Shown: piece after piece, positions 1-42,982 of the stretch
Position numbering within the stretch: the stretch's first letter is position 1
Layout of the letters: each line of letters begins with the position of its first letter
Origin: Alphaproteobacteria bacterium
GTDB lineage: Bacteria; Pseudomonadota; Alphaproteobacteria; UBA828
NCBI GenBank assembly: GCA_016869195.1
Contig: VGET01000004.1
Span: 1-42,982 of the forward strand
Direction of reading: 5' to 3'
Length of the DNA: 42,982 nucleotides
Translations under genes and position numbers: made by a program
The notes under the pieces: generated by a model
Database searches by the model: none
The model's input: the letters and a program-made list of their open reading frames with translations, nothing else
Told to the model about the DNA's origin: nothing

Positions 1-48
1 ACACCCCAGACCTGTCCCCCATCATCCATTCCAGTCCGAGGCCATCCC

Positions 49-2811
49 ATGCTGGGGAGTTTTGCGCAGCGCATCTTCGGTTCGGTCAATGAGCGCACGA
101 TTCGCGCCTATCGCGGCCAGGTTTCGGCCATTAACGGGCTCGAAAAGGAGCTGGAGCGGCTTTCGGACGCGGATTTACGCGCCCGAACCGATGAATTCCG
201 TGAGCGGATCGCCAAGGGAACCAAGCTGGACGACCTGTTGGCCCCCGCTTTCGCCACGGTACGCGAGGCCGCCAAGCGCACCATCGGGCAGCGCCATTAC
301 GACGTACAGCTGATCGGCGGCATGGTGCTGCACGAGGGCCGCATCGCCGAGATGGCCACCGGTGAAGGCAAGACGCTGGTCGCAACGCTGCCGGTTTACC
401 TTAACGCGCTCTGCGGCAAGGGCGTGCACGTCGTCACCGTGAACGACTATCTGGCCCGCCGCGATTCCGAATGGATGGGGCGGATCTATCGTTTCCTCGG
501 GCTGAGCGTCGGCTGCATCGTGCACGGCCTCGACGACGCGGTGCGGCGCGAGCAATACGGCTCCGACGTGACCTATGGCACCAACAACGAGTTCGGCTTC
601 GACTATCTGCGCGACAACATGAAGTTCTCGCTCGACACCATGGTGCAGCGGGAATTCAGCTACGCGATCGTCGATGAGGTCGACAGCATCCTGATCGATG
701 AGGCGCGCACGCCGCTGATCATCTCGGGCCCCGCCGAAGACAGCTCCGAGCTCTATCGCACGATCGATGCGATCATTCCCGAGCTGATCGAGGGTGACTT
801 CGAGAAGGACGAGAAGTCGCGCGCGATCAATCTGACGGACGCCGGCGTCGAGCGGCTTGAGAAACGCCTCGGCGAGCTCGGCGCGTTGAAGGGCCCGAAC
901 CTCTACGACTACGAGAACGTCACGATCGTGCATCACGTCAATCAGGCGCTGCGCGCGCACAAGATGTTCGAGCGAGACCGCGACTACATCGTGCGCGACA
1001 ACAAGGTCGTGATCATCGACGAGTTCACCGGCCGCATGATGCCCGGCCGGCGCTTCTCCGAGGGCCTGCATCAATCGCTCGAGGCCAAGGAGAAGGTGCG
1101 CATCCAGCCCGAAAATCAGACGCTCGCCTCGATCACCTTCCAGAACTATTTCCGCCTCTATCCGAAGCTCGCCGGCATGACCGGCACGGCAGCAACCGAG
1201 GCGGCCGAGTTCGGCGATATCTATCGTCTCGAGGTCACCCAGATTCCGACTAACCTGCCCTGCGTGCGCAAGGACGAGCATGACGAGGTCTACCGTACGG
1301 CCGAGGAGAAGTGGTCGGCCGTGGTCGAGGAGATCAAGGCCTGTCGCGGCACGGGCCAGCCGGTGCTGGTCGGCACGACCAGCATCGAGAAATCCGAGTT
1401 CCTGTCCGAGCGCCTGAAGAAGGCGGGCGTGCAGCACACCGTCCTGAACGCGCGCTATCACGAGCAGGAGGCGCACATCGTGGCGCAGGCCGGCCGGCTC
1501 GGCGCGGTGACGATCGCGACCAACATGGCGGGCCGCGGCACCGACATTCAGCTTGGCGGCAATATCGAGTTTCGCGTTCAGGACGAGTTGGCCCAGATCT
1601 CCGAGCCCGATGCACGCCAGCCGGCGGAGGCCAAGATCCGCGCGGAGGTATTGGCCGAGCGCGAGAAGGTGAAGCAGATCGGCGGGCTCTGCGTCATCGG
1701 CAGCGAGCGCCATGAGGCGCGGCGCATCGACAATCAGCTGCGCGGCCGCTCCGGCCGCCAGGGCGACCCCGGGCGATCCAAGTTCTTCCTCTCGCTCGAG
1801 GACGATCTCTTGCGCATCTTCGGCGGCGAGCGCATGGACGGGCTGCTCGGCAAGCTCGGCCTGAAAGAGGGCGAGGCGATCATCCATTCCTGGATCAACA
1901 AGGCGCTCGAGAAGGCGCAACAGAAGGTCGAGGCGCGCAATTACGAGATCCGCAAGAACCTGCTGAAGTTCGACGACGTGATGAACGATCAGCGCAAGGT
2001 GATCTACGAGCAGCGCAAGGATCTGATGCGCGCCACGTCGGTGACCGACACGCTGGACGACATGCGCGGCGAAGTGGTCGACGATATGATCGACGAATGC
2101 ATTCCCGAACAGAGCTATGCCGAGGAATGGAACCTCGAGAAGCTGGATGAGGACGTGAAGCGCGTCTTCAACCTGGCGCTGCCGATCAGGGCCTGGGCCA
2201 ATGAAGAGGGCATCGCGGACGAGGAAATCCGCGAGCGCATCGACGACGCCGTCAGCAAGAAGATGACGCAGAAGGCCGAGACCTATGGCCCTGAGATCTG
2301 GACCATGGCGGAGAAGAGCATGCTGCTACAGCTGCTCGACCAGACCTGGAAGGATCATCTCCTGGCGCTCGATCACCTCAGGCAGGGCATTGGGTTGCGC
2401 GCCTACGGCCAGCGTGACCCGCTGAACGAATATAAGCGCGAGGCGTTCGACATGTTCGACGCCATGCTGAAATCGTTCCGCGAGCGCGTCACCTCGGTGC
2501 TCGCCCACCTCGAGCTCAGGATCGAAGGCCAGCCGGCGCCGAGCGGTGGCCCCGGCCAGATCGCCGGCGTGGTCAAGCGGCCGGGCCAGGCGCCCTCAGG
2601 CACTCAGGCGGGCGGCCCTGGCGGCGTGCCGGCCAGCGCCGCCGCAACAACAGCCACGGCCGGTGCCGTCGCGGTCAGTGCTGTCGCGGCGCGGCCGGCA
2701 CCCGCCGTGCGGCGCGACGATCCCTCAACCTGGGCGAATACGCCGCGCAATGCCGACTGCCCCTGCGGCTCGGGCAAGAAGTACAAGCACTGCCACGGCA
2801 AGTTGGCGTAG
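49..2811 (+). CDS. secA: Preprotein translocase subunit SecA
   Basis: 920 aa; Walker [42 protein letters not shown] and C-terminal SEC-C motif [14 protein letters not shown]. Confidence 0.99.
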
Positions 2812-2835
2812 GTCCGAGTTGCTGGGCGTTCGTCA

Positions 2836-3050
2836 CCCCCTCACCCTACTTCGGCTAGGCTCGCGCGAGCTCGCCAAGCCTCCGTATCCCTCTCCCCCTT
2901 CAAAGGGGGAGAGGAAAGGTGAGGGGGCCGCATCCAGGCGCTGCAGGCCGGCATCAGCGCTCGGAGGCGCGCGGCGCGCCACCTCTCCCAACCCTCTCCG
3001 CCCCTCGGGGCGGAGAGGGTGACGTGCGCCAGCGCGGCGGGTGAGGTGGG
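2836..3050. repeat. Composite REP-like palindromic element, CCCTCTCC/GGAGAGGG family
   Basis: Hairpins CCTCTCCCCCTT/AAGGGGGAGAGG (2889-2914) and ACCCTCTCCGCCCC/GGGGCGGAGAGGGT (2991-3020); shares CCGTATCCCTCTCC and GGGTGAGGTGGG blocks with 11423-11555; lies between convergent genes. Confidence 0.85.
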
Positions 3051-3053
3051 AAA

Positions 3054-3938
3054 TTACAGCTTCGGCTTGTAGAGCGCGCGGCCGCGGCAGGGCACCGCGA
3101 TCTCCTCGAGCGCGTTGGTGCCGAGGTCGGTGACGACCGCGCCGTCCGCGCCTTCCCGGAACGCGATGTTGGTCGGGCGCTGGCCGTTGGTCTTGATGCG
3201 ATCGACGACCTTGCCGCCCCGATCGAGCACGGTCACATCGCCCTGGCCGAACACGGTGCAATAGAGCCGGCCGTCCTGCCCGAAGGCCATGCCGTCGGGC
3301 CCGACGAAGGCGCTCGGCGCGCCATTGATGACATTGCCGAACACCTCGCGCTTCGGCGCCGCCTGTCCGAACACGTCATAGCGATAGACGTTGCCCGACA
3401 GCGTCTCGTTGACATAGAGGATGTTGTCAGCATCGAACGCGATGCCGTTGGTGAAGCGAAGCCCGGTATCGAGCGTGCGCAGCACGCGACCGCTCTTCGG
3501 GTCGATGTCGAAGATGCGGCCGTGATAGGGGATGGTCTTGTAGTCCGAGCGGATCGCCTGACCGTCGATGAAGTCGTCGGGCAGAATCCCCGAATCGGTA
3601 AGGTAAAGATGGCCATCGGGACCGAAGGCGACGTCATTGGGCCAGAGATAGGGGTCGCCATCCGGCCCGACGAAGCGCTTCAGGATTTTGCCAGTGGGTG
3701 AAAGGCAGACGACGCTCTCCTGCTCGCCGCCCGCGGTCCACAGATTACCATCGCCGTCGATGGTGAGGCCGTTCGGTCGCCCGCCCGGCCGCGCGACCTC
3801 ATGGCGCTGGCCCTTGGCATCGACCCGGCTGACGCAAGCCCGAGCCTTCGCCATCTCGACGAGGTAGACCTGCCCGTCCTCGGTGCAGACCGGACCCTCG
3901 GGCTCCATCACGCCCGAGCACACAACGCGATTGGCCAT
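3054..3938 (-). CDS. SMP-30/gluconolactonase/LRE family protein
   Basis: 294 aa; PEGP, PNG, PND, FTNGIAF, PDGM and PTNIAF beta-propeller motifs. Confidence 0.92.
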   Translation of the reverse strand: MANRVVCSGVMEPEGPVCTEDGQVYLVEMAKARACVSRVDAKGQRHEVARPGGRPNGLTIDGDGNLWTAGGEQESVVCLSPTGKILKRFVGPDGDPYLWPNDVAFGPDGHLYLTDSGILPDDFIDGQAIRSDYKTIPYHGRIFDIDPKSGRVLRTLDTGLRFTNGIAFDADNILYVNETLSGNVYRYDVFGQAAPKREVFGNVINGAPSAFVGPDGMAFGQDGRLYCTVFGQGDVTVLDRGGKVVDRIKTNGQRPTNIAFREGADGAVVTDLGTNALEEIAVPCRGRALYKPKL

Positions 3939-4032
3939 GACCTCCCCTTCTCATTCTCGATCGTTGTTTGTCAGCGCACCGGCGGCGTTGACGAAGCATA
4001 CAGAGACGCGAACCTGAGCATCGCCCCCAGGT

Positions 4033-4108
4033 CGTCATGCCCGGATTTAATCCGGGCATCCAGTCTTGTTTCAAACCCTGGATGGCCGGGTCAAGCCCGG
4101 CCATGACG
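4033..4108. repeat. CGTC-tagged REP doublet (inverted pair)
   Basis: CGTCATGCCCGGATTTAATCCGGGCATCCA ... TGGATGGCCGGGTCAAGCCCGGCCATGACG; related to 17338-17432. Confidence 0.9.
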
Positions 4109-4139
4109 AGAAAAAAGGGGCGCGCCGGCTGAGTGCCGC

Positions 4140-5108
4140 TCAGCCCAGGCCCTTCTGGCCGATCGCGAGGAATTTCTGGCGCCGGCGGCTGCGCACCTCG
4201 CCGCCCGGCACACCGCGGAAGGTATCGAGCGCGCGCTCGAGCGCCTCGCCGACCGCATTGATCGCGTCCTCGGGCTTGCGGTGCGCGCCGCCCAAGGGCT
4301 CGGGGATGATCTCATCGATCACGCCGAGCTTCAGCAGATCTTCCGCGGTCAATTTCAGCGCCTCGGCGGCTTCCTGCGCGTGCTCGGCGCTGCGCCAGAG
4401 GATCGAGGCGCAGCCCTCGGGCGAGATGACCGAATAGATCGCGTGCTCGAGCATGAGGATGCGGTTGGCGGTGGCGAGCGCGATGGCGCCGCCCGAGCCG
4501 CCCTCGCCGATGATCACGCTGACGATCGGCACGCGCAGATCGACGCAGGTTTCGATCGAGCGCGCGATGGCTTCGGCCTGTCCCCGTTCCTCCGCGCCGA
4601 CGCCGGGATAGGCGCCCGCGGTATCGACGAGGGTCACCACCGGCAGGTTGAAACGCTCGGCGAGCCGCATGAGCCTGACCGCCTTGCGATAGCCTTCGGG
4701 GTTCGGCATGCCGAAATTGTGCTTGATGCGGCTCTCGGTGTCCGCGCCCTTCTCCTGGCCGATCAGCATGATCGAATGACCGCGAAAGCGCCCGAGCCCG
4801 CCGATCACCGCGCGGTCCTCGCCGAACTTGCGATCGCCGGCCAAGGGCGTGAAATCCTCGATCAGGGCCTGCACATAGTCGAGGCAATGGGGCCGGAGCG
4901 CGTGGCGCGCGACGAGCGTTTTCTGCCAGGGGCTGAGCCGCGCATAGGTCTGGCGCAGCGTGCGGTCGACCTTGCCCTGAAGGCGCGCGACCTCTTCGAC
5001 GATGTTGAGCCCGCCCGAATCGCTCAGGTGGCGCAGCTCACGAATTTTCCCCTCGATCTCGGCGATCGGCTTCTCGAAGTCCAAATAGGAGCTCATCTCG
5101 TCGCTCAA
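4140..5108 (-). CDS. accA: Acetyl-CoA carboxylase carboxyltransferase alpha subunit
   Basis: [55 protein letters not shown]; start either TTG 5108 (GAGG upstream) or ATG 5096. Confidence 0.98.
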
Positions 5109-5117
5109 TGGCCTTCC

Positions 5118-6086
5118 TCAGCGTGCGAGCGGGTGGTGATCGCGCACCACCGCCTTCAGCCGGTCATCGACAACATGGGTGTAAATCTCGGTCGTCGCAA
5201 TATCCGCGTGACCGAGCATGGTTTGTACCGCGCGCAAATCCGCCCCGTGAGCCAGCAGGTGACTCGCAAAGGCGTGGCGCAGCACATGGGGCGAAAGCCG
5301 CGCGGGCTCGATGCCGGCGGCGAATGCGAGGCCTTTCAGAAGTTGGCCGACGCGATGGCGGGTGAGCCGCCCGCCCGCGCCGCGCGAGGGAAAGAGATGG
5401 GGTGACGCCCGCCCAGGCAGATGGGTGGCGCGCGCCGCGAGATAGGCCTCGACCGCGAGCCGCGCGGGCTCGCCCAGCGGCACGACGCGCTCCTTCGAGC
5501 CCTTGCCACGCACGATCAGGCTTGCACCGTCGCGCGCGAAGGCCGAGAGCGGCAGGCCGGCGAGCTCGGAGACGCGCAGGCCCGCGGCATAGAGCAGCTC
5601 GATGATCGCGACCAGACGCAGCGCGTCGGCCCGGGCACGCACCGTTTTCGCACGCCCGACGCCGTCATAGGCCGCCTTGATCAGCACCTCGACCTCGGCC
5701 TCGCTCAGGATCTTGGGCAGAGGCCGCCCGAGCTTGGGTCCATCGATCGTGTCGGTCGGGTCGTCGCGCCGCGCGCCCTCCGCCACCAGGAAGGCGAAGA
5801 ACTGGCGCAGCGCCGACAAGCGCCGCGCGGCTGTGCGGGGCGAATAGGACGCCTTGGACAAGGCGACCAGATGGTCGCGCAGCTGCTCGCGCGTGGCCTC
5901 GGCCAGCGCACCCGGCGTGCGCGGAATCGTCTTGGCGACCGACGTCAGGTCACGCTGATAGGCCGCCACCGTGTTCTCGCTCGCGCCGCGCTCGGCCCTG
6001 AGCATCTCGACGAAGCGCTCGATCGCGCGCTCATCGGCCGCGGCGATGGCAGGCGTGTCTTGCTTGTTTTTTTGGCCGCCGCTCAT
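5118..6086 (-). CDS. xerD: Site-specific tyrosine recombinase XerD
   Basis: GLRVSEL, GKGSKERVVP, SPHVLRHAFASHLL, LGHADIATTEIYTHV, C-terminal HHPLA; core accA/aroK context. Confidence 0.93.
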   Translation of the reverse strand: MSGGQKNKQDTPAIAAADERAIERFVEMLRAERGASENTVAAYQRDLTSVAKTIPRTPGALAEATREQLRDHLVALSKASYSPRTAARRLSALRQFFAFLVAEGARRDDPTDTIDGPKLGRPLPKILSEAEVEVLIKAAYDGVGRAKTVRARADALRLVAIIELLYAAGLRVSELAGLPLSAFARDGASLIVRGKGSKERVVPLGEPARLAVEAYLAARATHLPGRASPHLFPSRGAGGRLTRHRVGQLLKGLAFAAGIEPARLSPHVLRHAFASHLLAHGADLRAVQTMLGHADIATTEIYTHVVDDRLKAVVRDHHPLAR

Positions 6087-7849
6087 AGGCCTTTGCCGAG
6101 CGCAGCCTCGAGCGCGAGCGTGCGGGCCGGAAGCGCGAGGCCGGCATTGTTGAGACTCTGCACCGTCAGCGCGAGTGTCAGGGTCGAGGCCCGGGTCGGC
6201 CCGTCATTGCCGAGCGCCGCGAGCGACAACAACCCGGTCTCGCCACTCCGCTGTTCGGCCGCCGCCTTGCCGAGCGCATCGACCAAGGCTGGTGGCGGCA
6301 CGGAGGCCGTTTCATTGCCGCCGCCGAGCGTGATGTCGAGCACCACCTGATCCGGCACCTGAAGCCCGAGCGCCTTCATCAGGGTCACGGTCAGGCTCGC
6401 GCGCTGCGCGGCCTCGGGCGTCGCGGTGCCGCCATTCACCTTGAGCCACGCGTCGAACAGATCCGGCTTGAACGGCTCGCCCGTCGTCTGCTCGGCCAAC
6501 GCCATCACCGGCCAGAGCGACACCGCGATATCGAACAGCGCTGGATCGCTCCGACCCTGCTCGGCGGCGAGCGTGTGCCAGCGCTTGGCCATGGCCGGCT
6601 CGCCGCCGGCAAGCAGGGCGCGCGCCGCATCGCCCGCAAAGAACGCGAGCGCAGGCGTCTGCTCGATCTTCGCGAGCAGGGGAAAGACGACGCGCGCGAA
6701 CATCGGGAACGCCTTGTCCTGGCGCGCACGCGCGAAGCCGGCCTGCATGAGCTTGGCCTGCCCGTCGGGAGTCGGCTCGGCCAGGATCGCGCGGTAGATC
6801 AGCGCGCGCGCCATCGGACCCGAGAGCTTCTCGGCTGCCTTTAGCGGGTTCGTGAGCTCGGCCTTCTTGAACTGCTGAACTTCGTAGAACTTACCGACGC
6901 TTTCGGCCGGCACGGTGCCAGCAAGCTCCGCCCGCTCCACGGCCGCCAGCCGAAGTTTCATCGGCGTATCGGCCGAGGCCGCGATGAGCCGCATCAACGC
7001 CGGATTCGCGCCCTCGCTCGCGCTTTCGGGGATTGGGCGCTTCGCCCGTTTCAGCATGGCGAAGTGCAAGGGCGTCGGATCGGGCAGTGCCTCGAGCTTG
7101 GCCTTGGAGCCGAGCACCGCATCTGCGAGCACGAGAAACGCCTTGTCCGGCTCGCCCCCATCGCGCAGCACGTCGAGCCCGATGCGCCCGGCCTCGGCCT
7201 CGCCACCGATGATCTGGCAGAAGATCAACGCCTTCTGCCAATAGGGCTCGCCCGAGCGCTTGACCTCCTCGCGCGTATGGGTGCAGGCGCGAGCGAACTC
7301 CTCGCCGCCCGCCAGGAAATCAAGATCGGTCTCGATGCGCGCCCTGACCGCATCAAGCGCCGGCGAGGTCGGCGCGTTCGCCAGCAGGGCGGCCGCAATC
7401 TGATATTCACCCATCGCGGCGAGAGCGCCCGCGCGCGCGGACAGGAACGAGCCCGGCGGGCCGCCGCCCTCGGGCGGGGTCGCCTGCGTCGCCAGGAGGC
7501 CGATCGCGAGCCGGCGCATGGTGAGCGAGGGCCCCGAGGTCGGCAGGCGCGCCATCAGCGCCTCGACATAGTCGCGCTTGGAGCCACGCCAGATCGTCGC
7601 GGGCAGATTGCCGCCGGCGCTCTCGCCAAGGCCAGTCCCATCCGGCCCGACCGCCTCGAGCTCGTCGATCTCGACCGCATCCTTGGACCGCGCGGGCTTT
7701 TGCGGCTGAAACACGTCTTCGTTTTCGGGCGCGTAGTCAGGCTCGAGCGGCTGCGCGTCGAGGCCCGGCAGAAGCTGGACTGGCCGATCGTCGTCGGCCA
7801 AGGCCTCGGCCCCGGCCGGGGCAAGGAGCCCCGCCGCAAGCAACGCCAC
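6083..7849 (-). CDS. Conserved hypothetical exported alpha-helical protein
   Basis: 588 aa ORF with signal-peptide-like N-terminus, Ala/Leu-rich helical body; stop overlaps xerD start. Confidence 0.8.
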   Translation of the reverse strand: MALLAAGLLAPAGAEALADDDRPVQLLPGLDAQPLEPDYAPENEDVFQPQKPARSKDAVEIDELEAVGPDGTGLGESAGGNLPATIWRGSKRDYVEALMARLPTSGPSLTMRRLAIGLLATQATPPEGGGPPGSFLSARAGALAAMGEYQIAAALLANAPTSPALDAVRARIETDLDFLAGGEEFARACTHTREEVKRSGEPYWQKALIFCQIIGGEAEAGRIGLDVLRDGGEPDKAFLVLADAVLGSKAKLEALPDPTPLHFAMLKRAKRPIPESASEGANPALMRLIAASADTPMKLRLAAVERAELAGTVPAESVGKFYEVQQFKKAELTNPLKAAEKLSGPMARALIYRAILAEPTPDGQAKLMQAGFARARQDKAFPMFARVVFPLLAKIEQTPALAFFAGDAARALLAGGEPAMAKRWHTLAAEQGRSDPALFDIAVSLWPVMALAEQTTGEPFKPDLFDAWLKVNGGTATPEAAQRASLTVTLMKALGLQVPDQVVLDITLGGGNETASVPPPALVDALGKAAAEQRSGETGLLSLAALGNDGPTRASTLTLALTVQSLNNAGLALPARTLALEAALGKGL

Positions 7850-7896
7850 CCCCAGAATCGAACCGCGCGCTCCGGACGAGCGCCGAGCCGCTCGTC

Positions 7897-8028
7897 TCAG
7901 GGTGGTAGCTCCTTGGTGATGGTGGCGTCGATCGGCTGTTTCGGTGGCGGGATGTCCCAGATCATCAGGAACGCGATCGCACCGCCGATCGCGAGGATCA
8001 CGATCAGCGCGAGCGCGCGCAATACCAC
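7897..8028 (-). CDS. Small single-pass membrane protein
   Basis: Hydrophobic helix ALALIVILAIGGAIAFLMIW followed by DIPPP; GTG start at 8028 chosen within ORF 7897..8169; start uncertain. Confidence 0.6.
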   Translation of the reverse strand: MVLRALALIVILAIGGAIAFLMIWDIPPPKQPIDATITKELPP

Positions 8029-8195
8029 GCTCTTGCCGCTATCGCTGCTTCGACTCGCTCTCACGGGGAACCATCCGGGTGCACGGGCGATCCGCTGTGC
8101 TAGAGTGCGTTCATGTCGAGTCGGGGCGAGTTTACCGAGCGAGTCGATCGTCTTCAATCGTCCGCCCATACTGGCGCCATGAATGGGGCCATTCG

Positions 8196-8774
8196 ATGAC
8201 CGGCGTCGCCCCCTGCCCGAACCTCGACCGCGCGATCGTGCTGGTCGGCCTCATGGGCGCCGGCAAGAGCGCGCTCGGCCGACGACTGGCCGCTAGGCTC
8301 GGTCTGCGCTTCGTCGACGCCGACGCCGAGATCGAGAAAGCCGCGGGCTGCTCGATCGAGGATTTCTTCGCGGCCCATGGCGAGCCGGCGTTTCGCGAGG
8401 GCGAGCGGCGCGTTGTGGCGCGGCTGCTCGGCGAAGGCCCGCACGTGCTCGCCACCGGCGGCGGCGCCTTCATGGACCCTGAGACAAGGCGGCGGATTCA
8501 CGAGCGTGGCATCTCAGTCTGGCTCCGCGCCGACCTCGACTTGCTGCTCAATCGCGTATCGCGGCGCGACGACCGCCCGCTCCTGAAGGACGGCGACAAG
8601 CGCGAGACCCTGGCGCGCCTGATCGAGGAACGCTACCCGATCTACGCCGAGGCGGACATCGTGGTCGACAGCGAGGACGTGCCGCACGAGCGCATGGTGG
8701 AGAAGATCGTCGACGCGCTGGCGACCTATCAGGCCGCGAACGGGGGTTGCGCGCGCGAGCCTGCGGCCGGATGA
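8196..8774 (+). CDS. aroK: Shikimate kinase
   Basis: IVLVGLMGAGKS Walker A, FVDAD, FREGERRV, ATGGG, RPLL; ATG 8196 within ORF 7944..8774; directly upstream of aroB. Confidence 0.96.
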   Translation: MTGVAPCPNLDRAIVLVGLMGAGKSALGRRLAARLGLRFVDADAEIEKAAGCSIEDFFAAHGEPAFREGERRVVARLLGEGPHVLATGGGAFMDPETRRRIHERGISVWLRADLDLLLNRVSRRDDRPLLKDGDKRETLARLIEERYPIYAEADIVVDSEDVPHERMVEKIVDALATYQAANGGCAREPAAG

Positions 8775-8794
8775 TCGCCGCCGACAGCTGAGCC

Positions 8795-9946
8795 ATGGCC
8801 AGTTCCCGGACCGCCCTCCCGCACGCGCACGACGTGGTGCCCGTCGAGCTTGGCGCGCGCCGCTACGATATCGTGGTCGGCGAAGGCCTGATCGCGCACG
8901 CCGGCCGGCACATCACGGAGCGGCTTGGTCCGCGCCCCTTGGCTGTCGTGACCGATGCCAATGTCGCGCGCCTGCATCTCGATGCGCTGATGGCGTCGCT
9001 CGCCGGCGCCAAACAAATGGTGCCGCCGATCGTCGTCGAGGCCGGCGAGGCGAGCAAGGACTTCGCCTATCTCGAGCGCGTGGTTGAGCGCCTGATCGAA
9101 GCGCGGATTGAGCGCTCGACGCTATTGATCGCGCTCGGCGGCGGCGTGATCGGCGATCTCGCGGGCTTCGCCGCCAGTGTCGCGCTCCGCGGCATCGATT
9201 TCGTTCAGGTGCCGACCACACTCCTCGCCCAGGTCGACAGCTCGGTCGGCGGCAAGACTGCGATCAACAGCCGCCACGGCAAGAACCTGATCGGCAGCTT
9301 CCACCAGCCCCGCCTCGTGCTCTCGGACATCGGCGCGCTCGACAGCTTGCCCGGGCGCGAGCTGCGCGCCGGCTATGCCGAGGTCGCGAAGTACGGGCTG
9401 ATCGACGATGCGCCGTTCTTTGCCTGGCTCGAGCGCAACGCCGCGTCTCTGCTCGCGGGCGACCGCGCGCTCCGGCGCGAGGCCGTGATGCGCTCCTGTC
9501 AATCCAAAGCGCGCATCGTCGCGGCCGACGAGCGCGAGGCCGATGTGCGCGCGTTGCTCAATCTCGGCCACACCTTCGGCCATGCCTTCGAGGCCGAGAC
9601 CGGCTTTGGGTCGGAGCTGCTGCACGGCGAGGCGGTCGCGCTCGGCATGGCGCTGGCGCACGACCTCTCGGCGCGTCTTGGGTTGTGCCCGCCGGATGAT
9701 GCCACGCGCGTGAAAAATCATCTCAAATCGGTCGGCCTGCCAAGCACGGTCGGCGATCTGAGACCGCGCGATTGGCGTACCGACCGCCTGATCGAGCACA
9801 TGGCACACGACAAGAAGGTGAAGGACGGCCGGCTGACCTTTATCCTCTCGCGCGGCATCGGCCGCGCCTTCATCACCACCGACGTGCCGATCGATGCGCT
9901 GCGCGCGCTGCTCGATGACAGCATCGCAGCCGCGGCACGCCGCTAG
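8795..9946 (+). CDS. aroB: 3-dehydroquinate synthase
   Basis: ALGGGVIGDLAGF, PTTLLAQVDSSVGGKT, LNLGHTFGHA, LHGEAV, HDKK. Confidence 0.98.
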   Translation: MASSRTALPHAHDVVPVELGARRYDIVVGEGLIAHAGRHITERLGPRPLAVVTDANVARLHLDALMASLAGAKQMVPPIVVEAGEASKDFAYLERVVERLIEARIERSTLLIALGGGVIGDLAGFAASVALRGIDFVQVPTTLLAQVDSSVGGKTAINSRHGKNLIGSFHQPRLVLSDIGALDSLPGRELRAGYAEVAKYGLIDDAPFFAWLERNAASLLAGDRALRREAVMRSCQSKARIVAADEREADVRALLNLGHTFGHAFEAETGFGSELLHGEAVALGMALAHDLSARLGLCPPDDATRVKNHLKSVGLPSTVGDLRPRDWRTDRLIEHMAHDKKVKDGRLTFILSRGIGRAFITTDVPIDALRALLDDSIAAAARR

Positions 9947-9976
9947 ACGTCGGACGTTTCAGCCCAGGGTAGGCTC

Positions 9977-11251
9977 ATGATTGCCTCCATCGTCGGGATC
10001 GTCTTTCTGCTCATGGCGTCGGCCTTTTTCTCGGGCAGCGAGACCGCGCTGACTGCAACCTCACGCGCGCGCATGCACCATCTGGAGCAGCGAGGCAATC
10101 GGCGCGCACGATTGGTGGCGCGCCTGATCGAGCGGCGCGAGCGCCTGATCGGCACGCTCCTGATCGGCAACAACATCGTCAATATCTTCGCCTCCTCGCT
10201 CGCGACCAGCGTGCTCTACAGCCTGGTCGGCGAGGGCATCGCGGTTCTGCTCGCGACGGTCGTGATGACCATCCTCCTCGTCATCTTCTCGGAGGTGCTG
10301 CCCAAGACCATCGCGATCAGAAACGCCGACCGCGTGTCGCTTGCGGTGGCGCCGATTGCCACGGGCATTGTGTTCCTGCTCACCCCATTGGCTGCGACCG
10401 TTCAGGCCATTGTCTCGGCCATCCTCAAGGCGTTCGGGGTACGCGCGCAGGCCACTGATCACACGGCGGCGGAGGAGGAGCTGCGCGGGGCAATCAGCCT
10501 GCACGCCGATTCGGGCGCCGTGATCGGGCATGAGAAGGCCATGCTGCACAGCATCCTCGATCTCGATCGTCTCCCGGTCAGCGACGCGATGACCCACCGG
10601 CGCAGCATGCTGATGCTGGACGCCGACATGCCCCCGACCGAGCTGGTCGAACGCGTGATGAGCTCGAACTACACGCGCATGCCGGTTTGGCGCGGCGAGC
10701 CCGACAATATCATTGGCGTATTGCACGCGAAGGACTTGCTGCGCGCGCTCGGCGCCGCCCGCAATGACCCGACCGCGATCGACGTCACGAAGATCCTGGT
10801 CAAGCCCTGGTTCGTGCCCGAGACCACCACATTGCTGGAGCAGATGACGGCGTTCCGCGAGAAGCACGCGCATTTCGCGCTCGTGGTCGATGAGTATGGC
10901 GCGCTGATGGGTCTGATCACGCTCGAGGATATTCTGGAAGAGATCGTCGGTGAGATTACCGATGAGCACGACATCGCCTCGCGCAACGTCTCGGCGCAGC
11001 CAGACGGCAGCTATCTCGTGCTCGGCTCGGTCACGATTCGCGATGTCAACCGGCGCCTCGGATGGAATTTGAGCGACGAGGCGGCGACCACGATCGCCGG
11101 TCTCATGCTGCACCACGCCCAGACCATCCCTGAGGTCGGCGGCGCCTGCGACGTACAGGGCTTTCGCTTCGAGCTGGTCGCGCGCCAGGGCAACACCCTC
11201 ACCCAAATTCGCATCCGGCCCGCGCGCGACATCGCGCCCCGCGACGCCTAG
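9977..11251 (+). CDS. HlyC/CorC (CNNM-CBS-CorC) family Mg/Co transporter-associated protein
   Basis: SAFFSGSETAL, LIGNNIVN, EVLPKT, CBS pair with VVDEYG and TLEDILEEIVGEI. Confidence 0.95.
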   Translation: MIASIVGIVFLLMASAFFSGSETALTATSRARMHHLEQRGNRRARLVARLIERRERLIGTLLIGNNIVNIFASSLATSVLYSLVGEGIAVLLATVVMTILLVIFSEVLPKTIAIRNADRVSLAVAPIATGIVFLLTPLAATVQAIVSAILKAFGVRAQATDHTAAEEELRGAISLHADSGAVIGHEKAMLHSILDLDRLPVSDAMTHRRSMLMLDADMPPTELVERVMSSNYTRMPVWRGEPDNIIGVLHAKDLLRALGAARNDPTAIDVTKILVKPWFVPETTTLLEQMTAFREKHAHFALVVDEYGALMGLITLEDILEEIVGEITDEHDIASRNVSAQPDGSYLVLGSVTIRDVNRRLGWNLSDEAATTIAGLMLHHAQTIPEVGGACDVQGFRFELVARQGNTLTQIRIRPARDIAPRDA

Positions 11252-11422
11252 CCTCGATCGGCCTTCATTTTGGCTGCGACTCCTGACGCCCTTCGCCCAC
11301 CCAAAATGGCGCAACGGAGGCGCCCATCGGGCAGGTATGACATCGATTGGCCGCGTGCATCGGTCCATCAGCGGATCGCGCCTTCTATGTCCACCACAGT
11401 CGCTAGATTTAGCAATCCCACG

Positions 11423-11555
11423 CCGTATCCCTCTCCGCCTGCGGGGCGGAGAGGGTGGCGCGCGCCTGCGCGCCGGGTGAGGTGGGGACTGGCTGATCGA
11501 CCGAATCCGCCCCCCACCTCTCCCCAACCCTCTCCGCCCCCGAGGGCGGAGAGGG
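11423..11555. repeat. Composite REP-like palindromic element, CCCTCTCC/GGAGAGGG family
   Basis: Hairpins 11429-11455 and 11528-11555 plus GAGGTGGGG/CCCCACCTC inverted arms; homologous to 2836-3050. Confidence 0.85.
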
Positions 11556-11589
11556 AGCGCGGGGCGATGTACACGCGGAAGCAATCCCG

Positions 11590-12465
11590 ATGATTCTCGA
11601 GATCTTCGAGATCATCGCGCCGGTGTTTCTCTGCGCCGGCGTCGGCTACCTCTGGCGCAAGTCGAAGCAGCCCTACGACACGGCGCTCGTCACCCGCCTG
11701 GTCTCGATAATCGGCGCGCCCTGCCTGATCTTCTCGACGCTCGTCGGGCTCGAGGGCATGGCGGGCGAGATCGGCGAGATGCTGATCGCCTCGCTGCTCG
11801 CGGTCTCGGGCGCGGCGGTCGTGTCGTTCCTCGCGCTGCGCGGCCTCGGCCTGCCCTGGCGCACCTATCTTGCGGCGCTGATCTTCCCCAATGCGGGCAA
11901 TATGGGCCTGCCGCTCTGCTTGTTCGCGTTCGGCGAGCAAGGTCTCGCGCTCGGCATTGGCTTCTTCGCGGTGACGGCGACACTCAACCTCACCCTCGGC
12001 AATTGGTTCTATTCGGGCGCGCCCATGCCGTGGAAGGCGCTGAAGACGCCGATCCCCTACGCGGTCGGGCTCGGCCTCGTGCTGATGGCGACCGGCGCGA
12101 CCCCGCCCGATGTCATCGTCAAGACGACGAAGCTCCTGGGCGGCGTCGCGATACCCCTCATGATGCTGTCTTTGGGGGTGTCGCTGGCCGAGCTCGGCAT
12201 CACCCAACCGAAGCGCACCGTCATGCTCGCGCTACTGCGTTTCGGGGTCGGGCTCGGCGTCGGCTATCTGATCGCGCTCGCCTTCGGCTTCGAGGGGGCG
12301 CAGCGCGGCGTCGTGATGATCCAGAGCGCCATGCCGGTCGCCGTGTTCAACTATCTTTTCGCCGCCTACCACAAGCGCAACGCGGCCGAGATCGCGAGCC
12401 TGGTGGTCGTCTCCTCGGCCCTTGCGTTCCTGACCATGCCGCTGCTGGTCTATCTCGCGAGGTGA
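11590..12465 (+). CDS. AEC (auxin efflux carrier) family transporter
   Basis: 291 aa polytopic membrane protein; PCLIFS, FPNAGNMGLPL, AIPLMMLSLG, QSAMPVAV. Confidence 0.9.
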   Translation: MILEIFEIIAPVFLCAGVGYLWRKSKQPYDTALVTRLVSIIGAPCLIFSTLVGLEGMAGEIGEMLIASLLAVSGAAVVSFLALRGLGLPWRTYLAALIFPNAGNMGLPLCLFAFGEQGLALGIGFFAVTATLNLTLGNWFYSGAPMPWKALKTPIPYAVGLGLVLMATGATPPDVIVKTTKLLGGVAIPLMMLSLGVSLAELGITQPKRTVMLALLRFGVGLGVGYLIALAFGFEGAQRGVVMIQSAMPVAVFNYLFAAYHKRNAAEIASLVVVSSALAFLTMPLLVYLAR

Positions 12466-12541
12466 TTGGCTTTTCCCTGGCTTGACAGGCGCGGGCGCGC
12501 GGACGAGCTATTAGCAGCCCACTGGCTCGAGGATTGTCGCC

Positions 12542-13099
12542 ATGCCCCTATCCCCGCCCGCCGCGCGCGAGCGCCTGCACACCCGCACCATTACCTGCCA
12601 CGGCTATCAGCGCGCGGACGGCCTGTTCGACATCGAGGGCCACATCACCGACGTGAAGACCACACCCGTGCCGAACGAATGGCGCCGCGACATCCCCCCC
12701 GGCGTGCCGATCCACGAGATGTGGGCGCGGCTCACCCTCGACAAGGACATGCTGGTGGTGAGCGCCGAGGCCGCCTCCGATCACACGCCCTACGAGATCT
12801 GCCCGGCGGTCGCGCCGAGCTTCGCCGCGCTCGCGGGCCTGCGCATCGGCCCGGGCTGGCGCAAGCTGGTGAAGGAGACGGTGGGCGGCACCAAGGGCTG
12901 CACCCATATCGTGGAGCTGATCGGCGTGCTCGGCACCGTCGCCTATCAGACCCTCTGGCCGGTGCGCGCCAAGGAGTACAAGTCGAGCCCGACGACGCGC
13001 CCGCCCATTCTCGACACCTGCCACGCGCTGCGCTCCGACGGTCCGGTGGTGAAGCGCTTTTTCCCCACCCACTATGTCGGAGACGGGAAGCCTCGTTAG
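12542..13099 (+). CDS. DUF2889 domain protein
   Basis: MPLS..RERLHTRTI, PIHEM, TPYEICP, GGTKGCTH, DTCHAL pattern. Confidence 0.85.
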   Translation: MPLSPPAARERLHTRTITCHGYQRADGLFDIEGHITDVKTTPVPNEWRRDIPPGVPIHEMWARLTLDKDMLVVSAEAASDHTPYEICPAVAPSFAALAGLRIGPGWRKLVKETVGGTKGCTHIVELIGVLGTVAYQTLWPVRAKEYKSSPTTRPPILDTCHALRSDGPVVKRFFPTHYVGDGKPR

Positions 13100-13140
13100 T
13101 TCGAACAGTTTCAACGCTAATGGAGACAGTCAGCTATCGG

Positions 13141-13265
13141 CGTCATTCCGGCCGCTAAGCGAGCCGAGCGCTTGGCGCGCTCGAATTGCGAGCGTTGCGA
13201 GCCGGAATCCATCGTCGCCATATTTGCGAACGGCGCCATGGATTCCCGCTTGCGCGGGAATGACG
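13141..13265. repeat. CGTC-tagged REP doublet with enlarged loop
   Basis: CGTCATTCCGG[~50 nt]CCGGAATCCA ... TGGATTCCCGCTTGCGCGGGAATGACG; right unit is the reverse complement of the left unit at 24150-24175. Confidence 0.9.
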
Positions 13266-13300
13266 AACCAAGGGTCACGTCCAAGCGTTCCGCGCCCGAG

Positions 13301-13573
13301 CTAACCATCCTCTTCCGGCGTGCGCGTGGTGAGCGCGAGGGCGTGCAGGCCACCCGCGAATTCGTCCGCCAGAATCGAATAGACCAGACGCTGACGCGCG
13401 ACCCGGCTCATGCCGCGAAACGCGGCCGAGGTGATCTCGACCGTGAAGTGGGTCTCGCCGCCGTGTTTCGCCCCGGCGTGCCCGATATGGCGATCGGAAT
13501 CATCGATCACCTCGAGGCGGTCTGGAGTCAGGCGGGCCTTAAGCTTTTGTTTGATAGTGTCGATCACGGCCAT
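13301..13573 (-). CDS. bolA: BolA family protein
   Basis: LEVIDDSDRHIGHAG, GETHF, FRGMSRVARQRLVY, LHAL. Confidence 0.95.
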   Translation of the reverse strand: MAVIDTIKQKLKARLTPDRLEVIDDSDRHIGHAGAKHGGETHFTVEITSAAFRGMSRVARQRLVYSILADEFAGGLHALALTTRTPEEDG

Positions 13574-13643
13574 GGCGCGGCACGGTGAGCGGACGGCCGT
13601 TCGCTGTCAAGCCTCGGAGAGGACGGGAAAACCGGGCGATTCC

Positions 13644-13672
13644 TTGATTGGGCCCAAACGTAAGCGCATAGT
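13644..13672 (+). promoter_or_regulatory. Putative sigma70 promoter of the J-domain gene (possibly leaderless)
   Basis: TTGATT-N17-CATAGT; ATG begins 7 nt after the -10 box and no SD is visible. Confidence 0.4.
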
Positions 13673-13678
13673 GTTCGA

Positions 13679-14317
13679 ATGACCAGAATCCAGGGCAATC
13701 GAGTGGCCCGCGATGGCCGGGTGCAGGATGGCGTCGAGCGCGCCTGCGAGCACCCCGGTTGTCGAGAGCCCGCGCACTATCGCGCGCCGCGCGGCCCCGA
13801 GGCGCTCAACGCCTATCGCTGGTTCTGCCTCGACCATGTGCGCGCGTTCAACCAGGGCTGGGACTATTTTGCCGGCTGGAGCCAGCCCGAGATCGAGCGC
13901 TTTCAACGCGAATCCGTCACCGGCCATCGCCCGACCTGGCCGCTCGGCAAGCGCCCGCACGACCGCGACCCCGATTGGCGCTACCACGCCGCCCGCCAGG
14001 CCTTCCGCAATTTCGCGCGCGAATGGCTGGATGAGGACGTGATGAATGATGCCGAGCAGCGCGGCAGCCGGCGCACAAAGAACGGAAATAACGGTGATTT
14101 TGACGAGACCCAAAAGCGCCAGGGCTCGCCCTGGGCCGAGGCGTTGGCGGCGCTTGGCCTTGACGGCCCGGTCAGCAAGATCGAGCTGAAACGGCGCTAC
14201 AAGGAGCTGGTGAAGCGCCACCACCCTGACGCGAATGGCGGTTCGCGCGAGTCCGAAGAACGATTGAAATTGATCAACCGGGCCTATACTTATCTGCGTC
14301 AGCAGATTGTGCAATGA
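13679..14317 (+). CDS. J-domain (DnaJ-like) co-chaperone
   Basis: N-terminal CEHPGC...WFCLDHVRAFN, TGHRPTW; C-terminal J domain RYKELVKRHHPDANGG. Confidence 0.92.
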   Translation: MTRIQGNRVARDGRVQDGVERACEHPGCREPAHYRAPRGPEALNAYRWFCLDHVRAFNQGWDYFAGWSQPEIERFQRESVTGHRPTWPLGKRPHDRDPDWRYHAARQAFRNFAREWLDEDVMNDAEQRGSRRTKNGNNGDFDETQKRQGSPWAEALAALGLDGPVSKIELKRRYKELVKRHHPDANGGSRESEERLKLINRAYTYLRQQIVQ

Positions 14318-14364
14318 TGGCAGGCTCCTAGGCTGCCATTCCGTTCCCAGAAGGGTTCCCGTTC

Positions 14365-15372
14365 ATGGCCATGGAAATGACCGCGGGCGCCGGCGAGACC
14401 CGTTCGGCCCGCGTTCCCGACATTCAAGTGTCGGTCAGACAGGTATTTGGCATCGATTCCGACATGGTGGTGCCGGCGTTTTCGACGCCCGATGACTATG
14501 TGCCGGCGGTCGATTCCGCCTACCGGTTCGACCGCGACACCACGATGGCCATTCTCGCCGGCTTCGCGCACAACCGTCGCGTGATGATCCAGGGCTATCA
14601 CGGCACGGGCAAGTCGACCCACATCGAGCAGGTCGCGGCCCGGCTCAACTGGGCCTGCATCCGCATCAACCTCGACAGCCACATCAGCCGCATCGACCTC
14701 GTCGGCAAGGACGCCATCGTGATCCGCGACGGCAAGCAGGTCACCGAGTTCCGCGAAGGCATGCTGCCCTGGGCGCTGCAGAATCCGGTCGCGCTCGTGT
14801 TCGACGAATATGACGCCGGCCGGCCGGATGTGATGTTCGTGATCCAGCGCGTGCTCGAGGTCGACGGCAAGATGACCCTGCTAGACCAGAACCGCGTGCT
14901 GAAGCCGCACCCGGCGTTTCGCGTCTTCGCCACCGCCAACACGGTCGGCCTCGGCGACACCACCGGCCTTTATCACGGCACGCAGCAGATCAACCAGGGC
15001 CAGATGGACCGCTGGAACATCGTGGCCACGCTCAATTATCTGCCGCACGATGAGGAAGTGGCGATCGTGCTCGCGAAGTCGCCCACCTATTCATCGCCCG
15101 AGCAGAAGAAGCTGATCGATGCCATGGTCGAGGTCGCGTCCCTCACGCGCGCGGGCTTCATGGCAGGTGACGTGTCGACCGTGATGTCGCCGCGCACCGT
15201 GATGCATTGGGCCGAGAACGCCAAGATCTTCGGCGATGTCGGCTATGCCTTCCGCGTCACCTTCCTCAACAAATGCGACGAGCTGGAACGGCCGACGGTC
15301 GCCGAGTACTACCAGCGCTGCCTCGGCAAGGAGCTGCCGGAATCGGCGGCCAAGGCGCGCCCATCGCGCTGA
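14365..15372 (+). CDS. cobS: Cobaltochelatase subunit CobS (AAA+ ATPase)
   Basis: [10 protein letters not shown] Walker [32 protein letters not shown]. Confidence 0.96.
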
Positions 15373-15392
15373 GCGGTTGAGGTTTATCGGAC

Positions 15393-17297
15393 GTGGCGGA
15401 CCAGGAAAGCGATCTCGAGCGCTTCCAGCGCGCGGTCAGCTCGGCCATGCGGGCGCTGGCGGGTGATGACGAGCTCGTGGTCTCGTTCGGCGCCGAACAG
15501 GCGCGCGTCGTCGGCCATGCCGCCGAGCTGCCGTTCCCGACGCACGAGGCGCTGACCAATGACGACGTCGCGCTGGTGCGCGGCTCCGCCGATGGTCTCG
15601 CGCTTCGGCTGCGCTATCACGACCACGGCCGACATACGCGCACCCAGCCCAAGGGCCGCACCTCGCGCGCGATCTATGACGCGGTCGAGCAGGCGAGGGT
15701 CGAGGCAATCGGCGCACGCCGCCTCCTCGGTGTTGCCGAGAACCTCAATGCCTCGCTCGAACAACGCTGCCGCGCCAAGGGCTATGACCACATCACGGTG
15801 GCTGAGCAGGCGCCCTTGGCCGAGGCGCTCGGGCTTTGGGTGCGCGAGGCGCTGACCCATCAGGCACTGCCTGATGCCGCCAAGAAGGTCGCGGATCTGT
15901 GGCGGCCCTGGCTCGAAGGCACCATTCCTCCGGCGCGGCTGAAGGCGCTCGGCGCGGCGCTCGAGAATCAGGACGCGTTCGGCAAGGCCGTGAAGGGCCT
16001 GATCAAGGATCTCCACCTCGAGGAGGACGATTCCGAGAGCGAGGACGACGCCGAGAGCAACGCGCCGCCCGAAGAGACCGAGGACGACAATCAGGGCGAG
16101 GCCGGCGCGGCCCAGACCGGCGAGAAGCTCGAGGGCGAGGGCGAAAGCGAGAGCGAGGTCGATGCCGGCGAAGACGCCGATGACTCGGACGATTCAGACG
16201 CCGATGCCGACGCGACCACCGGCGAGGGCGAAGAGGAATCGGAGGAAGGCGGGCGGCGGCGCATGCTGCCCCATGGTGGGCCCGACACGCCGGGCGAGCC
16301 GCCCTACAAATCGTTCACGCTCGAGTTCGACGAGGTGGTCGAAGCCGACCAGCTCTGCGATTCGGAGGAGCTGACGCGGCTGCGCGCCCAGCTCGACCAG
16401 CAATTGGCGCAGCTCCAGCACGTCATCGGGCGCCTCGCCAATCGGCTCCAGCGGAAGCTGCTCGCGCGCCAGACGCGTGCTTGGGAGTTCGATCTCGAGG
16501 AAGGCGCGCTCGACGCGGCCCGCCTCTCGCGCGTCGTGACCAACCCGCTCCATCCCCTCTCCTACAAGCAGGAGAAGGAAACCGAGTTCCGCGATACGGT
16601 GGTCTCGCTCCTGCTCGACAATTCGGGCTCGATGCGCGGCCGCCCGATCATGGTGGCAGCGATGAGCGCCGACATCCTCGCGCGCACGCTCGAGCGCTGC
16701 GGCGTCAAGGTCGAGATCCTGGGCTTCACCACGCGTGCCTGGAAGGGCGGCCAGTCACGCGAGAAGTGGCTGGCGGAGGGCCGCCCGCGCAACCCCGGCC
16801 GGCTCAACGATCTCCGCCATATCGTCTACAAGCCGGCCGATGCGCCCTGGCGGCGCGCGCGCCGGAGCTTGGGCCTCATGCTGCGTGAAGGTCTCCTCAA
16901 GGAGAACATCGACGGCGAGGCCCTCCTCTGGGCCCATGAGCGCCTGCTCGGCCGGCCCGAGGAGCGGCGCATCATGATGGTGATCTCCGATGGCGCGCCG
17001 GTCGATGATTCGACGCTCTCGGTCAATGCGCGCAATTATCTCGAGCGGCATCTGCGCCAGGTGATCGGCTGGATCGAATCAAGCAAGGTCGTAGAGCTGA
17101 TCGCGATCGGCATCGGCCATGATGTCACCCGCTACTACCATCGCGCGGTCACGATCACCGATGCCGAGCAGCTCGGCGGCACGATGACCGAGCAGCTGGC
17201 CGAGATGTTCAGCGAGACAGCGGCGAAGAAGCCCCAGCCCTCGCGCGCGCCGCGAAAGTCGGCGGCGCCACAGGCGCCGGTCCGGCTGGTTCACTGA
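15393..17297 (+). CDS. cobT: Cobaltochelatase subunit CobT (VWA domain)
   Basis: Acidic linker, [44 protein letters not shown]. Confidence 0.96.
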
Positions 17298-17337
17298 CCG
17301 CGCAACGCAAGCGACCATCAATCAGCCCTATCCACAA

Positions 17338-17432
17338 CGTCGTGCCCGGGCCGGCGGGGCTTTACCCGCCGTGACCCGGGCATCCAGAGCCTCAGTCTTG
17401 CTGGATTGCCGGGTCAATGCCCGGCAATGACG
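17338..17432. repeat. CGTC-tagged REP doublet with nested hairpin
   Basis: CGTCGTGCCCGGG[CCGGCGGGGCTTTACCCGCCGTGA]CCCGGGCATCCA ... TGGATTGCCGGGTCAATGCCCGGCAATGACG; between convergent genes. Confidence 0.85.
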
Positions 17433-17467
17433 CGTTGGAGTGAGGGGCGCCGCAAAAGGCCTTTTCG

Positions 17468-18472
17468 TCAACCGCCCTGCAGCGCCTGAAGCTTCTGCTG
17501 CCGCTCGATCTGAAGCTGAATGCGCATGTTCTCGAGCGCGCTCGCCTGCTGCTGGAAGCTCGCCAGCGCCGCATCGTCGAACGAGCCGGCCTCGACGCCG
17601 TTGACATAGGTCGTCCGCACGTTGAGCAGATTGCCCTCGACATCGAATGACGTCGGGATGTTGGAGAGCGCGTCGAGCACGATCTGGCGATTCGCATCGT
17701 CGGCGGGGCCGGCCGAGGGCGCGGCGTTCACCGCGGCCAGCATCTGGTCATAGGCGCTCCGGCCATTCGCGACGTGGCCATAGCCCTGCGAGATGATATC
17801 GCGCGCACCGGCAAAGGCCTCAGGCCCCACCTGATTGCCCTTCACCAGCTCGATCTGTGTGCTCAACAGGTGTACAAGCACGTCGGCTTCGGCCTTCATC
17901 GCCGAATAGAGGTAGAAACTCACGTTCGGGCCGGCCTTGATGTCGATCTGCTGCTGATAGAGCATGGCCTGGTTCGCGATCTGCCCGCGCGTCAGCTCCA
18001 GGTTCTTGATCGTGCGCTGAAGATAGAAGTTCTCGTCCCGATGGCGCCCCGCCTCGACCAGGCGCTCACCGGCCTCGATCGCCTCGAGCGTCACTGAGCG
18101 TGTGCTCTCGGCCATTTGGAGCGTGGTCGCAAGCGTGCGGCGCATCTGGTCATCGACCACGCTCGGCGGCGGCGGGCTCGCCGCCAGTTGCGCTGACAGC
18201 TCGGCATGCCGTGCGCGCAGCCGCATGGAGAGTTCCTGCACGTTCCGCGCCGCATCCTCATCGCTCATCTGTCCGCTGAACACGGCGTCGGCCAGCACAT
18301 CGTACGACGTGGTCTCCTCATAGACCTGACTGAAGCCCGCGATCAGCACGTTCAGGCTTTGAGAGTATTCCGCCCCCTGCTTGATTTCTTCCAGGGTTGG
18401 CAAAGCACGCGCGGTCAAGGGCGTGGCTACCGCCAGCACCGCGAACAAGGCCATAATCAGCAGTTTCCGCAT
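17468..18472 (-). CDS. Hypothetical secreted protein, probably all-helical
   Basis: ATG 18472 with GGAGG RBS; signal peptide MRKLLIMALFAVLAVATPLTARA; Gln/Ala-rich amphipathic helices; no family recognised. Confidence 0.8.
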   Translation of the reverse strand: MRKLLIMALFAVLAVATPLTARALPTLEEIKQGAEYSQSLNVLIAGFSQVYEETTSYDVLADAVFSGQMSDEDAARNVQELSMRLRARHAELSAQLAASPPPPSVVDDQMRRTLATTLQMAESTRSVTLEAIEAGERLVEAGRHRDENFYLQRTIKNLELTRGQIANQAMLYQQQIDIKAGPNVSFYLYSAMKAEADVLVHLLSTQIELVKGNQVGPEAFAGARDIISQGYGHVANGRSAYDQMLAAVNAAPSAGPADDANRQIVLDALSNIPTSFDVEGNLLNVRTTYVNGVEAGSFDDAALASFQQQASALENMRIQLQIERQQKLQALQGG

Positions 18473-18536
18473 CGGGTCCTCCGCATGTTGGTTAACCAAT
18501 CTTATTCAAAGGGAGCCGGCGGTGCCTGTAAGCGGC

Positions 18537-18590
18537 GACACAGCGTTGTGTCAGCGGACACATGGCCGGTTGTGTCCGCCGACACAGCGC
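18537..18590. promoter_or_regulatory. Array of alternating GACACA/TGTGTC hexamers (operator array or long hairpin)
   Basis: GACACA 18537, TGTGTC 18547, GACACA 18557, TGTGTC 18571, GACACA 18581; 18/20 inverted repeat 18543-18562 vs 18571-18590. Confidence 0.55.
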
Positions 18591-18606
18591 TTCGCGATAC
18601 CTCGGC

Positions 18607-19371
18607 TTAGCCGATAGTGCGCTTGAGGAACTCGGTCGTGCGCTGCCAGGCGAGCGCGGCATCGGCCTCGTCATAGCGCCCGCCGGTCGGGTTGGCGAAG
18701 GCGTGATCGGCGTCGTACCAATGGGCCTCAAGCGTCTTGCCCGCCGTCTTCATCTCGGCCGCGAAGCCATCGACCATGGCGCGGTTGATCCACTGGTCCT
18801 TCTCGGCGAAATGGCCTAGCACCGGGCCGACCAGGGGGCCGAGCTCGGCCGCCTGCTTGGCGACATTGCCGTAATAGACAATTGTGCCATCGACAGGCAC
18901 GGCGAGGCTCGCGTTGAGCGACCAGCCGCCGCCGAAGCACCAGCCGATTGTCGCGACCTTGCCGGTCGCGCGCGCGTCCTTCTTGAGCCAGCTGACCCAA
19001 GATTTGACCGTGTCGGTCGCGACCGCGGCATCGACACCGCCGATCAGCGCCTTCGCCTCATCGGGCGTCTTGGCCACCTGACCGGCGAACAGATCAATCG
19101 CGAGCGCGAGATAGCCGAGCTTGGCGAGCTCGGCGGCGACCGACTTGATCTGGTCATTTAGACCCCACCACTCGTGCACCAGCATGACGGCGGGTGCCGG
19201 CGCGGCCGCGGGCAAGGCCAGCGCCGCGCTCACCGTCTTGCCGCCCTCGGTCGTCAATGACACCGTCTCGAGGCCGGCGGCCGCGGCACGCGCCAAGCGC
19301 GGGTTGGCGAGAACGGTGGCGAGCGACAAGCCGGCGAGACCTACCATCAGCTCACGACGGGCAATGTTCAT
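18607..19371 (-). CDS. Dienelactone hydrolase family protein, Tat-exported
   Basis: Twin-Arg leader ARRELM; HEWWGLN, GWCFGGG nucleophile, HAFANP. Confidence 0.92.
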   Translation of the reverse strand: MNIARRELMVGLAGLSLATVLANPRLARAAAAGLETVSLTTEGGKTVSAALALPAAAPAPAVMLVHEWWGLNDQIKSVAAELAKLGYLALAIDLFAGQVAKTPDEAKALIGGVDAAVATDTVKSWVSWLKKDARATGKVATIGWCFGGGWSLNASLAVPVDGTIVYYGNVAKQAAELGPLVGPVLGHFAEKDQWINRAMVDGFAAEMKTAGKTLEAHWYDADHAFANPTGGRYDEADAALAWQRTTEFLKRTIG

Positions 19372-19438
19372 GGCAACCTCCCTACTTCCTCATCATGTTC
19401 GCACCAGGGGATCGGGCGACGCCTCGACAGGCTTAGAC

Positions 19439-20503
19439 ATGATGCAGACCCGCGTGAAGACAACTGGGCGTGATCGCCCCTTCCGGCCTTGGCCGTGGCG
19501 CATGGCGCTCGCGGTCCTGCTGCTGCTGATGACGCCGTTGGCGGCAGCGCGAGCCGAGCCGGTCTCGATCACCGCGACGCCGATACCGCTTAATGTCGAT
19601 AAGTCCGAGCAGGCCGAGATCGGCCGGCTGCGCTATCTGGGCGGCCTCGAATTGCGCGCGGACAGCGCGCATTTCGGCGGCTTTTCGGGCCTGCTCGTGA
19701 GCGATGACGGGCGCAGCCTGATCGCGCTGTCGGATCGCGGCTCGTGGCTGACCGCCGAGCTCGTCCATGACGATGACGGCCGCCTGATCGGCATGGAGCG
19801 CGCCGACATCGCGCCGGCGCGTCGCCCACCGGGGCGCGCCTTCGACCCCGAGGCCCTGATGTTCCGCCCGCGCGAGAACGACCTCCTCATCACCTCCGAG
19901 CGCAATCACCGCCTGATCGCTTACGAACTGCCGCAGACCCGCAGCCGCTCGACGCCCTATCGCTACAACGCGCACGAACTTGCGCGCTTCAGGCCAAGCG
20001 TGCTGGAGGCTCCACGCGACTTCGCCAACCTCGGCAAGAACGAGGGCATCGAGGCGCTGGTTCAGCTCACGGATGGTCGCCTGTTCGCGCTCGAGGAGGG
20101 CGGTGAAAATCCCGCCGACACGCCGGCGCGCGGCTGGCTGATCGGGTCGAAGGACAAGGTCGAGCGACTGACACTCACGCGCTCCGTCCGCTTCCGCCCG
20201 ACCGATGCGGCGCTACTACCGAATGGCGACGTGCTCGTGCTCGAGCGCCGCTACACCGCGCTTGGCGGCGTGGCGGCGCGGCTACGCGTGCTCGAGCAGG
20301 AGGCGCTCGTCGCTGGCGCCGAGCTTCAGGGCGAGGTGATCGCCGAGCTCGTGCCGCCTGTCTCGGTCGACAACATGGAGGGGCTGGCGGTTCGCCAGGA
20401 CGGTAACCGCACCATCGTCACGCTGATCTCGGACGACAATTTCAATCAGTGGCAGCGCACGATTCTGCTGCAATTCGAGCTACGGCCCGAACGCACGCGC
20501 TGA
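19439..20503 (+). CDS. Esterase-like activity of phytase family protein
   Basis: Signal-like segment, FGGFSGL, LSDRG, NEGIEAL, LVLERRY, DNMEGL, LISDDNFN; start uncertain (19439 or later). Confidence 0.85.
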   Translation: MMQTRVKTTGRDRPFRPWPWRMALAVLLLLMTPLAAARAEPVSITATPIPLNVDKSEQAEIGRLRYLGGLELRADSAHFGGFSGLLVSDDGRSLIALSDRGSWLTAELVHDDDGRLIGMERADIAPARRPPGRAFDPEALMFRPRENDLLITSERNHRLIAYELPQTRSRSTPYRYNAHELARFRPSVLEAPRDFANLGKNEGIEALVQLTDGRLFALEEGGENPADTPARGWLIGSKDKVERLTLTRSVRFRPTDAALLPNGDVLVLERRYTALGGVAARLRVLEQEALVAGAELQGEVIAELVPPVSVDNMEGLAVRQDGNRTIVTLISDDNFNQWQRTILLQFELRPERTR

Positions 20504-20554
20504 CACGTCGCGCCACGCCGCGATCCGGCGTAGCGTCGAACCAAGCGGCTCGGT

Positions 20555-20758
20555 CTATTCTTCTCGAAGGGCGCGCTTGCGAGCGAGCTTGCGGGTGCGA
20601 CGCACCGCCTCGGCCTTCTCGCGGGCGCGACGCTCGGACGGCTTCTCATAGTGCCGCCGCATCTTCATCTCCCGAAAGATGCCTTCACGCTGCATCTTCT
20701 TCTTGAGCGCCTTCAGCGCCTGATCGACGTTATTTTCGCGTACGAGGACTTGGACCAA
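20555..20758 (-). CDS. rpsU: 30S ribosomal protein S21
   Basis: [25 protein letters not shown]...YEKPSE; TTG start at 20758 behind purine-rich RBS. Confidence 0.97.
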
Positions 20759-20826
20759 ACGGAACCCCTCTCCTTTCCCCCAACACAAAAGCGACGAGGC
20801 CATGGCAGCCTCGCCGCGGGGGCGTC

Positions 20827-20855
20827 TCTATAGCACGAGGCCGGCGGCCTGTGAA
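20827..20855 (-). promoter_or_regulatory. Putative sigma70 promoter of rpsU
   Basis: Minus strand TTCACA-N17-TATAGA with extended -10 TG. Confidence 0.6.
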
Positions 20856-20963
20856 GGCCGGGGCGGTGGGACAATTCTTACCCGACCCTTAGGAAATTCG
20901 GCCCGGTGACCATGTGGTGACCAAGGGCTTTACCCAGCGCTTTCCTGACTCCATGATGGGGTC

Positions 20964-21506
20964 ATGTCGATTCTCAAGATCGCCCGCGCGGGCCATCCGG
21001 TCCTGAAGCGCGTGGCCGAGCCGGTCGCCGACCCCACCTCGCCCGCTATCCGCCACCTCATTGCCGACATGATCGAGACCCTAGTGGACATTGACGGCGC
21101 GGGGCTGGCCGCCCCCCAGGTCCACGTCTCGCGCCGCGTCGTGATTTTCCGCGTGCCCGAGGAGCGCGCCAAGCGCGAGGACCGCGAGGCCGCCGAGCCC
21201 CAGCCTCTGACCGTGCTGATCAACCCGGTGATCGAGCCGATGTCGACCGAGATGGCCGAGGGGCTCGAGGCCTGCCTGTCGCTGCCGGGCCTCGCCGGAC
21301 GGGTGCCGCGCTACACCCACATCCGTTATCGCGGGCTCGACCACGAGGGTCGGGCGATCGAACGCGAGGCGCGCGGGTTTCACGCACGCGTCGTGCAGCA
21401 CGAATGCGACCATCTCGATGGTATTCTCTACCCGATGCGGATGGCCGACATGTCGACCCTCGCCTTCACCACCGAGCTCGGCCGCGATGAGGTGGAGGAA
21501 TCATGA
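20964..21506 (+). CDS. def: Peptide deformylase
   Basis: GAGLAAPQ, EACLSLP, QHECDHLDG motifs. Confidence 0.96.
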   Translation: MSILKIARAGHPVLKRVAEPVADPTSPAIRHLIADMIETLVDIDGAGLAAPQVHVSRRVVIFRVPEERAKREDREAAEPQPLTVLINPVIEPMSTEMAEGLEACLSLPGLAGRVPRYTHIRYRGLDHEGRAIEREARGFHARVVQHECDHLDGILYPMRMADMSTLAFTTELGRDEVEES

Positions 21507-22243
21507 GCAACGCATTCTGGCGTCCCTTGGCGCCGAGCCTCGAGCGGGACCGGCTGCTCGAGGCGGTCCTGAACCATGTGCCGTTCGATGGCTGGAGCCC
21601 GGCGGCGCTCAAGGCCGCGGCGGGTGACCTCGGCCTGACGCAGGAGGAAGCCGAGCGCGAGTTTCCCGGTGGCGTGCTTGACCTCATCGGCTATCACTCG
21701 GTGCGCGCCGACCGGCAGATGGGCGAGGCGTTGGCCGCGCTCGACCTCGCCAAACTCAGCCTCCGTCGCCGCGTCATTGCGGTGATTCGCGCGCGGCTCG
21801 AGCAGAATGCCTCGGCGAGAGAATCCGTGCGTGCCGCGCTTGGCGTGTTGAGCCAGCCGCGCAACCTGCCGGTCGCCATGGCGCTGCTCTATCGAACCGT
21901 CGATGCGGTGTGGTGGGCCGCGGGCGACACCGCGACCAATTTCAGCTTCTACACCAAGCGCGCGACGCTCGCCGGCGTCTACATGGCGACGCTCATGGTC
22001 TGGCTCAATGATCGTTCCGAAGGCGCAAGCGAGACCTGGGCCTTCCTCGAGCGGCGCATCGATGATGTGTTGAAGATCCAGAAAGCGCGTGGGCGCGTGG
22101 AAGCCGCCCTGCCCGATTTGCCCGGCCTATTCCGCGCGTTTCGCCAGGCCACGGCGGCGCGTCACCGACGCGGGGTGAGGCCTGATTGGCGCGCGGATGG
22201 GGACGCAAAGCGCGAGCCGCCATCCAGCGCGCCCGAGAGCTGA
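21503..22243 (+). CDS. COQ9 family (rpsU-divergently transcribed) protein
   Basis: HVPFDGW, VDAVWWAAGD, FSFYTKRATL, TWAFLERRI; divergent from rpsU. Confidence 0.9.
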   Translation: MSNAFWRPLAPSLERDRLLEAVLNHVPFDGWSPAALKAAAGDLGLTQEEAEREFPGGVLDLIGYHSVRADRQMGEALAALDLAKLSLRRRVIAVIRARLEQNASARESVRAALGVLSQPRNLPVAMALLYRTVDAVWWAAGDTATNFSFYTKRATLAGVYMATLMVWLNDRSEGASETWAFLERRIDDVLKIQKARGRVEAALPDLPGLFRAFRQATAARHRRGVRPDWRADGDAKREPPSSAPES

Positions 22244-22346
22244 GGACCCGCCCGGTCGCGTGATATCCCGATCTGGGGCACGCCTGGACACCATCGCCTG
22301 ACCTTCCGATAATCGATCCTTCCACCACGGCAGCAGGGCCGAATCC

Positions 22347-24111
22347 GTGACCGGGGAGCCCATCGAGCGGCGTTTGGCCGCGATCCTGAGCGCGGATGTC
22401 GTCGGCTATAGCCGCTTGATGGCGGCCGATGAGACCGGCACCTTGACCCGGCTCGAGGCGCTGCGCCGCGAGCTGATTGACCCGTCGATCGCCGGGCACC
22501 GCGGCCGCACGGTCAAGCTGATTGGCGACGGCATGCTGGTCGAGTTCCCGAGCGCGGTCGAGGCCGTGCGGTGCGCGATCGAGATTCAGCGCGCGTGCTC
22601 CGAGCGCCACGCCGACAGCTCCAGCGATACGAAGCTCGAGCTTCGCATCGGCATCAATCTCGGCGATGTCATCGTGCGCGGCGATAACCTCTATGGCGAT
22701 GGCGTCAACGTCGCCGCGCGGCTTGAATCGGTCGCCGAGCCCGGTGGCATCTGCATCTCGCGCGCGGTGCGCGACCAGGTGCGCGACAAGCTCGTCGTTC
22801 GCCTCGATGATCTTGGCGAAATCGAGGTCAAGAACATTGCCCGGCCGGTGCGGGTGTTTCGGGTACGCACCGGCGAACAGCCCGCGGAAAGTCGCCCGAG
22901 CGCCATCAAGGTGCCGGCGAGCGAAGGCCCTTCGATCGTGGTGCTTCCGTTCGCCAATATGAGCGGCGACCCCGAACAGGAATATTTCAGCGACGGCATC
23001 ACCGAAGACCTCATCACCGATCTAAGCAAGATTCCGGGCCTCCTGGTGATCGCGCGCAACTCCTCGTTTGCCTTCAAGGGCAAGGCCGTCGACTCGTCGA
23101 GATCTGCAAACAGTTCCGCGTGCGCTACGCACTCGAAGGCTCGGTGCGCAAAGCCGGTCAGCGGGTGCGCATCACCGCGCAGCTAATCGATGGCGCGACC
23201 GGCGGCCACCTCTGGGCCGAGCGTTATGACCGCGAGCTGACCGACATCTTCGCGGTACAGGACGAGGTGACGCGTCAGATCGTCACCGCGCTCAAGATCA
23301 ATTTCGACAAGGCGCGCTCGGCTCAGGCTACGCCCGCCGCGCCGGCGCGGATCGAGGCGCACGATTGCTTCCTGCGCGGGCGCGAGCTGATGCAGACGAC
23401 GAACCTGAGCAGGGAAGGCGTGCGTAGCGCGGGCGAGTGGTTCCGCCGTGCGGTCGAGCTCGACCCTACCTATCCCGGCGGCTATGGCGGGCTGGCGCAG
23501 GTTTACGCGCTGCAATACCAGAACCAGTGGGGCTCGAACCCCGCCGACGATCTGCGTCAGGCCAGGCGCTATGTTGATGAGGGCTTGGCGCAGGACCCGC
23601 GCGACGCCTATCTGCACTTCCAGAACGCGCTCGTCTCGATGTTCGAGAAGAACTACGAGCGCTGGCAGAGCGAGGTCGAGCTGGCGCTCGCTCTCAACCC
23701 AAACCTCGCGCTCGCGCTGAACGTGCGCGGGACGTACACTTGTACCAAGGCGAGCCGCTCAAGGGCCTGCCCTTTATCGAACAGGCGATGCGGCTCGACC
23801 CGGCCTTCAGGCAGCATTACCTGCACTTCGTCGCCATGGCCTATTTCTTCGCCGGTCAGCTGGAGAAGGCGGTCGAGGTGTTTCGCGAGCGCATCACGCT
23901 CAATCCCGGCACCGATCTGTCGCGCGTCTATCTGGCGTCCGCGCTCGCCCATTTGGGCCGGCTTGACGAAGCACGTGAGGTCTGGCGCCAGCTCAGAGAG
24001 ATCAATCCGGCCTATGCCGCGGCGACGCATCTGCGCCGTCTTGCCTTACGAGCTGTGGACATCGAGCGCGTGCTCGACGGCCTGCGCAAGGCCGGCCTGC
24101 CGACGGATTAG
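22347..24111 (+). pseudogene. Class III adenylate/guanylate cyclase-TolB-like-TPR protein split by two frameshifts (possibly assembly errors)
   Basis: ERRLAAILSADVVGYS, RIGINLGD, GDGVNVAARL, SIVVLPFANMSGDPEQEYFSDG in ORF 22347; LEGSVRKAG and TPRs in ORF 23120; last TPRs and LRKAGLP in ORF 23740; breaks near 23093 and 23731. Confidence 0.85.
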
Positions 24112-24148
24112 AACGTTTGCCACGCAAATGAATCCGCCTTTCTTGGTC

Positions 24149-24275
24149 TGTCATTCCCGCGCAAGCGGGAATCCATCGAACCGCAGACACCGAGACCGCA
24201 ACTCTGGATTCCGGATCGCAAGCCTCGCAGCCGAACGCCTTCGGTGTCCGGGCTCGGCTAGCGTCCGGAATGACG
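24149..24275. repeat. CGTC-tagged REP doublet with enlarged loop
   Basis: TGTCATTCCCGCGCAAGCGGGAATCCA ... TGGATTCCGGA[~48 nt]TCCGGAATGACG; between convergent genes. Confidence 0.9.
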
Positions 24276-24332
24276 ATAGATGTGTGCTGTCATGAGCGAG
24301 AAATCCGCTCCGGTCGCGCGTTGAACGGAATT

Positions 24333-25448
24333 TCAACTCGAGCGCGGCTTGATCCAGGTGACGTGGCCCATCTTGCGGCCCGGCCGCGCCTCGGCCTTGC
24401 CGTAGAGATGGAGATGCGCGCCGGGGTCGGCGAGCAGCGCGGGCCAGCGCTCGACGTCATCGCCGATCAAATTCTGCATCACCGCGTCCGAGTGACGCTC
24501 CGGGCTCCCGAGCGGCAGGCCGCAGACCGCGCGCACATGCTGCTCGAACTGGCTTGTGCCGCAGGCATCGATCGTCCAATGGCCCGAATTGTGCACGCGC
24601 GGCGCGAGCTCGTTCATCAGGAGCCCGCCGGCCTTGCTGACGAACAGCTCGACACAGAGCACGCCGACATGATCGAGCGCGTCGACGATGCGGCCCGCGA
24701 GTTCTTCTGCTTCTGCAGCCAGCGTCGGCGTGATCGGGGCCGGCGCGGTGGTGCGGTCGAGAATGCCGCCGACATGGCGGTTCTCGACCGGCACAAAGGG
24801 GGCGAGCGTGCCATCGAGCGCACGCGCGATGACGACCGAGATCTCGCGCTCGAAATCCACCCGCGCCTCGAGGATGGCAGGCGCCCGGCCGACGGCCTGC
24901 CACGCCTCGGCCGGATCGCTCGACGCCTCGATGGTTGCCTGCCCCTTGCCGTCATAGCCGAGCCGCCGGGTCTTCAGGATCGCGGGCGTGCCGATGCGGG
25001 CGAGCGCCGCTTCGAGGCTCGGCACGTCGTCAACAGGTGCGAATGAAGCGGTGCCGATGCCAAGGGCATTCGCGAATGTCTTCTCATTGAGCCGGTCCTG
25101 CGCGATCTCGAGCGAACGGGCGCCCGGGCGCACCGGCACGAGCGGCTCGAGAAGATGCACGGTCTCGACCGGCACGTTCTCGAACTCATAGGTGACGACG
25201 GACACCTGTTTGGCAAAACGCTCGAGCGCGGCGTGGTCGCGATAATCGGCGTGCGTGGTCGCGGCCGCCACCTGCCCGGCCGGCGGGTCGCCCTCGGGCG
25301 CAAAGACGTGGCAACGATAGCCGAGCCGCGCCGCTGCGAGCGCGATCATGCGTCCGAGCTGGCCGCCGCCGAGAATGCCAATGGTCGCGCCCGGCGCGAT
25401 GACCAGCGCGGGCGCTCCCTTCGCCTTAGGCGTCGTCGCGCGGCTCAT
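24333..25448 (-). CDS. purK: N5-carboxyaminoimidazole ribonucleotide synthase
   Basis: [49 protein letters not shown]; start probably ATG 25448. Confidence 0.97.
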
Positions 25449-25923
25449 GCTCGACCGAATCGGTCTGCCTCGCGCGCCAGGCCTCGAGCGCCGCCGCGAC
25501 CTTCGCATCCCCGAGGCCCACGATCGCGGCCGCTAGGACGGCGGCGTTGATCGCGCCGGGCTTGCCGATCGCGAGCGTGCCGACCGGGACACCGCCCGGC
25601 ATCTGAACGATCGAGAGCAGGCTGTCGAGGCCCTTCAGGGATTGGCTCTCGATCGGCACGCCGAGCACCGGCAGCGTGGTCATCGAGGCCGCCATGCCGG
25701 GCAGATGGGCCGCGCCGCCGGCGCCCGCGATGATCACCTTGAGGCCGCGGGTGCGCGCGCCGTTTGCATAGTCGTAGAGCCGCTTCGGCGTGCGATGGGC
25801 CGAAACGATACGCTTCTCGAAGCGCACGCCAAGCGCCGTCAGCGTCTCCGCCGCGTGGCGCATGGTCGCCCAGTCCGATTGGCTGCCCATGATGATGCCG
25901 ACTTCCGGCGCGCGCTCGCTCAT
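25426..25923 (-). CDS. purE: N5-CAIR mutase
   Basis: [37 protein letters not shown]; ATG 25923. Confidence 0.98.
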
Positions 25924-26113
25924 CGAGGCTCTCCCTGTCGCTGGGGTCGTGATCCTAGGGTCCACGCGCCAATTTCGCCAATCGTTTCCGAGACCTCGCC
26001 GGAGTGCCCGGGCACCGTAGCGAAATCCTGATTCATTAACAGTCTGTAAGGGACGTTCGGCCAGACTGACGAGCAAGGATCGAAGGCTTAAAGGCCAGGA
26101 CGGGCAACGGGCG

Positions 26114-26847
26114 ATGAAGGTCGAACGGTCTAGTACGACAGCGCGAGGCGTGGGCGACGCCCGGCGTCCCCAGGGGCTGGCGCGCGCGGGCGTCTCCAAT
26201 GGTGAGACCGGCTCGGCCCACATCATCGCCGATACCGCGGAGGTGCTGGGGATTCCCGTCACCGAGCTGACACCCAAGGTCCGTGCCGCGATCATGGGCC
26301 TGATGGCCGAGGTCGCGCGCCTGCGCGAGGAGCTCACCCGCAGCAAGGGCCGCATCGACCATCTGGAGAAGCTCGCCGACCAGGATTCGCTCCTGCCGAT
26401 CCACAATCGCCGCGCCTTCGTGCGCGAGCTGACCCGCGCGATCTCCATGACCGAGCGCTATGGCACGCCGAGCTCGGTTATCTATTTCGACGTAACGGCA
26501 TGAAGCGCATCAACGACTCGCTCGGCCACGGTGCCGGCGACGTCGCGCTCCATCGTGTGGCCGACCGCCTGCGCACCAGCATCCGCGATTCCGACATCGT
26601 GGGGCGGCTCGGCGGCAACGAGTTCGGCGTCATCCTGTTCAGCGCTGATTCAGACGCCGCGCAAATCAAGGCCACCACCTTGGCCGAGGCGGTGCAGAGC
26701 GATCCGCTGGTCTATGACAATGCCGAGATCAAGCTCACGGTGACGTTCGGCACCTACACGTTTCTCGGCAAGGAGGACGCGGTGCAGGTGCTCGCCGCGG
26801 CCGACGAGGCCATGTACGCGCGCAAGCAGACCATCATGCCGGCCTAG
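26114..26847 (+). pseudogene. Coiled-coil plus GGDEF-domain protein with one frameshift and a GGNEF motif
   Basis: [18 protein letters not shown] | MKRINDSLGHGAGD, RDSDIVGRLGGNEF, ADEAMY; one extra base near 26494 joins ORFs 26114..26503 and 26500..26847. Confidence 0.85.
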
Positions 26848-26899
26848 AAGGTCGGTCGGCCCAACAGCTCTCCCTTCAAGCAGGCGTCAGAAACGCCAC

Positions 26900-26917
26900 G
26901 GGCGCCTTGCGGCGCCC
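26900..26917. terminator. Short GC hairpin between convergent genes
   Basis: GGGCGCC-TTGC-GGCGCCC; no U tract. Confidence 0.3.
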
Positions 26918-26922
26918 ATTGC

Positions 26923-27120
26923 TCAAGCGATGATGTTTGGCACCATCGCGCTTTCAAGCTTGGCGATCTGATCCTTCAACGCGAGTTTTCGCTTTTTCAA
27001 CCGTCGGAGCTGGACTTCGTTCAGGTCGACCGTCTCGGCGAGACGGGTGATGACTTCATCAAGGTCGCGATGCTCAACTCTCAACTCAACAAGCTTCTGC
27101 TCTGCCTCGACACGTTCCAT
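26923..27120 (-). CDS. DUF465 (YdcH) family protein
   Basis: LRVEHRDLD, RRLKKRKLALKDQI, PNIIA end; ATG 27120. Confidence 0.9.
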   Translation of the reverse strand: MERVEAEQKLVELRVEHRDLDEVITRLAETVDLNEVQLRRLKKRKLALKDQIAKLESAMVPNIIA

Positions 27121-27277
27121 CAATGCACTCCTCAGCGGCAGACCAAGATGACAAAAAAAATATAACACCGCGTCGGATCGGCCCCAATCGCTTTTTGGCT
27201 CGCCCGATGTTCCGGGCGTTATCATTCAAGTATTTGAAATTAATAAGGATTTTTTGCGATAGGCAACCTTGCCGCGA

Positions 27278-27943
27278 TCACCGCTCACGCTCGCGCAGAC
27301 GCGCCGGCAAGGCCTCGATCGAGCCCTCCGCCGGAGTGGCCGCCAGCGCCCGAGTCGCGAGTGATTTTGTCTCGCGCCAGCGGTGCGACAGGCCGGAATC
27401 GAGCTCGAACAAATCGAGCAGGCGGCCGACCGAATGGTCGATCACCTCGTCGATCGTCTGGGGCTTCGGATAGAGCGCGGGCATGGCGGGCGCGATGATC
27501 GCGCCGAGTTCCGCCAGCTGGGTGAGGGTGCGTAAATGGCCGAGATGGAGCGGCGTTTCGCGCACCATCAGCACCAGGCGCCGCCGCTCCTTCAGGCACA
27601 CATCGGCGGCGCGGCTGAGCAAGGTTGTGGTGACGCCGGTCGCGATTTCGGACATCGAGCGGATCGAGCACGGCGCAATGATCATGCCCGCCGTGCGAAA
27701 AGAGCCGCTTGCGATCGGGGCACCCAAATCCGCCGGAGAATGCGACACGCTCGCAAGCGCCTTGACGTCCTTCGGGCTCAGCTCAGTCTCGTAGCCGAGC
27801 GTCATCTCACCCGCCCGACTGAGCACGAGGTGGGATTCCACTTCGAGCGCCCGCAGGGCCTCGAGCAGCCGCACGCCATAGGCGACGCCCGAGGCGCCGC
27901 TGATGCCGACGACGAGCCGCATCGGTGTGGTCAAGGGCGGCAC
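27278..27943 (-). CDS. ubiX: Flavin prenyltransferase UbiX
   Basis: RLVVGISGASG, IASGSF, IAPCS, RAADVCLKERR, RETP; start may be ATG 27922. Confidence 0.95.
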   Translation of the reverse strand: MPPLTTPMRLVVGISGASGVAYGVRLLEALRALEVESHLVLSRAGEMTLGYETELSPKDVKALASVSHSPADLGAPIASGSFRTAGMIIAPCSIRSMSEIATGVTTTLLSRAADVCLKERRRLVLMVRETPLHLGHLRTLTQLAELGAIIAPAMPALYPKPQTIDEVIDHSVGRLLDLFELDSGLSHRWRETKSLATRALAATPAEGSIEALPARLRERER

Positions 27944-28013
27944 TCCATGGCATTATCATGGTGGTGTAATGACGGGCCGCCAAGGGCCCGCAGCGCGGAG
28001 ATCTCGGAAAAAG

Positions 28014-28253
28014 ATGATCGGATTGGGAGAGCTCGTCAATTCTGAGGGGGAGTTCGGTGTCGATGACTACCGGGCGTGCTTGGCCGCCAAGCACGCGAAC
28101 CTCGAACGAGCGATCCAGGAGGAATGGGAGCGGCCGGCACCGGACCAGATTTCTCTCACCGCACTCAAGCGCCGGCGCCTCAAGGTGAAGGACGAGATCG
28201 TCCGCCTGCGCACGGGCAAGGCCATCGGCCGCCGCCTGGCCGCCCCGGCCTAG
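28014..28253 (+). CDS. DUF465 (YdcH) family protein
   Basis: KHANLERAI, RPAPD, LKRRRLKVKDEI; start uncertain. Confidence 0.75.
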   Translation: MIGLGELVNSEGEFGVDDYRACLAAKHANLERAIQEEWERPAPDQISLTALKRRRLKVKDEIVRLRTGKAIGRRLAAPA

Positions 28254-28260
28254 GAAAGCC

Positions 28261-29724
28261 TCAGCGCTTCAGGCGCTCGATCGTCCGCGTGGTCGAGAAG
28301 CCGGGCTCGAGCGTGGCCAAGAGCACCCGACCGCCATAGGACTGCACGAAACTGCCGCCGACCACTTGATCGAGCGCATAGTCCGCGCCCTTGATCAGCA
28401 CATCGGGCCGGAGCGCCTCGATCAGCGCGATGGGGGTGTCGGCCTCGAACAACACGACGAGATCGACCAGCTCGAGCGAGGCCAGCACCTCGGCCCGCGC
28501 GGCCTCGTTCTGCACCGGCCGCTCCGGCCCCTTCAGACGCTTGACCGACGCATCGCTGTTGAGGCCTACGACTAGCCGGTCGCAGGCGCCGCGCGCCTGA
28601 CGTAAGAGCGCCAGGTGGCCCGGATGCAGCAGGTCGAAGCAGCCATTGGTGAAGCCGACGCACTTGCCCTCGGCGCGCCAGCGGCTGACCGCATCGACCG
28701 CATCGGGCAGGAGCATCAGCTTGGCGTCCTGCGCGGTGCGGTCGTTCGCGCGCACCGCGCGCTGCAACTCGACGCCGTGCGCAACCGCCGTGCCGGTCTT
28801 GCCCACGACAATGCCGGCCGCGGCGTTCGCCAACAGCGCCGCCTCGACCGGATCGACGCCCTGGCCGAGCGCCGCCGCAAAGGTCGCCACCGCGGTGTCG
28901 CCCGCGCCCGAGACGTCATAAACCTCGCGCGCCTGCGCCGGGAGATGCTCCACGCGGCCATTGGCGGCGACATAGGTCATGCCCTCATGGCTCCGCGTCA
29001 CCAGGACGGCCTCGATGCCGCAGCGCTCGATCAGCGCCCGCGCGCCCTTCACGATCGCCGCCTCGCTGTCGAGCCGCTCGCCGACCGCGGCCGAGAGCTC
29101 GCCGCGATTGGGTGTCACCACGCTCGCGCCGCGATAACGCGCGAAGTCCGCGCCCTTGGGATCGACGACGACGGGGTGGCCGGCCGCGCGCGCGCGCGCG
29201 ATGACCGCCTGCACGACCTCGGGCGTGATCACGCCCTTGGCATAGTCCGAGATCACGATCGATGACGCCTGGGGCGTAAGATCGCCGACGAGCGCGATCA
29301 GGCGCTCGGCCGTGCGAGCCTCGATCGGGCGCGTGGTCTCGGCATCGGCGCGCAGCAATTGCTGGTTCCCTGCAACGAAGCGGGTCTTGACGGTTGAGGG
29401 GCGCCCGGCCTCGATCAGGAGATAAGGCTCGAGCTGCGGTTCCTTGCCGACCATGGTGGTGAGCTGGCGGCCGACCTCGTCATCGCCGATCACCGCGATC
29501 AGCCAGGCGCGCGCGCCGAGCGCGGTGACGTTGCGCACCACATTGCCGGCCCCGCCCAGCATGGCGCGCTCACGCTCGATGCGCAGCACCGGCACCGGCG
29601 CCTCGGGCGAGGTGCGCTCGACGCCGCCATAGACATAGCGGTCGAGCATGAGATCGCCGATGCAGAGCACCTGACTCAGCGCCAGGCGTTCGACCAGGTT
29701 GAGCATGGAGGCCGGCTCGATCAT
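28261..29724 (-). CDS. hldE: Bifunctional heptose 7-phosphate kinase / heptose 1-phosphate adenylyltransferase
   Basis: GDLMLDRY, SPEAPVPV, SDYAKG, DVSGAGDT kinase domain fused to FTNGCFDLLHPGH, GLNSD, KGADY transferase domain. Confidence 0.96.
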   Translation of the reverse strand: MIEPASMLNLVERLALSQVLCIGDLMLDRYVYGGVERTSPEAPVPVLRIERERAMLGGAGNVVRNVTALGARAWLIAVIGDDEVGRQLTTMVGKEPQLEPYLLIEAGRPSTVKTRFVAGNQQLLRADAETTRPIEARTAERLIALVGDLTPQASSIVISDYAKGVITPEVVQAVIARARAAGHPVVVDPKGADFARYRGASVVTPNRGELSAAVGERLDSEAAIVKGARALIERCGIEAVLVTRSHEGMTYVAANGRVEHLPAQAREVYDVSGAGDTAVATFAAALGQGVDPVEAALLANAAAGIVVGKTGTAVAHGVELQRAVRANDRTAQDAKLMLLPDAVDAVSRWRAEGKCVGFTNGCFDLLHPGHLALLRQARGACDRLVVGLNSDASVKRLKGPERPVQNEAARAEVLASLELVDLVVLFEADTPIALIEALRPDVLIKGADYALDQVVGGSFVQSYGGRVLLATLEPGFSTTRTIERLKR

Positions 29725-29837
29725 GCGCTCATGATAACGGATTCGGCCGGATCATGGTTAACGGGGGTTAACGCGTCGGGCTTGCGGGGCGCCGAGCGAG
29801 CGGCCACCATGGGGTCACGGGGAGGCGAACAAGAACA

Positions 29838-31148
29838 ATGACCGCTGGGCGTGCCGAATATCAGCGCCGGCTGACCAGTCCGGACGAAGCCGTGTCACGC
29901 CTGAAGCCGGGGCAGCGGCTGATCCTGCCGACCTTTGCCGGTGCGCCGCCTGCGCTTGTCGCGGCGCTCGGGCGCGGGGCGGCAGAAGGTGCGCTTCGGG
30001 ACGTCACGATCAGCGCGATCCTGCCGGGGCGTGACATCGCGCGCCATCTGGTGAAGCCGGAGCTCGCCGGCAAGTTCAAGTGGGACTCGCTCTTCTGCGC
30101 CGGCTGTGATCGGCCGGGCGTATTCACCGGCCAATACGACATGACGCCGATGCATTTCGGCCAGATGCCGCGCATCCTGCGCGCCATGCCGGCGCATGCG
30201 ATCATGGCACTGGCCTCGCCCCCCGACGCCGAGGGCTTCGTCAGCCTCGGCATCAGTGTCGACTATTCGCGCTCGATGTTCGATTACGCGCCCTACCGCG
30301 TGGTCGAGATCAACCCGAACGTGCCGCAGGTGCGCGGGCCGTGCCGGATTCACCTGAGCCAGATCGATGCGCTGGTCGAAAGCGACGACCCGATCGCAGA
30401 GCTGCCCGAGCCCGCGCTTGGCGATGAGGAGCGCGCGATCGCCCGCTTCATCGCCGATCGGATTCCCGACGGCGCCACGATCCAGCTCGGCTATGGCGCG
30501 GTGCCGAGCGGCGTCGGCCTCGCGCTCACCGGGCACAAGCGGCTTGGCATCCACACTGAGATGTTTGTCGATCCGATGCGTGTCCTGATCGAGGCCGGCG
30601 TCGTCGACAACAGCGAGAAGACGTACAACCCGGGCATCACGCCTTTCACGTTCGTCGGCGGCAGTGCCGCGACCTATCGCTTCCTGCACGGCAATTCGAT
30701 GATCGAGGGCCACCCGGTCGAATACACCAACGACCCGGTGGTGATCGCGCGCCACAAGCGCATGATCTCGGTCAACGCGACGCTTGCGGTCGACCTCACC
30801 GGCCAGGCCTGCTCCGAATCGATCGGCGGCATGCAATATAGCGGCACCGGCGGTCAGGTCGATTTCGTGCGCGGCGCGACGATGTCGGATGGCGGCAAGT
30901 CGTTCCTGTGCACGAGCGCGACCGCGAAGCACGGCACGATCTCGTGCATCGTCGATGCCCTGCCGCCCTCAGCGGTCATCACCACCGCGCGCACCGACAT
31001 CGATGCCGTCGTCACCGAATATGGTGTCGCGGAACTCCGCGGCCGCTCGCTGCGTGACCGCGCCCAGGCGCTGATCGCGATCGCCCATCCGAAATTCCGC
31101 GATTCGCTCGAGGAGGCCGCCCGCGCCCGCGGCCTCGGCAAGCGCTGA
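29838..31148 (+). CDS. Acetyl-CoA hydrolase/CoA-transferase family protein
   Basis: IPDGATIQLGYG, GIHTEM, DLTGQ, SGTGGQVDF, VVTEYGVAELRG, IAHPKFR. Confidence 0.93.
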   Translation: MTAGRAEYQRRLTSPDEAVSRLKPGQRLILPTFAGAPPALVAALGRGAAEGALRDVTISAILPGRDIARHLVKPELAGKFKWDSLFCAGCDRPGVFTGQYDMTPMHFGQMPRILRAMPAHAIMALASPPDAEGFVSLGISVDYSRSMFDYAPYRVVEINPNVPQVRGPCRIHLSQIDALVESDDPIAELPEPALGDEERAIARFIADRIPDGATIQLGYGAVPSGVGLALTGHKRLGIHTEMFVDPMRVLIEAGVVDNSEKTYNPGITPFTFVGGSAATYRFLHGNSMIEGHPVEYTNDPVVIARHKRMISVNATLAVDLTGQACSESIGGMQYSGTGGQVDFVRGATMSDGGKSFLCTSATAKHGTISCIVDALPPSAVITTARTDIDAVVTEYGVAELRGRSLRDRAQALIAIAHPKFRDSLEEAARARGLGKR

Positions 31149-31181
31149 TCCCATCGAGTTCTCTGTGCCACGGAAAAGATC

Positions 31182-33086
31182 ATGACAAGCCGCTATGACG
31201 AGGTCTATGCGCGGGCCAAGACCGCGCCCGAAGCGTTCTGGGCCGAAGCCGCCGAGGCGGTGAGCTGGACCAAACGCTGGGACCGCGTGCTCGATTTCGA
31301 TCGTGCGCCGTTCGCGCGCTGGTTCGTCGGGGCCGAGCTCAACACCTGCTACAACGTGCTCGACCGCCATGTCGAGGCCGGGCGCGGCGCGCAGATCGCG
31401 CTGATCCATGACAGCCCGGTCACCCAATCGGTGCAGAAGCTCTCTTATGCCGAACTGCTCGATCGGACCGCGCGCTTCGCTGGCGTGCTGAAGGGCGCGG
31501 GCGTCGGGCGCGGCGATCGCGTGATCATCTACATGCCGATGATCCCGGAAGCCGTGGTCGCGATGCTCGCCTGCGCGAGGCTCGGCGCGATCCACTCGGT
31601 CGTCTTCGGCGGATTCGCCGCGCCGGAGCTGGCCGCGCGCATCGATGATGCGTCGCCCAAGGTGATCGTCTGGGCGAGCTGCGGCATCGAGGTCAACCGC
31701 GTCATCCCCTATAAGCCGATGATCGATGAGGCGCTGAAGCTCGCGACCCACAAGGTCGCGCGCTGCGTGCTCATTCAGCGCACGGCGCAGCGAGCAGAGC
31801 CGGTGCCGGGCCGCGATCTCGACTACGAGAGCGAGATGGCGCGGGCAATGCCGGTCGCCTGCCTTCCCGTCCTGGCGACCGACCCGCTCTACGTGCTCTA
31901 CACCTCGGGCACCACCGGCAAGCCCAAGGGCATTGTGCGCGACAATGGCGGCCACATGGTCGCGCTCAATTGGAGCATGAAGAACATCTACGCGATGAAG
32001 CCGGGCGAGGTGTTTTGGGCCGCGTCCGACATCGGTTGGGTGGTCGGCCACTCCTATATCGTCTACGCGCCACTCGCCTATGGCTGCACCAGCATCCTCT
32101 ACGAGGGCAAGCCGGTCGGCACGCCCGATGCCGGCGCCTATTGGCGGCTGATCGCCGAGCACCAGGTGAAGGTGCTGTTCACCGCACCGACCGCGTTTCG
32201 CGCGATTCGCCGCGAGGACCCCGAGGCGACGCATCTTTCGCGCCACGATCTCTCGCGCTTCGAAATCCTGTTTCTCGCGGGCGAGCGCACCGACCCCGAC
32301 ACGCTGATCTGGGCGCAGACCAAGCTCAACCGCCCGGTGTTCGATCATTGGTGGCAGACCGAGACCGGCTGGCCCATGGGCGCGAATTGTGCGGGGCTCG
32401 GCGCGCTCCCGGTCAAGCCTGGCTCACCGACCAAGGCGGTGCCCGGCTATCGCATCGGCGTGATGGACGAGAAGGACAAGCCGGCGCCGGCCGAGACCAT
32501 CGGACCAATTGTGGTGGAACTGCCGCTGCCGCCCGGTTGCCTCCCCACGCTCTGGAACAATGAGGACGGCTGCCGGCGGGCCTATTTCGAGCGCTATCCG
32601 GGCTATTACTTGACCGGCGATGCCGGCTACATCGATCGCGATGGCTACCTCTACATCATGAGCCGCACCGACGACGTCATCAACGTCGCGGGCCATCGGC
32701 TTTCGACCGGCGCAATGGAGGAAGCGCTCGCGCGCCACCGCGATGTCGCCGAATGCGCGGTCATCGGCGTCTCGGATTCGCTCAAGGGCCAGGTGCCGCT
32801 CGGCTTCGTGGTGCTCAAGGCCGGCGTAAACCGGCCCGATGCCGACATCCTCAAGGAGCTGGTGCAGCTCGTGCGCGAGCAGATCGGCCCGGTTGCGGCC
32901 TTCCGCCAGGCGCTCGTGGTCAACCGTCTGCCCAAGACCCGCTCGGGCAAGATCCTGCGCGGCACCATGCGGAAGATCGCCGACTGCGAGGCCTATGCCA
33001 TGCCCGCGACCATCGACGATCCCGCGACCCTGGACGAAATCCGGTCGGCCTTGCGCACGGTCGGCTATGCCGGGACGACCGCCTGA
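31182..33086 (+). CDS. prpE: Propionyl-CoA synthetase (AMP-forming acyl-CoA synthetase)
   Basis: YTSGTTGKPKG, ASDIGWVVGHSYI, HWWQTETG, INVAGHRLSTG, PKTRSGKILR. Confidence 0.9.
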   Translation: MTSRYDEVYARAKTAPEAFWAEAAEAVSWTKRWDRVLDFDRAPFARWFVGAELNTCYNVLDRHVEAGRGAQIALIHDSPVTQSVQKLSYAELLDRTARFAGVLKGAGVGRGDRVIIYMPMIPEAVVAMLACARLGAIHSVVFGGFAAPELAARIDDASPKVIVWASCGIEVNRVIPYKPMIDEALKLATHKVARCVLIQRTAQRAEPVPGRDLDYESEMARAMPVACLPVLATDPLYVLYTSGTTGKPKGIVRDNGGHMVALNWSMKNIYAMKPGEVFWAASDIGWVVGHSYIVYAPLAYGCTSILYEGKPVGTPDAGAYWRLIAEHQVKVLFTAPTAFRAIRREDPEATHLSRHDLSRFEILFLAGERTDPDTLIWAQTKLNRPVFDHWWQTETGWPMGANCAGLGALPVKPGSPTKAVPGYRIGVMDEKDKPAPAETIGPIVVELPLPPGCLPTLWNNEDGCRRAYFERYPGYYLTGDAGYIDRDGYLYIMSRTDDVINVAGHRLSTGAMEEALARHRDVAECAVIGVSDSLKGQVPLGFVVLKAGVNRPDADILKELVQLVREQIGPVAAFRQALVVNRLPKTRSGKILRGTMRKIADCEAYAMPATIDDPATLDEIRSALRTVGYAGTTA

Positions 33087-33272
33087 ACCGCGGTAAAGTG
33101 GCAAGACTTGGGCCGCGCCCGGCCCGGTCTGCGGTATTCCTATATCGAATGATCGATTATTGGGGCCAAGCCGCCCAAAAAACTTATCCCCATAAATCTT
33201 ACGTTTACTTTAGGGCGTAAGGCTGAGCTGTCCGAGCATAACTGTGCGAAATGCATAGGACGGAAGAGAGCG

Positions 33273-34223
33273 ATGTCGGCCCTGAATCTCGCAGATATTC
33301 AGGTTCTCCTGGTTGAGCCCAATGAGAAGGAGCGCCTGCCGCTCCACCAGGGCCTCCTTGCGCGCGGGATCAAGGGCGCCGCCGCGGTGTCCTCAGTCGA
33401 GGAAGCGGCGTCGATTGCGCGCAAGCGCCTGATCGACATGACCATCGCGGATGCCGAGCTTCCTGCAGGCGACGCCATCACCTTCAATCGCTCGATCCGT
33501 GTCGGCCAGATGGGTCGCAACCCGTTTCTCGTCAGTGTCTGCACGCTCGCAAATACCCTCGAGAACGTCGTGCGGCAGGCCGCGCATGACGGCCCCGACC
33601 TAGTGCTCGCCAAGCCGGTGACCATCGGCAAGTTGCTCGATCGGTTGACCAGCGTGATTCACTCGCGACCGTCTTTTTTGGTGACCGACGCCTATGTCGG
33701 GCCGGACCGGCCGCAAATCGCCAGGCCGCAAGAGAACGCCACGCGGGTCGAGGTGCCCAACACGCTGGCCGACAAGGCGCTCGAGCGCTTCGACGTCAAC
33801 CGCGCGGTCTCCGCCATCGATGCGGCACGCTCGCTGGTCGAGCGCCTTGCGCTGACCCAAGCCGCGCAGACGATCTCGACCCTGACCCACCAGATCGTCA
33901 ACAGCTTCGACACCGGCACGCTCGATGAGAGCGCAAACCCAGCGCTCAGCACGCTGTTCGACCGGTCCCGCGAGATCGCCCGTCGCTTGAAGGGTACGCA
34001 GGAGGAGTCGGTCGCCGAGATGTGCATGAGCGTGATGAAAGTCTCGGTCGACCTTCAGCGTGCCATCAAGTCACCCGCGGTCAAGGATGTTCGGCTGCTT
34101 CAGAACCTCGGCATGGCGATCCACATGTCGATCACGTCGGAACGGCAGGTCGAGCACCTCTCCACACGGATCGCGAAGTCCGTCATGGAGGCGAAGTTCC
34201 GCCGCGTGGCCAAGCAGTCCTGA
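33273..34223 (+). CDS. CheY-like receiver protein with Cle-type segment (YVGPDRP) and helical C-terminal domain
   Basis: VLLVEPN, TIAD, LAKP receiver pattern; GRNPF; RPSF...YVGPDRP; paralog of the next gene. Confidence 0.8.
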   Translation: MSALNLADIQVLLVEPNEKERLPLHQGLLARGIKGAAAVSSVEEAASIARKRLIDMTIADAELPAGDAITFNRSIRVGQMGRNPFLVSVCTLANTLENVVRQAAHDGPDLVLAKPVTIGKLLDRLTSVIHSRPSFLVTDAYVGPDRPQIARPQENATRVEVPNTLADKALERFDVNRAVSAIDAARSLVERLALTQAAQTISTLTHQIVNSFDTGTLDESANPALSTLFDRSREIARRLKGTQEESVAEMCMSVMKVSVDLQRAIKSPAVKDVRLLQNLGMAIHMSITSERQVEHLSTRIAKSVMEAKFRRVAKQS

Positions 34224-34250
34224 CACTTTGCGCCATTCGCCGGCACCTTG

Positions 34251-34266
34251 ATAACCGCTTCTTAAC
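34251..34266 (+). promoter_or_regulatory. Putative CtrA-binding site
   Basis: ATAA-N7-TTAAC, one mismatch to TTAA-N7-TTAAC, upstream of the second receiver gene. Confidence 0.55.
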
Positions 34267-34331
34267 CCGCGCCCGCGAGCATGGGCTCTGGCCTGCCAAG
34301 GCCGCGCCAACGCAGCGAGAAGGACGCGCTC

Positions 34332-35285
34332 ATGTCGGCGATCAAGCTCGCCGAAGTACAGGTGCTACTCGTCGAGCCGAATGAGGAGGCGCGCCGCCCG
34401 CTTCAGGACGGGTTGATCGCGCATGGCCTCAAGAACACGGCATCCGTCGGCTCGGTCGCCGAGGCGGTGGCGCTTTGCCGCATCCGCATGTTCGACCTCG
34501 TGATCGCGGATCACGGCCTGCTCAAGTTTCAGCGGAACTCGCTGCTCAAGGCGATTCGTTTCGGCGAGGTCGGTCGCAACCCCTTCCTGGTGAACTTCAG
34601 CACGCTGCAGAGCTCGACCGCCGGCGCCGTGAGCCAGGCGATCAATGACGGCCCTGACGCCGTGCTCGCAAAGCCGTTCGCGGTCTCGATGCTGCTCGAT
34701 CGGGTTGCGCGCATGATCGACAGCCGGCAACCCTTCGTCGTCACCGGCACCTATATCGGGCCGGATCGGCGCACGGTGGCACGGCCGCAAGGCGCGGTCG
34801 CGATGCTCGATGTGCCCAACACGTTGCGCGACAAGGCACTCGACCAGTTCGACCCGGCTCGTGCCTTCGCCGAGATCGATGCCGCGCGCGCGGTGGTCGA
34901 CACCCAGATGCTGGCGCAGAACGCCCTCGTCGTGACCTCGGTCGCGCGCGAGGTGGTGGGCCTCTATGACCGCGGCAATGTCGAAAGCTCGATCCGGCTG
35001 TTGCTCGACATGCTGCTCGAGCGCGGGCGCGAGACCGCGCGCCGCGTCACCAACACGGCCGACGCGCATGTCGCCGAGTTGTGCGAAGGTCTGGTCAAGG
35101 TGGTCGAGGACATCAGGGGCGACTACCTCGCCCCCTCGCCCAAGGACGTTCGGCTGTTACAGAACCTAGGCCTCGCGATCGATATGTCGCTGAAGCCCGA
35201 AGAGAAGATCACGCATCTCTCGAAGCGCATCGCCTACTCGGTGATGGAAGCGAAGCGTCGACGCCCGGTTCAGCGGGTGTTGTAG
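34332..35285 (+). CDS. CheY-like receiver protein with intact Cle-type motif (YIGPDRR) and helical C-terminal domain
   Basis: VLLVEPN, VIAD, LAKP; RQPF...YIGPDRR; ATG 34332 aligns with the paralog start. Confidence 0.8.
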   Translation: MSAIKLAEVQVLLVEPNEEARRPLQDGLIAHGLKNTASVGSVAEAVALCRIRMFDLVIADHGLLKFQRNSLLKAIRFGEVGRNPFLVNFSTLQSSTAGAVSQAINDGPDAVLAKPFAVSMLLDRVARMIDSRQPFVVTGTYIGPDRRTVARPQGAVAMLDVPNTLRDKALDQFDPARAFAEIDAARAVVDTQMLAQNALVVTSVAREVVGLYDRGNVESSIRLLLDMLLERGRETARRVTNTADAHVAELCEGLVKVVEDIRGDYLAPSPKDVRLLQNLGLAIDMSLKPEEKITHLSKRIAYSVMEAKRRRPVQRVL

Positions 35286-35294
35286 GCGCGTTCC

Positions 35295-35978
35295 TCAGGC
35301 GTTCGAATCACCGTCCGCGCCGGCAGCGCTATCGTTGGCTGGCGCATCCACGCCACCGACGTCCGAACCAGCCGCCGTCGCCCCCGCCTCATCCGGCTTC
35401 GGGGTCGCGGCCTTGCGCGGCCGGTTCGCACCTTTCTCAGCACGCTGCGCGGCCCGCTCCTCGCGCCGACGCGCGATGTTGATCTGCTCGAGCAGCTCGG
35501 CCTCGCTGCACAGCCCGAGCAACACCGGATCCTGCGGCGAGATGTTGGCGGCGTTCCAATGCGTGCGGCCACGCACCTGGGCGATCGTCGCGGGCGTCGT
35601 GCCAAGCAGTCGCGCGACTTGCGAATCGCTCAGCACCGGATAGTTGCGAATCAGCCAGGCGATCGCGTTCGGGCGCTCATGGCGCTTGCTGACCGGGGTG
35701 TAGCGGCCGCGCCTTGGCTTCGTCACCGTCTCCGCCACGCTGCCGGCGATCTTGAGCCGCGCTGCGGGGTCGCCCTCGCAGCGCGCGATCTCTTCCGTCG
35801 ACAATTGGCCGGTCGACACGGGATCGAGCCCGCGTATGCCAACCGCCACCTCGCCATCGGCGATGCCCTGCACCTCGAGCGGGTGCAGCCCGGTGAAGCC
35901 CGCTATCTGCTCGAAGCTAAGCGCGGTGTTTTCGACCAGCCATACGGCGGTCGCCTTCGGCATCAGCGGCTGGGCCAT
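35295..35978 (-). CDS. trcR: DUF1013 family cell-cycle transcriptional regulator TrcR
   Basis: PLMPKATAVWLVENT, LHPLEV, RYTPVSKR, RTHWN, DPVLLGLCS. Confidence 0.88.
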   Translation of the reverse strand: MAQPLMPKATAVWLVENTALSFEQIAGFTGLHPLEVQGIADGEVAVGIRGLDPVSTGQLSTEEIARCEGDPAARLKIAGSVAETVTKPRRGRYTPVSKRHERPNAIAWLIRNYPVLSDSQVARLLGTTPATIAQVRGRTHWNAANISPQDPVLLGLCSEAELLEQINIARRREERAAQRAEKGANRPRKAATPKPDEAGATAAGSDVGGVDAPANDSAAGADGDSNA

Positions 35979-36117
35979 CGATTCATTCTCCAAAGCACGC
36001 GGCGGCGCGGCCTACCGTCGGACCCGACGGCACCCGCCACCGCCATGTCCAAAGGTGTGGTGAGTGTGCAAACTATACTGGCTTCGCCGCGAGGGTAAAG
36101 CCTGTGCGGCAGCAGGG

Positions 36118-37116
36118 TCAAACCGTCAGAATCACCTTGCCGATGTGTTGGCCCGATTCGAGCCGGGCATGGGCCTCGCTCGCCTGAGCCAGGGAATAGG
36201 TGCGATCGATCACGGGCTTGACCGCGCCTGCCGCGATCAGTGGCCAGACCTCGCTTTGCAGGCCCGCGGCGATGCGCGCCTTGGCCTCGACGCTCTGCGG
36301 GCGGAGCGTCGAGCCGGTGAGCATCAGGCGCTTCTGCATCAGGACGACGAGGTTGATCTCGGCCTTCGCGCCCTCCTGCACCGCGATCAACGCGAGCCGG
36401 CCCTCGGGCCGGAGCGCCTTCATGTCGCGAGCGATGTAGGAGCCGCCCACCATGTCGAGCACAACATCGACACCTTCCCCGCCGGTGAGCTTGAGCACCG
36501 CCTCTTCGAACGGCTCGGCACGGTAATTGATCGCGCCCTCGGCGCCGAGGGTCAGGCAGGCAGCGCATTTTTCGTCCGAGCCGGCGGTCGCGAACACGCG
36601 CGCGCCGAAGGCGCGGGCCAGTTGAATCGCCGTCGTGCCGATGCCGCTGGTGCCGCCGTGAATCAGCACGCGCTCACCCGCCCTCAACCCGGCGCGCATG
36701 AACAGATTGGTCCAGACGGTGAAGAAGGTCTCCGGCAGGCCGGCCGCTTCGACCGCGCCGAGTTGTCCCGGAATCTGCAGGCACTGCGCCTCGGGCGCCG
36801 TGCAGAACGTGGCGTAGCCGCCACCCGTGACCAGCGCGCAAACCCGCTCCCCCAGCTTGAAGCGATTCGTTCCAGGCCCGAGCGCGACGATCTCGCCCGC
36901 GACCTCGAGGCCGGGGATGTCGCTCGCACCCTGCGGCGGCGGGTAGCCGCCCTTACGCTGCATCAGGTCAGGCCGGTTCACCCCCGCCGCCTCGACCCGG
37001 ATCAGGACCTCTCCGAGCCCGGGCACCGGCATCGGCCGCTTCGCCGGCTTCAGCACCTCCGGCCCGCCGGGTGAGCTGATTTCGATCGCCGTGATCTCGG
37101 CAGGCAGCGTTGGCAT
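36118..37116 (-). CDS. NAD(P)H-quinone oxidoreductase, PIG3 family
   Basis: AAGVNRPD, PGLEVAG, LPETFFTVW, HGGTSGIGT, TGSTLR, HIGKVIL. Confidence 0.93.
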   Translation of the reverse strand: MPTLPAEITAIEISSPGGPEVLKPAKRPMPVPGLGEVLIRVEAAGVNRPDLMQRKGGYPPPQGASDIPGLEVAGEIVALGPGTNRFKLGERVCALVTGGGYATFCTAPEAQCLQIPGQLGAVEAAGLPETFFTVWTNLFMRAGLRAGERVLIHGGTSGIGTTAIQLARAFGARVFATAGSDEKCAACLTLGAEGAINYRAEPFEEAVLKLTGGEGVDVVLDMVGGSYIARDMKALRPEGRLALIAVQEGAKAEINLVVLMQKRLMLTGSTLRPQSVEAKARIAAGLQSEVWPLIAAGAVKPVIDRTYSLAQASEAHARLESGQHIGKVILTV

Positions 37117-37176
37117 GGCTCGGGTCCGGCTTGTTGCGGTTGGCGGCGGCGGCGGTAGTCTTTAGCAGAGCCGATC

Positions 37177-37371
37177 ATGGAGGGCATCATGGACGACGAT
37201 GAGGCACGGCCACCCCTGCCCGACTGGCCGCCGAAATCGATCGATCACCTCTCGCTCGAGGCGCTGCAGGCCTATCGGCGGGCGCTGGACGCCGAGATCG
37301 CCCGGGTCGAGCGCACGATCGAGTCGCGCGGCCGGCACCGCTCAGCCGCCGACGCATTGTTCAAGCGTTAG
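37177..37371 (+). CDS. DUF1192 family protein
   Basis: LSLEAL..YRRALDAEIARV...RSAADALFK; divergent from the quinone oxidoreductase; start 37177 or 37189. Confidence 0.82.
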   Translation: MEGIMDDDEARPPLPDWPPKSIDHLSLEALQAYRRALDAEIARVERTIESRGRHRSAADALFKR

Positions 37372-37397
37372 CAAAAAGGGCGGAAGGGTCGCCGGCA

Positions 37398-37412
37398 TTA
37401 ACGAATTCTTAG
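37398..37412. promoter_or_regulatory. Putative CtrA-binding site
   Basis: TTAA-CGAATTC-TTAG (TTAA-N7-TTAA with one mismatch) upstream of the candidate sRNA. Confidence 0.55.
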
Positions 37413-37444
37413 AGCTTTCGGCCTAGGGTGGGCCTTGCCGATAT

Positions 37445-37538
37445 ATCGATACCCCGATCTATCGTGCATTTTGTCCTCCCTGATTATTCCGTCTCCCTGT
37501 AACCCGCGCCGCCGGTCCTCCGGCGGCGCTTTTGTTTT
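37445..37538 (+). ncRNA. Candidate trans-acting sRNA with anti-SD motifs
   Basis: TCCTCCCTG (37474) and TCTCCCTG (37492) followed by an intrinsic terminator carrying TCCTCC at its loop; 5' end is a guess. Confidence 0.55.
37506..37538 (+). terminator. Rho-independent terminator
   Basis: Perfect 10-bp stem GCGCCGCCGG/CCGGCGGCGC, loop TCCT, tail TTTTGTTTT. Confidence 0.88.
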
Positions 37539-37601
37539 CGGCGCGTGAAATCCGCGCGCGCCTGCGTGTCGCAGGGTGCCGGGGCGAACCGGTTAAACCC
37601 C

Positions 37602-37630
37602 TTGACATACAAGGATTTGTGGCCTTAACT
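37602..37630 (+). promoter_or_regulatory. Putative sigma70 promoter of the lipoprotein gene
   Basis: Consensus TTGACA, 17 nt spacer, TTAACT; AGGGAG RBS before ATG 37666. Confidence 0.5.
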
Positions 37631-37665
37631 CGGGCGGCCAACGAGAGCTATAGGGAGCACGGTCC

Positions 37666-37944
37666 ATGGTCAGAAAATCCTTCGTCGTCCGGTCTCTCAT
37701 CCTGGCGTTGCCACTGGCGATTGCGGCCGGCTGCACGCAGCCGCAGACCGACTCGTCCAAGGTCGACGCAGCGGCCCAGCAATCGGCCGAGTCCAAGCAG
37801 ATGGCGATGGACGCCATGGCCAAGGCCCAGGAGGCGGCTGATGCGGCCAATCGAGCGGCGGCGGCGGCTGAGCAGGCCGCGGCGGACGCCCAGGCGGCGT
37901 CCGACAAGGCCGATCGGATGATGCAGAAGTCGATGCACAAATAG
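37666..37944 (+). CDS. OprI/Lpp-like alanine-zipper outer-membrane lipoprotein
   Basis: 92 aa; lipobox-like IAAG-C23; Ala-rich coiled coil; C-terminus DRMMQKSMHK ending in Lys; good RBS. Confidence 0.85.
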   Translation: MVRKSFVVRSLILALPLAIAAGCTQPQTDSSKVDAAAQQSAESKQMAMDAMAKAQEAADAANRAAAAAEQAAADAQAASDKADRMMQKSMHK

Positions 37945-37968
37945 GTCGTATCAACCGGTTTTGACGGG

Positions 37969-37992
37969 GCGGCCGGTCAGGCAACCGGCCGC
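37969..37992. terminator. Hairpin between convergent lipoprotein and L,D-transpeptidase genes
   Basis: GCGGCCGGT-CAGGCA-ACCGGCCGC 9-bp stem; no clear U tract. Confidence 0.45.
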
Positions 37993-38003
37993 CAGCGGGT
38001 CGT

Positions 38004-38966
38004 TCAGTCGGCTGAAGGCTCGGCGTTCGCGATCGGCACCGGGGTGCCCGAGCGCTGGCTGAGCGTCTGTTTGATCAGGCCCCAATCGACCCACGAAAAG
38101 GCGTCGCCCGCCGTCACGCGGATCAACTCCATCGTGACATCGTCAATCGGGTCGACGGGCGCGAGCCCCAGCGCACCGGTTTCCTCCAGCGCGAAAATCT
38201 GCGCGGGCTCGGGGTGGGCCTCCAGATAGAGCACGCCATCGACCCAGCCGGCCTTGACCTTCTGATCCACGATCGTCACCGGCGTGCCGACTCTGATTTT
38301 GTCGAACAGATGGGCGATGTCCTCGGGATATAGCCGGATGCAGCCATGGCTTACCCGCCGCCCAACACCCCAGGGCCGGTTGGTGCCATGCACCAAATAG
38401 CCCGGAAAGCCGAGATAGATCGCGTATTCGCCGAGCGGGTTGTTGGGTCCGGGCGTAACGACGCGCGGCAAATCGGGCTGCTCCGCGCGCACCGCGGGCC
38501 CTGGATACCAGGTCGGGCGATGTTGTTTGCGCACCACCGACGTTGAGCCGAGCGGCGTATTCCAGCCCTCTCGGCCGGTGCCGATCGGCACGCTGATCGG
38601 CGGCTCGTCGCCGCGCGGAAAGAAGTAGAGCCGCTGGTCACCCAGATTGATGATGAGGCCCTTGTGCGGCGCGTTCGGCAGCAAATGGCCAGTCGGCAGT
38701 ACGACCTTGGTGCCCTCGCCGGGCAGCCAGGGGTCGACGCCCGGATTGGCGGCAATCATTTCGGTGTAGCCGAGGCTATTGTCACGGGCGACGTCGAGCA
38801 GTGTGTCCTCATAGAACGTGGTGTAGGAGCGCATCTCGCCGACAATCGCACTGGTCGTATGATCGGCTTCAAGCGCTGCTGCCGGAGGCGGGGCCGCGCA
38901 CAGGAGGCCAAGCGCCAGGATCACGCCCCCGCACCAACTTCGCCAATGGCTTCCGTATGTCACCAC
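38004..38966 (-). CDS. L,D-transpeptidase, ErfK/YbiS/YcfS/YnhG type
   Basis: Signal peptide, LysM-like DTLLDVAR..AANPGVDPWLP, GPNNPLG, catalytic VHGTN...VSHGCIRLY, C-terminal KAGWVDGVLYLEAH domain. Confidence 0.93.
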   Translation of the reverse strand: MVTYGSHWRSWCGGVILALGLLCAAPPPAAALEADHTTSAIVGEMRSYTTFYEDTLLDVARDNSLGYTEMIAANPGVDPWLPGEGTKVVLPTGHLLPNAPHKGLIINLGDQRLYFFPRGDEPPISVPIGTGREGWNTPLGSTSVVRKQHRPTWYPGPAVRAEQPDLPRVVTPGPNNPLGEYAIYLGFPGYLVHGTNRPWGVGRRVSHGCIRLYPEDIAHLFDKIRVGTPVTIVDQKVKAGWVDGVLYLEAHPEPAQIFALEETGALGLAPVDPIDDVTMELIRVTAGDAFSWVDWGLIKQTLSQRSGTPVPIANAEPSAD

Positions 38967-39094
38967 GCAACACCCTCGGGTTGTCGATCCAAGCCCGGTT
39001 GACCGAAAAGGAAAAACAGTTTGTTAACGCCGGGCCCCGATGATAGGCGAGGGTCTCCGGCCGACCATCGATTGCCCGAGCCAGCGGAGTTCGC

Positions 39095-39505
39095 GTGTCG
39101 AACGAAGATACCAGCACGGCCTATTTCAGCCGGACCTTCGATGAGGCGCTCCGCCTTGTCGTGGAGGCGCGCGACTATGTCGCCGGCCGGCTGGCGTTCG
39201 ACCGCGAGATCGGCGGGCCGGTGCATCAACTCACCTGCGATTGTGAGACTCTGCGCCTCACCACGCGCCTGACCCAGGTGATGGCCTGGCTCTTCATCCA
39301 GCGCGCGCTGCACGAGGGCGAGATCACCGCCGAAGAAGCGCAGTGTGACGCCAATCGGCTGGGCGCGCAGGACGTTTGCCTCGCCGACGACGCTGACATT
39401 GCGGCGCGCCTGCCCAAGCGCCTCGGCAGCCTGAAGAGCCGGAGCCTCGCGCTCTATCAGCGCATCGCGCGCCTGGACGAGATGACGGTGCGCGGCGCGG
39501 CCTGA
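39095..39505 (+). CDS. rcdA: DUF1465 family protein, RcdA (regulator of CtrA degradation) homolog
   Basis: FDEALRLVVEARDY, ETLRLTTRLTQVMAWL..QRA..EGE, SLALYQRIARLD; partial CtrA-like site AAAA-N7-TTAAC at 39013-39028. Confidence 0.85.
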   Translation: MSNEDTSTAYFSRTFDEALRLVVEARDYVAGRLAFDREIGGPVHQLTCDCETLRLTTRLTQVMAWLFIQRALHEGEITAEEAQCDANRLGAQDVCLADDADIAARLPKRLGSLKSRSLALYQRIARLDEMTVRGAA

Positions 39506-39513
39506 GCCCGGGC

Positions 39514-40368
39514 TCATTTCTCGACGGGCGTATCATCGCGCCCGCCCCATTCGGTCCACGACCCGTCAAAGACCGCGACCTGCCTGTAACCGGCGAGGTC
39601 GAGCGCAATCGCAGCGACGCAGGCGGCGATGCCCGAGCCGCAGCTCGTGACCACCGGCCGTGCCGGGTCAAGCCCCGCACTCCTGAAGATCGCGACCAGA
39701 CGTTCAGCCGGCAGAAACGTCTTGTCCTTGGGGTCGAGCACAGCCGGCAGCGGCAGGTTCAGGCTCCCCGGCATGTGACCGCCGCGCAGGCCCGGCCGCG
39801 GCTCGGGCTCGGTGCCGGCGAAGCGCCCGGCCGAGCGCACATCCAGCACCTGCTCGGTGCCGCGCTGGGTGATCACCCGCATCTGGTCAAGCAGCCGCAC
39901 GCGCCCGCCATCTGGCGGCGAAGCGATGTAGGGCGCACGTATCGGTGTCACGCGACCGGGCTCGACCTTCCGGCCCTCGGCACGCCATTTGGGCAGGCCG
40001 CCATCGAGCACCGCGACCCTCTCATGGCCGAACACCCTGAAGGTCCACCACGCGCGCGCGGCGCCAAGCTGGCCCGCGCCGTCATAGGCGATCACGCGAT
40101 CATCCCGCCGAATGCCGAGCGCGCCGACCGCCGCGCCGAACTCCGCCGCGCTCGGCAGCATGTGCGGCAAGCTGGTCGCGTGATCGGCGATCGCATCGAT
40201 ATCGAAAAAGACGGCCCCCGGCAGGTGCGCCTCGAGATGCTCCTTCAGCGGATCGCGCTTCTCGGTCGGCAGATACCAGGAGGCATCGATGATCTTGAGA
40301 TCGCGCGCGCCGAGCTGGCCGGCGAGCCACGCGGTATCGACCACGGGGCCGAACGGTTCGCCCGTCAT
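39514..40368 (-). CDS. sseA: 3-mercaptopyruvate sulfurtransferase (tandem rhodanese)
   Basis: DASWYLP, LPHMLP, ARAWW, EPRPGLRGGHMPG, active-site CGSGIAA, FDGSWTEWG. Confidence 0.94.
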   Translation of the reverse strand: MTGEPFGPVVDTAWLAGQLGARDLKIIDASWYLPTEKRDPLKEHLEAHLPGAVFFDIDAIADHATSLPHMLPSAAEFGAAVGALGIRRDDRVIAYDGAGQLGAARAWWTFRVFGHERVAVLDGGLPKWRAEGRKVEPGRVTPIRAPYIASPPDGGRVRLLDQMRVITQRGTEQVLDVRSAGRFAGTEPEPRPGLRGGHMPGSLNLPLPAVLDPKDKTFLPAERLVAIFRSAGLDPARPVVTSCGSGIAACVAAIALDLAGYRQVAVFDGSWTEWGGRDDTPVEK

Positions 40369-42437
40369 GGCGCGAGCAGATAGTTGTGCAGCGCCGTCAC
40401 CTCGGCACGCATCTTGGGATAGACGACGATGGTTGTGGTTGGCTCCTCTATGATCGCGGGGCCCTCGATCCGCGCGCCGACACCGAGCGAGGCGCCGAGA
40501 AAAATGGGCGTGTCGACCCGCCCGAGCCCGCTGAAATAGGCGTTGCTGTGCCGGTCCGGCTTCGGCGCGTGGCGCGCGCCCGTGGCCGCGGCAACGAGCT
40601 TCGGCTTATCGAGGTGCGCGGTCAGGCGCCCCTTCCAGTTCATGCATTCGAGGTGCGAGGCCGGGTCCTTCACGGCGTAGAGCCGCTCATGGATCTCGTT
40701 GAAGCTGTTGCGCAGGGTCGTGACATCAGCCTCACCATTGAAGCGGCGCATGGGCAGCGGAATTTCCATCTCCCATTGTTGCGCGAGATAGCGCGCCTCG
40801 ACGAAATATTCGCGTGTGAACGACGCGATGCCGCGCGCGCGCAGCTCCCGCTCGAAGCCGTCGAGCCGCTGATCGATGCCGTCGAGCACGCCATTGGCGG
40901 CGGCGAAATCGAAGAAACCGGTATGCGCGTAGCGCGACTGGCTGAACTCACCGACGATATCCGAGAACTGCGCGCCGCAGGCCGAGAGCGCGCCCGCGGT
41001 GCGCGGCAATAGCACGCGATCGCAGCCGAGCGCGCTTGCGATCAGCATGATGTTGAGCCCCGCCGCGCCGCCGCCCGCGACCAAGAGGCTCTCGCGCGGG
41101 TTGACGCCGTCATTCACCGTGATGTCCTGGATCGCGGCAATCATGGTTTCGCTCGACAGCGTGATGATCGCGGCGGCAGCCTCATCCAGCGACTTTCCGA
41201 TCCGGCTCGCGACGCGCTCGACCGCGCGCGCGGCCGCTTCCCGATCCAGCGCCATGCGCCCACCGAGGAAGTGCCGGGGGTCGATATGGCCGAGCACGAC
41301 GGCCGCATCGGTGACGGTCGGCTCCGTGCCGCCGCGGCCATAGCAGGCGGGGCCGGGCTCAGAGCCCGCGCTCTGCGGGCCGACGCGGAGGAGCCCGCCG
41401 GCATCGAGCCAAGCGATCGAGCCGCCGCCGGCACCGACGCTCCTGACATCGACCGAGGCCATGCCGAGATTATGGCCGGTGTACATGGGGCCGAGCCAGG
41501 TCTCGCGCGTGTATTTCACGAGCCCGCCGCGCACGAGGCTCACGTCGAATGTGGTGCCGCCGGAATCGACCACGATGACATCGCGGCCGAGGCCCTCGGC
41601 CTCCGCATAGGAGACTCCGGCGCGCGGCGCCATGGCCGGTCCCGACTTCACCATGTAGATCGGGCGCAGGATCACGTCATCGACGTGCATCACGCCGCCG
41701 CCCGAACTCGAGATCAGAAGCTCGCCCTTGAAGCCGGCACCGGCGAGATCATCGCGCAGCCCCCGCAGATGCTCCTGCATCAGGGGCTTCAGCGAGGCAT
41801 CGATCGCGGTCGAGGACGCGCGCGGATATTCGCGAATGATCGGGTTCAGCTGGTGCGAGAGCGTGTAGGGCACGCCCGGCAGGATCCGCTCGATCATCGC
41901 CCCGACCTTCATCTCATGCGCCGGGTTGGCGATCGACCAGAGGAGACACACCGCAAGCGCCTCGACGCGCTTCTTCTTGAGCGCCTCGAGCTTGGACGCA
42001 AGGTCCGCTCTATCGAGCGGCGTCACGATGCCACCTTCGGAATCGATGCGCTCGATCACCTGGGCGGTCAGGCGGCGCGGCACATAGGGTGGCGGCATCT
42101 CGATATCGAGCTGCATCGCGTTCAGCTTGCCACCCTGGCGATAGACCAGAATGTCGGGAAAGCCAGCGGTGACCAGGAAGCCGGTTTTCGCGACTTTGCT
42201 CTGCACGATCGCGTTGGTGGCGCGTGTGGTGCCGTAGATCAACACGTCGGCGCCGGCGATCAGCGCGTCATAGGCGATGTCCATATTGCGCGCGGCATCC
42301 TTCAGCGCCTCGGAGAGCCCGCCAAAGCTGCGCCCCGGCGTGGTCAACGCCTTGCCGAGCGTGAGCTGGCCGGCATGATCCGCCACCACCACATCGGTGA
42401 ACGTGCCGCCCGTATCAACCGCGATCCGATAGACCAT
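40365..42437 (-). CDS. Hydantoinase A / oxoprolinase family ATP-dependent subunit
   Basis: IAVDTGGTFTD, GTTRATNA, SGPA, DSGGTTFDV, GAGGGS, GPQSAGSEPGPACY, PTVTDA; ATG 42437 with GAGGAG RBS. Confidence 0.93.
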   Translation of the reverse strand: MVYRIAVDTGGTFTDVVVADHAGQLTLGKALTTPGRSFGGLSEALKDAARNMDIAYDALIAGADVLIYGTTRATNAIVQSKVAKTGFLVTAGFPDILVYRQGGKLNAMQLDIEMPPPYVPRRLTAQVIERIDSEGGIVTPLDRADLASKLEALKKKRVEALAVCLLWSIANPAHEMKVGAMIERILPGVPYTLSHQLNPIIREYPRASSTAIDASLKPLMQEHLRGLRDDLAGAGFKGELLISSSGGGVMHVDDVILRPIYMVKSGPAMAPRAGVSYAEAEGLGRDVIVVDSGGTTFDVSLVRGGLVKYTRETWLGPMYTGHNLGMASVDVRSVGAGGGSIAWLDAGGLLRVGPQSAGSEPGPACYGRGGTEPTVTDAAVVLGHIDPRHFLGGRMALDREAAARAVERVASRIGKSLDEAAAAIITLSSETMIAAIQDITVNDGVNPRESLLVAGGGAAGLNIMLIASALGCDRVLLPRTAGALSACGAQFSDIVGEFSQSRYAHTGFFDFAAANGVLDGIDQRLDGFERELRARGIASFTREYFVEARYLAQQWEMEIPLPMRRFNGEADVTTLRNSFNEIHERLYAVKDPASHLECMNWKGRLTAHLDKPKLVAAATGARHAPKPDRHSNAYFSGLGRVDTPIFLGASLGVGARIEGPAIIEEPTTTIVVYPKMRAEVTALHNYLLAP

Positions 42438-42444
42438 CGTCTCC

Positions 42445-42981
42445 TCACCCCGACCGCGGCCGCTCGCCATAGAGAAGCGTGAGATTGAGGCGGCGGTCCG
42501 CATACGACGGGCGAAAGTCGTATGGAAGGGTTTCGTGAATCAAGCGGGAATCGAAGATCACGGCGCGATTGCGACGATAGGGTACGTCGATCGGCGGGCG
42601 GGCAGCCGCTCTGGCGAGCGCCATCAGCCGCTCGGGCCCGCGATTATAGTCATCGAAGCCCCAATCGGCCGGCACCGGCACGGGGTAGAGCCGAAGGCCG
42701 CCCGAGGTTCCTGGGGTTCGCGCGTCATCGGGCGTGAGCCAGAGATTGATGTTCACCGTGGCGTCATCCGCGTGTGGGCGCGTGCCGGTACCGCCCGGCT
42801 GATATTTGAAGGCCCAGAGTTGCGCCAGTGGATGGGGCCCGAGCAGCGCCGGCAACGCAGACCGAAGTTCCTTTGCGAAGCGCACCAGCACCGGTGCGTC
42901 GAAGCCGTCGTGCAAATAGGCGCCGAGATAGCCGCCGGCCTCCTTGCAGTCGAACCAGATTGTGGCCTCGAGGCAGAAACG
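42445..42981 (-). CDS. Partial (5'-truncated by window) putative 2OG-Fe(II) oxygenase-like protein
   Basis: Frame open to the window edge; HAD (HxD), NINLWL, GGL, VIFDSRLIHET distal His, RxNLT. Confidence 0.65.
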   Translation of the reverse strand, partial: RFCLEATIWFDCKEAGGYLGAYLHDGFDAPVLVRFAKELRSALPALLGPHPLAQLWAFKYQPGGTGTRPHADDATVNINLWLTPDDARTPGTSGGLRLYPVPVPADWGFDDYNRGPERLMALARAAARPPIDVPYRRNRAVIFDSRLIHETLPYDFRPSYADRRLNLTLLYGERPRSG

Positions 42982-42982
42982 G

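Follow-up and report, generated by a model that had tools for sequence, protein, structure and literature searches.

Lpp-type covalent tethers are described in reviews and surveys as confined to a few gammaproteobacterial orders, with the Alphaproteobacteria lacking an Lpp homologue. A preliminary description of the locus reported here had drawn on this absence, which is indeed stated in papers including PMC10787603 and PMC8263019. The broad survey of Lpp searched PF04728 only, and it was blind to the OprI-type family because this was its sole query. Pseudomonas has a peptidoglycan-attached lipoprotein (cited in PMC8263019). [quoted passage not shown] In particular, Agrobacterium tumefaciens is reported to have counterparts of LdtD and LdtF only, and none of LdtA, LdtB, LdtC or LdtE (PMC11527210).

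Two other systems can be likened to the present locus by description, not by sequence. LimB of Coxiella burnetii is a lipoprotein that is attached by LDTs to peptidoglycan through an internal Lys (PMC8263019); it lies outside the Lpp-bearing Enterobacterales, but its host is gammaproteobacterial. DalA (RSP_1200) of Rhodobacter sphaeroides, which like the present lipoprotein is alphaproteobacterial and associated with a YkuD LDT, is an outer-membrane lipoprotein of ~18 kDa reported to bind peptidoglycan non-covalently (PMC10470522). The neighbouring locus numbers of DalA and its LDT, RSP_1199, suggest adjacent genes. Wild-type R. sphaeroides contains 4.3% of a Tri-Lys-Arg muropeptide, from a protein left unnamed there, and 1.1% is left without dalA (PMC10470522). 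Our literature searches found Tri-Lys-Arg in alphaproteobacteria only in that paper. They returned no report of an Lpp/OprI-type lipoprotein of the present kind in Alphaproteobacteria, nothing on a covalent OprI-LDT link in Pseudomonas aeruginosa, and nothing relevant on a Braun-type covalent peptidoglycan lipoprotein in Azospirillum or under the terms Lpp/OprI family and alanine-zipper lipoprotein.

The window, that is, the whole stretch of 42,982 nucleotides analysed here from an alphaproteobacterial contig (VGET01000004.1), contains a lipoprotein gene and an LDT gene with the following features:

37602..37607, plus strand: TTGACA, candidate -35 box ahead of the lipoprotein gene, read from the sequence
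37652..37657, plus strand: AGGGAG ribosome-binding site, 8 nt upstream of the lipoprotein ATG, read from the sequence
37666..37944, plus strand: OprI-type alanine-zipper lipoprotein gene, 92 aa, ATG start (ORF list, profile searches, AlphaFold2)
37968..37993, no strand assigned: perfect 10-bp GC hairpin GGCGGCCGGT / ACCGGCCGCC with loop CAGGCA, between the convergent stop codons
38004..38966, minus strand: L,D-transpeptidase of the LdtA/B/C/E (ErfK/YbiS/YcfS/YnhG) group, 320 aa, GTG start, Sec-type N-terminus

The two genes are convergent, with stop codons 59 bp apart, and lie between genes encoding a DUF1192 protein (37177-37371, plus strand; 58.4 bits) and a DUF1465/RcdA protein (39095-39505, plus strand; 104.5 bits in Pfam and 76.6 bits on the NCBIfam RcdA model, whose cut-off is 170). 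The preliminary description had read this setting from the sequence, together with the ribosome-binding site, the adjoining ErfK/YcfS-type LDT and a 92-aa lipoprotein with Cys23, Thr at +2, an alanine zipper and a terminal Lys, and the searches described here bear out each of these readings. Its promoter fared less well: the consensus -35 hexamer stands, the best -10 candidate at 17-nt spacing from it is TTAACT (37625-37630), and a two-hexamer sigma-70 scan of 37350-39150 found no full promoter. The hairpin has no T-run on either strand and was not reported by a terminator scan in which a T-run was required. The sequencing runs listed for this DNA are of lake-water metagenome DNA, with no RNA run among them.

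The lipoprotein has a predicted signal peptide of residues 1-22, with basic residues K4 and R9, a hydrophobic stretch and IAAG directly before Cys23 (codon 37732-37734). This N-terminus matches a PROSITE-style lipobox pattern, and the same pattern with its Cys fits 27/27 lipoprotein loci of Alphaproteobacteria. Pfam PF11839 (Alanine_zipper) matches the protein with an E-value of 1.7e-8 and 35.1 bits (cut-off 23.1), aligning residues 31-92 with profile positions 8-69 of 69, up to the last residue. The NCBIfam model NF040598, 'Lpp/OprI family alanine-zipper lipoprotein', aligns residues 12-92 with profile positions 7-90 of 90 at 42.7 bits, which is 0.3 bits short of the cut-off (43). Heptad registers 2 and 5 (3/4 spacing) are nearly all Ala (VSAAAAAAS and ASAAAAAMK), and Ala is conserved in the alignment at positions 50, 54, 57, 61, 64, 68, 71, 75, 78 and 82. 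AlphaFold2 predicts the monomer as a single helix of residues ~30-90, with pLDDT >90 from about residue 35, and a three-copy model of mature residues 24-92 scored 0.37 against a mark of 0.42. The mature protein has 70 aa, within a range of 59-92 aa across the Alphaproteobacteria loci. A PDB sequence search gave no match at E<=1. Taken on its sequence features, the gene product is confirmed as an OprI/Lpp-style alanine-zipper lipoprotein with a predicted lipobox and a conserved terminal Lys.

With Pseudomonas OprI the lipoprotein has PF11839 in common, and the lipobox, the alanine-zipper helix and the ...R-x-x-x-K-x-x-x-K end are alike; the two differ in host class, and the window protein ends in HK, not RK. 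E. coli Lpp, too, is a small lipoprotein of the outer membrane that forms a coiled coil and ends in Lys. The window lipoprotein, however, has no match to PF04728 (Lpp), PF11839 being its sole Pfam family at E<=0.1, whereas for Lpp the scores are 89.5 bits with PF04728 and 20.6 bits with PF11839. An hhalign comparison of the window lipoprotein family with Lpp aligned residues 14-47 alone, covering the signal peptide and lipobox, with a probability of 82%.

The C-terminal end of the lipoprotein is ...RMMQKSMHK, with Lys92 (codon 37939-37941) as the final residue. A terminal Lys is retained in 7/8 close homologues and at 24/27 loci of Alphaproteobacteria, and Lys is last in 127 of the best 150 of 1502 cluster representatives, so that its conservation, raised in the preliminary description, is established. 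A further 19 of these best 150 keep [RK]K followed by a tail of 1-8 residues, as defined by a regular expression. In roughly one relative in eight, Azospirillum (...RKTRS) included, the Lys is followed by a short tail, so that a strictly C-terminal Lys is not universal; such tails need not block linkage, because LimB uses an internal Lys. All 26 lipoproteins recovered at OprI-like loci outside Alphaproteobacteria end in Lys, and the motif D-K-A-D-R-x-F-x-x-x-x-R/H-K is conserved in lipoproteins of two proteobacterial classes. A protein atlas search returned PF11839 clusters alone, and a search with the close-homologue alignment found 9 related loci.

By analogy with E. coli Lpp and LdtA-C, and with the peptidoglycan-attached lipoprotein of Pseudomonas, we propose that the pair constitutes a conserved envelope module. 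After export, the 92-aa precursor would receive its lipid at Cys23 and pass to the outer membrane. Under the E. coli sorting rule, lipoproteins without Asp at +2 go to the outer membrane. The alanine-zipper helix of ~61 residues would then span the periplasm, possibly as an oligomer, and the adjoining periplasmic LDT would join the side-chain amine of Lys92 to meso-diaminopimelate of the peptidoglycan stem, so that the outer membrane would be covalently tethered to the wall. The length of the lipoprotein may in turn influence periplasmic width. We hold with moderate confidence that the pair is such a covalent outer-membrane tether. An unlikely alternative is a free lipoprotein, present as a non-covalent coiled coil of the outer membrane, next to an LDT that makes 3-3 cross-links in the manner of LdtE; the adjacency of the genes would then reflect shared regulation or history and not an enzyme-substrate relation. 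A free coiled coil would have no need of the terminal Lys and C-terminal motif that are kept in two classes.

The LDT matches PF03734 (YkuD) at 87.2 bits, and its catalytic motif H-G...S-H-G-C-I-R is intact, His193 and Cys209 (codon 38340-38342) being invariant in 55/55 aligned relatives. Full-length matches were obtained to the LdtB model PRK10260, in which LDT residues 55-311 align with profile positions 52-304 of 306, and to the LdtA model PRK10190. The NCBIfam LdtA/LdtB models score 173.8-175.6 bits and the LdtE model 165.3 bits; these scores (175.6, 173.8, 165.3) fall well short of the equivalog cut-offs, which are 583, 517 and 480. The AlphaFold2 model of the enzyme has a mean pLDDT of 88.0 and in fold comes closest to the Klebsiella L,D-transpeptidase 4lzh (TM 0.84 by target length, 36% identity). 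The best PDB sequence match is 9tyw (E 1.7e-72), an entry that is absent among the Foldseek matches listed and of which no mention was found in the literature. By its profile matches the window enzyme is assigned to the LdtA/B/C/E group, but its scores do not mark it as LdtA, LdtB or LdtC specifically.

A tree was built from 26 LDTs of Alphaproteobacteria, 25 from outside the class and 4 from E. coli. All 26 alphaproteobacterial enzymes fall outside the clade of the 25 others plus E. coli LdtA, LdtB, LdtC and LdtE (SH-aLRT 99), and LDTs from members of the same family group with one another. The E. coli enzymes make up a late paralogue clade of four (support 100) with the topology ((LdtA,LdtB)98,(LdtC,LdtE)83), and the window LDT lies outside it. 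Since LdtA, LdtB, LdtC and LdtE are one late group, the window LDT stands no closer to the anchoring enzymes than to the cross-linking LdtE. Thus, the LDT phylogeny suggested in the preliminary description places the enzyme outside the E. coli clade but does not discriminate anchoring from 3-3 cross-linking specificity.

This co-orthology to all four E. coli enzymes, along with the nearly equal score on the LdtE model, lends some weight to the free coiled coil, as does the E. coli arrangement, in which lpp converges on ldtE, the gene of an enzyme named as cross-linking (PMC11527210). The E. coli lpp and ldtE genes are 63 bp apart, against 59 bp in the window, with an LDT of the same group; adjacency alone is therefore no proof of an enzyme-substrate pairing. 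LdtE, on the other hand, has 23 private substitutions against 2-5 in LdtA, LdtB and LdtC, and looks to be the derived, most diverged paralogue, which counts against the free coiled coil. On the topology given above, parsimony makes lipoprotein anchoring the ancestral activity of the E. coli group. A count of sites at which LdtA, LdtB and LdtC agree against LdtE (7:3 and 10:3, favouring LdtA-C) was set aside, because the private changes of any paralogue act alike.

A genome was counted as having the pair when a small Ala-rich lipoprotein with a terminal Lys was encoded no more than 1.5 kb from an LDT orthologue. Among 401 sampled Alphaproteobacteria genomes, the LDT orthologue was found at E<=1e-40 in 50 and the pair in 32 (~8%), spread over 22 families. 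The 50 LDT carriers include every one of the 18 genomes in which a short frame matched PF11839 over its full length. An ORF scan added 16 LDT-adjacent small Ala-rich lipoproteins with an ...RK end that the genome scan had missed, bringing the tally of LDT-bearing genomes with a partner lipoprotein to 32/50; 14/50 have no such lipoprotein within 3 kb, 2 of them at contig ends. Viewed from the lipoprotein, an LDT with 45-60% identity is encoded within 1.5 kb at 25 of the 27 Alphaproteobacteria loci, in 19 convergent and 6 co-directional pairs. At OprI-like loci outside Alphaproteobacteria, which are labelled as of the Pseudomonas type by their likeness to the OprI sequence, an LDT adjoins in 24/29, with convergent neighbours like that of the window and enzymes 38-48% identical to the window LDT. 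The linkage of lipoprotein and LDT is confirmed well beyond chance, and their conserved pairing and co-occurrence in two proteobacterial classes are established. The 14 LDT-bearing genomes without a nearby partner would suit a free coiled coil, whereas the presence of this LDT type in every one of the 18 lipoprotein genomes counts against it. The LDT type appears to go with the lipoprotein, because A. tumefaciens, which has no Lpp and uses beta-barrel tethers, is without a counterpart of the window enzyme's LdtA/B/C/E type (PMC11527210). The proposed tether would share with those of Brucella and Agrobacterium the host class and manufacture by an LDT, its putative substrate being instead the C-terminal Lys of a lipoprotein.

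DalA prompts another, still less probable reading, in which the lipoprotein would serve the LDT as a scaffold or regulator, binding peptidoglycan non-covalently and placing the enzyme, for example at the division site. DalA co-precipitates with the LDT RSP_1199 and binds peptidoglycan in vitro, and its loss lowers both 3-3 cross-links and the Tri-Lys-Arg muropeptide (PMC10470522). DalA is, however, about twice as long as the window lipoprotein, and its covalency was tested with mCherry fused to the C-terminus, where the fusion would hide any terminal Lys (PMC10470522). A scaffold also leaves the conserved terminal Lys unexplained. Tri-Lys-Arg is exactly the fragment left by a lipoprotein ending in ...RK, and a lipoprotein of the present type could be the source of this muropeptide in R. 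sphaeroides.

The pair is patchy but widespread in Alphaproteobacteria and is not peculiar to its source lineage. Cultivable Azospirillum brasilense carries it on record NZ_CP059451.1, annotated as "alanine-zipper protein" and LDT. Within the family of the source genome, the LDT is present in 39/44 genomes and PF11839 in 32/44, and four genera share the site and its order DUF1192-lipoprotein-LDT-rcdA/sseA, with an empty site in two genomes (G019 and G002); a sister family of the same order gave 0/4. This patchiness could be taken as a sign of recent horizontal transfer from a gammaproteobacterium, a lineage-specific addition to a typical alphaproteobacterial envelope. The alanine-zipper lipoprotein family was also first described in Pseudomonas, which would likewise favour transfer. 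We nevertheless consider such a transfer highly improbable. The LDT tree gives no sign of it, the alphaproteobacterial enzymes and those of the OprI-like loci lying on opposite sides; same-family LDTs cluster, the site is shared by four genera, and the GC content of the gene pair (0.64-0.675) is similar to that of its flanks. The module looks old in the source lineage and repeatedly lost. Of the two origins left open in the preliminary description, acquired or retained, these comparisons favour retention over recent gammaproteobacterial acquisition.

A wider and more tentative proposal, to which we give rather less credence than to the tether itself, is that the pair is an ancestral covalent tether older than the split between Alpha- and Gammaproteobacteria. 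Braun's Lpp would then be a diverged replacement at the same locus (lpp-ldtE), and many alphaproteobacterial lineages, including Rhizobiales, would have lost the pair and turned to beta-barrel tethering, while Azospirillum and this lake bacterium would still make Lys-linked bonds.

The proposed mechanism is borrowed from known systems, and only a short step separates the database annotation from the biology. Should the bond prove real, it would represent a third, lipoprotein-based mode of tethering in Alphaproteobacteria beside Pal/OmpA and beta-barrel proteins, and the origin of Braun's lipoprotein would become a tractable question. The natural range of mature helix lengths would also allow tests of tether length against periplasm width.

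The same genome has other candidate envelope proteins besides the pair: another LDT paralogue resembling LdtA/E, located at the edge of a contig; two small YkuD proteins with a weak likeness to DpaA; and 7 matches to the OmpA domain. The cassette may therefore not be self-contained, as the preliminary description had it.

The cassette comprises a lipoprotein gene and a convergent L,D-transpeptidase (LDT) gene, and a conserved non-coding element lies upstream of it.

37391-37544, + strand, conserved non-coding element between the DUF1192 gene and the lipoprotein gene
37666..37944, + strand, lipoprotein ORF, 92 aa, C-terminus ...RMMQKSMHK
38004..38966, - strand, YkuD LDT ORF, 320 aa, convergent with the lipoprotein gene and 59 bases downstream of it

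The arrangement given in the preliminary description, a lipoprotein ORF and a convergent LDT between DUF1192 and rcdA, was borne out by the ORFs, by Pfam and NCBIfam matches and by the flanking genes, which encode DUF1192 and RcdA-like DUF1465 proteins. By pattern matching, the lipoprotein N-terminus carries basic residues, a hydrophobic stretch and a lipobox (IAAG/C) with Cys23 and Thr at +2. The protein matches the Pfam family PF11839 (Alanine_zipper; E 1.7e-8, 35.1 bits against a cut-off of 23.1) in an alignment that reaches its last residue, and scores 42.7 bits with the NCBIfam model 'Lpp/OprI family alanine-zipper lipoprotein', slightly below the cut-off of 43. The Pfam search did not place it in PF04728, the Lpp family; E. 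coli Lpp itself scores 89.5 bits on PF04728 and only 20.6 on PF11839. Alanine is nearly exclusive in two 3/4-spaced heptad registers, and an AlphaFold2 model with 20 relatives as input predicts a single unbroken helix over residues 30-90 (pLDDT >90). Helices rise by about 0.15 nm per residue; the modelled helix would be roughly 9 nm long. Of the expression signals proposed earlier, TTGACA and AGGGAG are present upstream of the gene, but a two-hexamer scan for promoters picked up no complete sigma-70 site near it.

The best NCBIfam models for the LDT are LdtB (175.6 bits), LdtA (173.8 bits) and LdtE (165.3 bits), the first two matching over their full length and all three scoring far below their equivalog cut-offs. 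Catalytic His193 and Cys209 are unchanged across 55 of 55 relatives, and for the predicted structure (mean pLDDT 88.0) the top superposition is with the Klebsiella L,D-transpeptidase 4lzh (TM 0.84, normalised by target length). An ldtB-annotated LDT, 39% identical to that of the window, also occurs on many Klebsiella plasmids, mostly predicted to be conjugative (66 records by organism name).

Both genes recur in the window's own family of 44 genomes, where a genome-wide profile search found PF11839 in 32, an undercount, and an LDT orthologue (E<=1e-40) is present in 39 genomes and nine of 10 genera. A 103-aa lipoprotein copy in one genome (G010), scoring 22.7 bits on Pfam, was missed by the genome scan. 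Among 401 genomes sampled evenly across Alphaproteobacteria, 37 match PF11839 at E<=0.001, many of the weak matches falling in long Ala-rich proteins; short frames aligned to the model end occur in 18 of the 37. Of these 401 genomes, 50 hold the LDT orthologue, among them all 18. The synteny survey proposed earlier supports the pairing: at 25 of 27 lipoprotein loci of the class the LDT lies within 1.5 kb, convergent in 19 cases and downstream on the same strand in six. In the other genomes with the LDT, an ORF scan around that gene recovered 16 further adjoining lipoproteins, small, rich in Ala and with a ...RK C-terminus, which had diverged too far for the genome scan to detect (two score 16-17 bits on Pfam). 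The pair is present in 32 of the 50 LDT-bearing genomes, that is, in 32/401 sampled genomes and 22/183 sampled families. The 18 others include two whose lipoprotein gene lies away from the LDT, two (family f175) in which the LDT adjoins a short lipoprotein that is not rich in Ala and has a C-terminal K, and 14 with no lipoprotein within 3 kb of it, two of them at contig ends. We regard this conserved two-gene module of an OprI-type lipoprotein and an LdtA/B/C/E-type LDT as real.

The f175 lipoproteins (L097 4630-4839 and L107 4471-4677, both - strand) are 68-69 aa long, lack the long helix motif and any Pfam match, end in ...ESRQVK and ...RVFRAQQTK, and may be a minimal form of the LDT partner. 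At another locus (L087 2492-3004, + strand; G201, a 1.3-Mb genome), the LDT orthologue converges, across a gap of 2 bp, on a 170-aa lipoprotein that is not Ala-rich and ends in K.

The terminal Lys, whose conservation had been put forward as a check, is kept in most homologues: 7/8 close homologues, 24/27 lipoprotein loci of the class, 15/16 of the additional ORF-scan lipoproteins, every one of the 26 lipoproteins that 29 OprI-like loci outside the class yielded, and 127 of the best 150 of 1502 cluster representatives in a family profile search. The best-conserved portion of the protein, D-K-A-D-R-x-F-x-x-x-x-R-K, surrounds this residue, and mature length across the class is 59-92 residues. 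By regular expression, 19-22 of the best 150 representatives extend beyond [RK]K by a 1-8 residue tail (RKTRS in Azospirillum, RKTAPPQ, RKGVGS, RKN); such variants occur at L121 2633-2896 and at loci L015, L025, L027 and L093. Linkage of these variants to peptidoglycan, should it occur, would require either use of an internal Lys or prior trimming of the tail; attachment via an internal Lys is described for Coxiella LimB in the available text of PMC8263019. Some family members have a Cys pair in the helix (...ACCQQN..., ...ECAAKCEA...), at L049, L062 and L071 outside the class and L088 within it, which hints at disulfide-stabilised variants.

The window protein is probably an outer-membrane lipoprotein whose alanine-zipper helix would span the periplasm and whose terminal Lys would be joined to meso-DAP by the adjoining LDT. 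All of these chemical steps we infer from known systems, from which the mechanism is borrowed. In E. coli K-12 MG1655 (L039 1757421-1758725), lpp (+) and ldtE (-) converge across 63 bp, a layout and spacing like those of the window pair (59 bp), yet LdtE is described as a 3-3 cross-linker in the available text of PMC11527210. With this precedent, adjacency by itself is no proof of enzyme-substrate pairing, and the main alternative, which we consider unlikely, is that the lipoprotein is free and its neighbour a 3-3 cross-linking LDT. The LDT phylogeny proposed for telling enzyme types apart was uninformative: E. coli LdtA/B/C/E form one clade (support 100; LdtA with LdtB at 98, LdtC with LdtE at 83), and the window LDT is therefore equally related to anchoring LdtA-C and cross-linking LdtE. 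Weaker arguments suggest that anchoring may be the older activity of the group, since parsimony needs one change if the ancestor anchored versus two if it cross-linked, and since LdtE has 23 private substitutions versus 2-5 in LdtA/B/C. Agrobacterium tumefaciens, which is without Lpp and tethers beta-barrel proteins, has reported counterparts of LdtD and LdtF only (available text of PMC11527210); the LdtA/B/C/E type therefore tracks the lipoprotein and not beta-barrel tethering.

Anchoring by the window pair may not amount to the self-contained two-gene tether originally suggested. The same genome encodes a second LdtA/E-like paralogue, located at the edge of a contig, along with two small YkuD proteins weakly similar to DpaA/YafK, and it gives seven OmpA-domain matches; thus the pair would be one tether among several. 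The second paralogue (C55:12-665, L073), truncated by the contig start, scores 80.2 bits with the LdtE model and is 39% identical to the cassette LDT over residues 94-251.

Within the window's family the pair always lies between DUF1192 and rcdA/sseA (genera g1, g4, g8 and g10), and empty sites with the same flanks, of 466 bp in G019 (same genus, 99% complete) and 357 bp in G002, fit a pair already present in the family ancestor and later lost cleanly. With a GC content of 0.64-0.675, the pair matches its surroundings. Outside the class, an LDT 38-48% identical to the window's adjoins the lipoprotein at 24 of 29 OprI-like loci. A phylogeny of 56 LDTs was built by maximum likelihood (IQ-TREE in quick mode, with SH-aLRT as the only support measure) and rooted on a single long-branched paralogue. 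In this tree, 25 non-class enzymes and E. coli LdtA/B/C/E form one clade (support 99), with all 26 class enzymes outside it; families cluster (f1 at 81, f148 at 99, f149 at 98), with deep branching within the class not resolved. The tree, flanks and GC thus give no sign of recent import from Gammaproteobacteria. Of the earlier suggestion that the pair was acquired or retained, recent acquisition is unsupported but ancestral presence in the family fits; the pair may have descended vertically from long ago, with many losses, or may stem from an ancient transfer.

The pair occurs in a class where such lipoproteins are reported missing, and corrects a widely repeated generalisation. In the available text of these sources, a survey of tethering systems searched only PF04728 and, in its conclusion, restricted Lpp to four orders of Gammaproteobacteria (bioRxiv 10.1101/2021.05.31.446380); the paper on DalA, a Rhodobacter sphaeroides lipoprotein, states that Alphaproteobacteria have no known Lpp homologue (PMC10470522); and a Brucella envelope review (PMC10787603) and the DpaA paper (PMC8263019) take a similar line, the latter also noting a peptidoglycan-attached lipoprotein in Pseudomonas. 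Our literature search, which left subscription journals mostly uncovered and does not prove absence from print, found no description of the OprI-type family in Alphaproteobacteria; annotation pipelines already name OprI-type genes and the LDT. Azospirillum brasilense is a named, cultivable carrier that makes an easy experiment possible: one replicon encodes an 'alanine-zipper protein' (WP_237907113.1, 87 aa, ...SRSQRKTRS) and, 17 bp downstream of it, an 'L,D-transpeptidase family protein' 49.6% identical to the window LDT.

A scaffold role like that of DalA, which co-precipitates with an LDT, is the next alternative and seems improbable for the window lipoprotein. As given in the available text of PMC10470522, the test calling DalA non-covalent used a C-terminal mCherry fusion, and wild-type R. 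sphaeroides contains 4.3% of a Tri-Lys-Arg muropeptide, its source protein not identified, versus 1.1% without dalA. This is precisely the fragment expected from a lipoprotein with a ...RK C-terminus, which makes R. sphaeroides a candidate case worth following as a lead.

The non-coding element upstream of the cassette contains two C/U-rich motifs, GTCCTCCCTG and GTCTCCCTG, and a GC hairpin with a T-run at 37506-37529. Its Rfam matches are sub-threshold (BjrC1505, 29.9 bits against a cut-off of 50; mmgR/suhB, 25.7 bits against 41). The core is almost invariant across five genomes of the family, and since these include two with an empty cassette site, the element appears to be an independent small RNA gene resembling mmgR.
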